DNA of 61,942 nucleotides, the filler included. It is 6 parts of 6 records of this genome, joined end to end, with 100 filler letters (N's around TTAATTAATTAA, not from the genome) between each part and the next. Parts side by side here need not be neighbours in the genome. Positions count along the whole stretch, not along the records: positions 53,460 to 61,942 come from SRR31156797_15057; 5 more parts are not named here. One strand, 5' to 3'. Below the pieces are notes generated by a model. The model was given only the letters and a program-made list of their open reading frames with translations, was not told where the DNA came from and ran no database searches. Below, piece after piece: positions 1 to 61,942 of the stretch (position 1 is the first letter of the stretch; each line of letters opens with the position of its first letter). A program made the translations under genes and the position numbers.

Positions 1-2
1 TT

Positions 3-998
3 GAAACCATTTATTTTGGAGGAGGAACACCCTCTTTATTTACACCTGATCGAATTCAGAAAATCATCGACGAAATACATGAGCATTATCAGGTTATTGA
101 AAACCCTGAAATTACAATCGAATTAAACCCAGATGACGTTACTCCACAGTACGTTCGCAATCTTAAGCAAACAACGGTTAATAGGGTAAGTTTAGGAATC
201 CAGGCTTTTTACAATTACCACTTACAATTAATGAACCGCAGACATAAAGTTTTTGGTGCTTTAAAGTCTGTAGAGTCATTAAAGGAAGCCGGATACAATA
301 ATATTAGTATTGATTTGATATATGGGCTACCTGAAATGACTTTGCAGGAATGGGAAAAAACGTTGAATAAGGCTGTAAATATGAATATTCAACATATTTC
401 AGCTTACCACTTGACCTATGAGGAAGGTACTGTTTTTGATAAGTTGAAGAAGAGCGGAATGCTTATCCCGCCAAATGATGAGACAAGTTATTTGCAATTT
501 AATACTATGATTGACCATTTTGAACAAAATGGATTTATTCACTATGAACTTTCAAATTTTGGTCGGATGGGACGTTTTTCAAAGCATAATGTGAGCTATT
601 GGCAAAATAAACCATATCTTGGATTGGGGCCTTCAGCACATAGTTTTGATGGAAAAAAAAGATTTTGGAATAGTCCGGATATTAGCAAATATATTCGTAT
701 AGATAAAAAATCAGATGATATTCAAAATGAAGAACAGTTAACAGATACCGATAAGTTTAATGAATATATAATGACCGGTTTAAGAACTTATTGGGGTGTC
801 GATTTAGGTTATGTAAACCGATTATATGGCAGTGAAGTAAAAGATATGCTTAAAACTAAGCTGGACAAATTTATTTCATCAAAACATGTGAGAAATGAAG
901 AGGATAAATATTATCTCACAAGAACAGGTATGTTTATAAGTGATGCCATTGCATCAGAGCTATTTTTTGAATATATTCAACAAAGTTCAGTTCAGTAA
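3..998 (+). CDS. hemW: Radical SAM heme chaperone HemW (HemN-like), 5'-truncated
   Basis: Frame is open from position 3 (ETIYFGGGTPS...). Motifs SIDLIYGLP, HISAYHLT, YELSNF, HNVSYW and YLGLGPSAHS are typical of HemW. Confidence 0.9.
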   Translation, partial: ETIYFGGGTPSLFTPDRIQKIIDEIHEHYQVIENPEITIELNPDDVTPQYVRNLKQTTVNRVSLGIQAFYNYHLQLMNRRHKVFGALKSVESLKEAGYNNISIDLIYGLPEMTLQEWEKTLNKAVNMNIQHISAYHLTYEEGTVFDKLKKSGMLIPPNDETSYLQFNTMIDHFEQNGFIHYELSNFGRMGRFSKHNVSYWQNKPYLGLGPSAHSFDGKKRFWNSPDISKYIRIDKKSDDIQNEEQLTDTDKFNEYIMTGLRTYWGVDLGYVNRLYGSEVKDMLKTKLDKFISSKHVRNEEDKYYLTRTGMFISDAIASELFFEYIQQSSVQ

Positions 999-1095
999 AA
1001 TGATGGGTATTTATTTGCTGGTTAACAAATTATTAACTATTTTTCGAATTCAGTTATTGCACCTGATGTTAGTGTGATTTATTTGAAACAACAGT

Positions 1096-4000
1096 ATGAA
1101 AGAGTTGGAAGCGCTTCGTGATTTATTGCATCAGCAAAACACGTATATTTGGAAATGGAATAGAGATAGGGAGACTATCGATATTGATGAGCTTTTTTTT
1201 CAAAAGATCAATTTTGAACGTAATTCATCCAACCTTACTGCTCAAATATACTCACTGGTTCATAAAAAAGATAAAATCAAATGGTTAAGATTTATTGCTA
1301 ATCTTAGAAATTCGATGCCAATCAATACTTTTGAGATTCGAATTAAAAATAGTTTTAGCCAATATATTTGGTTTCGTGTTACAACTGAAGAAAAAGAAGA
1401 TCATCATCAAAGAATGGGGCTGATTCTTGATATTACAAAAGATAAAAAGCATTTATCAGAATATCAGAATATTAGCGGAAGATTGGAGAAATCTATTCAG
1501 AACCATTTTGGGCTAAATATTGTCATCAATGATCAATTTAAGATAAAGCACATACACAATCCGGGTGATTTTATAAAAGATAACGAAGTAAATAGTTGGT
1601 ATGGCGTATCCATTATGGATATTTTCAAGGAAGAGAGTAAGTTAGTTTTAAGACAAAAGTTAACTGAACTGCTTCAGAAACTTGATGTAGAAATTAAAAT
1701 TGACCTAAAAACAAATCCTAAGTTTACACTAAAAGAGAAGTGCCTGGAGATTGTAATGATTAACAAGCTTTCAGACCCTTTCATTCGTGGAATTGTAATT
1801 GATGCTCGTGATATTACCGCACATAAAACGCTACAATCTAAGCTTGAGCAACAAAATATTAAGTTTCAAAGGCTAAGTGAGGAATATGAGAACCAGAATA
1901 AGAAAATCAAAATTAAAAATGAGATTCTGGAACTTAAGAACAGAGAAATTGAAGAAGCCAATGAGCAACTAATAAACTCTGAAGATCGGTTTTTAAGCTT
2001 ATCCAGAATTGTTGACCAGGCAATAACCATTATTGAAAATGATCAAATTGTATTTGTAAGTAATCGCTTAGCTCAGATTACCGGGTATCCAATGGAGGAG
2101 CTTTATAATATGAAAGCTACTGATTTAGCTGCTCCAGGAGAATCATGTAAGAAAGTGCCTCTTGAAGATTCAAAACAACATGCTTATCAGGTTGACTTCT
2201 GGGGGTTTACAAAAAATGGGGAACGTAAGTACTTTTCAAATGTTTTTTATACTGAGAACAATTCCGGGAAACCGGCCTATAAATTTATTATTACTACAGA
2301 TAAAACCCAGGAAAAGATACAAAATGAGCTCTTACGAAGTAATGAGATGAAACTGAAAGCAACACTTGAATCGTTGCAAAAGTATATCATTGTGATTGAT
2401 AGTAAGGGATTTATTATTAGCTATTACAAGCCATCAAGTATAAAACATTTTGTGTTTGACTCTGCATTAAATCCAGTGGGAAAGCATTATACAGATTTGC
2501 CACTTCCTGAAGAGTTTATTGAGCGCATTTTAGATACAACTATAAAAGTTCAAAATGAAGGAAAGAGCAGAGCGATAGAGGTTCCATTGCAAATCAAAGG
2601 AAAAACAAGATGGTATTATTTGAATATTTCAATTAGATATTCTACAACAGGGCAGAACATCGGTTGGACCCTTGTGATGGACGATATTACGCGTATTAAG
2701 GCTACAGAAATGGAGCTTAAGAACAGGGAAGCTCAATTATTCTCCCTAATTAATCATTTCCCTGATATTGTTTGCCTGAAAGATAATGAAAACAGATGGG
2801 TTTTGGCCAATAAGCCAATGTTGGAACTGTATGGTATCAAAAACAAACCTTATTTACTCAAGAATTGTAAAGAGCTTTCAGTAATGTATCCTGAGAATAA
2901 GGTGATTTATTCTAAATGCCATGAATCAGATATAAAAGCATGGCATAATAAAGAACAGATCAGGTATGATATGACATTTGATATGCCAACAGAAGCTCCG
3001 CGTTCCTATGAAATCATTAAGGTTCCGATATTTGATGATGAAGGTAACCCAAATTGGCTTATTATGCTTGGTCGCGATATCACCAACAGAAAGCGGATGA
3101 ATCAGGAATTGAAGTTGGCTAAAGAAAATGCAGAGAAAGCAGATGAGCTTAAAACTGCATTTTTAACTAACATGTCGCACGAGCTTCGAACTCCATTGAA
3201 TGGTATTGTAGGATTTTCTCAACTTTTGAAGAACAATACTTATGAGCCCAAAGAGCATGACGAATTTGTAGATATCATTTTCGATTCCAGTATTTTACTT
3301 CTAAGTATTATCAATGATATCATTGACCTTTCCCGAATGGAAACAGGACAGATCAGTTTTGATATCAAGCCGGTGAATATAAATGAATTACTTAAAGAAG
3401 CATTTAGTTCATATAAAAAGCAATACAGACAAAAAGAAATCAAATTACATCTGGAATTTCCCCGAGCTCCACGTGAGATTATAATTGATTCCGATAAAGT
3501 TAGATTACATCAAATATTGAATAACCTGGTTGCAAATGCATATAAATTCACGAAAGAGGGAAGAATTGATATTATTGTTGATTTTGATGATGATCATAAA
3601 AACTTAATCATAAGTGTTAAAGATACTGGAATTGGTATTCCACCACAATATCATGATACAGTATTCGAAAGATTTAGACAAGTTGAGGAAGGATATTCAA
3701 GAGAGTATGGAGGTGCTGGATTGGGATTGGCTATTTCAAGAAAACTCTCCGAGATTTTAGGCGGAAGTATTAAACTTGAGTCAAAACCAGATGAAGGCTC
3801 AATATTCAGTATCTATTTACCCTACATACAGCGACCATTGGAAGTTGAGAAGTTTAAACAAATACCTGATATTGAATTCATTAAAGATAAGCGAGTGTTG
3901 GCTGTCGAAGATGACGCCGGTAGCTACCTATTATTAAAAAGCATTTTCCAAAATACAGGTTGTAAACTAATTCATACAAAAAATGGAAAAGAAGCTATTG

Positions 4001-4263
4001 ATCTGATCAAAGAGGATAAACAAATTGATTTGATTTTAATGGATATGCAAATGCCGGTTATGGATGGTTTGGAAGCAACTAAGCTTATCAAAACAATGAA
4101 TGCCAATATCCCAATTATTGCACAAACAGCACATGCTTTTACCAACGATCGTGAAAAGTGTCTGAGTGCAGGTTGCGATGAGTTTATTACAAAGCCTATA
4201 AGGTTTAATGAACTTTTTGGGGCTATTTATAAAATACTGTTTAAAGGCAAACTAGAGGTCTAA
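1096..4263 (+). CDS. Multi-PAS hybrid sensor histidine kinase/response regulator
   Basis: Several PAS/PAC repeats, H-box FLTNMSHELRTPLNGI, HATPase N/G boxes (NLVANAYKFT, DTGIGI, GAGLGL), C-terminal receiver (LMDMQMPVMDG, KP). No obvious TM segment. Confidence 0.93.
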   Translation: MKELEALRDLLHQQNTYIWKWNRDRETIDIDELFFQKINFERNSSNLTAQIYSLVHKKDKIKWLRFIANLRNSMPINTFEIRIKNSFSQYIWFRVTTEEKEDHHQRMGLILDITKDKKHLSEYQNISGRLEKSIQNHFGLNIVINDQFKIKHIHNPGDFIKDNEVNSWYGVSIMDIFKEESKLVLRQKLTELLQKLDVEIKIDLKTNPKFTLKEKCLEIVMINKLSDPFIRGIVIDARDITAHKTLQSKLEQQNIKFQRLSEEYENQNKKIKIKNEILELKNREIEEANEQLINSEDRFLSLSRIVDQAITIIENDQIVFVSNRLAQITGYPMEELYNMKATDLAAPGESCKKVPLEDSKQHAYQVDFWGFTKNGERKYFSNVFYTENNSGKPAYKFIITTDKTQEKIQNELLRSNEMKLKATLESLQKYIIVIDSKGFIISYYKPSSIKHFVFDSALNPVGKHYTDLPLPEEFIERILDTTIKVQNEGKSRAIEVPLQIKGKTRWYYLNISIRYSTTGQNIGWTLVMDDITRIKATEMELKNREAQLFSLINHFPDIVCLKDNENRWVLANKPMLELYGIKNKPYLLKNCKELSVMYPENKVIYSKCHESDIKAWHNKEQIRYDMTFDMPTEAPRSYEIIKVPIFDDEGNPNWLIMLGRDITNRKRMNQELKLAKENAEKADELKTAFLTNMSHELRTPLNGIVGFSQLLKNNTYEPKEHDEFVDIIFDSSILLLSIINDIIDLSRMETGQISFDIKPVNINELLKEAFSSYKKQYRQKEIKLHLEFPRAPREIIIDSDKVRLHQILNNLVANAYKFTKEGRIDIIVDFDDDHKNLIISVKDTGIGIPPQYHDTVFERFRQVEEGYSREYGGAGLGLAISRKLSEILGGSIKLESKPDEGSIFSIYLPYIQRPLEVEKFKQIPDIEFIKDKRVLAVEDDAGSYLLLKSIFQNTGCKLIHTKNGKEAIDLIKEDKQIDLILMDMQMPVMDGLEATKLIKTMNANIPIIAQTAHAFTNDREKCLSAGCDEFITKPIRFNELFGAIYKILFKGKLEV

Positions 4264-4373
4264 TCTTGAATTTTGATTTTTATAAAATACTGATAATAAT
4301 GATGTTTCCGCAAACGTTACCAAAACAGGTTGCATAATATAAAAAATCCTTTAAGTTTCAGCTAGAAATTATA

Positions 4374-4381
4374 TACATTTG
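4374..4381 (+). promoter_or_regulatory. Bacteroidota-type -7 promoter element
   Basis: TACATTTG matches TAnnTTTG, about 40 nt upstream of the ATG at 4422. Confidence 0.55.
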
Positions 4382-4421
4382 CTGCAATTCTGAAAAAATA
4401 TTTTAATAAAATATTCTACAA

Positions 4422-5381
4422 ATGAAAAATATACTCGTAGTAGGAGCCGGCGGTCAAATTGGTTCTGAGCTCGTTCCATACCTTAGAAATTCATACGGTG
4501 AAAGTAATGTTGTTGCATCGGATATTGACGAAAGTAAATGTAAAAATCTTTCTGAAGGTCCGTTTGAAAAGTTAGATGCAACTGATGGAAAAACCTTTGC
4601 CGAGATTGTAAAGAAATATAAAATTGATACAATCTATAATATGGTGGCTCTTTTGTCAGCTACTGGTGAAAAGAATCCCGAACTAGCATGGAAAATCAAT
4701 ATGGGCGCTTTAGAAAACAGTTTAAATATTGCTAAAGAAAATGGCTGTGCTGTATTTACTCCAAGCTCAATTGGTGCGTTTGGTCCAACTACTCCAATGG
4801 ATAATACACCACAAGACACTATTATGCAGCCCAATACCATTTACGGTGTTTGTAAAGTTAGTGGTGAGTTATTGAGTAACTATTATTTTGAAAGATTTGG
4901 TGTTGATACACGTTCGGTGCGTTTCCCTGGTATTATTTCAAATGTAACTTTACCTGGTGGAGGAACAACCGATTATGCTGTTGAGATTTATTATGAAGCC
5001 ATCAAACAACAAAAATATACTAGTAATCTTGGCAAAGGAACGTTCCTTGATATGATGTATATGCCAGATGCGATCAAGGCTTCAGTTGACTTAATGGAAG
5101 CTGACCCTGTTAAATTAAAGCATCGCAATTCATTTAATGTAACTGCAATGAGTTTCGATCCTGAAATTATTGGAGACGAAATTAGAAAGCATATCCCAGA
5201 GTTTAAACTGGATTATGATGTTGACCCTGTAAAGCAAGCTATTGCCAATACCTGGCCAAATTCAATGGATGATAGTTGCGCAAGAGAAGAGTGGGGATGG
5301 AATCCTAAATTTAACCTTGCTGCAATGACTATCGACATGTTAGATAAAATTCAGGAAAAACACGATAAAGGGTTGATTTAG
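4422..5381 (+). CDS. tdh: SDR/GalE-like L-threonine 3-dehydrogenase
   Basis: GAGGQIG NAD motif, ALLSATGE, PSSIGAFG, YGVCK (YxxxK) and the diagnostic GGGTTDYAV. Confidence 0.85.
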   Translation: MKNILVVGAGGQIGSELVPYLRNSYGESNVVASDIDESKCKNLSEGPFEKLDATDGKTFAEIVKKYKIDTIYNMVALLSATGEKNPELAWKINMGALENSLNIAKENGCAVFTPSSIGAFGPTTPMDNTPQDTIMQPNTIYGVCKVSGELLSNYYFERFGVDTRSVRFPGIISNVTLPGGGTTDYAVEIYYEAIKQQKYTSNLGKGTFLDMMYMPDAIKASVDLMEADPVKLKHRNSFNVTAMSFDPEIIGDEIRKHIPEFKLDYDVDPVKQAIANTWPNSMDDSCAREEWGWNPKFNLAAMTIDMLDKIQEKHDKGLI

Positions 5382-5426
5382 TCACAATCCATTGGTAAGT
5401 GGTCTGCTATGAACAAAAAATTATTG

Positions 5427-5434
5427 TAAGTTTG
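5427..5434 (+). promoter_or_regulatory. Bacteroidota-type -7 promoter element
   Basis: TAAGTTTG (TAnnTTTG) just upstream of the DUF151 gene. Confidence 0.5.
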
Positions 5435-5456
5435 TAGGAGTAACGAATCGATTTGT

Positions 5457-6053
5457 ATGGATAAGATTAAATTAAAGGTGCTTGGTATTTCTTATAGTCA
5501 AACTCAATCAGGGGCTTATGCCCTTATTTTAGCCGAGGAAGACGGTGAAAAGCGTATCCCAATTATTATTGGTGGATTTGAAGCACAAGCTATTGCTATT
5601 GAACTTGAGGGTCTAAAACCACCAAGACCACTTACACACGATTTGTTTATCAATTTTGCTGATGCATATAATATCAATATTTTAGATATTACCATAAACA
5701 GACTTGAAGAAGGAATTTTCTACTCAGAAATAACATGTGATAACGGAAATAGCCGTATAAAAATTGATGCGCGCACCAGTGACAGTATTGCTTTAGCATT
5801 GAGGTTTAAGTGTCCTATTTATACCACACCTGAAGTGATGGAAAAAGCCGGTATTGAGCTTGATCCGGATCAAGCAGCTGATGACACTTCAGGTATGGGG
5901 AGTCCTAAAAAGTCTCGTAAAGAGCAAAAAGAAAAATACTCTGGTAAATCAATCGATGAGTTGCAAAAATTGCTCGATGAGGCTATTGCAAAAGAAAACT
6001 ACGAATTAGCATCCGAAATTAGAGACGAGATAAATCAAAGAGAGGAAGAATAA
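5457..6053 (+). CDS. Bifunctional nuclease family protein (DUF151/BFN) with C-terminal UVR domain
   Basis: IPIIIGGFEAQAIA, PRPLTHDL, DARTSDSIALA; C-terminal ENYELASEIRD UvrB/C motif. Confidence 0.9.
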   Translation: MDKIKLKVLGISYSQTQSGAYALILAEEDGEKRIPIIIGGFEAQAIAIELEGLKPPRPLTHDLFINFADAYNINILDITINRLEEGIFYSEITCDNGNSRIKIDARTSDSIALALRFKCPIYTTPEVMEKAGIELDPDQAADDTSGMGSPKKSRKEQKEKYSGKSIDELQKLLDEAIAKENYELASEIRDEINQREEE

Positions 6054-6074
6054 TCATTCTTCCTCTCTTTTTTA
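6037..6074. terminator. Intrinsic terminator between convergent genes
   Basis: Perfect 15-bp stem AAAGAGAGGAAGAAT/ATTCTTCCTCTCTTT (6037-6070) with a 4-nt loop, followed by a T run; overlaps the DUF151 stop codon. Confidence 0.75.
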
Positions 6075-6091
6075 AAAGCTTTTTTTGAATT

Positions 6092-7351
6092 TTAATGTTG
6101 TAATTTCTCTGCAACTTTAGGATCGTGTTTGTGCTTAAATAATACTGCAAAAAGCACCGTAACAACTAGAGAGTAAAGTGCGAAGGCAATCCAAATATCT
6201 GGCCAGTCTCTACTTCCGTCCTCCAGCAAAAAGTATTTGTCAATAAGAATTCCGCTTCCATAAGCTCCAATAATGGTTCCAAATCCATTTGTCATCATCA
6301 TGAATAACCCTTGCCCACTTGCTCTTAATTCTGGCTTTACTTGTGTTTCAACGAATAGGGCTCCAGAGATGTTAAAGAAATCGAAAGCCATACCATATAC
6401 AATCATTGAAAGCACAATCATCCATAAGCCTGCATAAGGATCTCCATAGCCAAATAGCCCAAAACGAAGTACCCATGCTATCATACTCATTAACATTACC
6501 TTTTTGATTCCAAAGCGTTTTAAGAAGAACGGAATGGTTAATATGAATAATGTTTCCGAAATTTGAGAGATTGACATGAAAATGGTTGAGTATTTTACCA
6601 ACAATGAGTCTGCATATTCTGGAATAAACTTAAATTCATCTAAGAAAACATCACCATACATGTTTGTTAATTGCAGCGATGCGCCAAGTAGCATGGCAAA
6701 TATAAAAAACACTGCCATCTTGTAATTTGTAAATAATTTAAACGCATCCAATCCAAGCATTTGTGCAAATGACTGTTTGCCTTCTGTTTTTCCTTTAGGT
6801 TTACATTTAGGTAATGTAAATGAATAAACGCCTAAAATAACAGATGCGATAGCTGAATAATAAAACATCATTTCAGATGCTTTAGCCCCTGTTAAATTTG
6901 TTACCCACATAGCAATAATAAAACCGACTGTTCCCCAGACTCGAATCGGTGGGAAGTCTCTGATTACATCCAGACCTGCGTTTTTAAGTGCGTTGTATCC
7001 TACAGTATTTGTAAGGGCAATGGTCGGCATGTAAAAAATCATGGCAACCAACATGGCCCAGAAAAAGGCACCCGGTGTTTCTATGAAAGGAAATGTAAAA
7101 ACCGCAGCACCTCCTAATAAATGTAAAATACCGTAAAGCTTTTCAGCATTCATCCAACGGTCAGCAATAATACCGGTAATAGTAGGCATGAATAGTGATG
7201 AAATTCCCAGAGTTAAGAATACGGCACCAAATTCTGCACCGCTCCACCCTTTCGTTCCAAACCAATAGTTGCCCAATGTAATTAACCATGCTCCCCAAAC
7301 ATAAAATTGCAAGAAGTTCATTACAATAAGGCGTATCTTTAAATTATTCAT
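6092..7351 (-). CDS. Nucleoside:H+ symporter (NupG/XapB family MFS)
   Basis: MNFLQFYVWGAW, GIIADRW, DFPPIRVWGTVGFI, SQISETLF, AFDFFNISG; about 12 hydrophobic segments. Confidence 0.9.
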   Translation of the reverse strand: MNNLKIRLIVMNFLQFYVWGAWLITLGNYWFGTKGWSGAEFGAVFLTLGISSLFMPTITGIIADRWMNAEKLYGILHLLGGAAVFTFPFIETPGAFFWAMLVAMIFYMPTIALTNTVGYNALKNAGLDVIRDFPPIRVWGTVGFIIAMWVTNLTGAKASEMMFYYSAIASVILGVYSFTLPKCKPKGKTEGKQSFAQMLGLDAFKLFTNYKMAVFFIFAMLLGASLQLTNMYGDVFLDEFKFIPEYADSLLVKYSTIFMSISQISETLFILTIPFFLKRFGIKKVMLMSMIAWVLRFGLFGYGDPYAGLWMIVLSMIVYGMAFDFFNISGALFVETQVKPELRASGQGLFMMMTNGFGTIIGAYGSGILIDKYFLLEDGSRDWPDIWIAFALYSLVVTVLFAVLFKHKHDPKVAEKLQH

Positions 7352-7615
7352 ATGAATTAATTTTATTATATCTGTAAATTAATTACTTGATAAAAAATAA
7401 GCTATCAAATATGTGAAAAATATGCGTAAGTAGAGGTGTGTGCAGGGTAAAAAAATTTCCTGTATTTTGATGTAAATCTAGTTAATTTTCATGTATACTG
7501 ATCTAAAAGTGCCCGTAATGTCAGTAGATTTATTTGAAATTGATATGATTTTTCTGTAAGTTTCTTATCGCGAAATATTTGAATTGATTTTTCGTATTAA
7601 CTAGAAATAAAACTT

Positions 7616-8374
7616 ATGTTCATTATTCTGAAGCCTTTATTCGTTTCTCTGCTTCTTATTTTTTTTGGAATACAACCAGATAATGGTTTTAAAAATGAAC
7701 AAAAAAAGTATCCAAGAGTAAGAGTTGCCTATTCGGAAAAAGAACAATATGTAAAAACTTTGCTTACAGAAAAGCAACTTGATATTGAAAAACTGCAATT
7801 ATACCTTCGAGCTTTTAAGTTTGAGCAAAAGCTTGAAGTATGGGGTAAAAACATTATAGATGATACCTTTAAATTAATTAAGGTTTATGATTTTTGCACT
7901 ACTTCAGGTACTCTTGGGCCCAAAAGAAAGCAAGGCGACTATCAAATTCCGGAAGGGTTTTATAATATCAACAGGTTTAATCCATATAGTGTGTTTTATC
8001 TTTCATTGGGTGTTAACTATCCCAATAAATCTGATCGTATTTTAGGCAAAAAAGGCTCACTTGGCGGAGAGATTTTTATTCATGGTGATTGTGTGACTAT
8101 CGGTTGTATTCCCATTACAACTCCATTGATTAAAGAATTATATGTAATGTGCGTAGAAGCACGTAATAATGGACAAAAAACAATTCCGGTAACGATGTTC
8201 CCCGCCAAGTTGAACGAGAAAAATTATTTATTTCTTGTAAATCGTTTTAAAGGAGATAGGGATAAATTGAACCTGTGGAAAGCACTTAAAGACGGCTATG
8301 ACTATTTTGAGAAGAATAAAAAATTACCCAAAGTTACTTTTCTAGATGACGGATTGCATAAAGTTGCAAATTAA
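7616..8374 (+). CDS. L,D-transpeptidase family protein (YafK/DpaA-like)
   Basis: N-terminal signal; GPKRKQGDYQIPEGFY, SLGVNYPN and catalytic IFIHGDCVTIGCI (H...C). Confidence 0.85.
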   Translation: MFIILKPLFVSLLLIFFGIQPDNGFKNEQKKYPRVRVAYSEKEQYVKTLLTEKQLDIEKLQLYLRAFKFEQKLEVWGKNIIDDTFKLIKVYDFCTTSGTLGPKRKQGDYQIPEGFYNINRFNPYSVFYLSLGVNYPNKSDRILGKKGSLGGEIFIHGDCVTIGCIPITTPLIKELYVMCVEARNNGQKTIPVTMFPAKLNEKNYLFLVNRFKGDRDKLNLWKALKDGYDYFEKNKKLPKVTFLDDGLHKVAN

Positions 8375-8457
8375 TTGGCTTCGTTAGTTTTCAGGCACCA
8401 TATTTGCTAAATACCTGAAATAAAAGTAGAAATACTTAAAATAGTCGGTAAAAGTAT

Positions 8458-8465
8458 TACCTTTG
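8458..8465 (+). promoter_or_regulatory. Bacteroidota-type -7 promoter element
   Basis: TACCTTTG (TAnnTTTG), about 200 nt upstream of a truncated ORF at 8662. Confidence 0.5.
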
Positions 8466-8661
8466 CCGCCTGATTTATGGAAATAAATCGTTTTTACGCA
8501 GTTATTTGAGCACTATGTCTCATAAAAATGAATTTGTTTATTCGCTTATTTGTTGATTGGATTCTCTTATAGGCTTTATGACAAAAAATCGAATCAACAA
8601 ATCCACACTTAATTTGGCAGTAGAATAAACGTAAATTGATTTTTCCAGAGTAACATAATTA

Positions 8662-8720
8662 ATGGTTGTAAGAACCGAAGTTAAAACTCCGTCTCTGATA
8701 AAGAAAGCTTCATTTTTGAG
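8662..8720 (+). CDS. Start of an unidentified ORF (MVVRTEVKTPSLIKKASFL...), truncated by contig end
   Basis: ATG after an A-rich leader; frame open to the contig end; too short to identify. Confidence 0.3.
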
Positions 8721-8820
8721 NNNNNNNNNNNNNNNNNNNNNNNNNNNNNNNNNNNNNNNNNNNNTTAATTAATTAANNNNNNNNNNNNNNNNNNNNNNNN
8801 NNNNNNNNNNNNNNNNNNNN
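8721..8820. other. Artificial contig spacer (N44-TTAATTAATTAA-N44)
   Basis: N runs flank a stop-in-all-six-frames linker; composition and inferred taxonomy change across it. Confidence 0.99.
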
Positions 8821-8935
8821 CATTCCTTATCTGTGTAGGGCAGTTGCAGAACAATTTCTGTTTTGAATCAAGCTGCTGATGAATTTCAAGCCCGCATTTC
8901 AGGCCAAGTTCAGCATAGTTGAATTTATCGCTCAT
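8821..8935 (-). CDS. gatE: Glu-tRNA(Gln) amidotransferase subunit GatE, 5' fragment
   Basis: [34 protein letters not shown] matches the archaeal GatE N-terminus. Confidence 0.85.
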
Positions 8936-9070
8936 GGAAAATCTCACCGATATAATGAATAATTGGAATTAATCTCAATTGATTTTAATCGATCTTAACT
9001 TCTAAATTTAGCTGGCTTAAGTATAATTATATGGATACTAACACAACAAAACGCACACGTATGTATAAAG

Positions 9071-10390
9071 TTATTGTTCGCTTTCAGTTTTCATCCGTTT
9101 TCGAATCTCCTCCTTAAGCTCGTTGGAGGGATTGTCTTCAAGCATCTTTCTCAGTTTAACATTGTCCAGCAAGGGTTTTGCCTTTTCAATACGTTTCTTT
9201 GCCATCTCAAGCAAGGAACCGTCGATTTCCGGAATCTCAACTTCAACATGTTCCTTATGTTCTTCTTTTCCCACTTCAAGTGCTTTTGACACATCAGGAT
9301 GTTCTCTTTTACCAGTTACCATGGAATCCACTGCATCTCTCCACTGCTTTGCCCAGGGAGAATTAGGGATCTCAGTATGATTGACCTTCGTGCGTTTAAC
9401 CGTCATTACATCCTTTGGACAGGCATTGACACAAGCTCCACAGTAGGTACAGTAATCACTCAGTGCTGCAATCTTTGTTCCATCCTCCGGTACATACCAG
9501 AGGTGTGAGGGACAGACATTAAAACAACCGTGGCAGCCCTGCGGATCACATTTATCCACATTGACATCTACGAGACTTAGTTCACCCTCAAATTGCTTTT
9601 TGAGGTCTATGGCTTCATAGGGACATACCACCTGGCACCAGGTACAGCGAGTACATTTATCGTCGTCTACTGTAACGACACCTTCTATTTCTGGAGCCTT
9701 TCCTCGCTTCTCACCTTTGACTTTGATGGCATCCTCGGGACAGAGATCCTGACACAGGACACAATAATCGCACTTGTCTTCATCCACTAGCAGAAGATCA
9801 AACGGTTGTGGGTCAGTGGGAGTCTTCTCTTTTTCAACAAGAAGGAATGCTTCGCAGAACTCAGCACAGAGGCCACAGAAGTTACATTTATCCGTATCGA
9901 TCTCGATCTCACCCTCTGCATCCTCTTTGAAAGGTGCAATCTCCTCTTTCTTCTGGAAAGTGAACTCGACATCTATGGCATCCTCGGGGCATGCAGCCTC
10001 ACATAGGGCGCATGGAAGACATTTCTCGTTCATTTTCACATAGGAATCATATGTCGGAAAGTCCTCCTTTTCGGGAAGGTCCCCTTCCTCACTCATTTTG
10101 AAAGCATGAACCGGACAGAAATTAGCACACATTGAACAGAATGTGCATTTTTCAAGATCCATCATAACCGGAGGTGCATCAAGGCCAGTGGATATTTCCT
10201 GCATGGGTCCGAGTTCAAGGGCTCTGGTTGGACAGATTCCAACACATATACCACATCCTACACACCGCTTATAATCGTAATCAAGGACTTTCACTGACTT
10301 GTTGCTTATCTGGCGGTAGATGAAGTGGGAACCATCCATGTCCATTTCTTTGTCAACACAGAGGGAATCTTTCCTGCACTCTTCAGTCAC
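9071..10390 (-). CDS. Polyferredoxin (multiple 2x[4Fe-4S] modules)
   Basis: About eight CxxCxxCxxxC(P)-type motifs; translationally coupled to hdrA (4-nt overlap). Confidence 0.9.
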   Translation of the reverse strand: MTEECRKDSLCVDKEMDMDGSHFIYRQISNKSVKVLDYDYKRCVGCGICVGICPTRALELGPMQEISTGLDAPPVMMDLEKCTFCSMCANFCPVHAFKMSEEGDLPEKEDFPTYDSYVKMNEKCLPCALCEAACPEDAIDVEFTFQKKEEIAPFKEDAEGEIEIDTDKCNFCGLCAEFCEAFLLVEKEKTPTDPQPFDLLLVDEDKCDYCVLCQDLCPEDAIKVKGEKRGKAPEIEGVVTVDDDKCTRCTWCQVVCPYEAIDLKKQFEGELSLVDVNVDKCDPQGCHGCFNVCPSHLWYVPEDGTKIAALSDYCTYCGACVNACPKDVMTVKRTKVNHTEIPNSPWAKQWRDAVDSMVTGKREHPDVSKALEVGKEEHKEHVEVEIPEIDGSLLEMAKKRIEKAKPLLDNVKLRKMLEDNPSNELKEEIRKRMKTESEQ

Positions 10391-12741
10391 AGCTCTCCCT
10401 CCTTAAGTTCGGAACCAATTGGCCCGATTTCTTTGAGGTACTCAACAAAATCCTCTATGGAACTGGCAAAGCGCTCACCTTCAGAGGCAGATATCCATTC
10501 AACTTTAAGGCGCTGTGGATCAATCCCTACATCACCAAGCATTTCCTGGAGTGACTCCATCCTGTTTTTGGCATTGTAATTGGCAAAGATATAATGACAT
10601 TCCCCAAGACGGCACCCGGCAACAAGGACACCATCAGCTCCGCTTTCAAGTGCTTCAAGGACAAAAGACGGGTCAACACGTCCTGCACACATGACACGGA
10701 TTGTACGTATGTTTGTGGGGTACTGAATTCGTGAAGTACCTGCAAGGTCTGCACAGGTATAGCTACACCAGTTGCAGAGGAAAGCAATAATAAGCGGGAA
10801 CTCGGATTTGACTTCGGTGGCTGCATGTATCTGGGCAACTATCTGCTCATCAGTACTGTTACGCATCCATATTGCATCAACAGGGCATGAGGCACTGCAG
10901 GCTCCGCATCCCTTGCATGAAAGCTCATCAACAACGGCTTTCTGGTCAACAAGGGTTATCTTGTTGAACTTGCAGACATCAGCACAAATTCCACACCCAA
11001 TGCATTTTTCAGGATTTACATGGGCACTGAGAGGATCCATCTCCAGTTCTCCTTTGGAAAGCAACTGCATTGCTTTAGCAGCAGCAGCACTTCCCTGTGC
11101 GATGGACACCTGTATCTCTTTTGGACCGGAAGCACATCCTGCAATATATATTCCTTTTACGTGCGAGTCTACGGGTCTCATCTTCGGGTGGGCTATTGAA
11201 AAGAAACGATCGGTACGCCTTGTCAGATTCAGTATTCTTGATATTTTGTCAGCGTCTTTCACATTTTCCATTCCGGTTGCAAGGACTACAAGATCTGAAG
11301 CTTCTTCAAATATTTCACCGCTCAGGGTGTCTTCATACCGAAGCTGCAACCTGTCCTGACCGTCTTTCAGTATCTCCCCTACCTTCCCACGGATAAAATT
11401 AATACCCATCTCCTGACTGCGGATGTAATATTCCTCATACATCTCGCCTCCTGCACGTACGTCTATGTAGTGAATATCGATTTCTATGCCAGGATAACGT
11501 TCCCTGAGAAGCTGCGCATTCTTCATGCTGGACATGCAGCATACTCTGGAACAATATGGGTTTCCAACTTTTTCATCCCTTGAGCCGACACACTGAATGA
11601 ACGATACTTTTTTCGGTACTTCCAGTGTTGATGGGGAGAACACTTTTCCTTTTGTTGGACCAGCTGCATTGAGCAGGCGTTCAAGCTCCATGTTTGTGAT
11701 AACTCCGGGGTAGACGCCATAGCCATACTCCTGTTTGCGGGAGGCATCAAAGTGGCTGTAACCGCTTGCAAGTATAATGGCCCCAACGGTAAATTCAAGA
11801 GTTTCTTCCTTCTGGTGATAGTCTATTGCTTCAGCGGGACAGGCCTGTTTACACAATCCGCAACCAACGCAGTATTCATTGTCAATATAGACTACCTGGG
11901 GTACTGCCTGGGGTATTGGCATGTTGATAGCTTTTGTTTTACCAAGTCCTGAATCAAAGCGGTTTGCTATCTCTACGGGACAGACACGACCGCATTCATC
12001 CACACAACCCTTACATTTATCCTCAATCACGTATCTGGGTTTTCTGCTGACCTTTACATGGAAATTACCCACAGGACCTGTTATCTCGGTGACCTCTGCA
12101 AGGGTGATAAGATCGATATCCGGATGCTGGTCTACGTCCGTCATTTTAGGAGCAAGCACACAGATAGAGCAATCGTTAGTGGGGAACACTTCGTTAAGCA
12201 GTGCCATTTTTCCACCGATGGTGGGCTCTTTCTCAACCACATAGACATGATGGCCTGCGTTTGCAAGTGTAAGTGAAGCTTCTATTCCGGCAACACCTCC
12301 TCCGATGACAAGCACATCTTTTGTTGCAGGGACTTTCTTAAGCTGCAGCGGATCCAACAACTTGAGTCTGGCTATTCCCATCCTGATAAGATCAAATGCC
12401 TTCTGGGTTGCCATCTGCGGGTCGTCCATGTGAACCCACGAGCATTGCTCACGAATGTTGACCATTTCCAGCATAAAAGGATTGAGACCCGCTTTTTCAA
12501 GCACTCTCTTGAATGTCTGTTCGTGCAAATGTGGAGAACAGGCTGCCACAAGAATATGATTAAGATCAAGATCAGTTATATCCTGGACTATGGATTCCTG
12601 TCCAGAATCAGAACACATGAACTGTATGTTTTTTACTACTTTTACGCCGTCGAGTTCACTGACCTTGTCCCTGAGCGATTCAACGTTTATAGTATGTGCT
12701 ATGTTCAGTCCGCAATGACAGATGTAAACTCCAATTCGCAT
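10387..12741 (-). CDS. hdrA: Heterodisulfide reductase subunit A fused to MvhD (HdrA2-type)
   Basis: MRIGVYICHCG, AACSP, NIREQCSWVH, FAD GGGVAG, FPTNDCSICVL, QCVGSRD, CSRVCCM; C-terminal MvhD domain FLCNWCSY...RVMCAGRV...GCRLGECHY...WISASEG. Confidence 0.95.
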   Translation of the reverse strand: MRIGVYICHCGLNIAHTINVESLRDKVSELDGVKVVKNIQFMCSDSGQESIVQDITDLDLNHILVAACSPHLHEQTFKRVLEKAGLNPFMLEMVNIREQCSWVHMDDPQMATQKAFDLIRMGIARLKLLDPLQLKKVPATKDVLVIGGGVAGIEASLTLANAGHHVYVVEKEPTIGGKMALLNEVFPTNDCSICVLAPKMTDVDQHPDIDLITLAEVTEITGPVGNFHVKVSRKPRYVIEDKCKGCVDECGRVCPVEIANRFDSGLGKTKAINMPIPQAVPQVVYIDNEYCVGCGLCKQACPAEAIDYHQKEETLEFTVGAIILASGYSHFDASRKQEYGYGVYPGVITNMELERLLNAAGPTKGKVFSPSTLEVPKKVSFIQCVGSRDEKVGNPYCSRVCCMSSMKNAQLLRERYPGIEIDIHYIDVRAGGEMYEEYYIRSQEMGINFIRGKVGEILKDGQDRLQLRYEDTLSGEIFEEASDLVVLATGMENVKDADKISRILNLTRRTDRFFSIAHPKMRPVDSHVKGIYIAGCASGPKEIQVSIAQGSAAAAKAMQLLSKGELEMDPLSAHVNPEKCIGCGICADVCKFNKITLVDQKAVVDELSCKGCGACSASCPVDAIWMRNSTDEQIVAQIHAATEVKSEFPLIIAFLCNWCSYTCADLAGTSRIQYPTNIRTIRVMCAGRVDPSFVLEALESGADGVLVAGCRLGECHYIFANYNAKNRMESLQEMLGDVGIDPQRLKVEWISASEGERFASSIEDFVEYLKEIGPIGSELKEGEL

Positions 12742-12884
12742 ATAGTTGGCTCCTTATAGCAGGAAATGATGACCTGAGCAAAGATATAGTTTTGGATAAG
12801 TTGCGAAAAACCATTTGACCAATTTACCGACTGATTAAAGTGCACACTTTTAATTTATTATTGTTATATACGTATTGATGCTAA

Positions 12885-12920
12885 CAGTTTGACTAATGCC
12901 CACAATGTTTTATATATAGT
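12885..12920 (+). promoter_or_regulatory. Repeated archaeal promoter unit, copy 1 (upstream motif + TATA box)
   Basis: CAGTTTGACTAATGCCCACAATGTTTTATATATAGT, related to the copies at 13125 and 13308. Confidence 0.5.
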
Positions 12921-12937
12921 AAGTTATAATATAGATC

Positions 12938-13035
12938 GTTTTACCTTTCCGTGCATAAATGCGCAGAAAGTTGTGGAGAGGGTGTGTTGATTTCTCTCCA
13001 CCTTCCTATATTATTCCTTATTTTAGCCATTTTCA
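12938..13035 (+). ncRNA. Candidate small RNA (or small-peptide mRNA) 1
   Basis: Begins about 25 nt after a TATA box. Hairpins TTTCCGTGCA-TAAA-TGCGCAGAAA (12946-12969) and GTGGAGAGGG...TTCTCTCCAC (12973-13001, with G-U pairs on +), then a pyrimidine-rich tail. Ends are approximate. Confidence 0.4.
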
Positions 13036-13124
13036 TCCTAAGTGTGTATTCTTATTTCATCAATTGGTGTTGCTATATAAGCACAGTTTAGTTTTGTATC
13101 GTGTCAGAGGACTAACATTGTAAA

Positions 13125-13160
13125 CAGTTAAATCAATGGCCATAATGGTTTTAATATAAA
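13125..13160 (+). promoter_or_regulatory. Repeated archaeal promoter unit, copy 2
   Basis: CAGTTAAATCAATGGC (16/16 identical to 13308-13323) followed by TTTTAATATAAA. Confidence 0.55.
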
Positions 13161-13176
13161 TCTGTGTACAATGAAT

Positions 13177-13307
13177 TGTTTGTACCCAACCAACAAACTT
13201 GCACGGAAATTAAGGGAGGAGGAGAACTTTTTGTCTTCTTCTTCCAACCATGCATAAGAAGTCTAAGACTCCTCAACAAAATTGTTCCTCCTTTTCACTT
13301 TTTTTTT
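13177..13307 (+). ncRNA. Candidate small RNA 2
   Basis: GTTTGT/ACAAAC hairpin with a C-rich loop; 12-bp hairpin GGGAGGAGGAGA/TCTTCTTCTTCC (13214-13245) that is fully paired only on + (3 G-U); ends in an oligo-T archaeal terminator. Ends are approximate. Confidence 0.45.
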
Positions 13308-13340
13308 CAGTTAAATCAATGGCTATAAAAGCTATATAGT
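13308..13340 (+). promoter_or_regulatory. Repeated archaeal promoter unit, copy 3 (drives secreted protein + wHTH operon)
   Basis: CAGTTAAATCAATGGC followed by TATAAAAGCTATATAGT. Confidence 0.55.
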
Positions 13341-13374
13341 GCAAGGTCTCATCCTTTTTTGCTAATCAGGAATA

Positions 13375-13854
13375 ATGATTAGCAGGATACAAACCATGAG
13401 AAAAATAGCAATAGGATTTATAGTATTTTTGCTTTGTATTTCAGTTGCAAGTGCAAGTACAGCTGAAAAAGAAACAGGTTTCTCCCTGACCACTACTGCA
13501 GAGGATTTAGGATATAAGATCGTTCCTATAAAGGTGGATGACAGTGGTGTTGGAGTCAGAACTGTTTTTGATACCATCACACAAGGAGAAACTAACTGGC
13601 ATGGAAAAACTATTAATTCATATACAGAGTCCATAAAGGTCGATCTTAACTGGGGTGACACAAGTGATTCACTTAAACTATACGTGTATGATCCAAGTTA
13701 TCACCATATTGGAACTTTCTATGATATGTCAGATGGAAACATTAATGGAAGGATAACTTTTTATATCCTCAATGATGACGGAGTTCAGCAGGGTACTTGG
13801 ATATATAGGGTGTATGGTTATTCCGTTACTGGAACGGAAGATTATTCTATATGA
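13375..13854 (+). CDS. Secreted PPC-like (pre-peptidase C-terminal) beta-sandwich protein
   Basis: Signal peptide MRKIAIGFIVFLLCISVASA (probable start 13396); DTITQGETNWH, VDLNWGD...SLKL, GTWIYRVYG, a pattern seen in Methanosarcinaceae proteins. Confidence 0.7.
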   Translation: MISRIQTMRKIAIGFIVFLLCISVASASTAEKETGFSLTTTAEDLGYKIVPIKVDDSGVGVRTVFDTITQGETNWHGKTINSYTESIKVDLNWGDTSDSLKLYVYDPSYHHIGTFYDMSDGNINGRITFYILNDDGVQQGTWIYRVYGYSVTGTEDYSI

Positions 13855-14576
13855 TATTGTCTATGAGAGTTATGAATAAAATCCCTCTTCTTTTTTTATT
13901 TTTCATATTTTCGATGTCGTTATGTTCTGCTGAACATTCAATTTCTTATAATGAAGACAAAACAAAAGTGATGGATTCAGATGGTGCTGATACCAATTTC
14001 TCTTTTTGGGATCTTCCATTATATTTCCAAATGATAGCCATCGCTGCAACCATTCTCGCACTCGGATGGAAACTTGTGGCAATACTCACCGCCTGGACAA
14101 AAAAAGATCTAAAGAACGAGAATCGTCTGAAGATATTAAATTTCATCGAAGTTAACCCCGGGAGCACAGTCAATTCAATTGAAAAGGACCTTGGGATTAA
14201 AAGGGGTACTGTGCGGTATCATGTAAATAACTTAAAAGATACAGGCAAGATATTGATGTTCAGGAACGGTAATTATGTGAGTCTGTTCAAGAATCATGCT
14301 GCCCTGTGGGACACAAATAAGAAGCAAACAATTGAAGATCACATGCCGGGTGTGACCTGTAAAAAGGTTTGCAGTCTGATTTACGAGAATCCAGGCATAA
14401 CCAATAAAGAGATCGCAGATGAATTGGGGATTACAAGGTCTGCAGTTGCTTCACACATAAGGACCCTTGAAGATATGGAATGCTTGCAGGTTCAGCCAAG
14501 CGGCAAGTCCAAAAACTACTATTTGGACGAAGATTACCATCCCGATGAATTGCCTTTCTATAAACTAGTGCATTAG
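13851..14576 (+). CDS. Membrane-anchored double winged-helix transcriptional regulator
   Basis: Two N-terminal hydrophobic segments, then wHTH 1 (NENRLKILNFIEVNPG...RGTVRYHVNNL) and wHTH 2 (ENPGITNKEIADELGITRSAVASHIRTL); ATGA overlap with the upstream gene. Confidence 0.85.
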   Translation: MILSMRVMNKIPLLFLFFIFSMSLCSAEHSISYNEDKTKVMDSDGADTNFSFWDLPLYFQMIAIAATILALGWKLVAILTAWTKKDLKNENRLKILNFIEVNPGSTVNSIEKDLGIKRGTVRYHVNNLKDTGKILMFRNGNYVSLFKNHAALWDTNKKQTIEDHMPGVTCKKVCSLIYENPGITNKEIADELGITRSAVASHIRTLEDMECLQVQPSGKSKNYYLDEDYHPDELPFYKLVH

Positions 14577-14830
14577 CAACGAAATTGTTTGGATCTTCTT
14601 TCCAGATAGATTTATAATGTCTGAATACTATTTTTACACGGGTAAATGTATGGGAATGGAGAGTGTATGCTGTATTTCTGAATGTTTTCCATTGACGATG
14701 AATCGGGAGTAAGTCATTGTAGATGGAACTTTTTGTAATTTCATGTACAGGTATCCAGTTGGAAACTTTCCACTATATATGCAAGTATACCTAATATACT
14801 GGTATCTTAAAGATATCAAACGTAAGAAGC

Positions 14831-16528
14831 ATGGTGAATAAAATGTTCTGTTATCAATGTGAAGAAACTTTGAATGCCACCGGTTGTACAAAGAACGGTG
14901 TCTGTGGAAAGAAAGCTGAAGTTGCAGACCTTCAGGATGATCTTATCTATGTCCTGAAAAGTATTGCATTCTACAACTCTAAGGCAAGAGCAAACGGTCT
15001 GAATGATGCCAAGACCGATGAGTTTATCCTTGACGGGCTTTTTGCTACCGTTACAAACACCAATTTCAGCAAAGCTGATTTTGAGAAAATGATCAACGAA
15101 GGTTTTGAGCTAAAGGATGGTATTAAAAAGAAACTCGTTGATGCAAATATTATCAATGAAAAGTCAGGCTCATCTTTCCCTAAGTGGATAAAAGAAAAAC
15201 TTCTTGGAACAAGCCCAAATGCAGGTGAGGAATTGCCAATAATGGCAAAGGTCACAGCAGAGAGTATTGCTAACATTAATACCGGGATACTTGCTACTGA
15301 GAATGAAGATATCCGTTCCCTCCGGGAATTGCTTGTCTACGGCCTTAAAGGTATGGCTGCCTATGCTCATCATGCCAATGTCCTTGGTCACAAGGATGAC
15401 AATGTAATGGCATTCTTTGAAAAAGCTCTCCTTGCAACAATGGACGATGCGATGGGTGTCGATGAACTTGTTCCAATAGTACTTGAATGTGGTTCACAGG
15501 GTGTCACTACCATGGCACTACTTGACAAGGCAAACACCACAGCCTACGGTAACCCGGAGCCAACTGCAGTAAATATTGGTGTAAAGGACAATCCTGGCAT
15601 CCTTATCAGTGGGCATGATCTACATGACCTTGCACAGCTGCTTGAGCAGACACAGGGAACTGGTGTTGATGTTTACACTCATGGTGAAATGCTTCCGGCA
15701 AATTCTTACCCTGCTTTCAAGAAATATGATAATTTCGTTGGCAACTATGGTGGTTCATGGTGGAGGCAAAAAGAAGAGTTCGAGAAATTCAATGGTCCTA
15801 TATTTATGACCACGAATTGTATTGTTCCTCCAAAAGACAGCTACATTGAGAGGATATATACAACAGGTGTAGTCGGTTTTGACGGTGTAGCCCGCATCGA
15901 TGCTGATGAGAATGGAGCTAAAGACTTCTCATCCATCATCGAGCAGGCAAAGACATGCAAAGCACCTGAGCAGCTTGAGGAAGGCACCATCATGGGCGGT
16001 TTTGCTCATGTATCCGCACTTTCTGTAGCCGATAAGATAATCGAAGCTGTCAAGGGCGGAGATATCAAGAAGTTCGTAGTCATGGCGGGCTGTGACGGAA
16101 GACACAAGGAAAGGAACTACTACACCGACTTTGCAGAAGCTCTTCCAAAGGACACTGTCATCCTCACAGCAGGATGCGCAAAATACCGTTATAACAAACT
16201 CGATCTAGGTGACATTGGTGGAATTCCAAGGGTAATTGATGCAGGTCAGTGTAATGACTCCTATTCACTGGTTGTCATAGCACAGGCACTTGCAGAGGCA
16301 TTCGGACTTGATGACATCAATGACCTGCCAGTATCATACAATATTGCATGGTATGAGCAGAAGGCATGCCTTGTTCTGCTTGCCCTGCTGAGTCTTGGTG
16401 TCAAGAACATCATGCTTGGTCCGACACTCCCGGCATTTGTTTCACCGAATGTTCTTAATGTCCTTGTTGAGAACTTCAACATAAGACCAAACTCAACAGT
16501 TGAAGAGGACCTCGGCATCCTCATCTAA
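14831..16528 (+). CDS. hcp: Hybrid cluster protein (hydroxylamine/NO reductase), class I
   Basis: MFCYQCEET...GCT...GVCGK (Cx2Cx8Cx5C), [52 protein letters not shown]. Confidence 0.97.
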
Positions 16529-16594
16529 GCTTTGTACAGCAGTTCTTAGTAAGGTTTATTAAAACCTTCTTTTTTTATTAAAGGAAGTGAATGA

Positions 16595-16933
16595 ATGAAG
16601 ATGACAAGTTATACTAATGCAGAGAAGAAAGACAATCCTCATGGAGTTACTGTGCACAAGCTCTATGATACCGAACACGCTCAGGTTATGCATATGCAGC
16701 TAAAACCGGGTGATGCTCTTAAAAAGCATTCCACCCCTGTAGATGTCTTCTTCTATGTTCTTGAAGGTGAAGGCATAGTTGAGATCGGTGATGAGCAACA
16801 GACTGTCAAAAAGGATATGCTCATTGAGAGTCCTGCAAAGATCCCTCACAGGCTAATAAATGAAAGTGATGGTCTTTTCCGTGTTCTTGTGACGAAGGTC
16901 CCACGCCAGACCGAACAGACAAAGATGGTATAA
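16595..16933 (+). CDS. Cupin domain protein (hcp-associated)
   Basis: LKPGDALKKHSTPVDVFFYVLEGEG...PAKIPHRL cupin motifs. Confidence 0.85.
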   Translation: MKMTSYTNAEKKDNPHGVTVHKLYDTEHAQVMHMQLKPGDALKKHSTPVDVFFYVLEGEGIVEIGDEQQTVKKDMLIESPAKIPHRLINESDGLFRVLVTKVPRQTEQTKMV

Positions 16934-17077
16934 GCCGGTATCCGGCTTTCATACCTATCAAAAACTGTTCCTTGCAGATCCGGAATTTATTGATTAATGA
17001 ATCTCTGTGCGAAGTACATAAATAATGATATCCTGAATATATCTTTCATACTTATATCAACTTACAGGAGATCATCT

Positions 17078-17356
17078 ATGACAGACCTTGCACCAATTAT
17101 GGAAAAAACGCACGAATGGGCATCCAAATACGCAAAGAAAAAGGGTTTTATCCTTAATCCTGATGAAGAGATGCTTCAAATGGTCATTGAGGGGCTTGCC
17201 AAGAACAAGGAGGAACATGGCAAACAGTTTTGTCCTTGCAGGTTGAGGACCGGCGATGATGCAGAGGACCGTAAGATAATCTGTCCATGTATCTACCACC
17301 ATGATGAAATTGAAAACGATGGTAGTTGTCACTGCTCTTTGTTCTTCAGGGTCTGA
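17078..17356 (+). CDS. Ferredoxin:thioredoxin reductase catalytic-subunit family protein
   Basis: CPC...CPC...CHC motifs; start moved to ATG 17078 after the AGGAG SD. Confidence 0.9.
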   Translation: MTDLAPIMEKTHEWASKYAKKKGFILNPDEEMLQMVIEGLAKNKEEHGKQFCPCRLRTGDDAEDRKIICPCIYHHDEIENDGSCHCSLFFRV

Positions 17357-17423
17357 AAGCATCTGATCAAAAAAAGGTTCTTGAACTAAGGTATAATAAA
17401 CACATTTCCAGAAGGTGACAATA

Positions 17424-17885
17424 ATGGCAAATGTAATGGAGATATACCAGTTACTCCCAAAAACGAACTGTAAAGAGTGTGGGAAGACCACATGTATGGC
17501 ATTTGCTGTTGATCTCTTGGGACGCAAGGTAAAAGTGGATGATTGTCCTCCGCTTGTGAATGAAGATAAACACAAGGCAAATTACGAGAAGTTGTCAGAG
17601 ATGTTTGCTTCTGTGAAGGACGTCACTGAGACTGGCCTTATCGTTCACAACGAGAAGTGCATTGGTTGTGGTAATTGTGTTGTTGCATGTCCTGTTAACG
17701 TTGCCAATGATCCTCTTGGTGCAGGAAGCGGAAAAGCACCAACATCTGAAAAGGTCATCTTCAAAGTTGAGGATGGTGTGGTACAGGCAAGAAACGTGCA
17801 GGAGTGCCGTCGTTTCGGTGAGAACAAGATTCTTTGTGTTGCCTGCATAGATACATGCCCTACAAAGGCGATAGAGTTCATTTGA
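17424..17885 (+). CDS. fwdG: Fe-S protein FwdG/FmdG-like (LPKTNC domain + 2x[4Fe-4S])
   Basis: YQLLPKTNCKECGKTTCMAFA, CIGCGNCVVACPVN, CVACIDTCP; immediately upstream of fwdB. Confidence 0.8.
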   Translation: MANVMEIYQLLPKTNCKECGKTTCMAFAVDLLGRKVKVDDCPPLVNEDKHKANYEKLSEMFASVKDVTETGLIVHNEKCIGCGNCVVACPVNVANDPLGAGSGKAPTSEKVIFKVEDGVVQARNVQECRRFGENKILCVACIDTCPTKAIEFI

Positions 17886-17919
17886 ACTTTTCTTTCTTAT
17901 TTTCAAGTGTGGTGATGAT

Positions 17920-19170
17920 TTGAGTGAATATTATGTTTGCACAGGCTGCGCTCTTCTATGTGATGATATAGAAGTGGAGACAGAAGATAACAAGGTAACT
18001 AAGGTTCATGCTGCTTGCCTGAAAGGTGTTGCACGCATGAAAGGATGCAACGATTCGATGGAATGTATGATCAATGGTGAAACAGCAGATGTTAATAATG
18101 CCATCGAAAAAGCTGCTGAGATACTTCGTAATGCGAAGAGTCCGCTGATATTCGGACACGGCAATTCCAGTTCTGAAGCTCAGAAAAAGTCCATTACTCT
18201 TGCAAAGAAGACCGGTGCATACATCGATGATACTTCTTCGTTCTGTCAGGGTCCTATAATAGAGGCAATACTTCAGGAAAGAATAAAGACATGTACCCTT
18301 GATGATATCAGACACAAGGCCGATGTAATAATATTCTGGGGTGCAGATCCTTCTAATTCACACCCACGTCACCTTTCAAGATATTCCTATTTCCCGCGTG
18401 GCAAGGAACGTCAGAGAGGCTGGGAAGAGGACAGGACCGCTATTACAATTGATGTAAGGAAATCCGATACTGCTGTTATATCCGGTGACAACCGCTTCTA
18501 TCAGATACCCATGGCTGGAGATGCGGAGTTCATGGAGGCTCTTGTTAGTGCACTATCAGGAAAAGTTCCCAAAACATCCTATGGTTTTGATGTAAAAAGG
18601 ATACTGGAACTGTCGAGTGTTCTGAAAAAGGCAAAGTTCGGTGTTATCTGCGTTGGTCTGGGACTCATATACTCCCTTGATGAACTTGAACCATTGTTCA
18701 CATTGATGGATAAACTCAATGAGCTATCCGATTTTAACTTGATTCCAATGGTTGGACAATACAATATGAGAGGCTTCGATCACAATCTCTATGAAGAGAC
18801 CGGATACATCAACCGTCTTAAGTTCGATCCTGAGACCGGCGAAGCAGAACATGGAGCTGAACACTCGGTTGTAGAGGCTCTCAGGACTAAGTCTGTAGAT
18901 GCAGCTCTTATCATAGGCTCTGATCCATTGTCAAGCCTTCCACTTTCTGTTGCACGCTATCTTGCGGAGATTCCGCTCATCACCATTGACCCTTGTCAGA
19001 ACCTTACAGCAACAAGGTCCACTGTAACCATTCCCTGTGCCCTTGGTGGCGTAGAGACAGGCGGCACTGCCATTCGAATGGATGGCGTGGAGATCGAAAT
19101 GAAAAAGATTATTGATACCGAAAATCTCTCTGATGAGGAGATACTTACAAGGATCACGGAGGCGATCTGA
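17920..19170 (+). CDS. fwdB: Formylmethanofuran dehydrogenase subunit B (Mo/W-pterin)
   Basis: VCTGCALLCDDI, SSFCQGP (Cys metal ligand), ADVIIFWGADPSNSHPRHLSRYS, GTAIRMDG; TTG start after the GGTGA SD. Confidence 0.93.
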   Translation: MSEYYVCTGCALLCDDIEVETEDNKVTKVHAACLKGVARMKGCNDSMECMINGETADVNNAIEKAAEILRNAKSPLIFGHGNSSSEAQKKSITLAKKTGAYIDDTSSFCQGPIIEAILQERIKTCTLDDIRHKADVIIFWGADPSNSHPRHLSRYSYFPRGKERQRGWEEDRTAITIDVRKSDTAVISGDNRFYQIPMAGDAEFMEALVSALSGKVPKTSYGFDVKRILELSSVLKKAKFGVICVGLGLIYSLDELEPLFTLMDKLNELSDFNLIPMVGQYNMRGFDHNLYEETGYINRLKFDPETGEAEHGAEHSVVEALRTKSVDAALIIGSDPLSSLPLSVARYLAEIPLITIDPCQNLTATRSTVTIPCALGGVETGGTAIRMDGVEIEMKKIIDTENLSDEEILTRITEAI

Positions 19171-19574
19171 TGGGTTTTGGACAATTCCTTGCATCACCAG
19201 AAATTAAACTGAAGGTCGTAACCTACAGGGATGTGTTCCAGAACACTGCTCAGGAGACATCACGTTTTGGTGAGGAATATGAGCAACTTTCAGCTGTGAT
19301 CAAACTTGACCCAAAGGATATCTCCAGACTTGCTATTAAGGAAGGGGATACTGTGGTTGTGAAGAACACTTTTGGAAAAGTGGTTGTAATAGCGCAGAGT
19401 TCGGGATATGATGAAGCTCATCCGGGAATCGCCTATATGGTGAACGGTCCTTGGTCCAATGCCCTTGTACCTGATGAGACCGGCGGTACGGGTGTTCCTA
19501 AGTTCAAGGACTTTGAGGCCACCGTGCAGGGAGCAAAGGGTGAGACGGTTACAGGGATAAATGATATCTTTTGA
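19170..19574 (+). CDS. fwdD: Formylmethanofuran dehydrogenase subunit D (molybdopterin dinucleotide-binding)
   Basis: GDTVVVKNTFGKVVV, GPWSNALV...TGGTGVPKFK; 1-nt overlap with the fwdB stop. Confidence 0.88.
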   Translation: MGFGQFLASPEIKLKVVTYRDVFQNTAQETSRFGEEYEQLSAVIKLDPKDISRLAIKEGDTVVVKNTFGKVVVIAQSSGYDEAHPGIAYMVNGPWSNALVPDETGGTGVPKFKDFEATVQGAKGETVTGINDIF

Positions 19575-19614
19575 TAATCTCTTTTCTTCTTTTTAGTGCC
19601 CAATGATCTGTATT

Positions 19615-20178
19615 TTAGAGTGTTTCCGGCTCTACATTCTCATAGACTATCACATCATCCTGTCTGTAAACCGCCATAACCGTCTTTCCATCTATTGATT
19701 TTCTGGTCAGTGTTATGTGGTAAGGATTTTCTTCGATGTCGATGGTCCCGAAAAGGATATTATTATGAATGGTAATTGAGACGCTGCTGTTCTCATATCC
19801 TGAAACTTTTCCTTTGTACGTGTGAAACTCCGGTCCGCTGAGTATAAAGATCCCGGATTCGTTGATAAGCTTGATCTTTCGTTGGTCTTCAGAGACCACC
19901 TGTTCAACTAATTGCAGTTCAAGGTCAGTATCCGGCAGCGACAAGCTGATAATCCCGTCAGTCGCAGTTTCATTGAATTCATTAGGGTCAAGGGTTATTG
20001 TAACCGTTTCAAAAGTCCACACGTCTGAGATGCCCGACGTGCTTTTCTCAATGTTCCCTATATCTGCTATCTCTATTTTGGGTTCATAGGTCTCTTCTGT
20101 GAGCATATTCACTAATGTCAGGAGGATGATCAGGATCAATAGAAATGTCAGGATCTTTGAATATCTCGCACTCTCCAT
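19615..20178 (-). CDS. Membrane-anchored/secreted hypothetical protein
   Basis: N-terminal TM (ILTFLLILIILLTLV) and an acidic beta-rich body. Confidence 0.7.
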   Translation of the reverse strand: MESARYSKILTFLLILIILLTLVNMLTEETYEPKIEIADIGNIEKSTSGISDVWTFETVTITLDPNEFNETATDGIISLSLPDTDLELQLVEQVVSEDQRKIKLINESGIFILSGPEFHTYKGKVSGYENSSVSITIHNNILFGTIDIEENPYHITLTRKSIDGKTVMAVYRQDDVIVYENVEPETL

Positions 20179-20246
20179 TTATACTCACTATTTACAATAA
20201 ATGGGGTATAGTACTTAAAAAAAGTGGAAGTTGGTTTTGTACGGGA

Positions 20247-20453
20247 TCAGTTGTTATAGGCATCATATATCTGCCATATCCAGACGATGGTTCCGAGCAG
20301 GTAACCTATAAGGATGAACTGCAGAAACCAGCAGATAACAAGGACTGTCCATATGCCTATTGCTTTGAAGAATTCGCCTTTTGTCATCTGTCCAAGTCCC
20401 GGGATGAAGAATGAAAGCAATGCCGGAACACCGTATTTTTGATTGTTGCTCAT
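20247..20453 (-). CDS. Small TM2-like membrane protein
   Basis: ALLSFFIPGLGQ...IWQIYDAY pattern; two TM helices. Confidence 0.75.
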   Translation of the reverse strand: MSNNQKYGVPALLSFFIPGLGQMTKGEFFKAIGIWTVLVICWFLQFILIGYLLGTIVWIWQIYDAYNN

Positions 20454-20650
20454 AACTGGTACTCACTGTTTTTAGATTTCAATATGACCAATTAGGACTC
20501 AGGATGTATAAATAAGCTTACTGGAGCAAACTGTATGGCCATGTGATAGATAAGTTAGGGGTGGGCTGGTATTTCAACTATGATGAAGAAATATAATGGA
20601 GAAAAGGAAAGGACTTTATCAGATCAATATAAAAACAAAAAGCAGATCCA

Positions 20651-21265
20651 ATGGAACTCAATGATAAAAAAGGAATTCACAAAGAAAACGATGCTTTTTG
20701 TCCTGTATACAACAGCAATGAGAGTACGCGGATCATCTGGATTATCGTTATTTTCATCATCCTATGGTCGTTCCTTCTTTACTTCTACCCACCTGAAGTG
20801 ATAGTTGAGATGCTGGGTGTACATAACATCTATCTTCTAATTTTTCTGCTGGCTGCTATAGGTGGTGTCTCTACATTCACCTCGACCACATTCTACACAA
20901 CACTTGTAACACTAGCTCTGGGTGGTGTCAATGTATTGTGGGTTGCATTTTTTGCGAGTATCGGTCTGACATTGGGAGATATGCTATTCTATTATCTGGG
21001 AACTAAAAGCAAAGGATGCATCAGAGGAAGATATGGGTACTATGTTGGTAAATTGATAGTACAGTTCGACCGATTCGGTGACAACGTAGTGATGCTGCTA
21101 ATTTTTCTCTATTCTCTGACACCCCTTCCAAGTGATATATTGGCTATCGCTCTTGCCATAGTTGAATTTCCCTTCAGGAAAATGGTCGCACCGCTGCTAA
21201 TTGGTAATTTTGCCCTTATAGTCGTACTTATAGAACTTTCAAGGTTAGGATATGGTCTGATATGA
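20651..21265 (+). CDS. DedA/VTT (SNARE-associated-like) membrane protein
   Basis: GLTLGDMLFYYLG and LTPLPSD motifs; multiple TM segments. Confidence 0.7.
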   Translation: MELNDKKGIHKENDAFCPVYNSNESTRIIWIIVIFIILWSFLLYFYPPEVIVEMLGVHNIYLLIFLLAAIGGVSTFTSTTFYTTLVTLALGGVNVLWVAFFASIGLTLGDMLFYYLGTKSKGCIRGRYGYYVGKLIVQFDRFGDNVVMLLIFLYSLTPLPSDILAIALAIVEFPFRKMVAPLLIGNFALIVVLIELSRLGYGLI

Positions 21266-21370
21266 TCGCAGTATGAAAGTTATATATCTCTTTAGTTGAA
21301 ATAGAAATCAGGGTCATGCAAACAACTTTTAGTTTTAACTTTAATTTTAAATTTATGGGGATGAACAAAA

Positions 21371-22843
21371 ATTACCGAAATATCAGGGAACGAGCAGGAA
21401 AAAGATCTTCCGGTTCATAATCAGAAAAATTGTGACAAAGAGCTTGCGGGAACATCAAAGAGTGTGTGTCCTGAATGCCTAAAAGTCATAGGTTGCAGGA
21501 CATTGATACGCAAAAATGAGGTGTTTTTACTCAAGAATTGCCCGGAGCATGGTTCCTTTGAAGTTCTCATCTACTCGGATGCTAGTGACTATCTCAGCGC
21601 GATAAGTTCTGATACTCCCGGCTCAAAGCCCCTGCACTGCCAGAACCCGGTTTCAAAAGGCTGTCCGCTGGATTGTGGTCTGTGTGAGGACCACAGACAG
21701 CATACATGCGTCGGTATCATAGAAATCAATGATAACTGCAACCTTAATTGTCCCGTCTGTTTTGCTGATTAAAAGCATAGCTTTTCCCTGTCATTTGATA
21801 AAGTAAAGGAAATGATAGACCTCTATTGTGAATGTGAGAAAGACCCTGAAGTCCTTCAGATAAGTGGTGGGGAACCCACTCTGCATCCTGATATAATCAG
21901 GATTCTGGATTATATGGGGCAGAAAAATATATTGTACCCTGTCCTGAACACCAATGGAGTAGCACTTGAAGATGTGGATTTTGCAGAAAAGGTAGCATCA
22001 ACTATCAATAATAACCGTTCCGGTAACACAAAGCTCATTGTCTACATGCAATTCGATGGATTTGATAACAATACAAGTGAAACGATAAGAGGAAAGCCTC
22101 TGCTCGACGTAAAAATGAAGGCACTTGAGAACTGCGAGAAACTTGGTATGTCAGTTGTCCTTGTGTCCACTATCATCAAAGGGATAAACGACCATGAGAT
22201 CGGTCCGATCATCAACTTTGCCATGCAAAAGCAATACATAAAAGCTGTTAATTTCCAGCCGGTTTCCCTGACAGGAAGATATGAACTGGAAAAAGAGCCA
22301 GAGAATAGAATAACAATTCCCGAGGTCCTTTATGAGATAGAGCGACAGACAAATGGTATATTGAAAAAAGATCATTTTTCCAGTGTCCCTTGTCCGTATC
22401 CCACCTGTTCGGCGTCTTCCTATGTTTATAATCATAATGGAAGAATTGTCTCAGTGAACAGGTTCCTGAATTCAGATACTTATCGCAAGTTTCTTGTTGA
22501 CAGGACACTCGTAGACCCTGAGATCACGGCAAAGATTGCAAGACCGGTCAATGCTCTTAATGCTCTTAATGTACTCCTAAGTAAGAACAATGCATTCTGT
22601 AGCGATGCTTCGGGCAAATATGATTGCACTTTCCTGCCGGGGCTTCTCTCTAATTCCGGGAAGATGATGGAGAATATCACTCTCATTTCAGTACATGCTT
22701 TTATGGATGAATATAATTTTGATGTGGAAAGAGCAAAGAAATGCTGTGTTACCGAGATCCTTCCCAATGGACAGATGATTCCCTTCTGTGCTTATAATGT
22801 CCTTTACAGGAAGAAATTAAGCAGGCAATTAAGTCAGTATTGA
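21371..22843 (+). pseudogene. Radical SAM protein of the MJ0619/Tes-like (COG1964) family, interrupted by an in-frame TAA
   Basis: ORFs 21464-21772 and 21812-22843 share one frame, separated by a single TAA at 21770-21772 just after CNLNCPVC. Motifs SVCPEC, CPEHG, GCPLDCGLC, QISGGEPT, MDEYNFDVERAKKCC, IPFCAYN. No ATG in the upstream open frame (ATT at 21371 follows an SD). Confidence 0.8.
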
Positions 22844-22868
22844 GATATGCAGTATAAAGTTTTCCTGA

Positions 22869-23474
22869 TCATTTCTCATAATAGGGCTTTAACCGCGGGA
22901 TTATCCTGCGAACATGCTTCTGGTATTCCCTGTATTCATCGCCGAACTGGGCCAGAAGCCTGCTTTCCCAGTGAAGGGACCCCATGACAAGATAGATCGT
23001 TGTCAGGATGTATATGATCAGCAGGTTTGTTGTCATGAAAGGTGTCAGACACATAAAGACCAGTCCGGAAAGCAGAAACGGGTCTCTTATCCAGCGATAG
23101 ATACCATGAATATTCAGATTGCCTGCTTCAGGTGTATCTGCTGCAGCTAGCTGTCCTCTCAATTTGAATCTATGAGGAGCATCCCTCAATGCTCTCGGAC
23201 CAACTATAGCAACTATGATCTGGCCACCTACCATAAACCAGCGCCATGGTGATGGAACGATATAGAGGAACGGACCCGGGTTCTTATAGAGCAGGTATAC
23301 CAGGGGGATCAGAGTAATAACGGCTATGATGTTGTACACCGGCATATACAGGTCGTCAGCTCTTGAACCCAGAGAACGCCTGATGAAACGTTTAAAAGGA
23401 AGACTTGCCAGCAGACTATGAATAGCTGCAAATCCAGCTAAACAAAGAACAAGCACTATTATTGATAAGACCAA
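22869..23474 (-). CDS. ICMT/NnrU-superfamily membrane methyltransferase (MddA-like)
   Basis: FAAIHSLLAS, GIYRWIRDP, EsRLLAQFGDEYREYQKHVRRIIP (ICMT C-terminal pattern). Confidence 0.7.
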   Translation of the reverse strand: MVLSIIVLVLCLAGFAAIHSLLASLPFKRFIRRSLGSRADDLYMPVYNIIAVITLIPLVYLLYKNPGPFLYIVPSPWRWFMVGGQIIVAIVGPRALRDAPHRFKLRGQLAAADTPEAGNLNIHGIYRWIRDPFLLSGLVFMCLTPFMTTNLLIIYILTTIYLVMGSLHWESRLLAQFGDEYREYQKHVRRIIPRLKPYYEK

Positions 23475-23697
23475 TTATTGCAACCTCCTTTATTATATCA
23501 GGCAGATGTTGTATTTAGGGGTTGTGAAAGCAATAGACTGCTTTTTTGTTTCTCTGTTCAGGGATGAGTGATAATTTCGATCTGTAAACCCTGGAGGCCA
23601 TGTTTACACAGCATGCATCTGGCTGCAACAACGGTTCTTGATTCCTGTGTCCCTTTTCTGATACTAGGCGACTGGAATTAAGAAATATGAAGAGTTT

Positions 23698-23880
23698 CTA
23701 TTTCTTTTTGTAAAACTCTATAATCCATCCCGTTCCAAGTATTATTAGAACTATAGGAAACCACGGAATATCGATCGTTAATATGTTCAATTCATTTATC
23801 AGCCATAAGATACCGGTGACCAGTATTATCACAGGTATCATTGGAAATACCTGTTTCTTTGGGCTTTCTTCTTTTTCCAA
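23698..23880 (-). CDS. Small two-TM hypothetical protein
   Basis: TTG start after the GAGGTG SD; two hydrophobic helices with WFPIVLIILG. Confidence 0.65.
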   Translation of the reverse strand: MEKEESPKKQVFPMIPVIILVTGILWLINELNILTIDIPWFPIVLIILGTGWIIEFYKKK

Positions 23881-23986
23881 AGTAACACCTCATAACAAAA
23901 TACAATCCAATGATTTATTAAGGCTTCTGATCACTTTAATAGCTTCACGGCAAATCGGGATTAGATGGGACGAGCTCGTCTGATTA

Positions 23987-24067
23987 CTATTCTATAAGTA
24001 ATTCGGTGATCGGCTCTGTTAAAATTCTGTTAATTGCGACTTTGAGCTCAGCAATTTTCAATAACTG
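23987..24067 (-). CDS. 3' end of an unidentified ORF (...QLLKIAELKVAINRILTEPITELLIE*)
   Basis: Open frame from the contig end to TAG TAA; too short to identify. Confidence 0.3.
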   Translation of the reverse strand, partial: QLLKIAELKVAINRILTEPITELLIE

Positions 24068-24068
24068 C

Positions 24069-24168
24069 NNNNNNNNNNNNNNNNNNNNNNNNNNNNNNNN
24101 NNNNNNNNNNNNTTAATTAATTAANNNNNNNNNNNNNNNNNNNNNNNNNNNNNNNNNNNNNNNNNNNN
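24069..24168. other. Artificial contig spacer
   Basis: N44-TTAATTAATTAA-N44. Confidence 0.99.
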
Positions 24169-24200
24169 CAAAAATGACTCTCGCCGAAGGCGCATCTTCC

Positions 24201-24231
24201 AAATAAGAGAGGCCGCTACAAGCGGCTTCTC
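24201..24231 (-). terminator. Probable terminator of the DMT permease gene
   Basis: GAGAGGCCGCT-ACA-AGCGGCTTCTC hairpin about 11 nt past the stop, followed by TTATTT on the minus strand. Confidence 0.45.
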
Positions 24232-24242
24232 CTTGCTCTTCT

Positions 24243-25154
24243 CTAAGGCTTGAGCTGACTCAATAACATCCCTGCTAACATCAACCCGCAACCAACCATC
24301 GCTCGTAAACTCAACACCTCACCAAGCATCAGACACCCACCAATCACTCCAAATACAGCTTCAAGGCTGAGAAGGACGGCAGCATGGGCCGGTTGTGCGT
24401 CGCGCTGCGCAATCACCTGTAAGGTGTATGCAATGCCCACAGACAGGAAGCCTCCGTAAGCAATCGCCGGGGCCGCGCCAATAAGTCCTGTCATAGTGAT
24501 TTCTTCGGTGGCAACAGCACCAATGAGACTCAGGACCGCGCAGGCCGAAAATTGTACAATGGACAGCTTGATGGCGTCCACCGCATCAAGTCCAGGGGAC
24601 AGCTTACCCACAAGAAGCACATGCCCTGCCCAAAACACTGCGCTGACAAGGACCAACATGTCACCGAAGGAGATGGAAAGGTCCGAAGTGACTGACAGCA
24701 AGTACATGCCGACAACCGCGAGTCCTGCGCCAACCCAAGTTCCCCATCCGGTCTTTTGGGCTAGAAAGAGGCCGAAAATGGGGACCAAAACAACGTATAA
24801 CCCAGTGATGAATCCCGCCTTGCCGGCTGTGGTCGCTTCGAAACCAAATTTGGCAAGTTGTGGACCAGCGAGTCCCATTTGTTGCAAGGAGGCTCCCACA
24901 AAGAGGGCAATGCCGAGCAACCCACCGCCGATAAGCATTTTTTTTCTATCCACTCCCATTGTTTTGGGGGAGTGTTTTTTCTGCATATAGAGAATGAGCG
25001 GGACTAGAGCCAGTGCGCCCAGAGCGAATCGAATACCATTGAAAGTGAGTGGACCGACGTGGTCCATACCCACGCGTTGCGCAACAAAGGCCAGCCCCCA
25101 TATGACGGCTGTGATGAAGAGCAGAATGTCGGCGCGAAGTGTACGAGAATTCAA
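24243..25154 (-). CDS. DMT/EamA family permease
   Basis: AVIWGLAFVAQRVGM, TTAGKAGFITGLYVVLVP, AYTLQVIAQR...LSLEAVF; about 10 TM. Confidence 0.92.
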   Translation of the reverse strand: MNSRTLRADILLFITAVIWGLAFVAQRVGMDHVGPLTFNGIRFALGALALVPLILYMQKKHSPKTMGVDRKKMLIGGGLLGIALFVGASLQQMGLAGPQLAKFGFEATTAGKAGFITGLYVVLVPIFGLFLAQKTGWGTWVGAGLAVVGMYLLSVTSDLSISFGDMLVLVSAVFWAGHVLLVGKLSPGLDAVDAIKLSIVQFSACAVLSLIGAVATEEITMTGLIGAAPAIAYGGFLSVGIAYTLQVIAQRDAQPAHAAVLLSLEAVFGVIGGCLMLGEVLSLRAMVGCGLMLAGMLLSQLKP

Positions 25155-25227
25155 GCGGTGATCTCCTTTAAAAAGATCACCTCATGTACTGCATTCGTTC
25201 TCTGGCGGCAAGCGCACAGAGCAGGGA

Positions 25228-25809
25228 TTACTCGGCGGAAGCCTCTTCTGCTTTCATTTGATCAACGGCAGCATTGGCTTTTTCGGCCAACGATTTGATC
25301 ATGTTCAGCAGATAGGGTTCGGCTTCCGGGGTCCCTTCGCGGGGTGCCCAGTCCGGAATGTTCTTGTCGGAGTCCGGTTTGTATGGGCCGGTCTTGGTTT
25401 CGAACATCAGGGTATCCGGTTTGAGCGGAATGAATGTGTGATAGACGTGCGGAGCCACATCAATGCCGAAATTTTCTGTTCCGGGCTGGAGCAGAATGGT
25501 CTGTTCGACTTTTCCGTCATCAGTGAATTGCACATACAGCATGGACCCGGCCATGACTAGGACGGTTTCATCCTTGGGCGGGTCCAGATGCCTATGCGGC
25601 ATTATGTACGTGCCTGGCTGCATGGCGTTGAACATGCGATGGGCAAGTGCGTCGTGGGACGAATGCAGCTTTTGCAGCATTCGTTTACGGGGAGCCTCTC
25701 TGGACTGGGCCAGCAAGTCGCCGACCATGGTCAGGCTCAAAGGGGTAACGTCGGTGTCGGGCGCATCCATAGCCATGGGAAAGTCGGTAGATTGTTGAGT
25801 CATGGGCAA
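25228..25809 (-). CDS. WbuC family cupin-fold metalloprotein
   Basis: APRKRM, HRMFNAMQPGTYIMPHRH, YHT, FETKTGPY, PDWAP. Confidence 0.88.
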   Translation of the reverse strand: MPMTQQSTDFPMAMDAPDTDVTPLSLTMVGDLLAQSREAPRKRMLQKLHSSHDALAHRMFNAMQPGTYIMPHRHLDPPKDETVLVMAGSMLYVQFTDDGKVEQTILLQPGTENFGIDVAPHVYHTFIPLKPDTLMFETKTGPYKPDSDKNIPDWAPREGTPEAEPYLLNMIKSLAEKANAAVDQMKAEEASAE

Positions 25810-25843
25810 GAGATATCCTGCCCATGAACTTTCGGCAAGTCGA

Positions 25844-26704
25844 CTAGTCGAGCTTTAACCCGAGAAGTGACAACTCTGAGTAAGTCAGGTCGATGTCACG
25901 GGGGTGCACGCGAGACGATTTGTAGAAGCGAGGAGATTTGATGATCTCTACCTCGGCTCCGGGGCCGTCGTCCTCCACGAACCGACGGTCAGCGGCCAGC
26001 ACACATTCGTTGTCGGGGAGCAGGGCTTCCGCAATGTGTTGTGCTCGCTTGGTGAACAGTTCGGGATTGCTTCGATACAAAACGTCGTAATAAACACGAT
26101 CTCCATGTTTTATTGCTCTCGAAAGAAGCAGCAGACATTGTGAACAACGGGTCGTTACCAGTACCGGCATGACGCGAAGGGGGACGTGGTCATCGAAGAA
26201 AGGCAAATCTTGAGGGGCGGAATGAGAGCGAATTTTACCCGGATCAACGATCAATTCCAAGTTGTCATAGGGAACTCCGGTTTTGCGCCAGAGTAGTCGC
26301 TCTTCTTCAAGGACATTCATGCCGAGAGACTTGAAGAAATCAATCCGTTTGGGAGAAAGAGAGAAAACCGTGTAGGTTGTTTCCGGGTCGGCCGTGGCCA
26401 TTTCGAGCATTTTGCTCCCCAGGCCATTTTTTCGATAGTCCTTGTGGATATACCAAGAGGTGAAGTTGGTAAATCGTTCCCAGTATCCGTCAATAATGCG
26501 GTGGGAACAGATGTGGCCGTGAAAGCCGACAATCTTTCCAGCGTCTTCAGCGACAATGCCGAAGTCCGGTTTGCCTGAACACCAGCCATGGGTAAAGAGA
26601 GCTCGCCATCGCTTTGGAGGGAAGGCTGGGTTCATGTGTTTTGTCAAAAAGGCGCAGATGGCGTCAAAATCATTCGGTGTCGCTCGACGCAGTATGGCAG
26701 TCAT
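25844..26704 (-). CDS. GNAT-domain protein
   Basis: LRRATPNDFDAI N-terminus and SWYIHKDYRKNGLGSKML acetyl-CoA motif A; start placed at ATG 26704. Confidence 0.75.
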   Translation of the reverse strand: MTAILRRATPNDFDAICAFLTKHMNPAFPPKRWRALFTHGWCSGKPDFGIVAEDAGKIVGFHGHICSHRIIDGYWERFTNFTSWYIHKDYRKNGLGSKMLEMATADPETTYTVFSLSPKRIDFFKSLGMNVLEEERLLWRKTGVPYDNLELIVDPGKIRSHSAPQDLPFFDDHVPLRVMPVLVTTRCSQCLLLLSRAIKHGDRVYYDVLYRSNPELFTKRAQHIAEALLPDNECVLAADRRFVEDDGPGAEVEIIKSPRFYKSSRVHPRDIDLTYSELSLLGLKLD

Positions 26705-26712
26705 GAAACTTC

Positions 26713-27501
26713 CTATTTTGGTTGCGGCCAAATATCAGCCGGAACAAGCCATGTAACGCCAGCGTGCGCGGTGGTCAAGGCGAAGATGTCTTCAACGAAT
26801 TGCCAAGCATCCCGGTCCATTTCAAGATGATGGGTGAGCAGACATGTTGGTTCGCTTTTGTCTGCCACGCCGGTTCGCTTTTCTTTCAGGTGGTTAACCA
26901 GAGAACGGATACACTTTTCCTGTCCAGCGAATCGGGCTTCTCTTTTTTTCCAACTGAGAACATCGCAATGAGCATCGGCCACACGCAGATCGCTTGGCGG
27001 CACAGGGCGATTTTTTTTGTAGCTGGCGGACAGACCACGAAAACCCATAACAGGCAGGTAAAAAAGAAGTTCGGGATCAATGCGGTTCCATGGCGGTACT
27101 AAAACAGGAACAAACCGGGTCTTGAAAAGTTGGCTGAGTTTGAGCATGCCGTCGCGTAATTCGTCGAGCACAACAGATTTTGGTCTGTGCAGCCCGAGTT
27201 CCCAAGCGCCCATGCCGGAGCCGGATGGGGCGTGGTTTACATGAGCATAGCCGTGTTGAAGAATCCAGATATGCGATGCGCCTGATATGGTTTTGCGCAT
27301 GGGTTCCCCGGTTTTGGCTGGGACTGTCGCCAGTCCGCATGGCACGTCATACCGGTCGCTGATACGGATGAGCTGATCCAGTTCTATTGTGGGTTCTGCT
27401 GCATCATCATCTCGCCACCAGAGTTCGACCGTCATACCGGCGTGCTTCCAGGCATTGAGTTCCTGCAAAAATGTGTTCATATTATCATGGGTCATATTCA
27501 T
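26713..27501 (-). CDS. Polysaccharide deacetylase family protein (CE4-like)
   Basis: WWRDDDA, LQHGYAHVNH, LVPPWNRI, LLTHH motifs. Confidence 0.85.
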   Translation of the reverse strand: MNMTHDNMNTFLQELNAWKHAGMTVELWWRDDDAAEPTIELDQLIRISDRYDVPCGLATVPAKTGEPMRKTISGASHIWILQHGYAHVNHAPSGSGMGAWELGLHRPKSVVLDELRDGMLKLSQLFKTRFVPVLVPPWNRIDPELLFYLPVMGFRGLSASYKKNRPVPPSDLRVADAHCDVLSWKKREARFAGQEKCIRSLVNHLKEKRTGVADKSEPTCLLTHHLEMDRDAWQFVEDIFALTTAHAGVTWLVPADIWPQPK

Positions 27502-27594
27502 TTTTTATATCAAAGGTTCTCCACAAAAGCCAATGGCTCCTCTGGCGTTTTCGCGCAATCCGTGGCAGGACCATGCTCGGAGGCCACAACTGTG

Positions 27595-28704
27595 ATGAAT
27601 GTACCCCGTAATAGTATTATCTGGAACATGACGCGAAAATGTAATTTTCGCTGTGAATATTGCTATTTCCCGCATGACAACACCCCGGTAACAGAGACTC
27701 TGCCAGCCGAACGCATCAAGGACTTTCTCGATAATACCGGGGAAGTCTGGAAGGTGGGACTGACCGGTGGTGAGCCGTTTATTTATCCGAATTTTGTAGA
27801 TGTCTGCGAGGTCTTGACCTTTTCGCATATCATCGGTGTGGATACGAACCTGTCTGTGTCCTCCAAAGTCAGGGAATTTGCCGAGCGTATCGACCCGAAT
27901 CGGGTGCATAATCTGTACGTGGCTTTGCACATCGAGGAGCGTGAGAGGATCAAGGGCGTGGATGCCTTTATCAGGAATGCACAACTTCTCATGGACAAAG
28001 GGTTTGAGATTATCGTCAATTACGTGGTTCATCCAACGTTGGAAGGTCGTTTTCAGGATGATCGGGAGTTTTATGCCAGCCACGGCATTACCATCACGCC
28101 CCGTCCGTTCAAAGGCGAACATGAGGGGCGGCGGTACCCAGAGGCCTATGGAGATCGGGCACAGGTTATTTTTGGTGATCATCCCGAACAGGGTAAAAAG
28201 GTCGCTTTTAATTTTTATGGCGTTCCCTGTTCCGCAGGGCGGACCTTGTTGCGTATGGAACCGGACGGAACCATCTTCCGGTGTCCCGGCGATAAAACCG
28301 TGCTCGGTAACGTCATGGATACGGTCACGCTGTATGAAGGGCATGAACCGTGTGTCAAGAAGCGGTGCCCCTGTCGCGGGTTGGACCATGTTCAGTTGAC
28401 CGATTTTGAAGCGCATATGGTGGACGGCGTTCAGTACGCCGTGGTGGCTGATAACGAACAGTCCCGGTCCGCATTCGAGCAAGCCGTTGTGTTGGTTCCA
28501 AATGATCCGTGTGCCGAGAATAATCTTGGCGTGTTGGCGTGGCGTCAGGGCGATCAAAAGGATGCTCTTATCCATTTTGAAAACGCACTCACGAGCGTGC
28601 CAGATAACGCTCTTTATATTCGTAATCGCGACGGTGCACAGGCCGCACAAGCCGACTTTGATCCGCAGATATGTCTGGATGTGAATTCTGATTTAACAAA
28701 GTAG
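27595..28704 (+). CDS. Radical SAM protein with SPASM/twitch-like domain and C-terminal TPR
   Basis: WNMTRKCNFRCEYC, TGGEPF, CSAG...CPG...CxxxxCxC, AENNLGVL TPR; start moved downstream of the divergent deacetylase. Confidence 0.85.
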   Translation: MNVPRNSIIWNMTRKCNFRCEYCYFPHDNTPVTETLPAERIKDFLDNTGEVWKVGLTGGEPFIYPNFVDVCEVLTFSHIIGVDTNLSVSSKVREFAERIDPNRVHNLYVALHIEERERIKGVDAFIRNAQLLMDKGFEIIVNYVVHPTLEGRFQDDREFYASHGITITPRPFKGEHEGRRYPEAYGDRAQVIFGDHPEQGKKVAFNFYGVPCSAGRTLLRMEPDGTIFRCPGDKTVLGNVMDTVTLYEGHEPCVKKRCPCRGLDHVQLTDFEAHMVDGVQYAVVADNEQSRSAFEQAVVLVPNDPCAENNLGVLAWRQGDQKDALIHFENALTSVPDNALYIRNRDGAQAAQADFDPQICLDVNSDLTK

Positions 28705-28841
28705 AGGTGGCGTCATGCCCGAATCTCGGGTAAAGGACGCTGTGTTGGCTTTTCTGGACAGAATGGACCCAAGACGGTAACGTCACGCCGTTGCCGAAAT
28801 AGGATGATATTCGGCGTTTTTTATTGCCGTAGACAAACGAT

Positions 28842-30050
28842 ATGGAATCGAAAGCATATAATATACTCATGTATTCCCATGACACTTATGGTCTGGGACA
28901 TATTCGGCGTACCATGGCCATTGCCAGGAATTTGGTGGCGCAGGATGTGAACATTCTCATTGTTACCGGTTCCCCCATTGTTGGGCGATACACTATGCCC
29001 AAGGGTATTGATTTCGTCCGTATGCCCGGCATGATCAAGAAAACCAACGCCATTTACGTCCCCCATTCCATTAAGGTCGACCCCAAGATCGCCATTTCTA
29101 TTCGTAAGAATATTATTTCTGCCACGGCCAAAGCGTTCAAGCCGGACCTTTTTGTCGTGGACAAAGTGCCTACCGGCCTTAAAGGTGAGGTTCTGCCTAC
29201 CTTGAAGTGGATCAGGAAGAATTTGCCATGTACCCGCGTGGTACTTGGTTTGCGTGATATTCTGGATGATGCAGAGTCCACCCGTGCCGACTGGAAACGC
29301 AAGCAGTTTCCCGAGGTCCTGCGAGATCTTTATTCCGAGATTTGGGTATACGGCTACAAAGCCATGTATAATCCAATCACCGAATATGCCTTCCCGGATG
29401 ATATAGCGGCAAAGACGGTTTTTACGGGCTACATCCCTCGTAAAGCCCCGCGTACCCGTAAGGTCAGGCGCAAACACAAGCAGGTGGTTGTTACCATCGG
29501 CGGTGGCGGTGACGGTTACAACGTGTTGGATACCTATCTCAAGATGCTTGAGACAAACGGTACCGTTGATTTCAAGACGCTCATGATTACTGGTCCGTTT
29601 CTCTCACCAGAGCGGTTGGACGAATTAGCTGACCGTGCTCGTGCTCTCAAGGTTCAGATTAAGCCATTTGTGCGGAACATGGAAAAGCGCATGGCCAAGG
29701 CTGACCTGGTGGTTTCCATGGGTGGCTACAATACCATGTGCGAAATTTTGTCCCTGAAGAAGCCTGCCTTGATTATTCCCCGCGACAATCCGCGTCAGGA
29801 ACAGCTTATTCGTGCTACTGTCTTTAAAAAACGTGGGCTGTGTGATTTTATCAAGTGGGGCGAAGTCACGCCCGAAACCATGCGAAAAAAGATCAATGGC
29901 CTGTTGGAAGACCCGACCCCCTACACCGCTGAACTTGAAACCTTTGCCATGACCGGTCTGGAAGTCATGCGTGAACGGCTTGAATATTTTCGAGAGCATT
30001 GCTTCTCTGAAGAAATATCCGAAGAAAACAGCGAAAGAGACTCCTCATAA
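28842..30050 (+). CDS. Predicted glycosyltransferase (COG4671-like, GT28 C-terminal fold)
   Basis: YSHDTYGLGHIRR, LGLRDILD, GGGGDG, VSMGGYNT, PR...EQLIRA. Confidence 0.88.
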   Translation: MESKAYNILMYSHDTYGLGHIRRTMAIARNLVAQDVNILIVTGSPIVGRYTMPKGIDFVRMPGMIKKTNAIYVPHSIKVDPKIAISIRKNIISATAKAFKPDLFVVDKVPTGLKGEVLPTLKWIRKNLPCTRVVLGLRDILDDAESTRADWKRKQFPEVLRDLYSEIWVYGYKAMYNPITEYAFPDDIAAKTVFTGYIPRKAPRTRKVRRKHKQVVVTIGGGGDGYNVLDTYLKMLETNGTVDFKTLMITGPFLSPERLDELADRARALKVQIKPFVRNMEKRMAKADLVVSMGGYNTMCEILSLKKPALIIPRDNPRQEQLIRATVFKKRGLCDFIKWGEVTPETMRKKINGLLEDPTPYTAELETFAMTGLEVMRERLEYFREHCFSEEISEENSERDSS

Positions 30051-31321
30051 TGACGACCGAATCCAAAAAGAAAACCCTTGGCATGGTGCTCAAGGGGTAT
30101 CCGCGCATTTCCGAGACATTTATTTCCAACGAAATTCGTTTGCTTGAAGAGATGGGATTTAATATCCACATCTATTCCATGCGCGCTCCTCGCGAAAATT
30201 TTTCTCACAAGTCCATCAAGGCGATCAAGGCCAAAGTCACATATCTGCCGTCTTCCATGATTTGGGGGCTTCCGGCCTTCCTTTGGTACAACATCCGTCT
30301 TTTTTGCAAAATGCCCAAGCGATACATGGAATGTCTTAAGCTCATGAAGTCCCGTTTCGCATTGGCTCCTAAAAAGTACACTTGGGTCAAGCATATGCTT
30401 CAGGCCGGGTACATCATGCAGAAATCCGTGCTTGATGATGGTGTTGATCTGGCTCATATGCATGGCCATTTTGCGCATACGCCGACAACCGTCACCATGT
30501 ACGCCGCTTTCCTTGCCGGTATACCGTTTTCTTTTACGGCCCATGCCAAGGACATCTATACTCAGGATCCGCGTCGTATTCAGGACAAAGTTGATCGGGC
30601 CAAGTTTGTGGTCACCTGTACAAAATACAATGCCAACCATCTTGAAAAGACAGTGGGCGGAAAGAAGCCTATCCATTGTGTGTATCACGGTATTAATCTT
30701 GACCTGTTTTCACCCAATGGGCGTGGAATCAAAGCCAAGACGCCGTATCATATTTTGACGGTCGCTCGTTTTGTGGAAAAGAAAGGGCTGGATACTGTGC
30801 TTATGGCCCTCGCCAAGCTGCGGAGCGAAGGGCTTGATTTTCGTTACACTCTTGTGGGCGAGGGTAAGGCCAAATTCAATCGCAAGATCGAAAAGCTTAT
30901 TCAGGATCTTGGTCTTAATGATGTGACCACATTGACCGGCACTATTACTCACGATGACGTTATCGAGTTGCTCGGTTCGTCCGATTGTTTCACCTTGGGG
31001 TGTCGTGAAGCCAAGGATGGAGATCGTGATGGCATCCCCAACGTGGTGGCCGAATCCATGGCAACGGGTGTGCCTGTCACTGCCACGGATGTGTCCGGTG
31101 TTCCCGAATTGGTGGTTCACGAAGAAACCGGCCTGCTTTGTCCATCCAACGATGTAGATGCTTTGGCCGACATTATTCGTCGGTCCCTCACTGACGACGA
31201 ATTGCGCGCCCGGATTATTCCTGCTGCCAATGAGACAGTGCATGAGCTTTTCAACAACAAGAAGCTCATCAACACATTGGGCGAAATATACAAGTCGCAC
31301 GGCGTTCCCTGTCCCAAATAG
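30050..31321 (+). CDS. Glycosyltransferase family 4
   Basis: LKGYPRISETFI, HGHFAHTP, FTAHAKDIY, ARFVEKKG, DRDGIPNVVAESMA. Confidence 0.92.
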   Translation: MTTESKKKTLGMVLKGYPRISETFISNEIRLLEEMGFNIHIYSMRAPRENFSHKSIKAIKAKVTYLPSSMIWGLPAFLWYNIRLFCKMPKRYMECLKLMKSRFALAPKKYTWVKHMLQAGYIMQKSVLDDGVDLAHMHGHFAHTPTTVTMYAAFLAGIPFSFTAHAKDIYTQDPRRIQDKVDRAKFVVTCTKYNANHLEKTVGGKKPIHCVYHGINLDLFSPNGRGIKAKTPYHILTVARFVEKKGLDTVLMALAKLRSEGLDFRYTLVGEGKAKFNRKIEKLIQDLGLNDVTTLTGTITHDDVIELLGSSDCFTLGCREAKDGDRDGIPNVVAESMATGVPVTATDVSGVPELVVHEETGLLCPSNDVDALADIIRRSLTDDELRARIIPAANETVHELFNNKKLINTLGEIYKSHGVPCPK

Positions 31322-31327
31322 GAAGAG

Positions 31328-31420
31328 TGCCTGCCGGCGGCCTCCTTCGGAGAGACAAGGGCGCTGCCCTTGACCCACCAAAGGGCGAACCCCTTTGGAA
31401 TCCCGTGTCGCCTTCGGCGA
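31328..31420 (+). repeat. Palindromic intergenic repeat (REP/MITE-like), copy A
   Basis: Begins TGCCTGCCGGCGGC and ends GTCGCCTTCGGCGA; internal hairpins CAAGGG/CCCTTG and CCAAAGGG/CCCTTTGG. Confidence 0.65.
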
Positions 31421-31514
31421 GGGGTTGTTATTGTGATTTAAATTAGAAAAATGATTTATACGGCGCATCATGTTTCAAGCATGGTGCGTTTTTTTGTGCC
31501 TGATGGATCACCTT

Positions 31515-31636
31515 TCGCCGAAGGCGACCCAAAAAGTTTAGGAAGGAGAGAGGGATAGGGGGTCTGGGGGAAAGGGAGAGAGGGAAGCCCTTTTCAAAGG
31601 GTTCCTTCTCTCCCTTTCCCCCAGCCGCCGGAGGCA
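31515..31636 (-). repeat. Palindromic intergenic repeat (REP/MITE-like), copy B, inverted
   Basis: On minus begins TGCCTCCGGCGGC and ends GTCGCCTTCGGCGA; long internal hairpin 31564-31624. A TCGCCGAAGGCG end fragment also occurs at 24181-24192. Confidence 0.7.
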
Positions 31637-31654
31637 TCTTTTATCCCTTACTCT

Positions 31655-31754
31655 NNNNNNNNNNNNNNNNNNNNNNNNNNNNNNNNNNNNNNNNNNNNTT
31701 AATTAATTAANNNNNNNNNNNNNNNNNNNNNNNNNNNNNNNNNNNNNNNNNNNN
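31655..31754. other. Artificial contig spacer
   Basis: N44-TTAATTAATTAA-N44. Confidence 0.99.
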
Positions 31755-32133
31755 GGATAACGACCGCATGGGCCATGGGATATTCGTCGCTCATGGATAC
31801 GTCAAGTTGCGCCGCCATGCCGACCGGAGTCAATGCCCTCATCCGTTGTGCCGCACCGCCTGAAAGCAGAAGATAGGGTTTCCCGCTTTTTTCGTTGCGA
31901 ACCTCGATATCGCGCAAGAACACCCCTTGGCGAAGACCGGTTCCAAGTGCCTTGGTACAGGCTTCCTTGGCGGCGAAGCATTGGGCCAATACCGCCGCCG
32001 GATTGGCACGACGGTCCGCTTTCGCCCGTTCGGCTGCGGTGAATACCCGTGCCAGGAACCGCTCGCCGAAACGCTCAAGGGCGCGTTCGACGCGGCGCAT
32101 ATCGCAAAGATCGGTGCCGAGCCCCAGTATCAT
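31755..32133 (-). CDS. acpS: Holo-ACP synthase, 3'-truncated
   Basis: [33 protein letters not shown]. Confidence 0.95.
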
Positions 32134-32870
32134 ACGCCGCCGCGGGCCTCATCCATGCGCTGCCGCATACCGCGGATGCTTTCGGAAAGACCGACGAATA
32201 TGGCCTCGCCAACCAGGAAATGACCGATATTCAACTCGAAGATGGTCGGGATAGCAGCGATTGGCGCCACCGTATCGTAGGTCAGACCGTGTCCGGCATG
32301 GCACTCGAGCCCGATGCCTTCGGCATAGGCCGCAGCATTTGCAATGCGCGCCAGTTCCCTTTCGCGGGCGGGACCGTCCTGGGCGTCGCAATAAGCCCCG
32401 GTGTGCAGTTCGACAACCGGTGCCCCCAGGGCAACGGCCGCATCCAATTGCCGGCGATCGGCCTCAATGAAAAGCGACACCCTGATTCCGGCGGCATTCA
32501 GACTGCTGACGAAAGGCTGCAGATGGTTGTGCCCGCCGGCTGCATCCAATCCTCCCTCGGTGGTGCGTTCCTCGCGCTTTTCAGGAACGATGCAGGCTGC
32601 ATGCGGGACATGCCGGAGCGCTATTTCCAACATTTCCTCCGTCGCCGCCATTTCGAGGTTGAGCGGTGCATCGATGGCGCCACGGATATTGGTGATGTCG
32701 TCATCAGAGATATGACGGCGGTCTTCCCGCAAATGCGCGGTTATTCCGTCCGCCCCGGCTTCGACCGCCAACATTGCCGCTCGCAACGGGTCGGGAAAAG
32801 GAGCGCCGCGTGCATTCCGTATGGTTGCAACATGGTCGATGTTGACACCCAGTCTAAGTGGCCGTTTCAT
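32130..32870 (-). CDS. pdxJ: Pyridoxine 5'-phosphate synthase
   Basis: [47 protein letters not shown]. Confidence 0.97.
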
Positions 32871-33465
32871 CGCCGACCTCCTGTGTCTTCGCCACTGCTT
32901 TTTTCATGAGCCGCATTCGCCGGCGCCTTTGGTAGGCGGCGACGGCTGGCTTCAAGGGTAAATAAAACGCGAACCACGCGATGATCGCGTTGGGAATTCC
33001 GCCGACAATCATCGGCAATAGAACCGGCCAGGACGTTTCGAAAAGAAACGCGAGGTCCATGCTGAGCACGGCTTCGGTTACGGTTCCGAAAAAGCGGTGG
33101 AAATCCAGCTTCTCGGCGTTGGCTCCAAAGGAATCGCCAAGAATCCACCGACCGACCTGATATATCCAGATCCAGATGAAGGGAAAGGTCCATGGATTTC
33201 CTACCAAGGTACCGACGGCGGAAGCCAGAAGACTCGCTCGCAGCGCCCAGGCCATCAGACAGCCGAACGCAAGGTGGGTTCCGACGAAAGGTGTGAACGA
33301 GATGGCGGCACCGCAAGCAAAGCCGGCTGCTACGTAATAGGGCGAACCGGGAAGACGCGCCATACGGTGAAACTGATAGCTGAGCGCCCGCTTCCACCCG
33401 GCCGTCGGCCAGACATACTCGCGGAAACGCTTCAGCCAGGTCAGCTTTTTTCGCCGTAAAAACAT
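32854..33465 (-). CDS. DUF2062 membrane protein
   Basis: [35 protein letters not shown]; start placed at ATG 33465. Confidence 0.85.
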
Positions 33466-33561
33466 GGCGTGAATATATTCGAACCAATCGACGAAGGAGA
33501 GGAAAATCGCGTGGTCACGGAATCTCTTTCTTCGCCGCGACAACCGGCAATGCCCGATACC

Positions 33562-35712
33562 CTATCCGCGTGCCCGTTCCACCTGGTTGATAACGGGCGA
33601 GGCACGCAAAGCGGCAATGACGTTACTGAGATGTTTCAGGTTCTTGACTTCGACATCGACCAGGATTTCGAAAAAATCCGTCGACCGGTTGGTAATCCGC
33701 AAATTGTTGATATTGCCCTCGCTCTTGGCAATGATGTTCGAAACGGTACCCAGACTTCCGGGTTCGTTCATCAGTATCAGATTGATCCGTCCGACATGGA
33801 CCTCCATGTCCCCGGTATCGACTTCCCATGAAACGTCGAGCCAACGTTCCGGCTGGTCGCCAAGTCCTTCCAGTTCATGGCAATCAATGGTGTGGATGGT
33901 GACGCCCCGGCCGGTCGCAATGATCCCGACGATGCGATCGCCCGGCAACGGATGACAACATCCGGCAAAATGGACGGCCATGCCGGGTATCAGTCCAACG
34001 ATGGGCACGCCGATCGTTTTATCCTTGCTTGAACGACCACGCGCCCGTCCGATGGGTACCACTTTTTCCGGCCCCAAGCGCTTTGCACGCACGCCCGGAT
34101 AGACCGTTTCCAGAACCTCTCGGCCGGTCACATGGCCGGCGCCAACCAGGGCACACAGGTCATCGGGTGTATTCGCCTTGAAGTTTTTAAGAACACCGTC
34201 GAGCGCCTTGTCCGTCAGGTCATAATCCGATTCACGGAAAGTCCGCTGAAGGATGGATCGGCCCAGCTGACCGTATTGTTCGCGTTCTTTGGCACGGATA
34301 AACCGGCGAATGCGGGCCCGGGCCCGTCCGGTCACGACAAAACGTTCCCATTCCGGGGACGGCGTTTGCGCCTTCGATGTCAGAACCTCGACCTGATCGC
34401 CGTTTTTCAGGGCCACTTTGAGAGGCCTGATACGGCCGTTGATCTTGGCCCCTACGCAGGTATCGCCGACTTCGCTGTGAACGGCGTAAGCAAAGTCCAC
34501 CGGCGTCGCACCTCCCGGCAGGCTGATCAGGTCGCCCTTCGGGGTGAAGCAGAAGACCTGATCCTGGAACATCTCAAGCTTGGTGTTCTCAAGAAACTCT
34601 TCGGGGCCCGAAGCCTGCTCAAGGATTTCCAGAAGTTCTCTGAGCCATTGATATTGCGGCCCTTCGGTGCTTCCGATTTGCTGCTTGTAATTCCAGTGGG
34701 CGGCAACGCCGCGTTCCGCCACCTCATGCATTTCCCAAGTGCGGATCTGCACCTCGATTCGTTCGCCGCGCGGACCGAACACACCGGTATGAACCGACCG
34801 GTAGCCGTTCGGTTTCGGCGTGCTGACATAGTCCTTGAAGCGCCCCGGAACGACCGGAAAGGAATTGTGAATGACGCCCAGCGCCCGATAGACATTGTCG
34901 ATCCCCTCGACCATGAATCGGAACGCCATGATGTCGCACAGTTGTTCGAAATTGATGCTGTCGCGCTGCATCTTGCGCCAAATGGAATAGGGCTTCTTCT
35001 CGCGGCCGGAAATCTCCGCCTTGATGCCCGCTTCTTCAGCCAATCTATTCAGTTGATCGACAATTCCGGGAACGCTCTCGCCGGTGTGTTTGCGCAGGAA
35101 ATCCAGGCGAACCAGGATGGAGTTGCGGGCATCCGGATTTATTTCCGCAAACGCCATGTCCTCAAGCTCATTCTTGATTTCATGCATGCCGATACGCTCG
35201 GCCAACGGCGCGTAGATCTCCATGGTTTCGACGGCTATGCGCCGGCGCTTATCTTCGTTTTTGATGTAGTGCAACGTGCGCATATTGTGCAGCCGGTCGG
35301 CCAGCTTCACCAGCAGGACCCGGATGTCCTTGGACATGGCCAGGACAAGTTTTCGAAAATTTTCGGCCTGGCTGGCCTGATCGGATTGAAGTTCGATCCG
35401 CGTCAGCTTGGTAACGCCGTCCACCAAGCGATAGACTTCTGCCCCGAAATGTTCCTCGATTTCCTCCGGCGTCGCCGGAGTGTCCTCGATGGTGTCGTGA
35501 AGAAGCGCCGTGATGATGGATGCCGTATCCAGGCGGTAATCGGTCAGAATGCCAGCAACTTCCAACGGATGGGAGAAAAACGGATCGCCCGAGGCTCTTT
35601 TCTGCGAACCGTGAGCCCGCATTGCAAACACGTAGGCGCGGTTAAGCGCATCCTCGTCAACGCCCGGATCGTAGGCAAGAACACGCTCGACAAGTTCGAA
35701 TTGACGGATCAT
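33562..35712 (-). CDS. spoT: Bifunctional (p)ppGpp synthetase/hydrolase (RelA/SpoT, Rsh)
   Basis: HD motif LLHDTIEDT, KLADRLHNMRTL, RFKDY...KPNGYRS, EVQIRT, TGS (FTPKG), CCHP and ACT domains. Confidence 0.97.
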   Translation of the reverse strand: MIRQFELVERVLAYDPGVDEDALNRAYVFAMRAHGSQKRASGDPFFSHPLEVAGILTDYRLDTASIITALLHDTIEDTPATPEEIEEHFGAEVYRLVDGVTKLTRIELQSDQASQAENFRKLVLAMSKDIRVLLVKLADRLHNMRTLHYIKNEDKRRRIAVETMEIYAPLAERIGMHEIKNELEDMAFAEINPDARNSILVRLDFLRKHTGESVPGIVDQLNRLAEEAGIKAEISGREKKPYSIWRKMQRDSINFEQLCDIMAFRFMVEGIDNVYRALGVIHNSFPVVPGRFKDYVSTPKPNGYRSVHTGVFGPRGERIEVQIRTWEMHEVAERGVAAHWNYKQQIGSTEGPQYQWLRELLEILEQASGPEEFLENTKLEMFQDQVFCFTPKGDLISLPGGATPVDFAYAVHSEVGDTCVGAKINGRIRPLKVALKNGDQVEVLTSKAQTPSPEWERFVVTGRARARIRRFIRAKEREQYGQLGRSILQRTFRESDYDLTDKALDGVLKNFKANTPDDLCALVGAGHVTGREVLETVYPGVRAKRLGPEKVVPIGRARGRSSKDKTIGVPIVGLIPGMAVHFAGCCHPLPGDRIVGIIATGRGVTIHTIDCHELEGLGDQPERWLDVSWEVDTGDMEVHVGRINLILMNEPGSLGTVSNIIAKSEGNINNLRITNRSTDFFEILVDVEVKNLKHLSNVIAALRASPVINQVERARG

Positions 35713-35810
35713 CCAGCGCCCCAGGGCAAATCAGCCGCGATCCCAAGGCGCTGAATAACTGATCCTATGGAAAAACCGGTTGCCCGCAAAGTATGGCGTT
35801 ACCGCCCAAA

Positions 35811-36245
35811 TCAGTTTTCTTCGTCTTCGGCTACAGCGGCGGCATCGTCTTCAAATTGGGCCGTTGCCGGAAGCCCATCGTCGTCTTCCCCGGCGGCCGC
35901 TTCGACCTCGGCGCCAGCAGCAACCGCACCATCCGTATCCGGTGCATCTCCGACAGAAATGCCCAGTTCCTGTTGAATGGCAAGAAGATCCATCTCGTCC
36001 TCTTCCGGCTCGTCGGCTTCGACAAATTTCTGCAAGCCTTTGACCAAGGAACCTTCCAGTTCGCCGGTATCGATGGATTCATCGGCGATTTCACGCAACG
36101 CCACCACCGGGTTTTTGTCATTGTCCCGATCGACTGTCAGAGCGGCTCCGGCCGAAATATCACGGGCGCGTTGCGCCGCGAGCATGACGAGCTCGAAACG
36201 ATTGGGAATTTGGACCACACAATCTTCAACGGTTACCCGAGCCAT
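35811..36245 (-). CDS. rpoZ: RNA polymerase omega subunit
   Basis: MARVTVEDC...NRFELV...[12 protein letters not shown] with an acidic C-tail typical of Alphaproteobacteria. Confidence 0.97.
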
Positions 36246-36367
36246 TAATCAGGACTCCGAAATGCTAAGAAGGGAAAAACAACCAAAACGGCCGCCCATA
36301 TATATTTCCCCCGCACAAAACACGCAAGGGCGCAGAATGCTAGCGATTCGCAAAACCCGTCGAGGGA

Positions 36368-36865
36368 CTATGGAATAGGTTCGGCAAATTGACTGGACGG
36401 CAACTCGGCGATCAGGTCAAAAACCGATACCTTTGAGATCGGATGGCACCAATCCGGTGCGATTTCCGACAATGGCCAGAGCACGAATGCACGTTCATGC
36501 ATGCGGGGGTGCGGAAGAAGAACCCCTTCATTCCCGGTGCTGACCCGGCCATCGAAATCAAGAAGATCGAGGTCCAGCACTCTCGGCGCGTTCGGCACCG
36601 ACCTGAAGCGCCCAAAGTCGATCTCGATATGATGCAGAAGCTCAAGCACGGCGGCAGGCTCGGCTTTGCCCGTTTCCGCCGCGACGACACCGTTGACGTA
36701 CCAAGGCTGATCGGACATCGGCACCGGCGCCGTACGATACCAACGCGAGCGTTGAGTCACCTCGATACCGGCGGCGTTCAGAGCCGCAATCGACTCGTGG
36801 CAGTTTCTACGAGGGCTATCGCCTCGGGGGCCGGAAAGATTTGATCCAATGCCGATGAAAATCAT
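36368..36865 (-). CDS. folK: 2-amino-4-hydroxy-6-hydroxymethyldihydropteridine diphosphokinase
   Basis: IGIGSNL, QPWYVN, PRVLDLDLL, LPHPRMHERAFVLWPL. Confidence 0.95.
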   Translation of the reverse strand: MIFIGIGSNLSGPRGDSPRRNCHESIAALNAAGIEVTQRSRWYRTAPVPMSDQPWYVNGVVAAETGKAEPAAVLELLHHIEIDFGRFRSVPNAPRVLDLDLLDFDGRVSTGNEGVLLPHPRMHERAFVLWPLSEIAPDWCHPISKVSVFDLIAELPSSQFAEPIP

Positions 36866-37030
36866 GGGACGCCAAGTCAATTCCAGCTTGCGGCGGTGGA
36901 CGCCGGGGCTTACCTATTCTTAATGAAGGTAAACTGGGCCACTGGGAAGGTACAGCCACTTTGTCGGCCCAACATAAATCATTTTCTTAAGCATTATCCA
37001 TAACAATTTGAAATAAAAGGAATTTTTACA

Positions 37031-37657
37031 ATGAATTTTTATCCCCATGAGCGCTTAGGCCTATTCATCGACGGATCCAACTTGTACGCTGCGGCAAGGG
37101 CGTTGGGGTTTGATATCGATTACCGTCGACTTCTTGAGCTCTTTGCTGCCGAAACGACCTTAATCCGGGCTTTTTACTACACCGCACTTCTCGAAGATCA
37201 GGACTATTCCCCGATACGGCCGTTGGTCGATTGGCTCGACTACAACGGCTATACGATGATTACCAAGCCGACCAAGGAATTCACAGACGCAACTACCGGC
37301 CGGCGCAAGATCAAAGGGAATATGGACATCGAATTGGCGGTCGACGTCATGGAAATGGCCGAAAACCTGGATCATGTGGTTATATTTTCGGGAGATGGTG
37401 ATTTCCGCCGGTTGGTCGAGGCCGTACAGCGACGTGGCGTCAGGGTTTCGGTGGTCAGCACCATCCGTTCGCAGCCGCCGATGGTTGCCGACGAACTGCG
37501 CCGCCAGGCCGATTTTTTCATAGAATTGCAGGACCTTCAGGCGCAGATCGAGCGCATTGGCAACAATCGCGACGAACGCATGCCGGTTGGAACACCTGAC
37601 GCACCCCAAGCGTCCGATGATCCAGACGACGAGGAACCCTACGCCGAGACGGCGTAA
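37031..37657 (+). CDS. NYN domain protein (LabA/DUF88)
   Basis: FIDGSNL, KGNMDIELAVD, SGDGDF, LRRQAD. Confidence 0.92.
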   Translation: MNFYPHERLGLFIDGSNLYAAARALGFDIDYRRLLELFAAETTLIRAFYYTALLEDQDYSPIRPLVDWLDYNGYTMITKPTKEFTDATTGRRKIKGNMDIELAVDVMEMAENLDHVVIFSGDGDFRRLVEAVQRRGVRVSVVSTIRSQPPMVADELRRQADFFIELQDLQAQIERIGNNRDERMPVGTPDAPQASDDPDDEEPYAETA

Positions 37658-37672
37658 GCCGCCCTGCCGGTC

Positions 37673-37769
37673 ATGGCTGCCGATATACAGTCCTTCGCTG
37701 CCCCTGAAACCGATTGCGCGCTCTGTCCACGCTTGGCCGCCTTTCGTGAAGACAATCGGGTCAAATTCC
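37673..37769 (+). CDS. Uracil-DNA glycosylase (family 4/5, Fe-S), 5' fragment
   Basis: MAADIQSFAAPETDCALCPRLAAFRE (CxxCPRL); usual alphaproteobacterial position after the NYN gene. Confidence 0.7.
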
Positions 37770-37869
37770 NNNNNNNNNNNNNNNNNNNNNNNNNNNNNNN
37801 NNNNNNNNNNNNNTTAATTAATTAANNNNNNNNNNNNNNNNNNNNNNNNNNNNNNNNNNNNNNNNNNNN
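37770..37869. other. Artificial contig spacer
   Basis: N44-TTAATTAATTAA-N44. Confidence 0.99.
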
Positions 37870-38226
37870 ACCGATTTCTCCCGCCTGGGGAGCGTCGTGA
37901 CCAACCGGGGATACTCCGACTGGGCGACCTGCGACATCCCCACTCCCACGGAGATAAACTACCGTCTGAGCCGCCGGGGGCCCGATTTCCTAATTGAGGC
38001 GGCCCTGCCCGGAGAGAGTTTCCGTCAGATGAGGATCTTCCACCTCCATGCCCTGGGGGAAACCACGTCCGCCATGGGATCGGCCCAGCCGCCCCTGCCC
38101 GCGGAGGGGAAGGTTTCCTTCGGCCTCTATGCCTGCAGCCCTCTGGACTCTTCCTTTACGGTACGCTTTATGGAGCCCAGGCTGGAACCCTGCCTCTGGC
38201 AATCCCACGGCAGCGAAACGGAATAG
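37870..38226 (+). CDS. DUF1349 family protein, 5'-truncated
   Basis: SVVTNRGYSDWAT, YRLSRRG, QMRIFH, FGLYACSP. Confidence 0.8.
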   Translation, partial: TDFSRLGSVVTNRGYSDWATCDIPTPTEINYRLSRRGPDFLIEAALPGESFRQMRIFHLHALGETTSAMGSAQPPLPAEGKVSFGLYACSPLDSSFTVRFMEPRLEPCLWQSHGSETE

Positions 38227-38260
38227 TCCTGAGGCCGTATAGGGCGCTTTGCCTGTTGGC

Positions 38261-40312
38261 TCAGAAGCCCCGCCCCTCACGGAAGTCCTTCCACATGGTT
38301 TCAAACCAGAACTCCTCTTCGGGAAGGGGCCTGCAGGCTTCATAACGCAGCTCTATCTCCCCGGGCGAGCGGCCCCCCAGGATCTGGACGGAGGCCCTTA
38401 GCTCCGGATTGTCGGATCTGAAGTTCCATTCCCGCCCCAGCAGAGGGTGAAGCGTCCTACCGGACCGTTCCAGCACAAGAAAGGAGCCCCGGCTGCCCCC
38501 GCCTGAAGCCAGATAGGCGTCCACCGCTTTGAGGTAATAGATCTGGGCCAGAGCCATCTGTCGGTTTCTCAGGGCCCCGGGGATCTGCTCCCTGCAGTCG
38601 AGCAGCTGTCTGTCCCATGATTCATACTGGGCCATCGCCTCTTCCAAAGCCCCTGACGCCCCCTCTCGAGAACGGATAAATCCGGCGCTCCGGGTCATCC
38701 TCTTCCGGTATTCGTCCCTGTAGGCGAACACGCTCTTCCGGCCGTCTCTCTTTTTGTCAGCGCCCTTGCCGGCATGCCCTTGGGCGGATGGATCAAGGAT
38801 TCTTATCCCGGCAAGCCAGACCTTTGCTTCCTGTTCCAGAATGGGGTAAAGGGCCTTATGGTCCAGGCTGTTCCCCCCGTAGCTCCGGGAGATCCTGAGG
38901 GCGGCGCGCAGGGCGCCCACCTGTCCCGAGTTCAGGGCGGATCCTCCGGGCCTGTACACCCCATGCGAGCCGTTCAGCTCTCCCACGGCGAAAAGCCGCC
39001 GGATATTGGAAGACTCCCACCACATATCCGTAGACAGGCCGCCGTTGTTGTGCTGCGCGCAGACCGCTATCTCAAGAGGCTCTCTGCGAAGATCGATCCC
39101 ATGATCCCGATACAGGGAGACTGCCGGTTCGTTCAGAAGGAGCAGCCGGTCGATGGGACGATCGCCCCAGGCCCCGGAATGGGACAGATAGCCGGACAGC
39201 TCGGGATCCAGCTGATCCGGATCGGGCCGGTCCGTGCCTCCGTCGGGGTTAATCCGAAAGTCCATGAAAACCCGGCGGCCCTTGATCTCACGCTCTCTGA
39301 AAACGAGGAGATCGATGAGAGAGGATCCTCCGTCGCTCAGCTTTTCCGGATCGAAGGGCCATTGATAGCCCTTCAGAAAGATGGCATGGCACAGCCCCGC
39401 ATAGCTGTCGAAAAAGTCATTCAGAAAGTACTGCCGGCCATCCCCGTCGGGATCGGTGCTGTAATAACAGGGAAGGACCTGCTGGTAGCTCCCCGAAAGG
39501 TTCCAGCGGAACTTTACAGAGGCGATCCCGAACTGGGATTCCGTCAGGTTCACGGCCTCGGCGCCCGCCTCCAGGGCCATCCCTATCCCTCCCCTGTGCA
39601 TGGGAGGATAAACGGAGGTATCGTACAGCCCTCCCGGACCGCCCACTCCCAGAACAGTGTTCTCGGCCAGGTAGAACTCAAGCCCGTAGCTTTCCTTCTC
39701 GAGGTCTCTTGTATTCAGAGCGAGGACGCCCACCGCGCGATCATCCCTATTGGTAAGGACCTTCAGAACCTGCCTGTGGTCGAGGATGGGGATATTCCGC
39801 CTGCGGACCTCCGCGGCCAGGGCCTCGGTCATGGCCCTGGAGGTATAGGGGCCCAGCGAGACGCCCCTGGTCAGGGGATCATGATCGGTTTTATATCCCG
39901 TATAGCCTCCGTAAGGATTATGGGGGAATTTCAGTCCCAGGGAGATGAGATGATAGAAGGCGTTCAGGGAATTCTGCGCCTCGACAAGAGCCATGTCCCC
40001 GTGCATGCAGCCCCCGGACATCAGAGCCCTTGCCATGGCATAGGGGGAATCGGGAGTGATTCCCGCGTCCGCCAGTTTATAATATGTCTGCTTATCCGAC
40101 CCCGTATTCCGGGAGGTTCCCCCCAGGAAGTTGTCCGTCAGGATCAGAATGTCCTCCCCGCCCAGGGCATGGAGCCTCTCGGCGCAGCAGAGGGAGGCCG
40201 CCCCGCTGCCGACCACAAGGCTGTGGCATCTGAAAACGGGAATCCCCGCGCTGCCAAGGGTCAGAGAATCGAGCTTGTCGACGGGACCACTCATATGGTT
40301 CTGTTTTTCCAT
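38261..40312 (-). CDS. FAD-binding oxidoreductase (SdhA/NadB-like flavoprotein, uncharacterised subfamily)
   Basis: LVVGSGAAS FAD motif, GGTSRNTGSDKQTYYK, AQHNNGG, AVGELNGSHG, GGSALNSGQVG, GSRG. Confidence 0.85.
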   Translation of the reverse strand: MEKQNHMSGPVDKLDSLTLGSAGIPVFRCHSLVVGSGAASLCCAERLHALGGEDILILTDNFLGGTSRNTGSDKQTYYKLADAGITPDSPYAMARALMSGGCMHGDMALVEAQNSLNAFYHLISLGLKFPHNPYGGYTGYKTDHDPLTRGVSLGPYTSRAMTEALAAEVRRRNIPILDHRQVLKVLTNRDDRAVGVLALNTRDLEKESYGLEFYLAENTVLGVGGPGGLYDTSVYPPMHRGGIGMALEAGAEAVNLTESQFGIASVKFRWNLSGSYQQVLPCYYSTDPDGDGRQYFLNDFFDSYAGLCHAIFLKGYQWPFDPEKLSDGGSSLIDLLVFREREIKGRRVFMDFRINPDGGTDRPDPDQLDPELSGYLSHSGAWGDRPIDRLLLLNEPAVSLYRDHGIDLRREPLEIAVCAQHNNGGLSTDMWWESSNIRRLFAVGELNGSHGVYRPGGSALNSGQVGALRAALRISRSYGGNSLDHKALYPILEQEAKVWLAGIRILDPSAQGHAGKGADKKRDGRKSVFAYRDEYRKRMTRSAGFIRSREGASGALEEAMAQYESWDRQLLDCREQIPGALRNRQMALAQIYYLKAVDAYLASGGGSRGSFLVLERSGRTLHPLLGREWNFRSDNPELRASVQILGGRSPGEIELRYEACRPLPEEEFWFETMWKDFREGRGF

Positions 40313-41454
40313 ACGGATTTATAATAGTCGTTATAGAGTATGCACCCGTCATTGAGTTGGGCGACCATCAATTTCGAACAGCCCGAACAGCCTGTACAGT
40401 AATTGACCCTCTCCCCCTTCATCAATTTGGAGGGGAGAAGGGGATCGGCAAAGGACTGGCGCCCCCACCCCGCTAGATCGGTATAGCCCCGGGCTATATT
40501 CTCTTCCGCCAGAGCGACCCCGTCCTCCCTCAGGATGGAGTAGGCCGAACCGATAACCTTCATGTCCTTTACGATCTTCCCGGCCCATCTGGCGTAGCGC
40601 ATCTGATGCAGATAGAGATAGAGGGCCTTGGGGGTGGGCCGGGTTATTTCGCTGGTTGTCCCCGGTATGCCCGCGGAGATATTGATGTAATCCATCCCCA
40701 GGCTCTCTAGAAGCCTGACCACCTGCTCCATCTCCTCCAGATCCTCAATGATCTCATCGGGGCCGGCGGTTCCGCACCCGCCGCGGATACCCTCGTAAAC
40801 AGAGATTCGGGAGCCCAGCAGAAAGCCATCGCTCTTCAGCCTCGACCTGATCTCAAGTATGGATTCGCGCAGGAAGCGCGTTCTGTTCTCAAAGGAACCG
40901 CCCCATCGGTCGTCCCTCACATTTCCGGGGCGAAGCATCTCGCAGCCGAGATAGCCGTGGCACATCTTAAAGTCCACCCCGTCCGCTCCGGCCTCCTCGG
41001 CCAGAAGGGTTCCCTCCACAAAGGACTTTCGGATCTCTTCGATCTCATCCGTCCCGAGGAGGAGCTCATCCTCTGCGGGACTGTAGAGCGCCGTGGGACG
41101 GGAATGGCCCTTTACGGCCTTCCTGCCTGAATGGGTCAGCTGAAAAAGGAATACGCCCTCGGGATTGATCGCCTTGTACTCCCGGACCAGCTCCCTGAAG
41201 CTTTCCAGGTTTTCCCGGTTCAGAACCATCTGGTTCACGCGGGCTTTTGAGGAAGGATCGACGGACAGGGCCTCGGCCACCACGATCCCCCAGCCTCCCC
41301 TGGCCAGATTGCGGTAGCGCTCCAGACCTCTCTGTGAAACGGCTCCGCAGGGGGTTCCGTCATTGGCCTCCATGGCCTGAGAGACAAAACGGTTGGTCAG
41401 TTTTTTTCCCCCGACCCCGAGGGGTGAGAAAAGATGGGCATAGCTATGGGACAT
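40291..41454 (-). CDS. NADH:flavin oxidoreductase (OYE family) with C-terminal Fe-S motif
   Basis: NRFVSQAME, QLTHSGR, DFKMCHGYL, RDDRWGGSFENRTRF, C-terminal CTGCSGC-x11-C. Confidence 0.88.
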   Translation of the reverse strand: MSHSYAHLFSPLGVGGKKLTNRFVSQAMEANDGTPCGAVSQRGLERYRNLARGGWGIVVAEALSVDPSSKARVNQMVLNRENLESFRELVREYKAINPEGVFLFQLTHSGRKAVKGHSRPTALYSPAEDELLLGTDEIEEIRKSFVEGTLLAEEAGADGVDFKMCHGYLGCEMLRPGNVRDDRWGGSFENRTRFLRESILEIRSRLKSDGFLLGSRISVYEGIRGGCGTAGPDEIIEDLEEMEQVVRLLESLGMDYINISAGIPGTTSEITRPTPKALYLYLHQMRYARWAGKIVKDMKVIGSAYSILREDGVALAEENIARGYTDLAGWGRQSFADPLLPSKLMKGERVNYCTGCSGCSKLMVAQLNDGCILYNDYYKSVWKNRTI

Positions 41455-41473
41455 GGGCTCCTCCGATCTATTT

Positions 41474-41515
41474 TATTGCATGCAACATTATCAACTCTGA
41501 AGCGCCTTCTGTCAA
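41474..41515 (-). promoter_or_regulatory. sigma70 promoter (TTGACA-N17-GATAAT) overlapped by palindromic operator TATTGCATGCAACA
   Basis: -35 at 41515-41510, -10 at 41492-41487, operator at 41474-41487; upstream of the OYE gene. Confidence 0.7.
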
Positions 41516-41536
41516 GTCATGCCGCCGGGCTGGGAT

Positions 41537-42550
41537 CTACAGCGTCCGGTTCCGAAAGATCGTATCCCCGGGAACGCAGTCTCCCGACAGGATCTCCCGC
41601 AGGGCGTCCGGAGATTTCTCGATGATGCGGGATCTGAGCCAGCCTCCGGCGATCTGCCCCAGTTCGGGTATGGAGAGGCGGACGGTATCGATCCTTCTGT
41701 CCAGCAGAGACTGCAGGGGGGAGTCATCAAATCCGCTCAGCAGGATATCCGAGGGGAAGGAGATCCCTCTGGCCAGTCCCGTCTGGAGAAAGGAGAGGGC
41801 CGCCAGATCATTGAAAGCCAGTACCGCATTGTAGCCACGCTCCGTGACCCACCCCAGCGCTCTGCAGGGAACCTCCGCCAGATCGTTCAGCACAAGGGCG
41901 TCCTCATCGCTGAAGGGGATGCCCTTCTCCCGGAAGAAGGCTTCGGCGGCGGTGAAACGCTCCCCGGAAACACGGGGAAGCTTTCGGAATCCCAGAAAGC
42001 AGGGCCTCAGCCGATCCTCCAGTGTTTCATACATCCTCCCGGCAAGGGACTGTATGCCTCCGGGAATGTCATAACAGACGAAGTTATCCCGCTGGGATCT
42101 CCTGTTCAGAAGCAGAAAGGGAATAGACCTCTGTTTCAGCTCCTTTCTCAATGCGGCCCCGGGGCTGGTAAAGGCGAAGAGGCAGCCGTCGATCTGGCCG
42201 GTCTTCTTACGCTCCAGAAACTCCAGGTTTCCATCGTTCACCCTGGTGATGAAGTTCAATCTCACGTCCCCGAAACCGTCCTGAACGGATTCGATCAGCT
42301 CGGAGATATTGTAGAAAAAGTGGATCAGCTGATTGTCCGTTTCAGGCAGAAAAAGATGAAGATTTATGATGGCCCGGGTGACATGCTTTTTGATCACCCT
42401 CTTCCGATAGCCCAGCCTGTCCGCGCACTCTCTGATCTCACGGGCCCGTTCATCGCTTATGAGTGACGAATTATTCAGTACCCGCGAAACCGTACTGGTC
42501 GAGATACCGAGCTCTTCAGCAATATCATAAACGGTTACCTTCTTAGCCAA
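41537..42550 (-). CDS. LacI family transcriptional regulator
   Basis: VTVYDIAEELGISTSTVSRVLN HTH; AFNDLAA, PSDILLSGFDD. Confidence 0.92.
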   Translation of the reverse strand: MAKKVTVYDIAEELGISTSTVSRVLNNSSLISDERAREIRECADRLGYRKRVIKKHVTRAIINLHLFLPETDNQLIHFFYNISELIESVQDGFGDVRLNFITRVNDGNLEFLERKKTGQIDGCLFAFTSPGAALRKELKQRSIPFLLLNRRSQRDNFVCYDIPGGIQSLAGRMYETLEDRLRPCFLGFRKLPRVSGERFTAAEAFFREKGIPFSDEDALVLNDLAEVPCRALGWVTERGYNAVLAFNDLAALSFLQTGLARGISFPSDILLSGFDDSPLQSLLDRRIDTVRLSIPELGQIAGGWLRSRIIEKSPDALREILSGDCVPGDTIFRNRTL

Positions 42551-42668
42551 AACAAATACCCCGCCCCGAAAAGTCTGTTAGAATGTTCCTGAAATCATAC
42601 CGGCGAAAGCTGAGGATGACAAGCAAGATCCCTCCCAGCGGATCGGGAAAGCCCAGGAATATATTGAC

Positions 42669-42686
42669 ATTGTTGCACGCAACAAT
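42669..42686. promoter_or_regulatory. Palindromic operator between lacI and the SDR gene
   Basis: ATTGTTGC-AC-GCAACAAT, directly after TTGACA (42664-42669); same core as the 41474 and 47972 sites. Confidence 0.7.
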
Positions 42687-42714
42687 TAAGAATAGTATAA
42701 AAAGGGGAATACAT

Positions 42715-43497
42715 ATGAAGAACAGAACCATTCTCGTAACCGGATCAAGCCGCGGCATAGGAAGGGGCATCGCCGTCACCCTGGCGGCCCGGGGATTCGA
42801 CGTTGCCGTCAACTACGCGGGTAATCGCGAAGCGGCGGAAGAGACCCTCAGGCTCTGCCGGGAAGCGTCGGGCTCCGGACAGGGGCGATTCGCCGCCTTC
42901 CGGGGAGATATCAGCAACGGGGGAGACAGGGAAAGGTTACTGAAGGAGGTCGTGAATGAGTTCGGCGATCTGCACGGACTGGTCAACAACGCCGGCGTGG
43001 CACCCGCCCGGCGCCGGGATATCCTGGAGATGGAGGAAGACTCTTTCGACAGGCTGATAGACACCAATCTCAAGGGCAGCTTTTTCCTCAGCCAGGCGGC
43101 CGCGCGGCACTGGCTCTCCCTGCCCCCCGGAGAGAGGGGATTCAGAAGCCTCATCTTCATCACATCCGTATCCTCCGAGATGGTCTCCCTCAACAGGGGA
43201 GAGTACTGCATGGCGAAGGCGGGGCTCTCCATGGCCGTATCCCTTTTCGCCTCCCGCCTTGCCGCCGACGACATCGGGGTCTACGAGATTCGGCCGGGGA
43301 TCATTCAGACGGACATGACCTCCGCCGTCACGGAAAAATACGATGCCCTGATCTCAGACGGCCTGGTCCCCCAGAAACGCTGGGGATACCCGGAGGACAT
43401 AGGCCGCGCCGCCGCCGCACTGATCTCGGGAGAGATGCCCTACTCCACAGGCTCTGTGATCCATGTGGACGGGGCTCTTCATATTCCCTCTCTCTAA
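42715..43497 (+). CDS. Short-chain dehydrogenase/reductase (FabG-like, probably sugar/sugar-acid oxidoreductase)
   Basis: TGSSRGIG, NNAGVAP, YCMAK (YxxxK), EIRPGIIQTDMT; start at ATG 42715 after the AGGGG SD. Confidence 0.9.
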   Translation: MKNRTILVTGSSRGIGRGIAVTLAARGFDVAVNYAGNREAAEETLRLCREASGSGQGRFAAFRGDISNGGDRERLLKEVVNEFGDLHGLVNNAGVAPARRRDILEMEEDSFDRLIDTNLKGSFFLSQAAARHWLSLPPGERGFRSLIFITSVSSEMVSLNRGEYCMAKAGLSMAVSLFASRLAADDIGVYEIRPGIIQTDMTSAVTEKYDALISDGLVPQKRWGYPEDIGRAAAALISGEMPYSTGSVIHVDGALHIPSL

Positions 43498-44672
43498 AGC
43501 AGGGGGACCTCCACTTCCCGGCCCTTGCCTTCGGCTGAGAGGTAGGCCGCATAGACCACGGCGATCGTATCGGCAGCCAGACGGCTGTCCGCCTCGGGGG
43601 CGCTGCCCTCGGCGGCATTCCTATAGAAACACTCCATCTCATTCTGATAGCCTGTGAACCAGTCCTCGTCGGGAGAGGTGCAGGCCCATCCCTCCCGGGT
43701 CCCGATCTTCTCCACCACATAGATGTCATCGAACTGGGCTCCCCTGGGATTATAGGTCTGCATGGCTGTATTGGGATTGATGTTGATCACAGTCCTGTGG
43801 TTGCCCGCATAGACCTCCAGATGGTTGTAGACGCCGCCCATAACGATTTCGCTGGCGAAGATATCGGCGATCGTCCCGTCGGAGAAGGTGATATGGAGGG
43901 CTCCGAAGTCCTCGATATCCTTGTAACCCGTTCTCAGGAAACCGTCGTCCCGAAAGTTATCCATCCGGGTCAGAGAATGGGTGCGGGCCGTGACCGCGGC
44001 CGGACGGATATCCTCCCCCCGGACTCTCCCCTCAACGGATTTGAGGTAGAGAGCCGCCGTCATGGGATGGACGGATTTCCCCATGATGGAACCGCCTCCG
44101 GAGAAGGACCAGTCTCCGTAGAGAGCCGAATGGGAACCGCTGTGGCTCTCCTGCCCGTGGAGCCAGAGGATCTGGCCTCCCGTCTTCTCCAGGACCTCCC
44201 GCTCCTTCTGAACGGCAGGGGCGTAGACCCAGTTTTCAGCATAGAATATCCGGCCATCGCTCTTCGCCTCTGCGTCCCGCAGCCTTCGGATGCTCCCCAT
44301 AGCCTTATCCATACCATAGGAGCGGTCGAAGCTGTCGCCGTCAAAGTTATCCAGCCCTTCTCCGAAGAATCCTGTAAAGGGCTTTTCCACAATCACGTGC
44401 CTTCCCATTTCAAGGGCCTTTACTGCCAGATCCTCATGTGACGAGGGAGGCGTGCAAATATGAAGGACATCGCTTGCCTCGATAAGGGCCTCCGCCGAAT
44501 CAAAGGCTGCGATCCCTCTTTCATCGGCAAAACGGCGGCAGTTTTCGGGATGGGGAGAGTAGGCTCCGACCAGCTCGGCGTTGACGCCGAATACCCGGAT
44601 CAGAGCATCATAGTGAAACCGCGCGGCGAAGCCGCTTCCCAGGATTCCGGCGCGGATTGTTTTCTTAACCAT
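43494..44672 (-). CDS. Gfo/Idh/MocA family oxidoreductase
   Basis: GILGSGFAA, ICTPPSSH, HVIVEKP, YAENWVYAP, SGGGS. Confidence 0.9.
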   Translation of the reverse strand: MVKKTIRAGILGSGFAARFHYDALIRVFGVNAELVGAYSPHPENCRRFADERGIAAFDSAEALIEASDVLHICTPPSSHEDLAVKALEMGRHVIVEKPFTGFFGEGLDNFDGDSFDRSYGMDKAMGSIRRLRDAEAKSDGRIFYAENWVYAPAVQKEREVLEKTGGQILWLHGQESHSGSHSALYGDWSFSGGGSIMGKSVHPMTAALYLKSVEGRVRGEDIRPAAVTARTHSLTRMDNFRDDGFLRTGYKDIEDFGALHITFSDGTIADIFASEIVMGGVYNHLEVYAGNHRTVININPNTAMQTYNPRGAQFDDIYVVEKIGTREGWACTSPDEDWFTGYQNEMECFYRNAAEGSAPEADSRLAADTIAVVYAAYLSAEGKGREVEVPLL

Positions 44673-46194
44673 TGGCAGTCCCTCCGTTTCGTTTGAATTT
44701 GCCGAACAGGGCGTTCTTGCCCCGTATGAACCAGTTCATACGGCCGATGATGGCAAAGACGATCAGGATAATCAGAACCAGACAGATGGGCCTGGAGACA
44801 AAGGGCAGGAAATCACCCTCAGAGATGACCAGAGCGCGTCTCAGATTCTTGTCCAGAATATTGCCCAGTATGATTCCCAGGATCATGGGGGCCACGGGAT
44901 AATCCATCTCACGCATCAGGAAACCGAGCACTCCGAAAAAGATCATTACGCCGATGTCGAAGGTCCGGCTAGCCAGGGCGTAGGAGCCGATGACACAGAG
45001 GGTAAAGATTATGGGTATCAGCTTGGTCCTGGGGACCTGCAGAACCTTGACCAGGGAACGGACCATGGAGAGTCCCAGGATAAACATGGCGCAGGTTGCC
45101 AGGAAGACCATGGCCACGACCTTGTATACGAACTCGGGAGACTCGATCATGATGAGGGGACCCGGCCGGATGCCGTGGATAAACATGGCCGCCAGCAGGA
45201 CGGCTGCGGGGGCCGAACCGGGTATGGCCAGGGACAGAACGGGAATGACCGCACCCGCGGCGGCGGCATTGTTCCCCGTCTCCGAGGCGATAAGCCCTTC
45301 CTTGCTTCCCTTGCCGAATAGATCCTTCTCCCGGCTTCCCCTTTTCGCGAAGTCGTAGCTCACCCAGGCGGCGATATCCTCGCCTACTCCGGGAATGGCT
45401 CCCACGAAGGTACCGATGATCCCCGAACGGATGATGGTCTTCCAGTACTTGAGGATCTGCTTAGGCCGGGGGACGACGTTCCTGATCTCCGTATCTATGA
45501 CCTGGGAGCGGGGATTCTTCATCAGGGTCAGGATCTCGGCCATTCCGAAGGCTCCCACCATGGCGGGAAGCAGACTGATGCCCCCCGAAAGATTGACGTT
45601 ACCGAAGGCGAAGCGGATATGGGCATGGATGCCCTCCATGCCTATCATGGCCACGAAAAGCCCCAGGAAGCCGGCGATCCATCCCTTCAGGGGATCCTTG
45701 GGAGCCGTCAGATTACCGGAAATGATGATTCCGAATATGGCCAACCAGAAAAACTCAAAGGACTGAAAGTCCAGGGCGAAGTTCCCCAGGATAGGCGTAA
45801 AGAGAGCCAGCATGAACATACCGATCACCGAACCGAGGAAGCTTCCGGTGGTTCCGATGCCGATGGCCTCTCCCGCACGGCCCTGCTGGGCCAGGGGATG
45901 GCCGTCCACCGAGGTGGCCGCATTGGCGGGGGTGCCGGGTATATTCAGCAGGATGGCCGAGCGGCTGCCGCCGTAGATGGCGCCTATGTACATGCACATC
46001 AGGATAAGGACCGCGTTATCTGCGGACATCTTATAGGTCAAGGTGGTCATAAGGGCCACGCCCATGGTGGCGGTGAGACCGGGCAGCATTCCAACGATGA
46101 TTCCCAGCTGGGTGCTCCACAGTACATCAAAGAGAATCTTAAGGGAAAGGAATCCCCCAAGGTTCTCCAGAAACATTGATATTCCTTCAAACAT
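44665..46194 (-). CDS. tctA: Tripartite tricarboxylate transporter permease TctA
   Basis: GMLPGL, YGGSRSAILLNIPGTP, ASETGNNA, LAIPGS, HGIRPGP. Confidence 0.95.
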   Translation of the reverse strand: MFEGISMFLENLGGFLSLKILFDVLWSTQLGIIVGMLPGLTATMGVALMTTLTYKMSADNAVLILMCMYIGAIYGGSRSAILLNIPGTPANAATSVDGHPLAQQGRAGEAIGIGTTGSFLGSVIGMFMLALFTPILGNFALDFQSFEFFWLAIFGIIISGNLTAPKDPLKGWIAGFLGLFVAMIGMEGIHAHIRFAFGNVNLSGGISLLPAMVGAFGMAEILTLMKNPRSQVIDTEIRNVVPRPKQILKYWKTIIRSGIIGTFVGAIPGVGEDIAAWVSYDFAKRGSREKDLFGKGSKEGLIASETGNNAAAAGAVIPVLSLAIPGSAPAAVLLAAMFIHGIRPGPLIMIESPEFVYKVVAMVFLATCAMFILGLSMVRSLVKVLQVPRTKLIPIIFTLCVIGSYALASRTFDIGVMIFFGVLGFLMREMDYPVAPMILGIILGNILDKNLRRALVISEGDFLPFVSRPICLVLIILIVFAIIGRMNWFIRGKNALFGKFKRNGGTANG

Positions 46195-46207
46195 AGTCAG
46201 GGACTCC

Positions 46208-46723
46208 TTAGGGCAGATCTACCAGAAACAGGTATTGAAAGGCGGCGCTGACGACGGAAGCGGTGATGAGCGCTTCCGCCAGGGCCACAAGAATTATTCG
46301 TCGTTTACGGCCTTCCACGGCATCAAATTTCAGATCAAAACAGAGAATAAATGAGAATATGAATAGAAATGTCGCCAGGATATAGGGGATGTGCCCCACA
46401 AGCCCCAAAGCATAGACGAGGCAGAGAACGAGGGCGATCGACAGACGCAGGATTCCTTCTGTCCTGAAAAAAGATTTCAGATCGTTCCCGGAAAAACGGG
46501 GCAGAAAATCTCCGTGCTTCAAGGTTCTGACGAACATGATCAGAGAGAGAAAGAGAATGATACCCCCCAGGATCCCCGGTACCACTCCGGGAGCGGTATA
46601 GGGGTTGATCCCCTTCTCTTCCAGACGGGGCATATTAACGGACATCCAGGTAACGCTGATCCCGAAGACCATCAGGACGATGGAGCTGACGAAATCCGCC
46701 TTCTTCATTTGTTTATCGTTCAT
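46208..46723 (-). CDS. tctB: Tripartite tricarboxylate transporter TctB
   Basis: Four TM, APGVVP, C-terminal FQYLFLVDLP; lies between tctC and tctA. Confidence 0.9.
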   Translation of the reverse strand: MNDKQMKKADFVSSIVLMVFGISVTWMSVNMPRLEEKGINPYTAPGVVPGILGGIILFLSLIMFVRTLKHGDFLPRFSGNDLKSFFRTEGILRLSIALVLCLVYALGLVGHIPYILATFLFIFSFILCFDLKFDAVEGRKRRIILVALAEALITASVVSAAFQYLFLVDLP

Positions 46724-46872
46724 AGTTTTTTTAGCTTCCTGTAATAAGAACCTCCCTCACGGTGGACGAAGACCCTCGATTGCTAAGATCGCATAAGCGA
46801 CCGGTCAGAGCCCCGGAATTCGATTCCTCGGCTCCTGTATGATCCCTCCCCATCGGGAGAGGGACCGTCCTG

Positions 46873-47895
46873 TTACGGTTTGGGAATGCCGATGGTGGAA
46901 GGATCGATAACGGCGTCTCCCGATTCGACCTTCAGCCAGGCGCTGATCTGAACCATGGGGAAGGCCTTGTCCACAGCTTCCATGCCATAGCAGGGATCGA
47001 AGACAACCGCATTCTTGGCGGCCCAGTCTTTCAGCTCGTCGGATTTCATAACCACGTCTTCCCAGATCTGATCAAGGGTGTTCGTAACCTCTGCGGGAAC
47101 GCCCTTGGGGACAAAGATACCGAAGTAGATGGGAGCGGACTTGAAATCCTTGATCCAGTTTGTGATAGGGGGAATCTCACCCTTCATGCCGTCTACAACC
47201 AGAGGCTTGTCGGTCATGACGCAGAGCGCCTTCAGCTTACCTGCCTTGAGCATATCCACTTCCTCAACGGAAAGCTGGGGAACCATGTCGGCCTCTCCGC
47301 CCACGGTGGCGATGACGGCGGGATTTCCTCCGTCGTAGGTGACATGGGTATACTCGACGCCAGTGTACTTCCTGATCAGTTCGATAGCGGTATGGCCTGC
47401 GGAGTTCACTCCGGCCGTGGCGACCTTGATCTTGCCGGGATTGGCTTTCATGGCGTCCAGAAGCTCTCCGAAGTCGTTGTAGGGAGAGTCCGCGCTGACG
47501 GCGACCACATTGGGCATGGCCACGTTCAGGTAGAGGTTCCAGTCATCCAGGGTGGTATCGATCATCCCCTGAACCTTATAGACCCCGAGGTCCTTCACGG
47601 CGCCGGAAACCCATTTCATGCCGTCCCTGGGGGCATCCAGAACGGACTGAGTCCCTACGGAACCTGAGGCGCCGGGCTGGTTGACGATAACGATTTTCTG
47701 TCCCAGAGGGCCTTCCACGATACCTGCGGTGGTTCTGGACGATCTGTCGGTAGACCCCCCCGCCCCCCAGGGAACGATTAGATTAACGGGTTTGCCGGGC
47801 TGCCATTCGTAGCCGCCGGAAGCATCCTTCTTCCCTTCGGCGAAGGCTCCGATTGCTATGAAAACCGTCAGTAAGAGAACCAAAGTTTTTTTCAT
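46873..47895 (-). CDS. tctC: Tripartite tricarboxylate transporter substrate-binding protein TctC
   Basis: Signal peptide (...GAFAEG), IVPWGAGGSTD, VNQPGASGSVG, YDGG. Confidence 0.92.
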   Translation of the reverse strand: MKKTLVLLLTVFIAIGAFAEGKKDASGGYEWQPGKPVNLIVPWGAGGSTDRSSRTTAGIVEGPLGQKIVIVNQPGASGSVGTQSVLDAPRDGMKWVSGAVKDLGVYKVQGMIDTTLDDWNLYLNVAMPNVVAVSADSPYNDFGELLDAMKANPGKIKVATAGVNSAGHTAIELIRKYTGVEYTHVTYDGGNPAVIATVGGEADMVPQLSVEEVDMLKAGKLKALCVMTDKPLVVDGMKGEIPPITNWIKDFKSAPIYFGIFVPKGVPAEVTNTLDQIWEDVVMKSDELKDWAAKNAVVFDPCYGMEAVDKAFPMVQISAWLKVESGDAVIDPSTIGIPKP

Positions 47896-47971
47896 CTTAA
47901 AACTCCTTCATTTATTTAAATCCTTTCCGGGACTCCTCCCTCTGGAAAGGATCATTTACAAAAAATCATTT

Positions 47972-48014
47972 TATTGCATGCAATATTATCATTTATAAGC
48001 AAGTGCGCCATCAA
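47972..48014 (-). promoter_or_regulatory. sigma70-like promoter (TTGATG-N18-GATAAT) with perfect operator TATTGCATGCAATA
   Basis: 14-bp palindrome at 47972-47985 abutting the -10 (47990-47985); same layout as the 41474 site. Confidence 0.7.
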
Positions 48015-48044
48015 ATTGACCCCTTGCACGAGAGCGGATCAGGA

Positions 48045-48920
48045 TCAAAATCCCGCATCCTTCAACAGCAAACGACTTCTGCCGGCGTACTCGATGAAGG
48101 TATCCCATCGCTTCTGCTCATCCGACTTCACAGAGTCATCATGGTAGACGACGGCCATATGGGGCTCTATGGAAAACGGACCTCCGTAGGACTTCTCCCG
48201 CAGAAAGGAGAAGATGCCGGGAAGCTGTCCCTCGCCCTCGCCGGGCCAGGTATACTCGACCTTTCCGTCTCCCGTAAATCGGGCGTCCTTGATGTGAACC
48301 ATATCCACCGCCTCATACACGGCCTTTAAAAAATCCAGCCCTTTCTGACGCCCAAAGAGTTCTTTTCCCCTCACATCGGGAGTTCCGGGGGGATTCCCCG
48401 TGTCGAAGATCAGCCTGAACGCGGGAGAATCAATCCTGTCCAGAAGAAAACGCGTATGCTCCAGGCTCTGGCCGCCCCAGGTTTCGCAGTTCTCATGGAG
48501 CAGTACGACTCCCTGATGCTCGGCGACCACGCTCAGCTCCTTCAGCCTCGCCGCCACCGACTTGCCGAAAGGATCATCCGCTGTGAGAAGCCCCTCGGTT
48601 TTATAACTCATAACCCGAATCCCCTTCACAGCGCACAGCCGCATCAGCGCCGCCGCATGCTCCAGCTCACGGATCTCCTCTTCCAGGGGATGGGTCAAAG
48701 GGCGCGACCAGTTGGCTATGGGACTGCCGAAGCTGGCGATTCCTATCCCCGATGCATTCAATCGCTCCTGCAGCGCTTCCATCTCCGCCATTTCAAGATG
48801 GCAGACGTTTTTATCGCCGACGGTCCTCAGGTCGATTTTATCCCATCCGAGAAAGCGGCAGGTCTCCATCTGTTTCTCAAACTCTGAGGAGACCTCATCG
48901 GTAAATCCGGTCAATATCAT
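48045..48920 (-). CDS. Sugar phosphate isomerase/epimerase (xylose isomerase-like TIM barrel)
   Basis: GFTDE, LHENC, FDTGN, HIKD, SIEPH metal ligands. Confidence 0.88.
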   Translation of the reverse strand: MILTGFTDEVSSEFEKQMETCRFLGWDKIDLRTVGDKNVCHLEMAEMEALQERLNASGIGIASFGSPIANWSRPLTHPLEEEIRELEHAAALMRLCAVKGIRVMSYKTEGLLTADDPFGKSVAARLKELSVVAEHQGVVLLHENCETWGGQSLEHTRFLLDRIDSPAFRLIFDTGNPPGTPDVRGKELFGRQKGLDFLKAVYEAVDMVHIKDARFTGDGKVEYTWPGEGEGQLPGIFSFLREKSYGGPFSIEPHMAVVYHDDSVKSDEQKRWDTFIEYAGRSRLLLKDAGF

Positions 48921-50242
48921 ATTCCAGTCCTTGTGTTTCTATTCCTGCTGATTTCTTCCATCCTGTAGCCGTAGCCGGTCCCTGTCAGAGAGGAGAGCTC
49001 CAGGCATCCCCCCCTGCGCCGGAAAAGACCGGGATGCACGGCTGCCTCGGACAGGGACGCTTCAGGACAGTACTGTATGCCGTTGCTTTCCAGATCCCCG
49101 TCGTCACTCATATGAGCCGCAAGCTGAACATGGGCGATATGGGCCAGAGAGGGATTGGTAAGGTCCATGACGGTCACCCTTTTATTCAGAACCCTGGAGA
49201 GGGCGAACATAAGAAGGGATGAGGTCTGCGATTTACAGATCTTAAGGGCGACCCCCGACCATCCCGTCTTGTAATACTCGTAAAGCTCCTCCCAGTTACC
49301 GGCCCCCTCGTCCACAAGCAGATCCTTCTCCCCACTGATGCGGTTAACATCCGCGATGCTGCCGGTCACGCCCGGTGCGACGGGCTGCTCTATATAGCAG
49401 AGACGCTCATAGAAGAGAGGAATCTCGCTTTTCAGACGAACCATAAAGTCAGAAAGCCAGGTCAGATCGGCGCCGGGACCATTGTAATCGAGGGAGTATT
49501 TCATAACGCCCAGGGGATTGGCGATGGAATGGATACGCCTCAGTCGCTCCATATCCCGGTCTTCATCAGAACTGAGCTTTATCTTCAGTCTCTGTATCCC
49601 GCCCTCCCGTATCCAGAGGCCGAGGTCTTTATCGCCGCCCTCAAGAGGATCGCAGGTCCCTACCATATGCCAGACTCCAAGAGACCGTGGCAGGGGACGA
49701 AGGGCATCCCTGAAGCGAAAGGACTTCATCAGCGCAGCGGCAATCGGGTCTTTCCGAAAGAAGTAGTCCGGCCTGACAGGGATCAGCTCGTCGTCGAACA
49801 GATCATAGACACAGCAGTCGCACAGGCGGGCGGCGGCGTCATAGAAGGCGATATCATAGGCCGCATTGATCACCTGCCAGGCCAGAAAGGGGGCGCTCTC
49901 GGATTCAGCCGCGTACAGTTCCTTCAGTACGCCGTCCTGCAGCTCATGGGCCGTCAGCAATGGATGCTCTTCAACGGCCGCAGACAGCCATACCCACTCC
50001 AGCTTTCGGCTGATGATCCTCATGAGAGCTGCGGGGTCGCCCGTGCACCCGGGCCAGAACCAGGGGTAGTTCAGAGGGACCTCCCCCCACCCCGTCTCGA
50101 TCCGTCCGGTAGCCAGATCCTCCATCTGAACCGACACGCGCAGCTTCTCCAGAGCTTCGACCTTCTGCTTTCCGAAAGAGAGAGGGCGAAGAAAGGGAAC
50201 GGGAAGAAAACGCTGTTCGATATGGCATACCTTAAACTTCAC
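48917..50242 (-). CDS. Enolase superfamily (mandelate racemase/MLE-like) enzyme
   Basis: GWGE, KxK (LKIKL), metal ligands LDYN / YIEQP / VDEG, ALKICK. Confidence 0.8.
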   Translation of the reverse strand: MKFKVCHIEQRFLPVPFLRPLSFGKQKVEALEKLRVSVQMEDLATGRIETGWGEVPLNYPWFWPGCTGDPAALMRIISRKLEWVWLSAAVEEHPLLTAHELQDGVLKELYAAESESAPFLAWQVINAAYDIAFYDAAARLCDCCVYDLFDDELIPVRPDYFFRKDPIAAALMKSFRFRDALRPLPRSLGVWHMVGTCDPLEGGDKDLGLWIREGGIQRLKIKLSSDEDRDMERLRRIHSIANPLGVMKYSLDYNGPGADLTWLSDFMVRLKSEIPLFYERLCYIEQPVAPGVTGSIADVNRISGEKDLLVDEGAGNWEELYEYYKTGWSGVALKICKSQTSSLLMFALSRVLNKRVTVMDLTNPSLAHIAHVQLAAHMSDDGDLESNGIQYCPEASLSEAAVHPGLFRRRGGCLELSSLTGTGYGYRMEEISRNRNTRTGI

Positions 50243-50486
50243 AATCCGTACCTGCCGTCAGTAGTCAGTTCCTGCGCCCCTGGTTTCGGGGCTTTGTCAC
50301 GATTCAATAACATCCTAGCGTTAAGGTCCGGACTTTGTCAAGTTTTTTTACATTCTATATTAATTCTCTGAAAAAAGGCTTCTGTCTTGTATGTACAGAT
50401 CTAAAATATAGCTTTATACTTGACATCACTGATTTACATACAGCTCTTTGTAAATTTATTTTACTTTATACCCAATAGATACGAAT

Positions 50487-51686
50487 ATGAACAGGAACAA
50501 GAAACACAGCAACCTCCTCAGAGCCCTCGACCTTATCATCAGAACAGGGAGCATCTCCCGGATAGACCTTGCCGAGAAACTCGGCCTGACCAGAGCGGCC
50601 ATCGGGCAGCTGTGCGATGAACTTCTCGGAAGAGAACTGATCAAAGAGGCGGGAACAGGCGAAACCAGGGGAGGCCGCCCCCCCACCCTTCTCAGCCCGG
50701 TTCCGGAGGGCTGCTATTTCATCGGTGCGGCCGTATTCGATTTCTCGTGGTCCCTCATTCTGATGGATCTCAGCGGCAACATAATCGATCAGAAGATACA
50801 CCCCATAGAGGAGATGAGTCCGGAATGCGCCATCGCCACTCTGAGCGCGGGGGTGCTCCAGCTCAGGGAACTCCACAGCTCAAAGAATATACTGAACCGC
50901 ATCGGAATAGGCTCTCCCGGCCTGGTGGACAGCCGGGAAGGAATGATTGTAAGCGCCGTGGACGTGGGATGGAACAACGTGAGGCTGGGCGAGGTATTCA
51001 CGGAGCAGACGAGTCTGCCCTGCCTTGTTGTCAACAGAAGCAAGGTCAGCGCCCTGACCGCCTACTATCTGGATAATCCGGGAAACATAGGCAACATCAT
51101 TTCCATCGTTATCGGAACAGGCGTCGCCTCAGGAATCATCCTGGAGCATAAGCTGTTCAACGGCAGCTCCTTCGGAGCCGGAGAGCTGGGACATACGACG
51201 GTGATCCCGAACGGCCCCCTCTGCCGCTGCGGAAACCGGGGCTGCCTCCAGGCACTCATCGGGGAGGAGGCCATACTGGAACGGGGTCGAAACCTGGCGA
51301 GGGTACAGGGGATAGCCTCTCCCCTATCCATAAATGAGATACTCTGCGACTCCTCCGGAAACGGACACTATCGCCATGTCATCGAAGAGACCGCGGAATA
51401 CCTCTCTATCGCCCTGGGCAATATCATCAACCTTCTCAATCCCGACATGGTCGTCCTGAGCGGACCGGTCATCGGGGGATGCCCGGCCCTGGTGGATATG
51501 GTAAAGAGCAGGAACGAGTACAGGGCGATGAAACACAATCTGGATGCCGTCAGGATCGTCAGCAGCGAATGGGGGAACAGAACCGCCGCCATCGGCAGCG
51601 CTCTCCTGGTGAGAGAATCAACCGAAGACATCCTGAAGAGCAATCTTGCAAACGCTGCAACACCCAGCGGGGACAGCCATCCATGA
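50487..51686 (+). CDS. ROK family transcriptional regulator
   Basis: N-terminal wHTH ISRIDLAEKLGLTRAAI, GGRPP, GIGSPG, GELGH, CRCGNRGCL. Confidence 0.92.
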   Translation: MNRNKKHSNLLRALDLIIRTGSISRIDLAEKLGLTRAAIGQLCDELLGRELIKEAGTGETRGGRPPTLLSPVPEGCYFIGAAVFDFSWSLILMDLSGNIIDQKIHPIEEMSPECAIATLSAGVLQLRELHSSKNILNRIGIGSPGLVDSREGMIVSAVDVGWNNVRLGEVFTEQTSLPCLVVNRSKVSALTAYYLDNPGNIGNIISIVIGTGVASGIILEHKLFNGSSFGAGELGHTTVIPNGPLCRCGNRGCLQALIGEEAILERGRNLARVQGIASPLSINEILCDSSGNGHYRHVIEETAEYLSIALGNIINLLNPDMVVLSGPVIGGCPALVDMVKSRNEYRAMKHNLDAVRIVSSEWGNRTAAIGSALLVRESTEDILKSNLANAATPSGDSHP

Positions 51687-52114
51687 CAATACGAAACGTA
51701 ACCATCGACGACTACGACCGTCTCTTCCGCCTCTGGACCGAAACCAAAGGGATGGGACTCCGGAACCTGGACGACTCCCGGGAGGGCATAGAGCGCTTTA
51801 TCCGGAGGAATCCCGGAACCAGCTTCCTTTGCATGGAGGAAGACAGGATAGCGGCCGCCCTCCTCTGCGGCCATGACGGCAGGAGGGGATACATCTACCA
51901 CGCCACGGTAGACAGGGATTTCAGGGGACGGGGAATAGGCAGGACACTTGTGGAACGGGCGCTGGAGGCCCTCAGGGCAGAGGGTATCCACAAATCGGCT
52001 CTCGTCGTCTATGGGAACAATTCTCTGGGAAACGGCTTCTGGGAGGCCCTGGGATTCGGCGAGCGGCCGGATCTGGTTTACAGAGATCTGAGCCTCAATC
52101 CGGACAACGGCTGA
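51683..52114 (+). CDS. GNAT N-acetyltransferase (YpeA-like)
   Basis: GHDGRRGYIYH, FRGRGIG, FWEALGF; ATGA overlap with the ROK stop. Confidence 0.88.
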   Translation: MTIRNVTIDDYDRLFRLWTETKGMGLRNLDDSREGIERFIRRNPGTSFLCMEEDRIAAALLCGHDGRRGYIYHATVDRDFRGRGIGRTLVERALEALRAEGIHKSALVVYGNNSLGNGFWEALGFGERPDLVYRDLSLNPDNG

Positions 52115-52123
52115 AAGCTGTTT

Positions 52124-52741
52124 TCAGCAGCCCGGCTCCTCAAGGCCGGGATGGCCCCTGACGATTTCCTTATAATGCTTTTTCAGGCAGTCGGGGCAGA
52201 TGCTGTGGCTGAAGTCCAGATCGCTGTGCTGAGAGAAATACTCCTCTAACTGACTCCAGTACCCGTTATCATCCCGAATCTTTTTACAGAAGGAACAGAT
52301 GGGAAGAAGACCGTGAAGGGTTTTGATCTCCCCCAGGGCCCTCTCAAGAGCCTTCCTCTGCCTGTACAGATCGAGAAAGACCGAGACCTTGCCGCGGAGG
52401 ATCTTCACATTCAGGGGTTTCACCATGAAATCCACCGCGCCCGACTCAATTCCTTTCACCTGATAGATTTCATCTGAATAGATAGCGGACAGGAAGATCA
52501 CCGGCAGATGCCTTGTCCGCGAGTTCCCGCGCAGCAGCGTAACCATCTCAAAGCCGTCCATCTCAGGCATCTGAACGTCCACGAGGGCCAGGGCGAACTC
52601 GTTTTCCAGGGTCAAGGCCAGGCCATCGTTCCCCGAATAGGCCCTGCAAGCCTGAATGCCCAAGCCCTCCAGAGAATGCTCCAGGGCGATCAGGTTCTCC
52701 TCCCTGTCGTCCACCATCAGTATCTTCACCTGCTCCGCCAC
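52124..52741 (-). CDS. Response regulator with C-terminal Zn-finger-like (CxxC...HxxCxxC) domain
   Basis: VDDREEN, DVQMPEMDG, KP; LPICSFCKKIRDD...FSHSICPDC. Confidence 0.9.
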   Translation of the reverse strand: MAEQVKILMVDDREENLIALEHSLEGLGIQACRAYSGNDGLALTLENEFALALVDVQMPEMDGFEMVTLLRGNSRTRHLPVIFLSAIYSDEIYQVKGIESGAVDFMVKPLNVKILRGKVSVFLDLYRQRKALERALGEIKTLHGLLPICSFCKKIRDDNGYWSQLEEYFSQHSDLDFSHSICPDCLKKHYKEIVRGHPGLEEPGC

Positions 52742-52750
52742 ATTATCCCC

Positions 52751-53359
52751 TTACTTGTAAAGCCAAAGCCTCATCAATGATAACAGCCTGTCCACATTGA
52801 CGGGCTTAGCAATATAGTCGTTGGCGCCGGCCTCGAAGCATTTTTCCTGGTCCTCCTTCATCGCCTTGGCCGTTACGGCGATGATGGGAAGCTTCCTGAA
52901 GCGCTGATCTTCCCGGATCCTCCGCGTCGCTTCCAGCCCGTCCATAACCGGCATCATCAGATCCATAAGGACGAGATCCGCATCGGGATGGGCCTCAAGG
53001 GTTTCAAGGGCCTTCCGCCCGTTGGCCGCTTTGACAACCGACATCTTATTGTCCTCCAGGATCTTCGTCAGGGCGAATACGTTCCGCATATCGTCATCTA
53101 CCAGAAGGATCTTCTTCCCGTCGAACTGGGTATCCCTATTGTACAGCTTCCTGATGATATCCCTCTTCTGCTCGGGCATATCGGCCACGACCTTGTGAAG
53201 GAACAGAGCCGTCTCGTCCAGCAGCCTCTCCCGGGACTTCACGCCCTTGATGATGATGGAACTGGCGTAGCGCTCCAGCTCTTCCTCCTGCTCCCGGGTC
53301 AACTCGGATCCGGTATAGACGATCACCGGAGGGATTTCCATGATATTCCGGCTCTCTTC
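52751..53359 (-). CDS. 3' part of a multi-receiver hybrid histidine kinase
   Basis: PVIVYTG...RLLDETALFLH followed by a receiver (VDDDMRN, MDLMMPVMDG, TAKAM); truncated by contig end. Confidence 0.85.
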   Translation of the reverse strand, partial: EESRNIMEIPPVIVYTGSELTREQEEELERYASSIIIKGVKSRERLLDETALFLHKVVADMPEQKRDIIRKLYNRDTQFDGKKILLVDDDMRNVFALTKILEDNKMSVVKAANGRKALETLEAHPDADLVLMDLMMPVMDGLEATRRIREDQRFRKLPIIAVTAKAMKEDQEKCFEAGANDYIAKPVNVDRLLSLMRLWLYK

Positions 53360-53459
53360 NNNNNNNNNNNNNNNNNNNNNNNNNNNNNNNNNNNNNNNNN
53401 NNNTTAATTAATTAANNNNNNNNNNNNNNNNNNNNNNNNNNNNNNNNNNNNNNNNNNNN
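53360..53459. other. Artificial contig spacer
   Basis: N44-TTAATTAATTAA-N44. Confidence 0.99.
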
Positions 53460-53536
53460 CATCCATAATCACAGCGCCTATGCATATATCGAAAACGGCG
53501 AGGCCCAAAAGGCGTATGGGCAGTGAGGAGGAAGCA

Positions 53537-54832
53537 ATGGCTGACGATCTGAAAAAAATGTACAAAACCGTCATGGATGACCATTTTCCCATGGAAATCA
53601 CCATGTCATTTGGGGACCAGGTTTTAAGGTACCGAAAAAAATCCTGGAAAATTCCGGATGCCAACAGCGGCGAAATAATTGAAAAAGGGCTCAGGTACGG
53701 TGAAAATCCGGGGCAGGAGGCGGCCCTTTACGAGCTGGTTCAGGGGAACCTCGTATTAGGGGATTGTCAATTCATTGAGGCCGGAAGCGGCCTGGTTTCC
53801 GCCATATCGGAAGAAGACATGCTTCAGAGCGGAAAGCATCCCGGTAAAATCAACCTGACCGATGTGGACAATGCCCTGAATATCATAAAGTATCTGGATG
53901 CGGGGCCGGCATCCGTCATTGTCAAGCACAATAACCCCTGCGGCGTGGCCTATGGAACCACCCTTGTGGAAGCTTATGAAAAGGCGGATATGGCCGACCG
54001 GATTGCAGCATTCGGCGGGTGCGCCCTCTTTAATGAGCCGGTGGACAAAGAAACGGCGGAACGGATTTCCGAGAATTATCTGGAAGTGGTGGCGGCGCCC
54101 GATTATGAAGCCGGCAGCGTGGAAATCCTGGCAAAACGGGCCAACCTTCGCATTATTCGCGTCCCCGGCATGGACCGGATTGCTCAGTTTGCCGGAAAAA
54201 GATTTGTGGATTTCAAAAGCCTCATGGATGGGGGCCTGATTGTACAACAGTCCCCCCTCAACCGAATAAAATCCATGGAAGATTTCCAGCTTGCGGTTGC
54301 TGAATACCAGGGGAAAACCTATGCCATTGAACGAAAACCCACGGCGCAGGAATATCGAGACCTCATGTTCGGGTGGCAGGTTGAGCAGGGGGTCACTTCC
54401 AATTCGGTCATTTATGTGAAAGACGGGGTCACCGTGGGTATCGGAACCGGCGAACAGGACCGGGTCGGTGTGGCTGAGATCGGTATTTTTAAAGCCTATA
54501 CCAAATACGCGGATGCCCTTTGCTTCAAGCGGTATGGGCTTCCCTATAAGGATCTGGCCCTTCAGGTTGAAATGGGAGACGCCCATGGCGACCGCTTAAA
54601 TGAGATCGACGCGGAAACAAAGGCGGCCAAAGGCGGTCTTATTGGGGCTTCAATGGTATCCGACGCTTTTTTCCCTTTCAGGGACGGCGTGGACGTGGCC
54701 ATCAAGGAAGGGATCAGCGCCATCGTACAGGCGGGCGGTTCCATGAGGGACTTTGAAGTAATTCAAGCCTGTAATGAGGCGAACCCGAAGGTTTCCATGG
54801 TTTTTACCGGCCAAAGGGCATTTAAGCATTGA
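53537..54832 (+). CDS. purH: PurH-like protein with only the AICAR transformylase domain
   Basis: LRYGENP, VKHNNPCG, AFGG, SNS, GIGTGEQDRV, SDAFFPFRD, RAFKH; no N-terminal MGS-like IMP cyclohydrolase domain; start at ATG 53537 after GAGGAGG. Confidence 0.85.
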   Translation: MADDLKKMYKTVMDDHFPMEITMSFGDQVLRYRKKSWKIPDANSGEIIEKGLRYGENPGQEAALYELVQGNLVLGDCQFIEAGSGLVSAISEEDMLQSGKHPGKINLTDVDNALNIIKYLDAGPASVIVKHNNPCGVAYGTTLVEAYEKADMADRIAAFGGCALFNEPVDKETAERISENYLEVVAAPDYEAGSVEILAKRANLRIIRVPGMDRIAQFAGKRFVDFKSLMDGGLIVQQSPLNRIKSMEDFQLAVAEYQGKTYAIERKPTAQEYRDLMFGWQVEQGVTSNSVIYVKDGVTVGIGTGEQDRVGVAEIGIFKAYTKYADALCFKRYGLPYKDLALQVEMGDAHGDRLNEIDAETKAAKGGLIGASMVSDAFFPFRDGVDVAIKEGISAIVQAGGSMRDFEVIQACNEANPKVSMVFTGQRAFKH

Positions 54833-54884
54833 GAAATTGATAGGGTCTACCCGGCCCACACAACAAAAATGGGAGAGCAAGACC

Positions 54885-55448
54885 ATGTATAACGCAAGCG
54901 ACCTGAGAAAGGGGTTGAAAATTGAAATTGACGGTGAGCCCTATGTGGTGACTGTCTTTGAATTTTCCAAACCGGGAAAAGGCCAATCCCTTTACCGCTG
55001 CAAACTGAAAAATATGATCACGGGGGTCATCATTGATCCCACCTACCGGTCAGGGGATACCTTCAAGCCCGCGGATCTTTCGGAGAGAAAGATGCAATAC
55101 CTGTACAACCAGGATGATGAATTCTGGTTTATGGATGTGGAAAATTATGAGCAGTTCCCACTTAAGGAAGATCAGGTGGGTGAGGCCAAAAATTATCTTA
55201 TTGATAACCTGGAGGTGGACATTCTTTTCTTCGGAGATCGGCCCATCGGCATTACCCTCCCCAATTTTGTGGATCTAGCGGTGACCAAAGCCGATCCATG
55301 GGCCAAAGGAGACTCGGTCACCGGCGATACCAAACCCATAACCCTGGAAACCGGCTATGAACTGCGGGTCCCCCCGTTTATTGAAGAAGGCGGAAAAATC
55401 ACCGTTGACACGAGAACCGGCGAGTATGTCACACGGGTCAAGGAATAG
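54885..55448 (+). CDS. efp: Elongation factor P
   Basis: DLRKGLKI, KPGKG loop, MQYLY, KGD, LETG, VPPFI, VDTRTGEYVTR. Confidence 0.97.
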   Translation: MYNASDLRKGLKIEIDGEPYVVTVFEFSKPGKGQSLYRCKLKNMITGVIIDPTYRSGDTFKPADLSERKMQYLYNQDDEFWFMDVENYEQFPLKEDQVGEAKNYLIDNLEVDILFFGDRPIGITLPNFVDLAVTKADPWAKGDSVTGDTKPITLETGYELRVPPFIEEGGKITVDTRTGEYVTRVKE

Positions 55449-56373
55449 ATCTGACGAACCGGCGGCATTTGAAAAACGCAAACCCCACCTGTTGTTACGG
55501 GCACGGATTTTTCAGAGCGTTCGGGAATTTTTCATTACCCGCGGATACCTGGAAATAGAAACGCCCCAGCTTATTTCCGCACCCGCCCCGGAAACCCACA
55601 TCGAATCCATCGCCATCCGGGACCGCTATCTGCAAACATCGCCGGAACTGTGCATGAAACGGTTGCTGGCCCTGGGTTTTCCGAAAATTTTTCAAATTGC
55701 CAGGTGTTTCAGGGATGGGGAAAGGGGTGAGTTGCACCTCCCCGAATTTTCCCTTCTGGAATGGTACCGGACAGGGATTGACTATGGTTCCCTCATGGAA
55801 GAGTGCGAAGCCCTGTTCCTCTTTTTATCCCAACGGCTTGATATGGGGACCCGAACCCGCTGCCGGGGTGTACATATTGATCTTTGTGCACCCTGGGAAA
55901 AGCTTTCGGTCCAAACCGCATTTGAGCGATATGCCTCCGTTTCCCTGGATCAGGCCCTTGATAACAATCATTTCGACCAGACAATGGTTGAGGAAATCGA
56001 ACCGCACCTGGGGGTGAAAGCCCCCACATTTCTATATGACTACCCGGCCTCACTGGCGGCACTGGCGCGATTGAAACCTGGAAATCCCTCCATTGCGGAA
56101 CGATTCGAAATATATGTGGGGGGGATTGAACTGGCCAACGGGTTTTCAGAATTAAACGATGCCCATGAACAACGAAAACGATTCGAAAAAGAGCTCAAGG
56201 AAAGGGGTCTGCTGGGAAAGCGTGTTTCTCCCATGCCGGAACGATTTCTAAAGGCCCTTGAGAAAATGCCCGAGGCCGCCGGCATTGCATTGGGACTGGA
56301 TCGTCTGGTCATGATTTTTGGAGACGCCCGCACCATTGATGAGGTGGTTGCCTTCACACCGGAAGAGGTATAA
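55426..56373 (+). CDS. epmA: EF-P lysine aminoacylase EpmA (GenX/PoxA)
   Basis: YLQTSPELCMKRLL, CFRDGE, HLPEF, YDYPA, AERFE, ELANGFSEL, GIALGLDRL; adjacent to efp. Confidence 0.95.
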   Translation: MSHGSRNRSDEPAAFEKRKPHLLLRARIFQSVREFFITRGYLEIETPQLISAPAPETHIESIAIRDRYLQTSPELCMKRLLALGFPKIFQIARCFRDGERGELHLPEFSLLEWYRTGIDYGSLMEECEALFLFLSQRLDMGTRTRCRGVHIDLCAPWEKLSVQTAFERYASVSLDQALDNNHFDQTMVEEIEPHLGVKAPTFLYDYPASLAALARLKPGNPSIAERFEIYVGGIELANGFSELNDAHEQRKRFEKELKERGLLGKRVSPMPERFLKALEKMPEAAGIALGLDRLVMIFGDARTIDEVVAFTPEEV

Positions 56374-56384
56374 GGGGCGGTATC

Positions 56385-56431
56385 AAAAAATTGCAAGCCG
56401 ACCCCCGACTCAATCTCAGGGATCAGCTTGC
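56385..56431 (-). terminator. Intrinsic terminator, minus strand
   Basis: 16-bp stem GCAAGCUGAUCCCUGA/UCGGGGGUCGGCUUGC, fully paired on minus (3 G-U; these are 3 C-A mismatches on plus), followed by AAUUUUUU. Confidence 0.75.
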
Positions 56432-56493
56432 GGATTTGGAAGGGGGCAAACGATATTTTAAGGAGGCCATGCCAAGTCTCGTGCCCGTATGTC
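56385..56493 (-). ncRNA. Candidate sigma54-dependent small RNA (~110 nt)
   Basis: Bounded by a minus-strand -24/-12 promoter (56519-56504) and a minus-strand-specific terminator; contains CCUCCUU and CCCCCUUCC tracts; no complete ORF within it. Confidence 0.6.
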
Positions 56494-56503
56494 AAAATGT
56501 ACC

Positions 56504-56519
56504 AGCAAAATTCATGCCG
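56504..56519 (-). promoter_or_regulatory. sigma54 -24/-12 promoter (leftward)
   Basis: CGGCAT-GAATT-TTGCT on the minus strand. Confidence 0.65.
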
Positions 56520-56652
56520 AAAATAAGTTATTATGTTCCGTTTTCCTGCATCTTTAATCCGGAACTATTTTTACACCCATATTGAACAGGTTACCGCGCA
56601 ATTTCCGCACCTGAAATAATATCCATAATGGTTCAATCAATCCGGCAACCGC

Positions 56653-56666
56653 TTAACATGTGTTAA
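56653..56666. promoter_or_regulatory. Putative enhancer (bEBP UAS) TTAACA-TG-TGTTAA
   Basis: Palindrome about 110 nt from the rightward and about 135 nt from the leftward sigma54 promoter; recurs at 59140. Confidence 0.7.
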
Positions 56667-56776
56667 GGATTTAACATAACGATTGAACGCTTTTGATCAT
56701 CCTATAACGGCGTAGGCCTGCCAAAAAGGTCTTTTGCAAAGGCGAAAATGCGCAAGACTTACGGGCCGTTCTTTTA

Positions 56777-56792
56777 CGGCATTATTTTTGCA
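56777..56792 (+). promoter_or_regulatory. sigma54 -24/-12 promoter of the DsrEFH-like operon
   Basis: CGGCAT-TATTT-TTGCA, about 90 nt upstream of ATG 56882. Confidence 0.7.
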
Positions 56793-56881
56793 TTTCCAAA
56801 TACTGTCCAATAAAATCCGTCGGGGCTATCTCATTGAAGCACCGGTTTAGAAAAAACAGAAGACTTTACAGGAGAGAAAAA

Positions 56882-57190
56882 ATGACAAAAAAATTGGGAG
56901 TTTTTGTGAGTTCCGATCAACATTTGGACAAACTCATCAAATTATGTAAGGCCGCACAAGAGAAGGGCGACGTTGATGTGACCCTCTTTTTCAGCCATCT
57001 GGGCACCAAGTTGACCCAGGACCCCAGGTTTGGGGAACTTGAGGGGATGGCCACCATGAGCCTGTGCAATGTGGGCTTTGAAAGCCACGGCCTGAAACCG
57101 CCGGTCCAGGGCATCGCGAAAGAGGATTTTGCCACCCAGGCCAGGAATGGGGAATTGATCGAAGAGGGCGACCGTTATCTTGTTTTCTAG
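56882..57190 (+). CDS. DsrE-like sulfur relay protein
   Basis: KLGVFVSS...VTLFFSHLG...SLCNVG...DRYLVF DsrE-fold pattern with conserved Cys; AGGAG SD. Confidence 0.75.
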   Translation: MTKKLGVFVSSDQHLDKLIKLCKAAQEKGDVDVTLFFSHLGTKLTQDPRFGELEGMATMSLCNVGFESHGLKPPVQGIAKEDFATQARNGELIEEGDRYLVF

Positions 57191-57208
57191 GAAAAAGGGG
57201 TTATAAAA

Positions 57209-57502
57209 ATGGAAAATGTTCAGCATGTGGCGTTTTTGGTGCGCCGAAAAGAAGACCTCTGGGAAGGATCACGATCCACTCTGGGGCTGGCCGTTGAAAA
57301 TATTTATTCCTATATGTTCGTTTTGGACATCGAAGTGGATATGTCCGAAAAGTACAAAGAGAATCTGGAGTGGCTGGAAGATATGGAATGTGAATACTAT
57401 TCCAACAATAAAGTCAATGCGGATAAACACGGCTTTCAGTATCTGAGCCTGGAAGAGATTGGCCAAAAACTTAAAACAATGGACCTGATCGTCCCCTTTT
57501 AG
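57209..57502 (+). CDS. DsrF-like conserved hypothetical protein
   Basis: HVAFLVR...EGSRSTLGL...MDLIVPF, a DsrE/F-fold pattern; co-oriented and tightly spaced. Confidence 0.65.
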
Positions 57503-57513
57503 GAGCATCTACC

Positions 57514-57693
57514 ATGAAAATTCTGCACATATATAAAACAGAACCCGACGAAACCACCAGAACCCTGGCGAAAATCGTTTCCGAAGGGAAGGAAATATCC
57601 GAATTTTCCCTGTACCAGGGAGAACCGGACTACGGAAAGCTGATCGATTTGATCTTTGAACATGATCACGACAAAGTGATCAGTTGGTGGTAA
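57514..57693 (+). CDS. DsrH/TusB-like small protein (59 aa; absent from ORF track)
   Basis: AGGAG SD; MKILHIYKTEPDETTRTLAKIVSEGKEISEFSLYQGEPDYGKLIDLIFEHDHDKVISWW*. The MKILH start and DYxxLIDLI...VISW end resemble DsrH/TusB. Confidence 0.75.
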   Translation: MKILHIYKTEPDETTRTLAKIVSEGKEISEFSLYQGEPDYGKLIDLIFEHDHDKVISWW

Positions 57694-57705
57694 TACGGAT
57701 TGGAA

Positions 57706-59091
57706 CTATCCGCGAATGGTCCGGTTCACCTGAATATCGTAATCCTTGAGGCGCTTCCAAAGGGTTACCCGGCTGATTCCTAAAACCTTGGCAGCTTCGG
57801 TTTTATTTCCACCGGTTTTTTTCAGGGCCGCCAGAATGGTTTCTTTTGCTTCCGAACTTTCCAGGCCACCTTTTTTCGGGCGTTTAGGCGAGGGATATGT
57901 GCCTTTTCCGGTAATGCCGGGGGGAAGATGTTTCTGCTGAATCTCGTCACCCGGACAAATCACAAAGGCATATTCAATGGCATTGATCAGTTCACGGATG
58001 TTGCCGGGCCAGCTGTAATTCACCAGGGCTTCCAGGGCCGCTTCATCCATCCCGGTAATATTTTTTCGGCTTTTAAGCCGGATTCGGCTGATAAAGGTCT
58101 CAATGAGCAGCGGGATGTCTTCGGGTCGTTCCCTGAGGGGCGGCAAATAGATGGGGATGACGCCCACGCGATAGTATAGGTCCTCGCGAAAACGCCCTTC
58201 TTTCATGAGAATCTTAAGATCTTGGTTGGTGGCCGTAATAAACCGGACATCAATGGAAAGGGGCTTGTGGTCCCCCACCTTTTCGATCTCCTTTTCCTGC
58301 AGCACCCGCAGCAGTTTCACCTGGGTGGAGAGGGGAATATCCCCGATTTCATCCAGAAAGATGTCGCCCCCGCCGGCCGCCTCGAAACGCCCTTTGCGAT
58401 TGCGGTCCGCACCGGTAAAGGCCCCTTTCACATGACCGAACAGTTCGCTTTCCAGAAGGGATTCGTTTAACGCCGCGCAATTCACCTTCACAAAAGGGCC
58501 TTCGGAACGGCTGCCCAGCCGATGTATGGCCGTTGCCGCCAGTTCCTTGCCGGTGCCGCTTTCGCCGTAAATGGCAACGGGGGCATCTGAATCGGCCGCA
58601 CTTCCAATGAGGTCAAACACCTGTTGCATGGCGGCGGACTTACCGATAATCCCCTCAAAACTCTCCTCAATGCTGAGTTCATGACGGAGTGTGGTGATAA
58701 CCCGGTCCCGATCCACCAATTCCGTGCAATCGGCCAGATTTTCCACGCCGCCCACCACCACGCCGTCCTTGTCTTTTAAAACTGCGGCATTCTTGAGCAC
58801 ATGGACCGGGGACCCGTCTTTTCGTTTAAAAATACACCGCTTGTGGCGTACCTGTTCTTTATTGAACAGTTCGCAGTGTTTGACACCGCCACGGGCCCTG
58901 GAACGAAAACAGGTGTTGCACTCCAGTATTTCGCAGGACCGGCCGATCAGTTCCTTTTCCGTATAGCCCGTAAGTGTTTCAAACGCGTTATTCACCGAAA
59001 TGATAATGCCGTCGGGATCCACCACCATGAGCCCGTCCAGCATGGTTTGCACCACGGTCTTCCAGTACTGACTGTATTCATTTTCAAACAC
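57706..59091 (-). CDS. sigma54-dependent enhancer-binding protein (PAS-AAA+-Fis HTH)
   Basis: Cys-rich PAS, GESGTGKE, ESELFGHVKGAFTGA, FLDEIGD, WPGNIREL, NKTEAAKVLGISRVTLWKRL. Confidence 0.96.
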   Translation of the reverse strand: MFENEYSQYWKTVVQTMLDGLMVVDPDGIIISVNNAFETLTGYTEKELIGRSCEILECNTCFRSRARGGVKHCELFNKEQVRHKRCIFKRKDGSPVHVLKNAAVLKDKDGVVVGGVENLADCTELVDRDRVITTLRHELSIEESFEGIIGKSAAMQQVFDLIGSAADSDAPVAIYGESGTGKELAATAIHRLGSRSEGPFVKVNCAALNESLLESELFGHVKGAFTGADRNRKGRFEAAGGGDIFLDEIGDIPLSTQVKLLRVLQEKEIEKVGDHKPLSIDVRFITATNQDLKILMKEGRFREDLYYRVGVIPIYLPPLRERPEDIPLLIETFISRIRLKSRKNITGMDEAALEALVNYSWPGNIRELINAIEYAFVICPGDEIQQKHLPPGITGKGTYPSPKRPKKGGLESSEAKETILAALKKTGGNKTEAAKVLGISRVTLWKRLKDYDIQVNRTIRG

Positions 59092-59139
59092 TTTACCCTC
59101 ACCGGCAAGAAGCCCTTTGCGTTAAAACGTTAACTGAAA

Positions 59140-59153
59140 TTAACATATGTTAA
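59140..59153. promoter_or_regulatory. Putative enhancer (bEBP UAS) TTAACA-TA-TGTTAA
   Basis: Perfect 14-bp palindrome 93 nt upstream of the -24 element, with extra GTTAA half-sites nearby (59121-59134). Confidence 0.75.
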
Positions 59154-59204
59154 CCATAAACCGTTAATCTCAAAAGCGCAATAAAATTCTTATAATCAAT
59201 AGAA

Positions 59205-59217
59205 AATCAAGTGTTTA
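59205..59217 (+). promoter_or_regulatory. IHF binding site
   Basis: AATCAA-GTGT-TTA is an exact WATCAANNNNTTR match, located between the UAS and the sigma54 promoter. Confidence 0.65.
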
Positions 59218-59245
59218 CACTAAACTCCATCCTCTATGGAATTCT

Positions 59246-59261
59246 TGGCACTGCATTTGCA
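59246..59261 (+). promoter_or_regulatory. sigma54 -24/-12 promoter of the tusA-tusA-dsrE-rhodanese operon
   Basis: TGGCAC-TGCAT-TTGCA, a perfect consensus. Confidence 0.85.
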
Positions 59262-59290
59262 TCCTTTAGAAAACAAAACATCTTCATGGC

Positions 59291-59542
59291 ATGGGTCAAA
59301 GTGTGAAAAATGAGTACCAAATCGACAGGGTTCTGGACTTGAAGGGGTGGAGTAGCACCTGGTGCATCGTCAAAGCCAGGAGTTGGCTCAATCGTATGGA
59401 ACCGGGGCAGATTTTGGAACTGCTCGGTACCGATGGGGAAACCCTGAAGAATTTCCCTTCCATTTTGAGGAATGGGAAAGACAGAATTGTTGAAGTTAAA
59501 AAGTATCCTGACCATCACCGACTGTTGATCCGTCGTGGGTAA
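59291..59542 (+). CDS. Atypical TusA/SirA-like protein lacking CPxP
   Basis: LDLKGWSSTWCIVKAR...MEPGQILELLGTD...IRRG TusA fold. Confidence 0.75.
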   Translation: MGQSVKNEYQIDRVLDLKGWSSTWCIVKARSWLNRMEPGQILELLGTDGETLKNFPSILRNGKDRIVEVKKYPDHHRLLIRRG

Positions 59543-59601
59543 AAAGGGGATCGCCTCACATCAGGCGGAAAAAAATGAAGAACATTTAGGGAGGGTAACC
59601 A

Positions 59602-59856
59602 ATGGAAGAAGTGGATCTTAGCAGCATTCAAGCGGATAATGTGGTGGACGCAAGGGGAGTCTCCTGCCCCGGGCCTTTGCTGAAAGCCAAAAAGGGGATG
59701 GGAAATGTTCAGGTGGGAGAGATTCTGGAGATCATGTCCAATGATCCGGGGAGCAGAAACGACATCCCCAGATGGGCAAAGAAAGTGGGCCATGAATATA
59801 TCGGATCCCTGGACCTGGACGGTGCGGACCGCTTTTTTATCAAACGTGGGAAATAA
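59602..59856 (+). CDS. tusA: Sulfurtransferase TusA family protein
   Basis: VDARGVSCPGPLL, GEILEIMSNDPGS, DIPRWA...GH. Confidence 0.92.
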   Translation: MEEVDLSSIQADNVVDARGVSCPGPLLKAKKGMGNVQVGEILEIMSNDPGSRNDIPRWAKKVGHEYIGSLDLDGADRFFIKRGK

Positions 59857-59960
59857 ACATAAAACCGATGGTGCTTTAGGAAGATCTCCCCGTGTCTTTA
59901 GAAAAGGTTGGCAAACGGATGCACCTTATGAAAACATCTTTAATTGGATAAGGGGGAATA

Positions 59961-60335
59961 ATGGCGGAAGAAAAAGCCGAAAAAATCGTTTATATTTCTA
60001 CCCATGGTGCCGAAGATCCTGAGCGGGCGAGCCTCCCCTTTGTGCTGGCCAATGCAGCACTGGTCATGGAAGTGGAAGCCGTGGTGGCACTTCAGGGGGC
60101 TTCCGTTTTTCTGGCGAAAAAAGGGATGCTGGAACATGTGCATTCAGCCGGTTTTGCACCACTCAAAGAACTGGTGGAATCTTTCCTGGAGCTGGGCGGT
60201 CGGCTCCTGGTATGCGTACCCTGCATTCAGGAGAGAAAAATCGATGTGGAGGATCTCATTGAAAACGCATTCCCCACAGCCGGAGGCGCCTTGACGGAAG
60301 AGTTCTTAAGCGCCAACGCCACCCTGGTATATTAG
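59961..60335 (+). CDS. DsrE family protein
   Basis: THGAEDPERASLPFVLANAA, GGRLLVCVPCIQER (CxxC). Confidence 0.88.
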   Translation: MAEEKAEKIVYISTHGAEDPERASLPFVLANAALVMEVEAVVALQGASVFLAKKGMLEHVHSAGFAPLKELVESFLELGGRLLVCVPCIQERKIDVEDLIENAFPTAGGALTEEFLSANATLVY

Positions 60336-60440
60336 AGCCGTCAATGGACGGTGCCTAATTAAGAGGTGCATGGGAAATCGAAACGGAAATCCCTGGGATG
60401 AAATTCCTCCCAGGGTTTCCATAAAACGGAGGATAAGCAT

Positions 60441-61757
60441 ATGAAAAAGATAAAGCGGGTACCGGCCTTAACAGTTTTAACGGCGGTATTATTCGCCTTT
60501 TCCCTGATGTTTATGGGTCAGACCTTTGCCGCTGAAAAAGGCGGGGACCTGAAAGTCAAGGGACAGGTAAAAGCGGTCTCCAACAAAGCCAAGACCCTTT
60601 CCATTAATGTGAAGGGCAAGGGTCAGATGCTGTTTAAATTCAACGACAATACGAAATTTATCAACTTTACGAAAACAAAAGAAATCAAATACCCTACCGC
60701 CGTGGTGGTCAAATACAAAATCGAAGGGCCTGACAATGTGGCGCAATCCATCAAAAAAGCCCTGATTTCACTTCCCAAGGGCGTCAGCGAAATCAAAACC
60801 GATGAAGTGGCGGCACTGGTGGCGCAGGGACCCGAAGCGGGCAACTATTTTCTGGTTGACGCCAGACCCGCCACTGTCTCCTCCGCCTCCCATATCCCCA
60901 CCGCCGTCTCCATTCCCGTTCCGGTGTTGAAGAAGAAAGGAAAGGAGCTGCTGCCGGCGGACAAAAGCAAGCTGCTTATCTTTTATTGCGGGGGCCCCAC
61001 ATGAGGCATGAGTCCTAAATCCGCCGGTCTGGCGAAAAAATGGGGCTACGAAAATGTGAAAGTCTATGTGCAGGGGATTCCCGGCTGGAAAAAAACAGGT
61101 TACCACACCGTTTCCACATCCGATTACGTGAGAACCGGCAACATTGTATTGATTGATTTGAGAGCACCTGCTGCTGTAACCGCCGGGCATATTCCCAGGG
61201 CCGTGGCTATTCCCGCCGGACAACTTGAAGGGTCACAGGATCAGTTTCCCGAATCCCTCACCGCACCCATCGTCTTTTACTCCGATAACATTGAGGAGGC
61301 CAAGGAAGCCGTGAAAAAAGCCCGAAGCTGGCGTTATAAAAACGTGACCCTGCTGGACTTTCCCGGCATCATTACCTGGAAGGAAAGAGGGTATGACGTC
61401 AAAACCGGTCCCGCCGCAACGGAAATTGTTTATGTGCGTAAACTGGAACCGGGACAGATCAGCATCGCCGATTTTGAAGCGGCCCTCAAATCGGAAGCCA
61501 TTACGGTGGTGGATGTTCGTGGACCGGAAGAGTACAAAGCCGGACATTTTCCGGGGGCCGTCAATATCTCCCTGGACGAACTGCCCACCCGGCTGGGCGA
61601 CATTCCCAGCAATAAGTTCGTGGTGGTCCATTGCCGAACCGGCGTTCGAGGGGAAATGGCCTATCTGCTGTTGAAAGAAAAAGGGTATGACGTGAAATAC
61701 CTGAAAGCCGGATGTCAGTGCAAAGCGGACGGCACTTACATGATCTGGGAAATGTAA
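60441..61757 (+). CDS. Secreted multi-rhodanese selenoprotein (438 aa, Sec at 61002-61004)
   Basis: ORFs 60441-61004 and 61008-61757 share one frame, joined by a single TGA in FYCGGPT-U-GMS inside rhodanese domain 1; SECIS-like hairpin follows. Signal peptide, beta-rich N-domain, three rhodanese domains (VDARP, IDLRA, VDVRG...HCRTGVR). Confidence 0.85.
61011..61047 (+). promoter_or_regulatory. Bacterial SECIS element
   Basis: Lower stem AGUCCUA/UGGGGCU, upper stem CGCC/GGCG, apical loop GGUCU starting 22 nt after the UGA; similar to the E. coli fdhF SECIS loop. Confidence 0.75.
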
Positions 61758-61784
61758 CATTTAAAAAAATTGGCATGCAATTCA

Positions 61785-61815
61785 CCCCCGCCTTGACAAG
61801 GCGGGGGATTTTTTT
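61785..61815 (+). terminator. Intrinsic terminator after the rhodanese gene
   Basis: CCCCCGCCTTG-A-CAAGGCGGGGG followed by ATTTTTTT. Confidence 0.75.
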
Positions 61816-61872
61816 CATCATACGCGCCAGGGCTTTTTGGGGAAATTCCAGCAACCACCAGGGGGAATCAAT

Positions 61873-61942
61873 ATGACGGAAGAAAAGGAAACAAGCGTGA
61901 TGGGGGATATCGTGAAGCGCGCTTATGCCGCTGTTTTCTACG
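61873..61942 (+). CDS. Start of an unidentified ORF (MTEEKETSVMGDIVKRAYAAVFY...), truncated
   Basis: AGGGGG SD plus ATG; open to the window end. A YeeE/YedE transporter would fit the context but cannot be shown. Confidence 0.45.
   Translation, partial: MTEEKETSVMGDIVKRAYAAVFY

Follow-up and report, generated by a model that had tools for sequence, protein, structure and literature searches.

The DNA between epmA and an operon of three small genes raises the question of whether it encodes a regulatory RNA, as an earlier note on this sequence had proposed, and which mRNA such an RNA would act upon. The locus lies on an 8.5-kb contig (53460-61942) of the window, by which we mean the whole stretch of 61,942 nucleotides that was analysed and which otherwise consists of unrelated contigs strung together. 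The nearest relatives of the contig carry the labels Desulfatiglandales, Desulfobacteraceae or Deltaproteobacteria, and a comparison with plasmid and phage collections gave no meaningful match. The gene order is purH-like, efp, epmA, the gap that concerns us here, three small genes, a convergent gene for a PAS-sigma54 activator, two tusA genes, dsrE and a rhodanese gene. The following features surround the candidate RNA:

56653..56666, no strand: palindrome TTAACA-N2-TGTTAA, a probable enhancer common to the sRNA and the forward operon
56777..56792, plus strand: forward sigma54 promoter of the three-gene operon (pattern match)
56882..57693, plus strand: three small genes (102, 97 and 59 aa), probably a DsrEFH type II / YTD sulfur relay
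57706..59091, minus strand: PAS-AAA-HTH sigma54 activator with five conserved PAS cysteines, the probable activator of the sRNA
59140..59153, no strand: palindrome repeated 5' of the tusA promoter (sequence match)
59246..59261, plus strand: sigma54 promoter of the tusA-tusA-dsrE genes (pattern match)

A conserved promoter-RNA-terminator unit

Three sites in the 62-kb window match a strict sigma54 pattern, compared with 0.36 expected and a count of three in none of 100 shuffles, and all of them fall in intergenic DNA of the contig described above. The minus-strand promoter CGGCAT-N5-TTGCT, from which the earlier note had predicted a transcription start near 56493, was recovered at 56519-56504. 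The elements of the putative RNA gene are as follows:

56504..56519, minus strand: sigma54 (-24/-12) promoter of the sRNA, CGGCAT-GAATT-TTGCT (pattern match; homologs)
56385..56493, minus strand: candidate sRNA of ~109 nt, with +1 near 56493 predicted from the promoter
56469..56483, minus strand: seed CUUGGCAU, complementary to the aprB start codon and the next codons (computed pairing, 14 bp with aprB of close relatives)
56460..56466, minus strand: anti-Shine-Dalgarno tract CCUCCUU, predicted to pair with AGGAGG of aprB (CCUCCU invariant in 31 homologs)
56444..56486, minus strand: 5' stem P1, GGGCA 56486-56482 with UGCCC 56448-56444, enclosing the seed and the anti-Shine-Dalgarno tract (absent from one or more lineages)
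56385..56431, minus strand: intrinsic terminator, consisting of hairpin 56431-56393 and a U tract (fold, covariation)

The 16-bp hairpin at 56431-56393 contains three G-U pairs on the minus strand and is followed there by AA and six U; the claim that it is perfect on this strand only was borne out, with a folding z-score against shuffles of -3.75, compared with -0.81 for the plus strand. Its assignment to the RNA rather than to epmA also held, in that the terminator travels with the RNA beside other upstream genes. The conserved core of the sRNA is (A)CUUGGCAU-N1-4-CCUCC, the anti-Shine-Dalgarno tract costs 2.5 kcal/mol to open, and a generic C/U-rich linker follows 3' of P1. There is no conserved reading frame: a minus-strand AUG at 56470 is found in the window alone and a plus-strand ATG is lost in several homologs. 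Rfam 15 returned no covariance match over the sRNA locus at E<=5, nor in eight homolog loci at E<=1.

The sigma54 site, the ~109-nt RNA and the covarying terminator recur in about 63 genomes from two orders of the Desulfobacterota, namely 44 genomes of the home order and 19 of a second, and additionally in 11 metagenome stretches. The promoter-terminator pair on which the earlier proposal depended is conserved in relatives. Promoter, core and terminator are kept in five of the six close loci for which upstream DNA was available, two of which adjoin genes other than epmA, and the sixth close genome carries the element on another contig. A search of metagenomes by pattern gave 74 stretches, 63 of them chance matches, in none of which the scripted promoter occurs, and 11 true homologs (9 distinct), of which eight have the scripted promoter, one a variant promoter and two are incomplete. 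For the family, the order and the phylum, a covariance model built on the RNA only matched 29 of 105, 20 of 151 and 3 of 151 genomes, respectively. We inspected 29 weaker loci and found the core motif in 25 of them, every one with a sigma54 site (19 by the scripted pattern and six NTGC variants by eye), even though the model contained no promoter. A second model that included the promoter added 12 further genomes of the home order. The second order was reached through G342, the sole seed-bearing member outside the home order in two largely overlapping phylum samples of 151 genomes each; 25 of 101 of its genomes match, 19 of which are true on inspection, including four with a weak or unmatched promoter. 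Judged from the short AprB, this order is probably Desulfobacterales (compare the available part of PMC12998232), and the sRNA was not found in the other orders searched in the phylum samples. Four matches (L105, L124, L130 and that in G046) were dropped as false and one (G392) as doubtful.

Across 31 aligned members the invariant letters of the RNA are CU-GGC, CCUCCU and two C of P1. The terminator shows two-sided changes at 13 of 13 pairs, with 91% of cells paired, a level that none of 500 shuffles attained; P1 is weaker, with 70% of cells paired, or 76% in a model-fitted alignment. On this comparative evidence the unit is real as a conserved element and represents an undescribed sigma54-dependent sRNA family of two Desulfobacterota orders, and the minus-strand, sigma54-dependent RNA suggested earlier is supported, including its trans-acting character.

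In four RNA runs from relatives, available as assembled contigs, the three-gene operon is covered to a summed depth of up to 1423 (run X1), whereas cover of the sRNA region is thin (0.7-4.0 in X1 and X3), negligible (<=0.06 in X2) or nil (X5). One X3 contig extends beyond the sRNA promoter. As such contigs carry neither strand, ends nor level, the sRNA is neither shown nor excluded by them. Thirteen metatranscriptomes contain at most 0.12 of the words.

Several genomes have two or more copies of the sRNA, some of them devoid of a sigma54 site. Second copies of the latter kind with an intact seed are found at L234, L235, L237, L240 and L265, and perhaps provide a second input on aprB; four of these copies diverge from a gene for a metY-like sulfhydrylase. 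In G138 a small element, bounded by terminal inverted repeats and a target-site duplication of 7-8 bases, appears to split one copy (L019:103-215 and L114:1501-1583), and an intact copy is retained 4 kb away. G423 (L365/L383) has two copies in tandem, and in G459 (L359) the sRNA is followed by an unrelated sigma54 hairpin RNA.

Complementarity to aprB and its covariation

The actual seed, CUUGGCAU, lies directly before CCUCCU, was overlooked in the earlier note and points to aprB. The complement of the invariant part of the RNA reads as a Shine-Dalgarno sequence followed by ATG CCA AG; AprB begins Met-Pro-Ser, and aprB was suspected on that account before the pattern search. Another candidate, dsrA, was considered on account of a product start of MAK, and was set aside once the pattern search returned aprB. 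Target screens were conducted as start-site patterns. In five genomes the pattern SD-gap-GCCAAGT gave 24 sites, comprising the five sRNA genes, six aprB sites (present in all five genomes, all above the TIGR02060 cut-off) and 13 others that are not gene starts (ORFs <=17 codons); the frequency of the pattern shows no excess over its reversed control. With the aprB start of seven close relatives, which stand in for the host's own gene located off the contig, the window sRNA is computed to form a duplex of 14+7 bp and -31.6 kcal/mol that covers the Shine-Dalgarno sequence and first codons. A looser pattern, GGAG..ATGCCRAG, has 18-27 sites per genome, among which aprB ranks 1/24, 1/18 and 3/26 scored (27 found); the two sites above it in the third genome open frames of only 11 and 31 codons, and aprB is first among real genes in all three. 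It was located in 23/27, 14/15 and 19/24 further genomes. By hand count, ATGCCAAGY opens about 92 of the 134 aprB matches from the phylum, mostly in genomes where the sRNA was not found or not sought. As this is the commonest aprB start, the sRNA probably exploits an older site, and since it is common where no such sRNA is known, conservation of the target alone proves nothing.

The joint variation of both partners was followed in 54 genomes possessing both (G163, with no clear promoter, was left out), using the main-type copy where there are two aprB genes and the better-pairing RNA where there are two sRNAs. Cognate duplexes average -27.4 kcal/mol, compared with -25.6 for all combinations (residual -1.8, permutation p 5e-5). 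Among 27 nearest pairs, which are disjoint but not formal contrasts, the cognate combination is better in 20, worse in 4 and tied in 3 (p 0.0008). In the aprA control it is better in 11 and worse in 8 of 26 (p 0.32), with a small cognate bias by permutation (p 0.03). Compared with 336 background starts, aprB beats all in 22 genomes, lies in the top 1% in 33/54 and the top 5% in 47/54, and falls outside the top 5% in 7/54. Individual substitutions can also be followed. Where aprB has AGC, three RNAs carry the opposing G (G181, G394 and G400), two keep A and in four the site is relaxed. Lineage-specific matches are seen in G199, G092, G394, G400, G408, G438, G451 and the second G080 copy, which matches a CCG codon; an altered CUUGGC motif is found in G408, G451 and one G438 copy, where pairing is shifted onto the Shine-Dalgarno sequence and spacer, and G125/G126 retain an A-C mismatch. 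Of three exact-base predictions written beforehand, one came true (G181), one gave a G-U pair (G342) and one failed (G192). As far as such comparisons reach, the covariation is specific to aprB, not aprA, and identification of aprB as the target is a well-supported prediction.

It is conceivable that the sRNA is instead a broad anti-Shine-Dalgarno regulator of many mRNAs, of which aprB is one, or is not the main one. CCUCC can pair with any strong Shine-Dalgarno sequence, the linker after P1 is generic, multiple copies occur in several genomes (some without a sigma54 site), and the 18-27 candidate sites per genome include real small genes starting MPRG. We nevertheless consider a broad role unlikely, given the first rank of aprB among real genes in 3/3 genomes, the covariation with aprB and not aprA, and the linkage and poorer pairing of second aprBA copies described below. 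Possible secondary targets are small glycine-rich genes at L307, L310, L313, L302 and L320, which start MPRG, MPRK or MPRF, have strong Shine-Dalgarno sequences and show a partial match to the seed (-20 to -25 kcal/mol).

Regulatory setting and proposed circuit

The palindrome at 56653 lies 148-160 bp from the sRNA promoter in 9/9 loci of this arrangement and 104-224 bp from the forward promoter; in L021 only the sRNA accompanies it and in L004 only the operon. From this spacing and these two cases, the sharing of the 56653 enhancer proposed earlier is probable, the partner of the sRNA being the dsrEFH-type-II-like operon. The protein that reads the palindrome is probably the cysteine-rich PAS activator encoded next to it. 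A search for an IHF consensus site between enhancer and promoter found none. A sigma54 activator gene is nearby in the fetched DNA of 30/49 loci listed, and in 14/49 it ends <=45 nt from the sRNA promoter (four loci not parsed). The cysteine pattern of the PAS domain is C-x4-C-x2-C-x11-13-C-x12-C. One group of copies has a different upstream motif, which indicates that control was rewired at least once. In the upstream regions of L011, L019, L025, L039 and L054, where the sRNA diverges from a gene for an uncharacterised protein of 218 aa, a GTTAC/GTAAC repeat motif stands in place of the TTAAC palindrome and implies a second activator.

The three small genes have no Pfam or NCBIfam match but have DsrE-like neighbours in a protein atlas, and they fit the description of DsrEFH type II in consisting of three small genes, DsrE-like with one cysteine, near tusA. 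They are probably DsrEFH type II / YTD by size, tusA synteny and the description in the available part of PMC13293266. A second aprBA copy is present in six genomes, each with its own sigma54 site, and is divergent from the sRNA in four. The sRNA pairs worse with the second copy in 6/6 genomes; it starts ATGCCTAG in four genomes, a start seen in 0/54 main copies. Weaker pairing of a sigma54-driven second aprBA suggests an isoenzyme swap. The rpoN gene is present in 5/5 genomes, while Hfq (PF17209) was found in 0/5 compared with 5/14 controls, although the genomes may be incomplete.

We favour, with a probability of roughly three in four, a sigma54-dependent sRNA that base-pairs with the aprB start and represses aprBA translation without Hfq, and that is co-induced with the sulfur-relay genes. 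Its transcription, binding in vivo and repressive effect, like the identity of the activator and its signal, are what we infer from the conserved unit, its complementarity and covariation, and the gene neighbourhoods. The cysteine-rich PAS activator would sense a cue, probably sulfur or redox, and bind the 56653 palindrome; sigma54 polymerase would transcribe the sRNA, with both divergent promoters open. The loop of the 5' domain would then pair with aprB, the leading gene of aprBA, across its Shine-Dalgarno sequence, AUG and codons 2-4, so that ribosome loading is blocked and APS reductase lowered without the need for Hfq. The sulfur-relay genes (DsrEFH-II/TusA/DsrE) would be induced by the same activator, as would the more poorly pairing second aprBA of some genomes. 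The more complete picture, a dedicated Hfq-free RNA switch on sulfate respiration in Desulfobacterota, by which one activator induces the DsrEFH-II/TusA relay together with an alternative APS reductase where present and the sRNA silences the housekeeping aprBA, is tentative, and we put it at a little under even odds.

A duplex over the Shine-Dalgarno sequence and AUG blocks initiation in well-studied sRNAs. That the predicted duplex spans both elements, and that the linked second aprBA copies have a weakened site, makes it very unlikely that the sRNA pairs with aprB to stabilise or activate it, or that aprB mRNA titrates the sRNA, although the direction of the effect is itself inferred, a close relative has a long aprB leader, and DsrEFH type II working in sulfur oxidation would require AprAB (available part of PMC13293266). 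In the oxidative model published there AprAB is needed, which fits awkwardly with co-induced repression of aprBA.

The earlier note had named tusA and dsrE as targets of two anti-Shine-Dalgarno seeds, which would amount to feedback within a regulon whose members share the palindrome of the activator. The two C-rich tracts and the 10-bp (tusA) and 11-bp (dsrE) pairings do exist at the coordinates given there, but the pairing energies are no better than chance (-21.5 kcal/mol each, where 336 other start regions, a few spurious frames among them, average -21.2). With opening costs included, aprB reaches -15.3 to -17.4 kcal/mol, tusA -10.2 and dsrE -7.9. Among five relatives the tusA pairing ranges from -13 to -23 kcal/mol, being weaker still in four, whereas aprB stays at -31 to -32, and the second tract has its 5' end within the 3' strand of P1 and varies freely in homologs. 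Such feedback is therefore highly improbable. Least probable of all is that no RNA gene exists, and that an epmA terminator lies beside an inactive sigma54-like site or a motif for DNA binding, or that the plus strand encodes a very short ORF: epmA does end at 56373 facing the hairpin, the plus strand does carry AAGGAGG-CC-ATG, and the 5' end does resemble a sigma54 site shifted by one base, but the hairpin is perfect on the minus strand only and travels with other upstream genes, the mini-ORF was rejected on loss of its ATG (L001, L003, L016, L030 and L069), and the promoter mimic on replacement of the promoter-like 5' end by other P1 sequences in distant homologs.

Sulfate respiration has a major part in the carbon and sulfur cycles of the seafloor, and APS reductase catalyses one of its central steps. 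If the more complete picture, the dedicated RNA switch, is true, dissimilatory sulfate reduction would have its first known control after transcription, and the YTD cluster would work in a condition where the standard APS reductase is unwanted. With repression of aprBA by the sRNA, transcript counts of aprBA could overstate enzyme synthesis. The sRNA and aprB would further provide an Hfq-independent sRNA-target pair with natural compensatory variants. The role of YTD/DsrEFH type II in sulfate reducers, whether in oxidation, disproportionation or reduction of sulfur intermediates, is debated (available parts of PMC13293266 and PMC12998232), and a co-regulated RNA that shuts off aprBA would offer a direct test of it.

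Known systems and other sigma54 units

In its proposed mode of action the sRNA resembles Pxr, Qrr and RyhB, without belonging to any of these families. Qrr of Vibrio, GlmY/GlmZ and CrcZ possess a sigma54 promoter, an enhancer-binding activator and an intrinsic terminator, and depend on or titrate Hfq or other proteins; the Qrr sRNAs, present in multiple copies, act by pairing at ribosome-binding sites. The present sRNA shares promoter type, activator and terminator with them, whereas its sequence and targets are unrelated and the search for Hfq found none. RyhB depends on Hfq and is under sigma70/Fur control. The likeness that we propose lies in shutting down translation of an iron-sulfur enzyme that is abundant, with the same signal inducing an alternative isoenzyme; the control by sigma54 and the APS reductase target differ. 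In Myxococcus xanthus, a host without hfq, the sRNA Pxr is encoded immediately 3' of its activator gene pxrR/nla19 and has a sigma54 promoter and enhancer, both predicted (available part of PMC5684412), and the present sRNA similarly starts <=45 nt from the end of an activator gene in 14/49 loci. In contrast, there is no Rfam or sequence match between them, Pxr has three stem-loops and controls development, and its activator is a response regulator rather than a cysteine-rich PAS protein (PMC5684412, same part).

Two systems of Desulfovibrio vulgaris invite comparison. DseA, too, is an sRNA of a sulfate reducer that acts in trans and affects its target mRNA negatively, but it is a SAM riboswitch, has a sigma70 promoter and targets sahR, and the term 'apr' is absent from the main text of that source (bioRxiv 10.1101/803072, available part). 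OrpR is a PAS-domain sigma54 activator with conserved cysteines and divergent promoters; its cysteines are C52, C61 and C65 and its regulon consists of two orp operons, whereas the present activator has the five-cysteine pattern given above (spacing compared by description) and an sRNA output (PMC8359166, available part). The literature on APS reductase and on sRNAs of sulfate reducers that we covered, with few subscription journals, describes no sRNA acting on APS reductase, although supplementary catalogues might list the sRNA unnamed; 'apr' is also absent from the main text in the available part of PMC11124144.

Other short sigma54 sRNA-like units were encountered near the model hits. One (L244, L245, L248-L254, L183, L184, L407 and L408) has a U/C-rich tract ending CUCCU and a terminator, and often lies just 3' of an NtrC-like activator gene, convergent with an era-like GTPase gene. 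Another family (L246, L247, L255, L256, L375 and L189) has a GGAAUGAAG stem enclosing CCUCCUUU, followed by ACCUCC and a terminator. A third (L185, L186, L187, L203 and L409) carries a CCCUCCUCUCC tract, and two of its representatives follow a response-regulator gene. At the far end of the contig, the rhodanese gene (60441-61757) is split by an in-frame TGA at 61002-61004, directly after a CGGPT motif; the same junction is found in L004, and the codon probably encodes selenocysteine.
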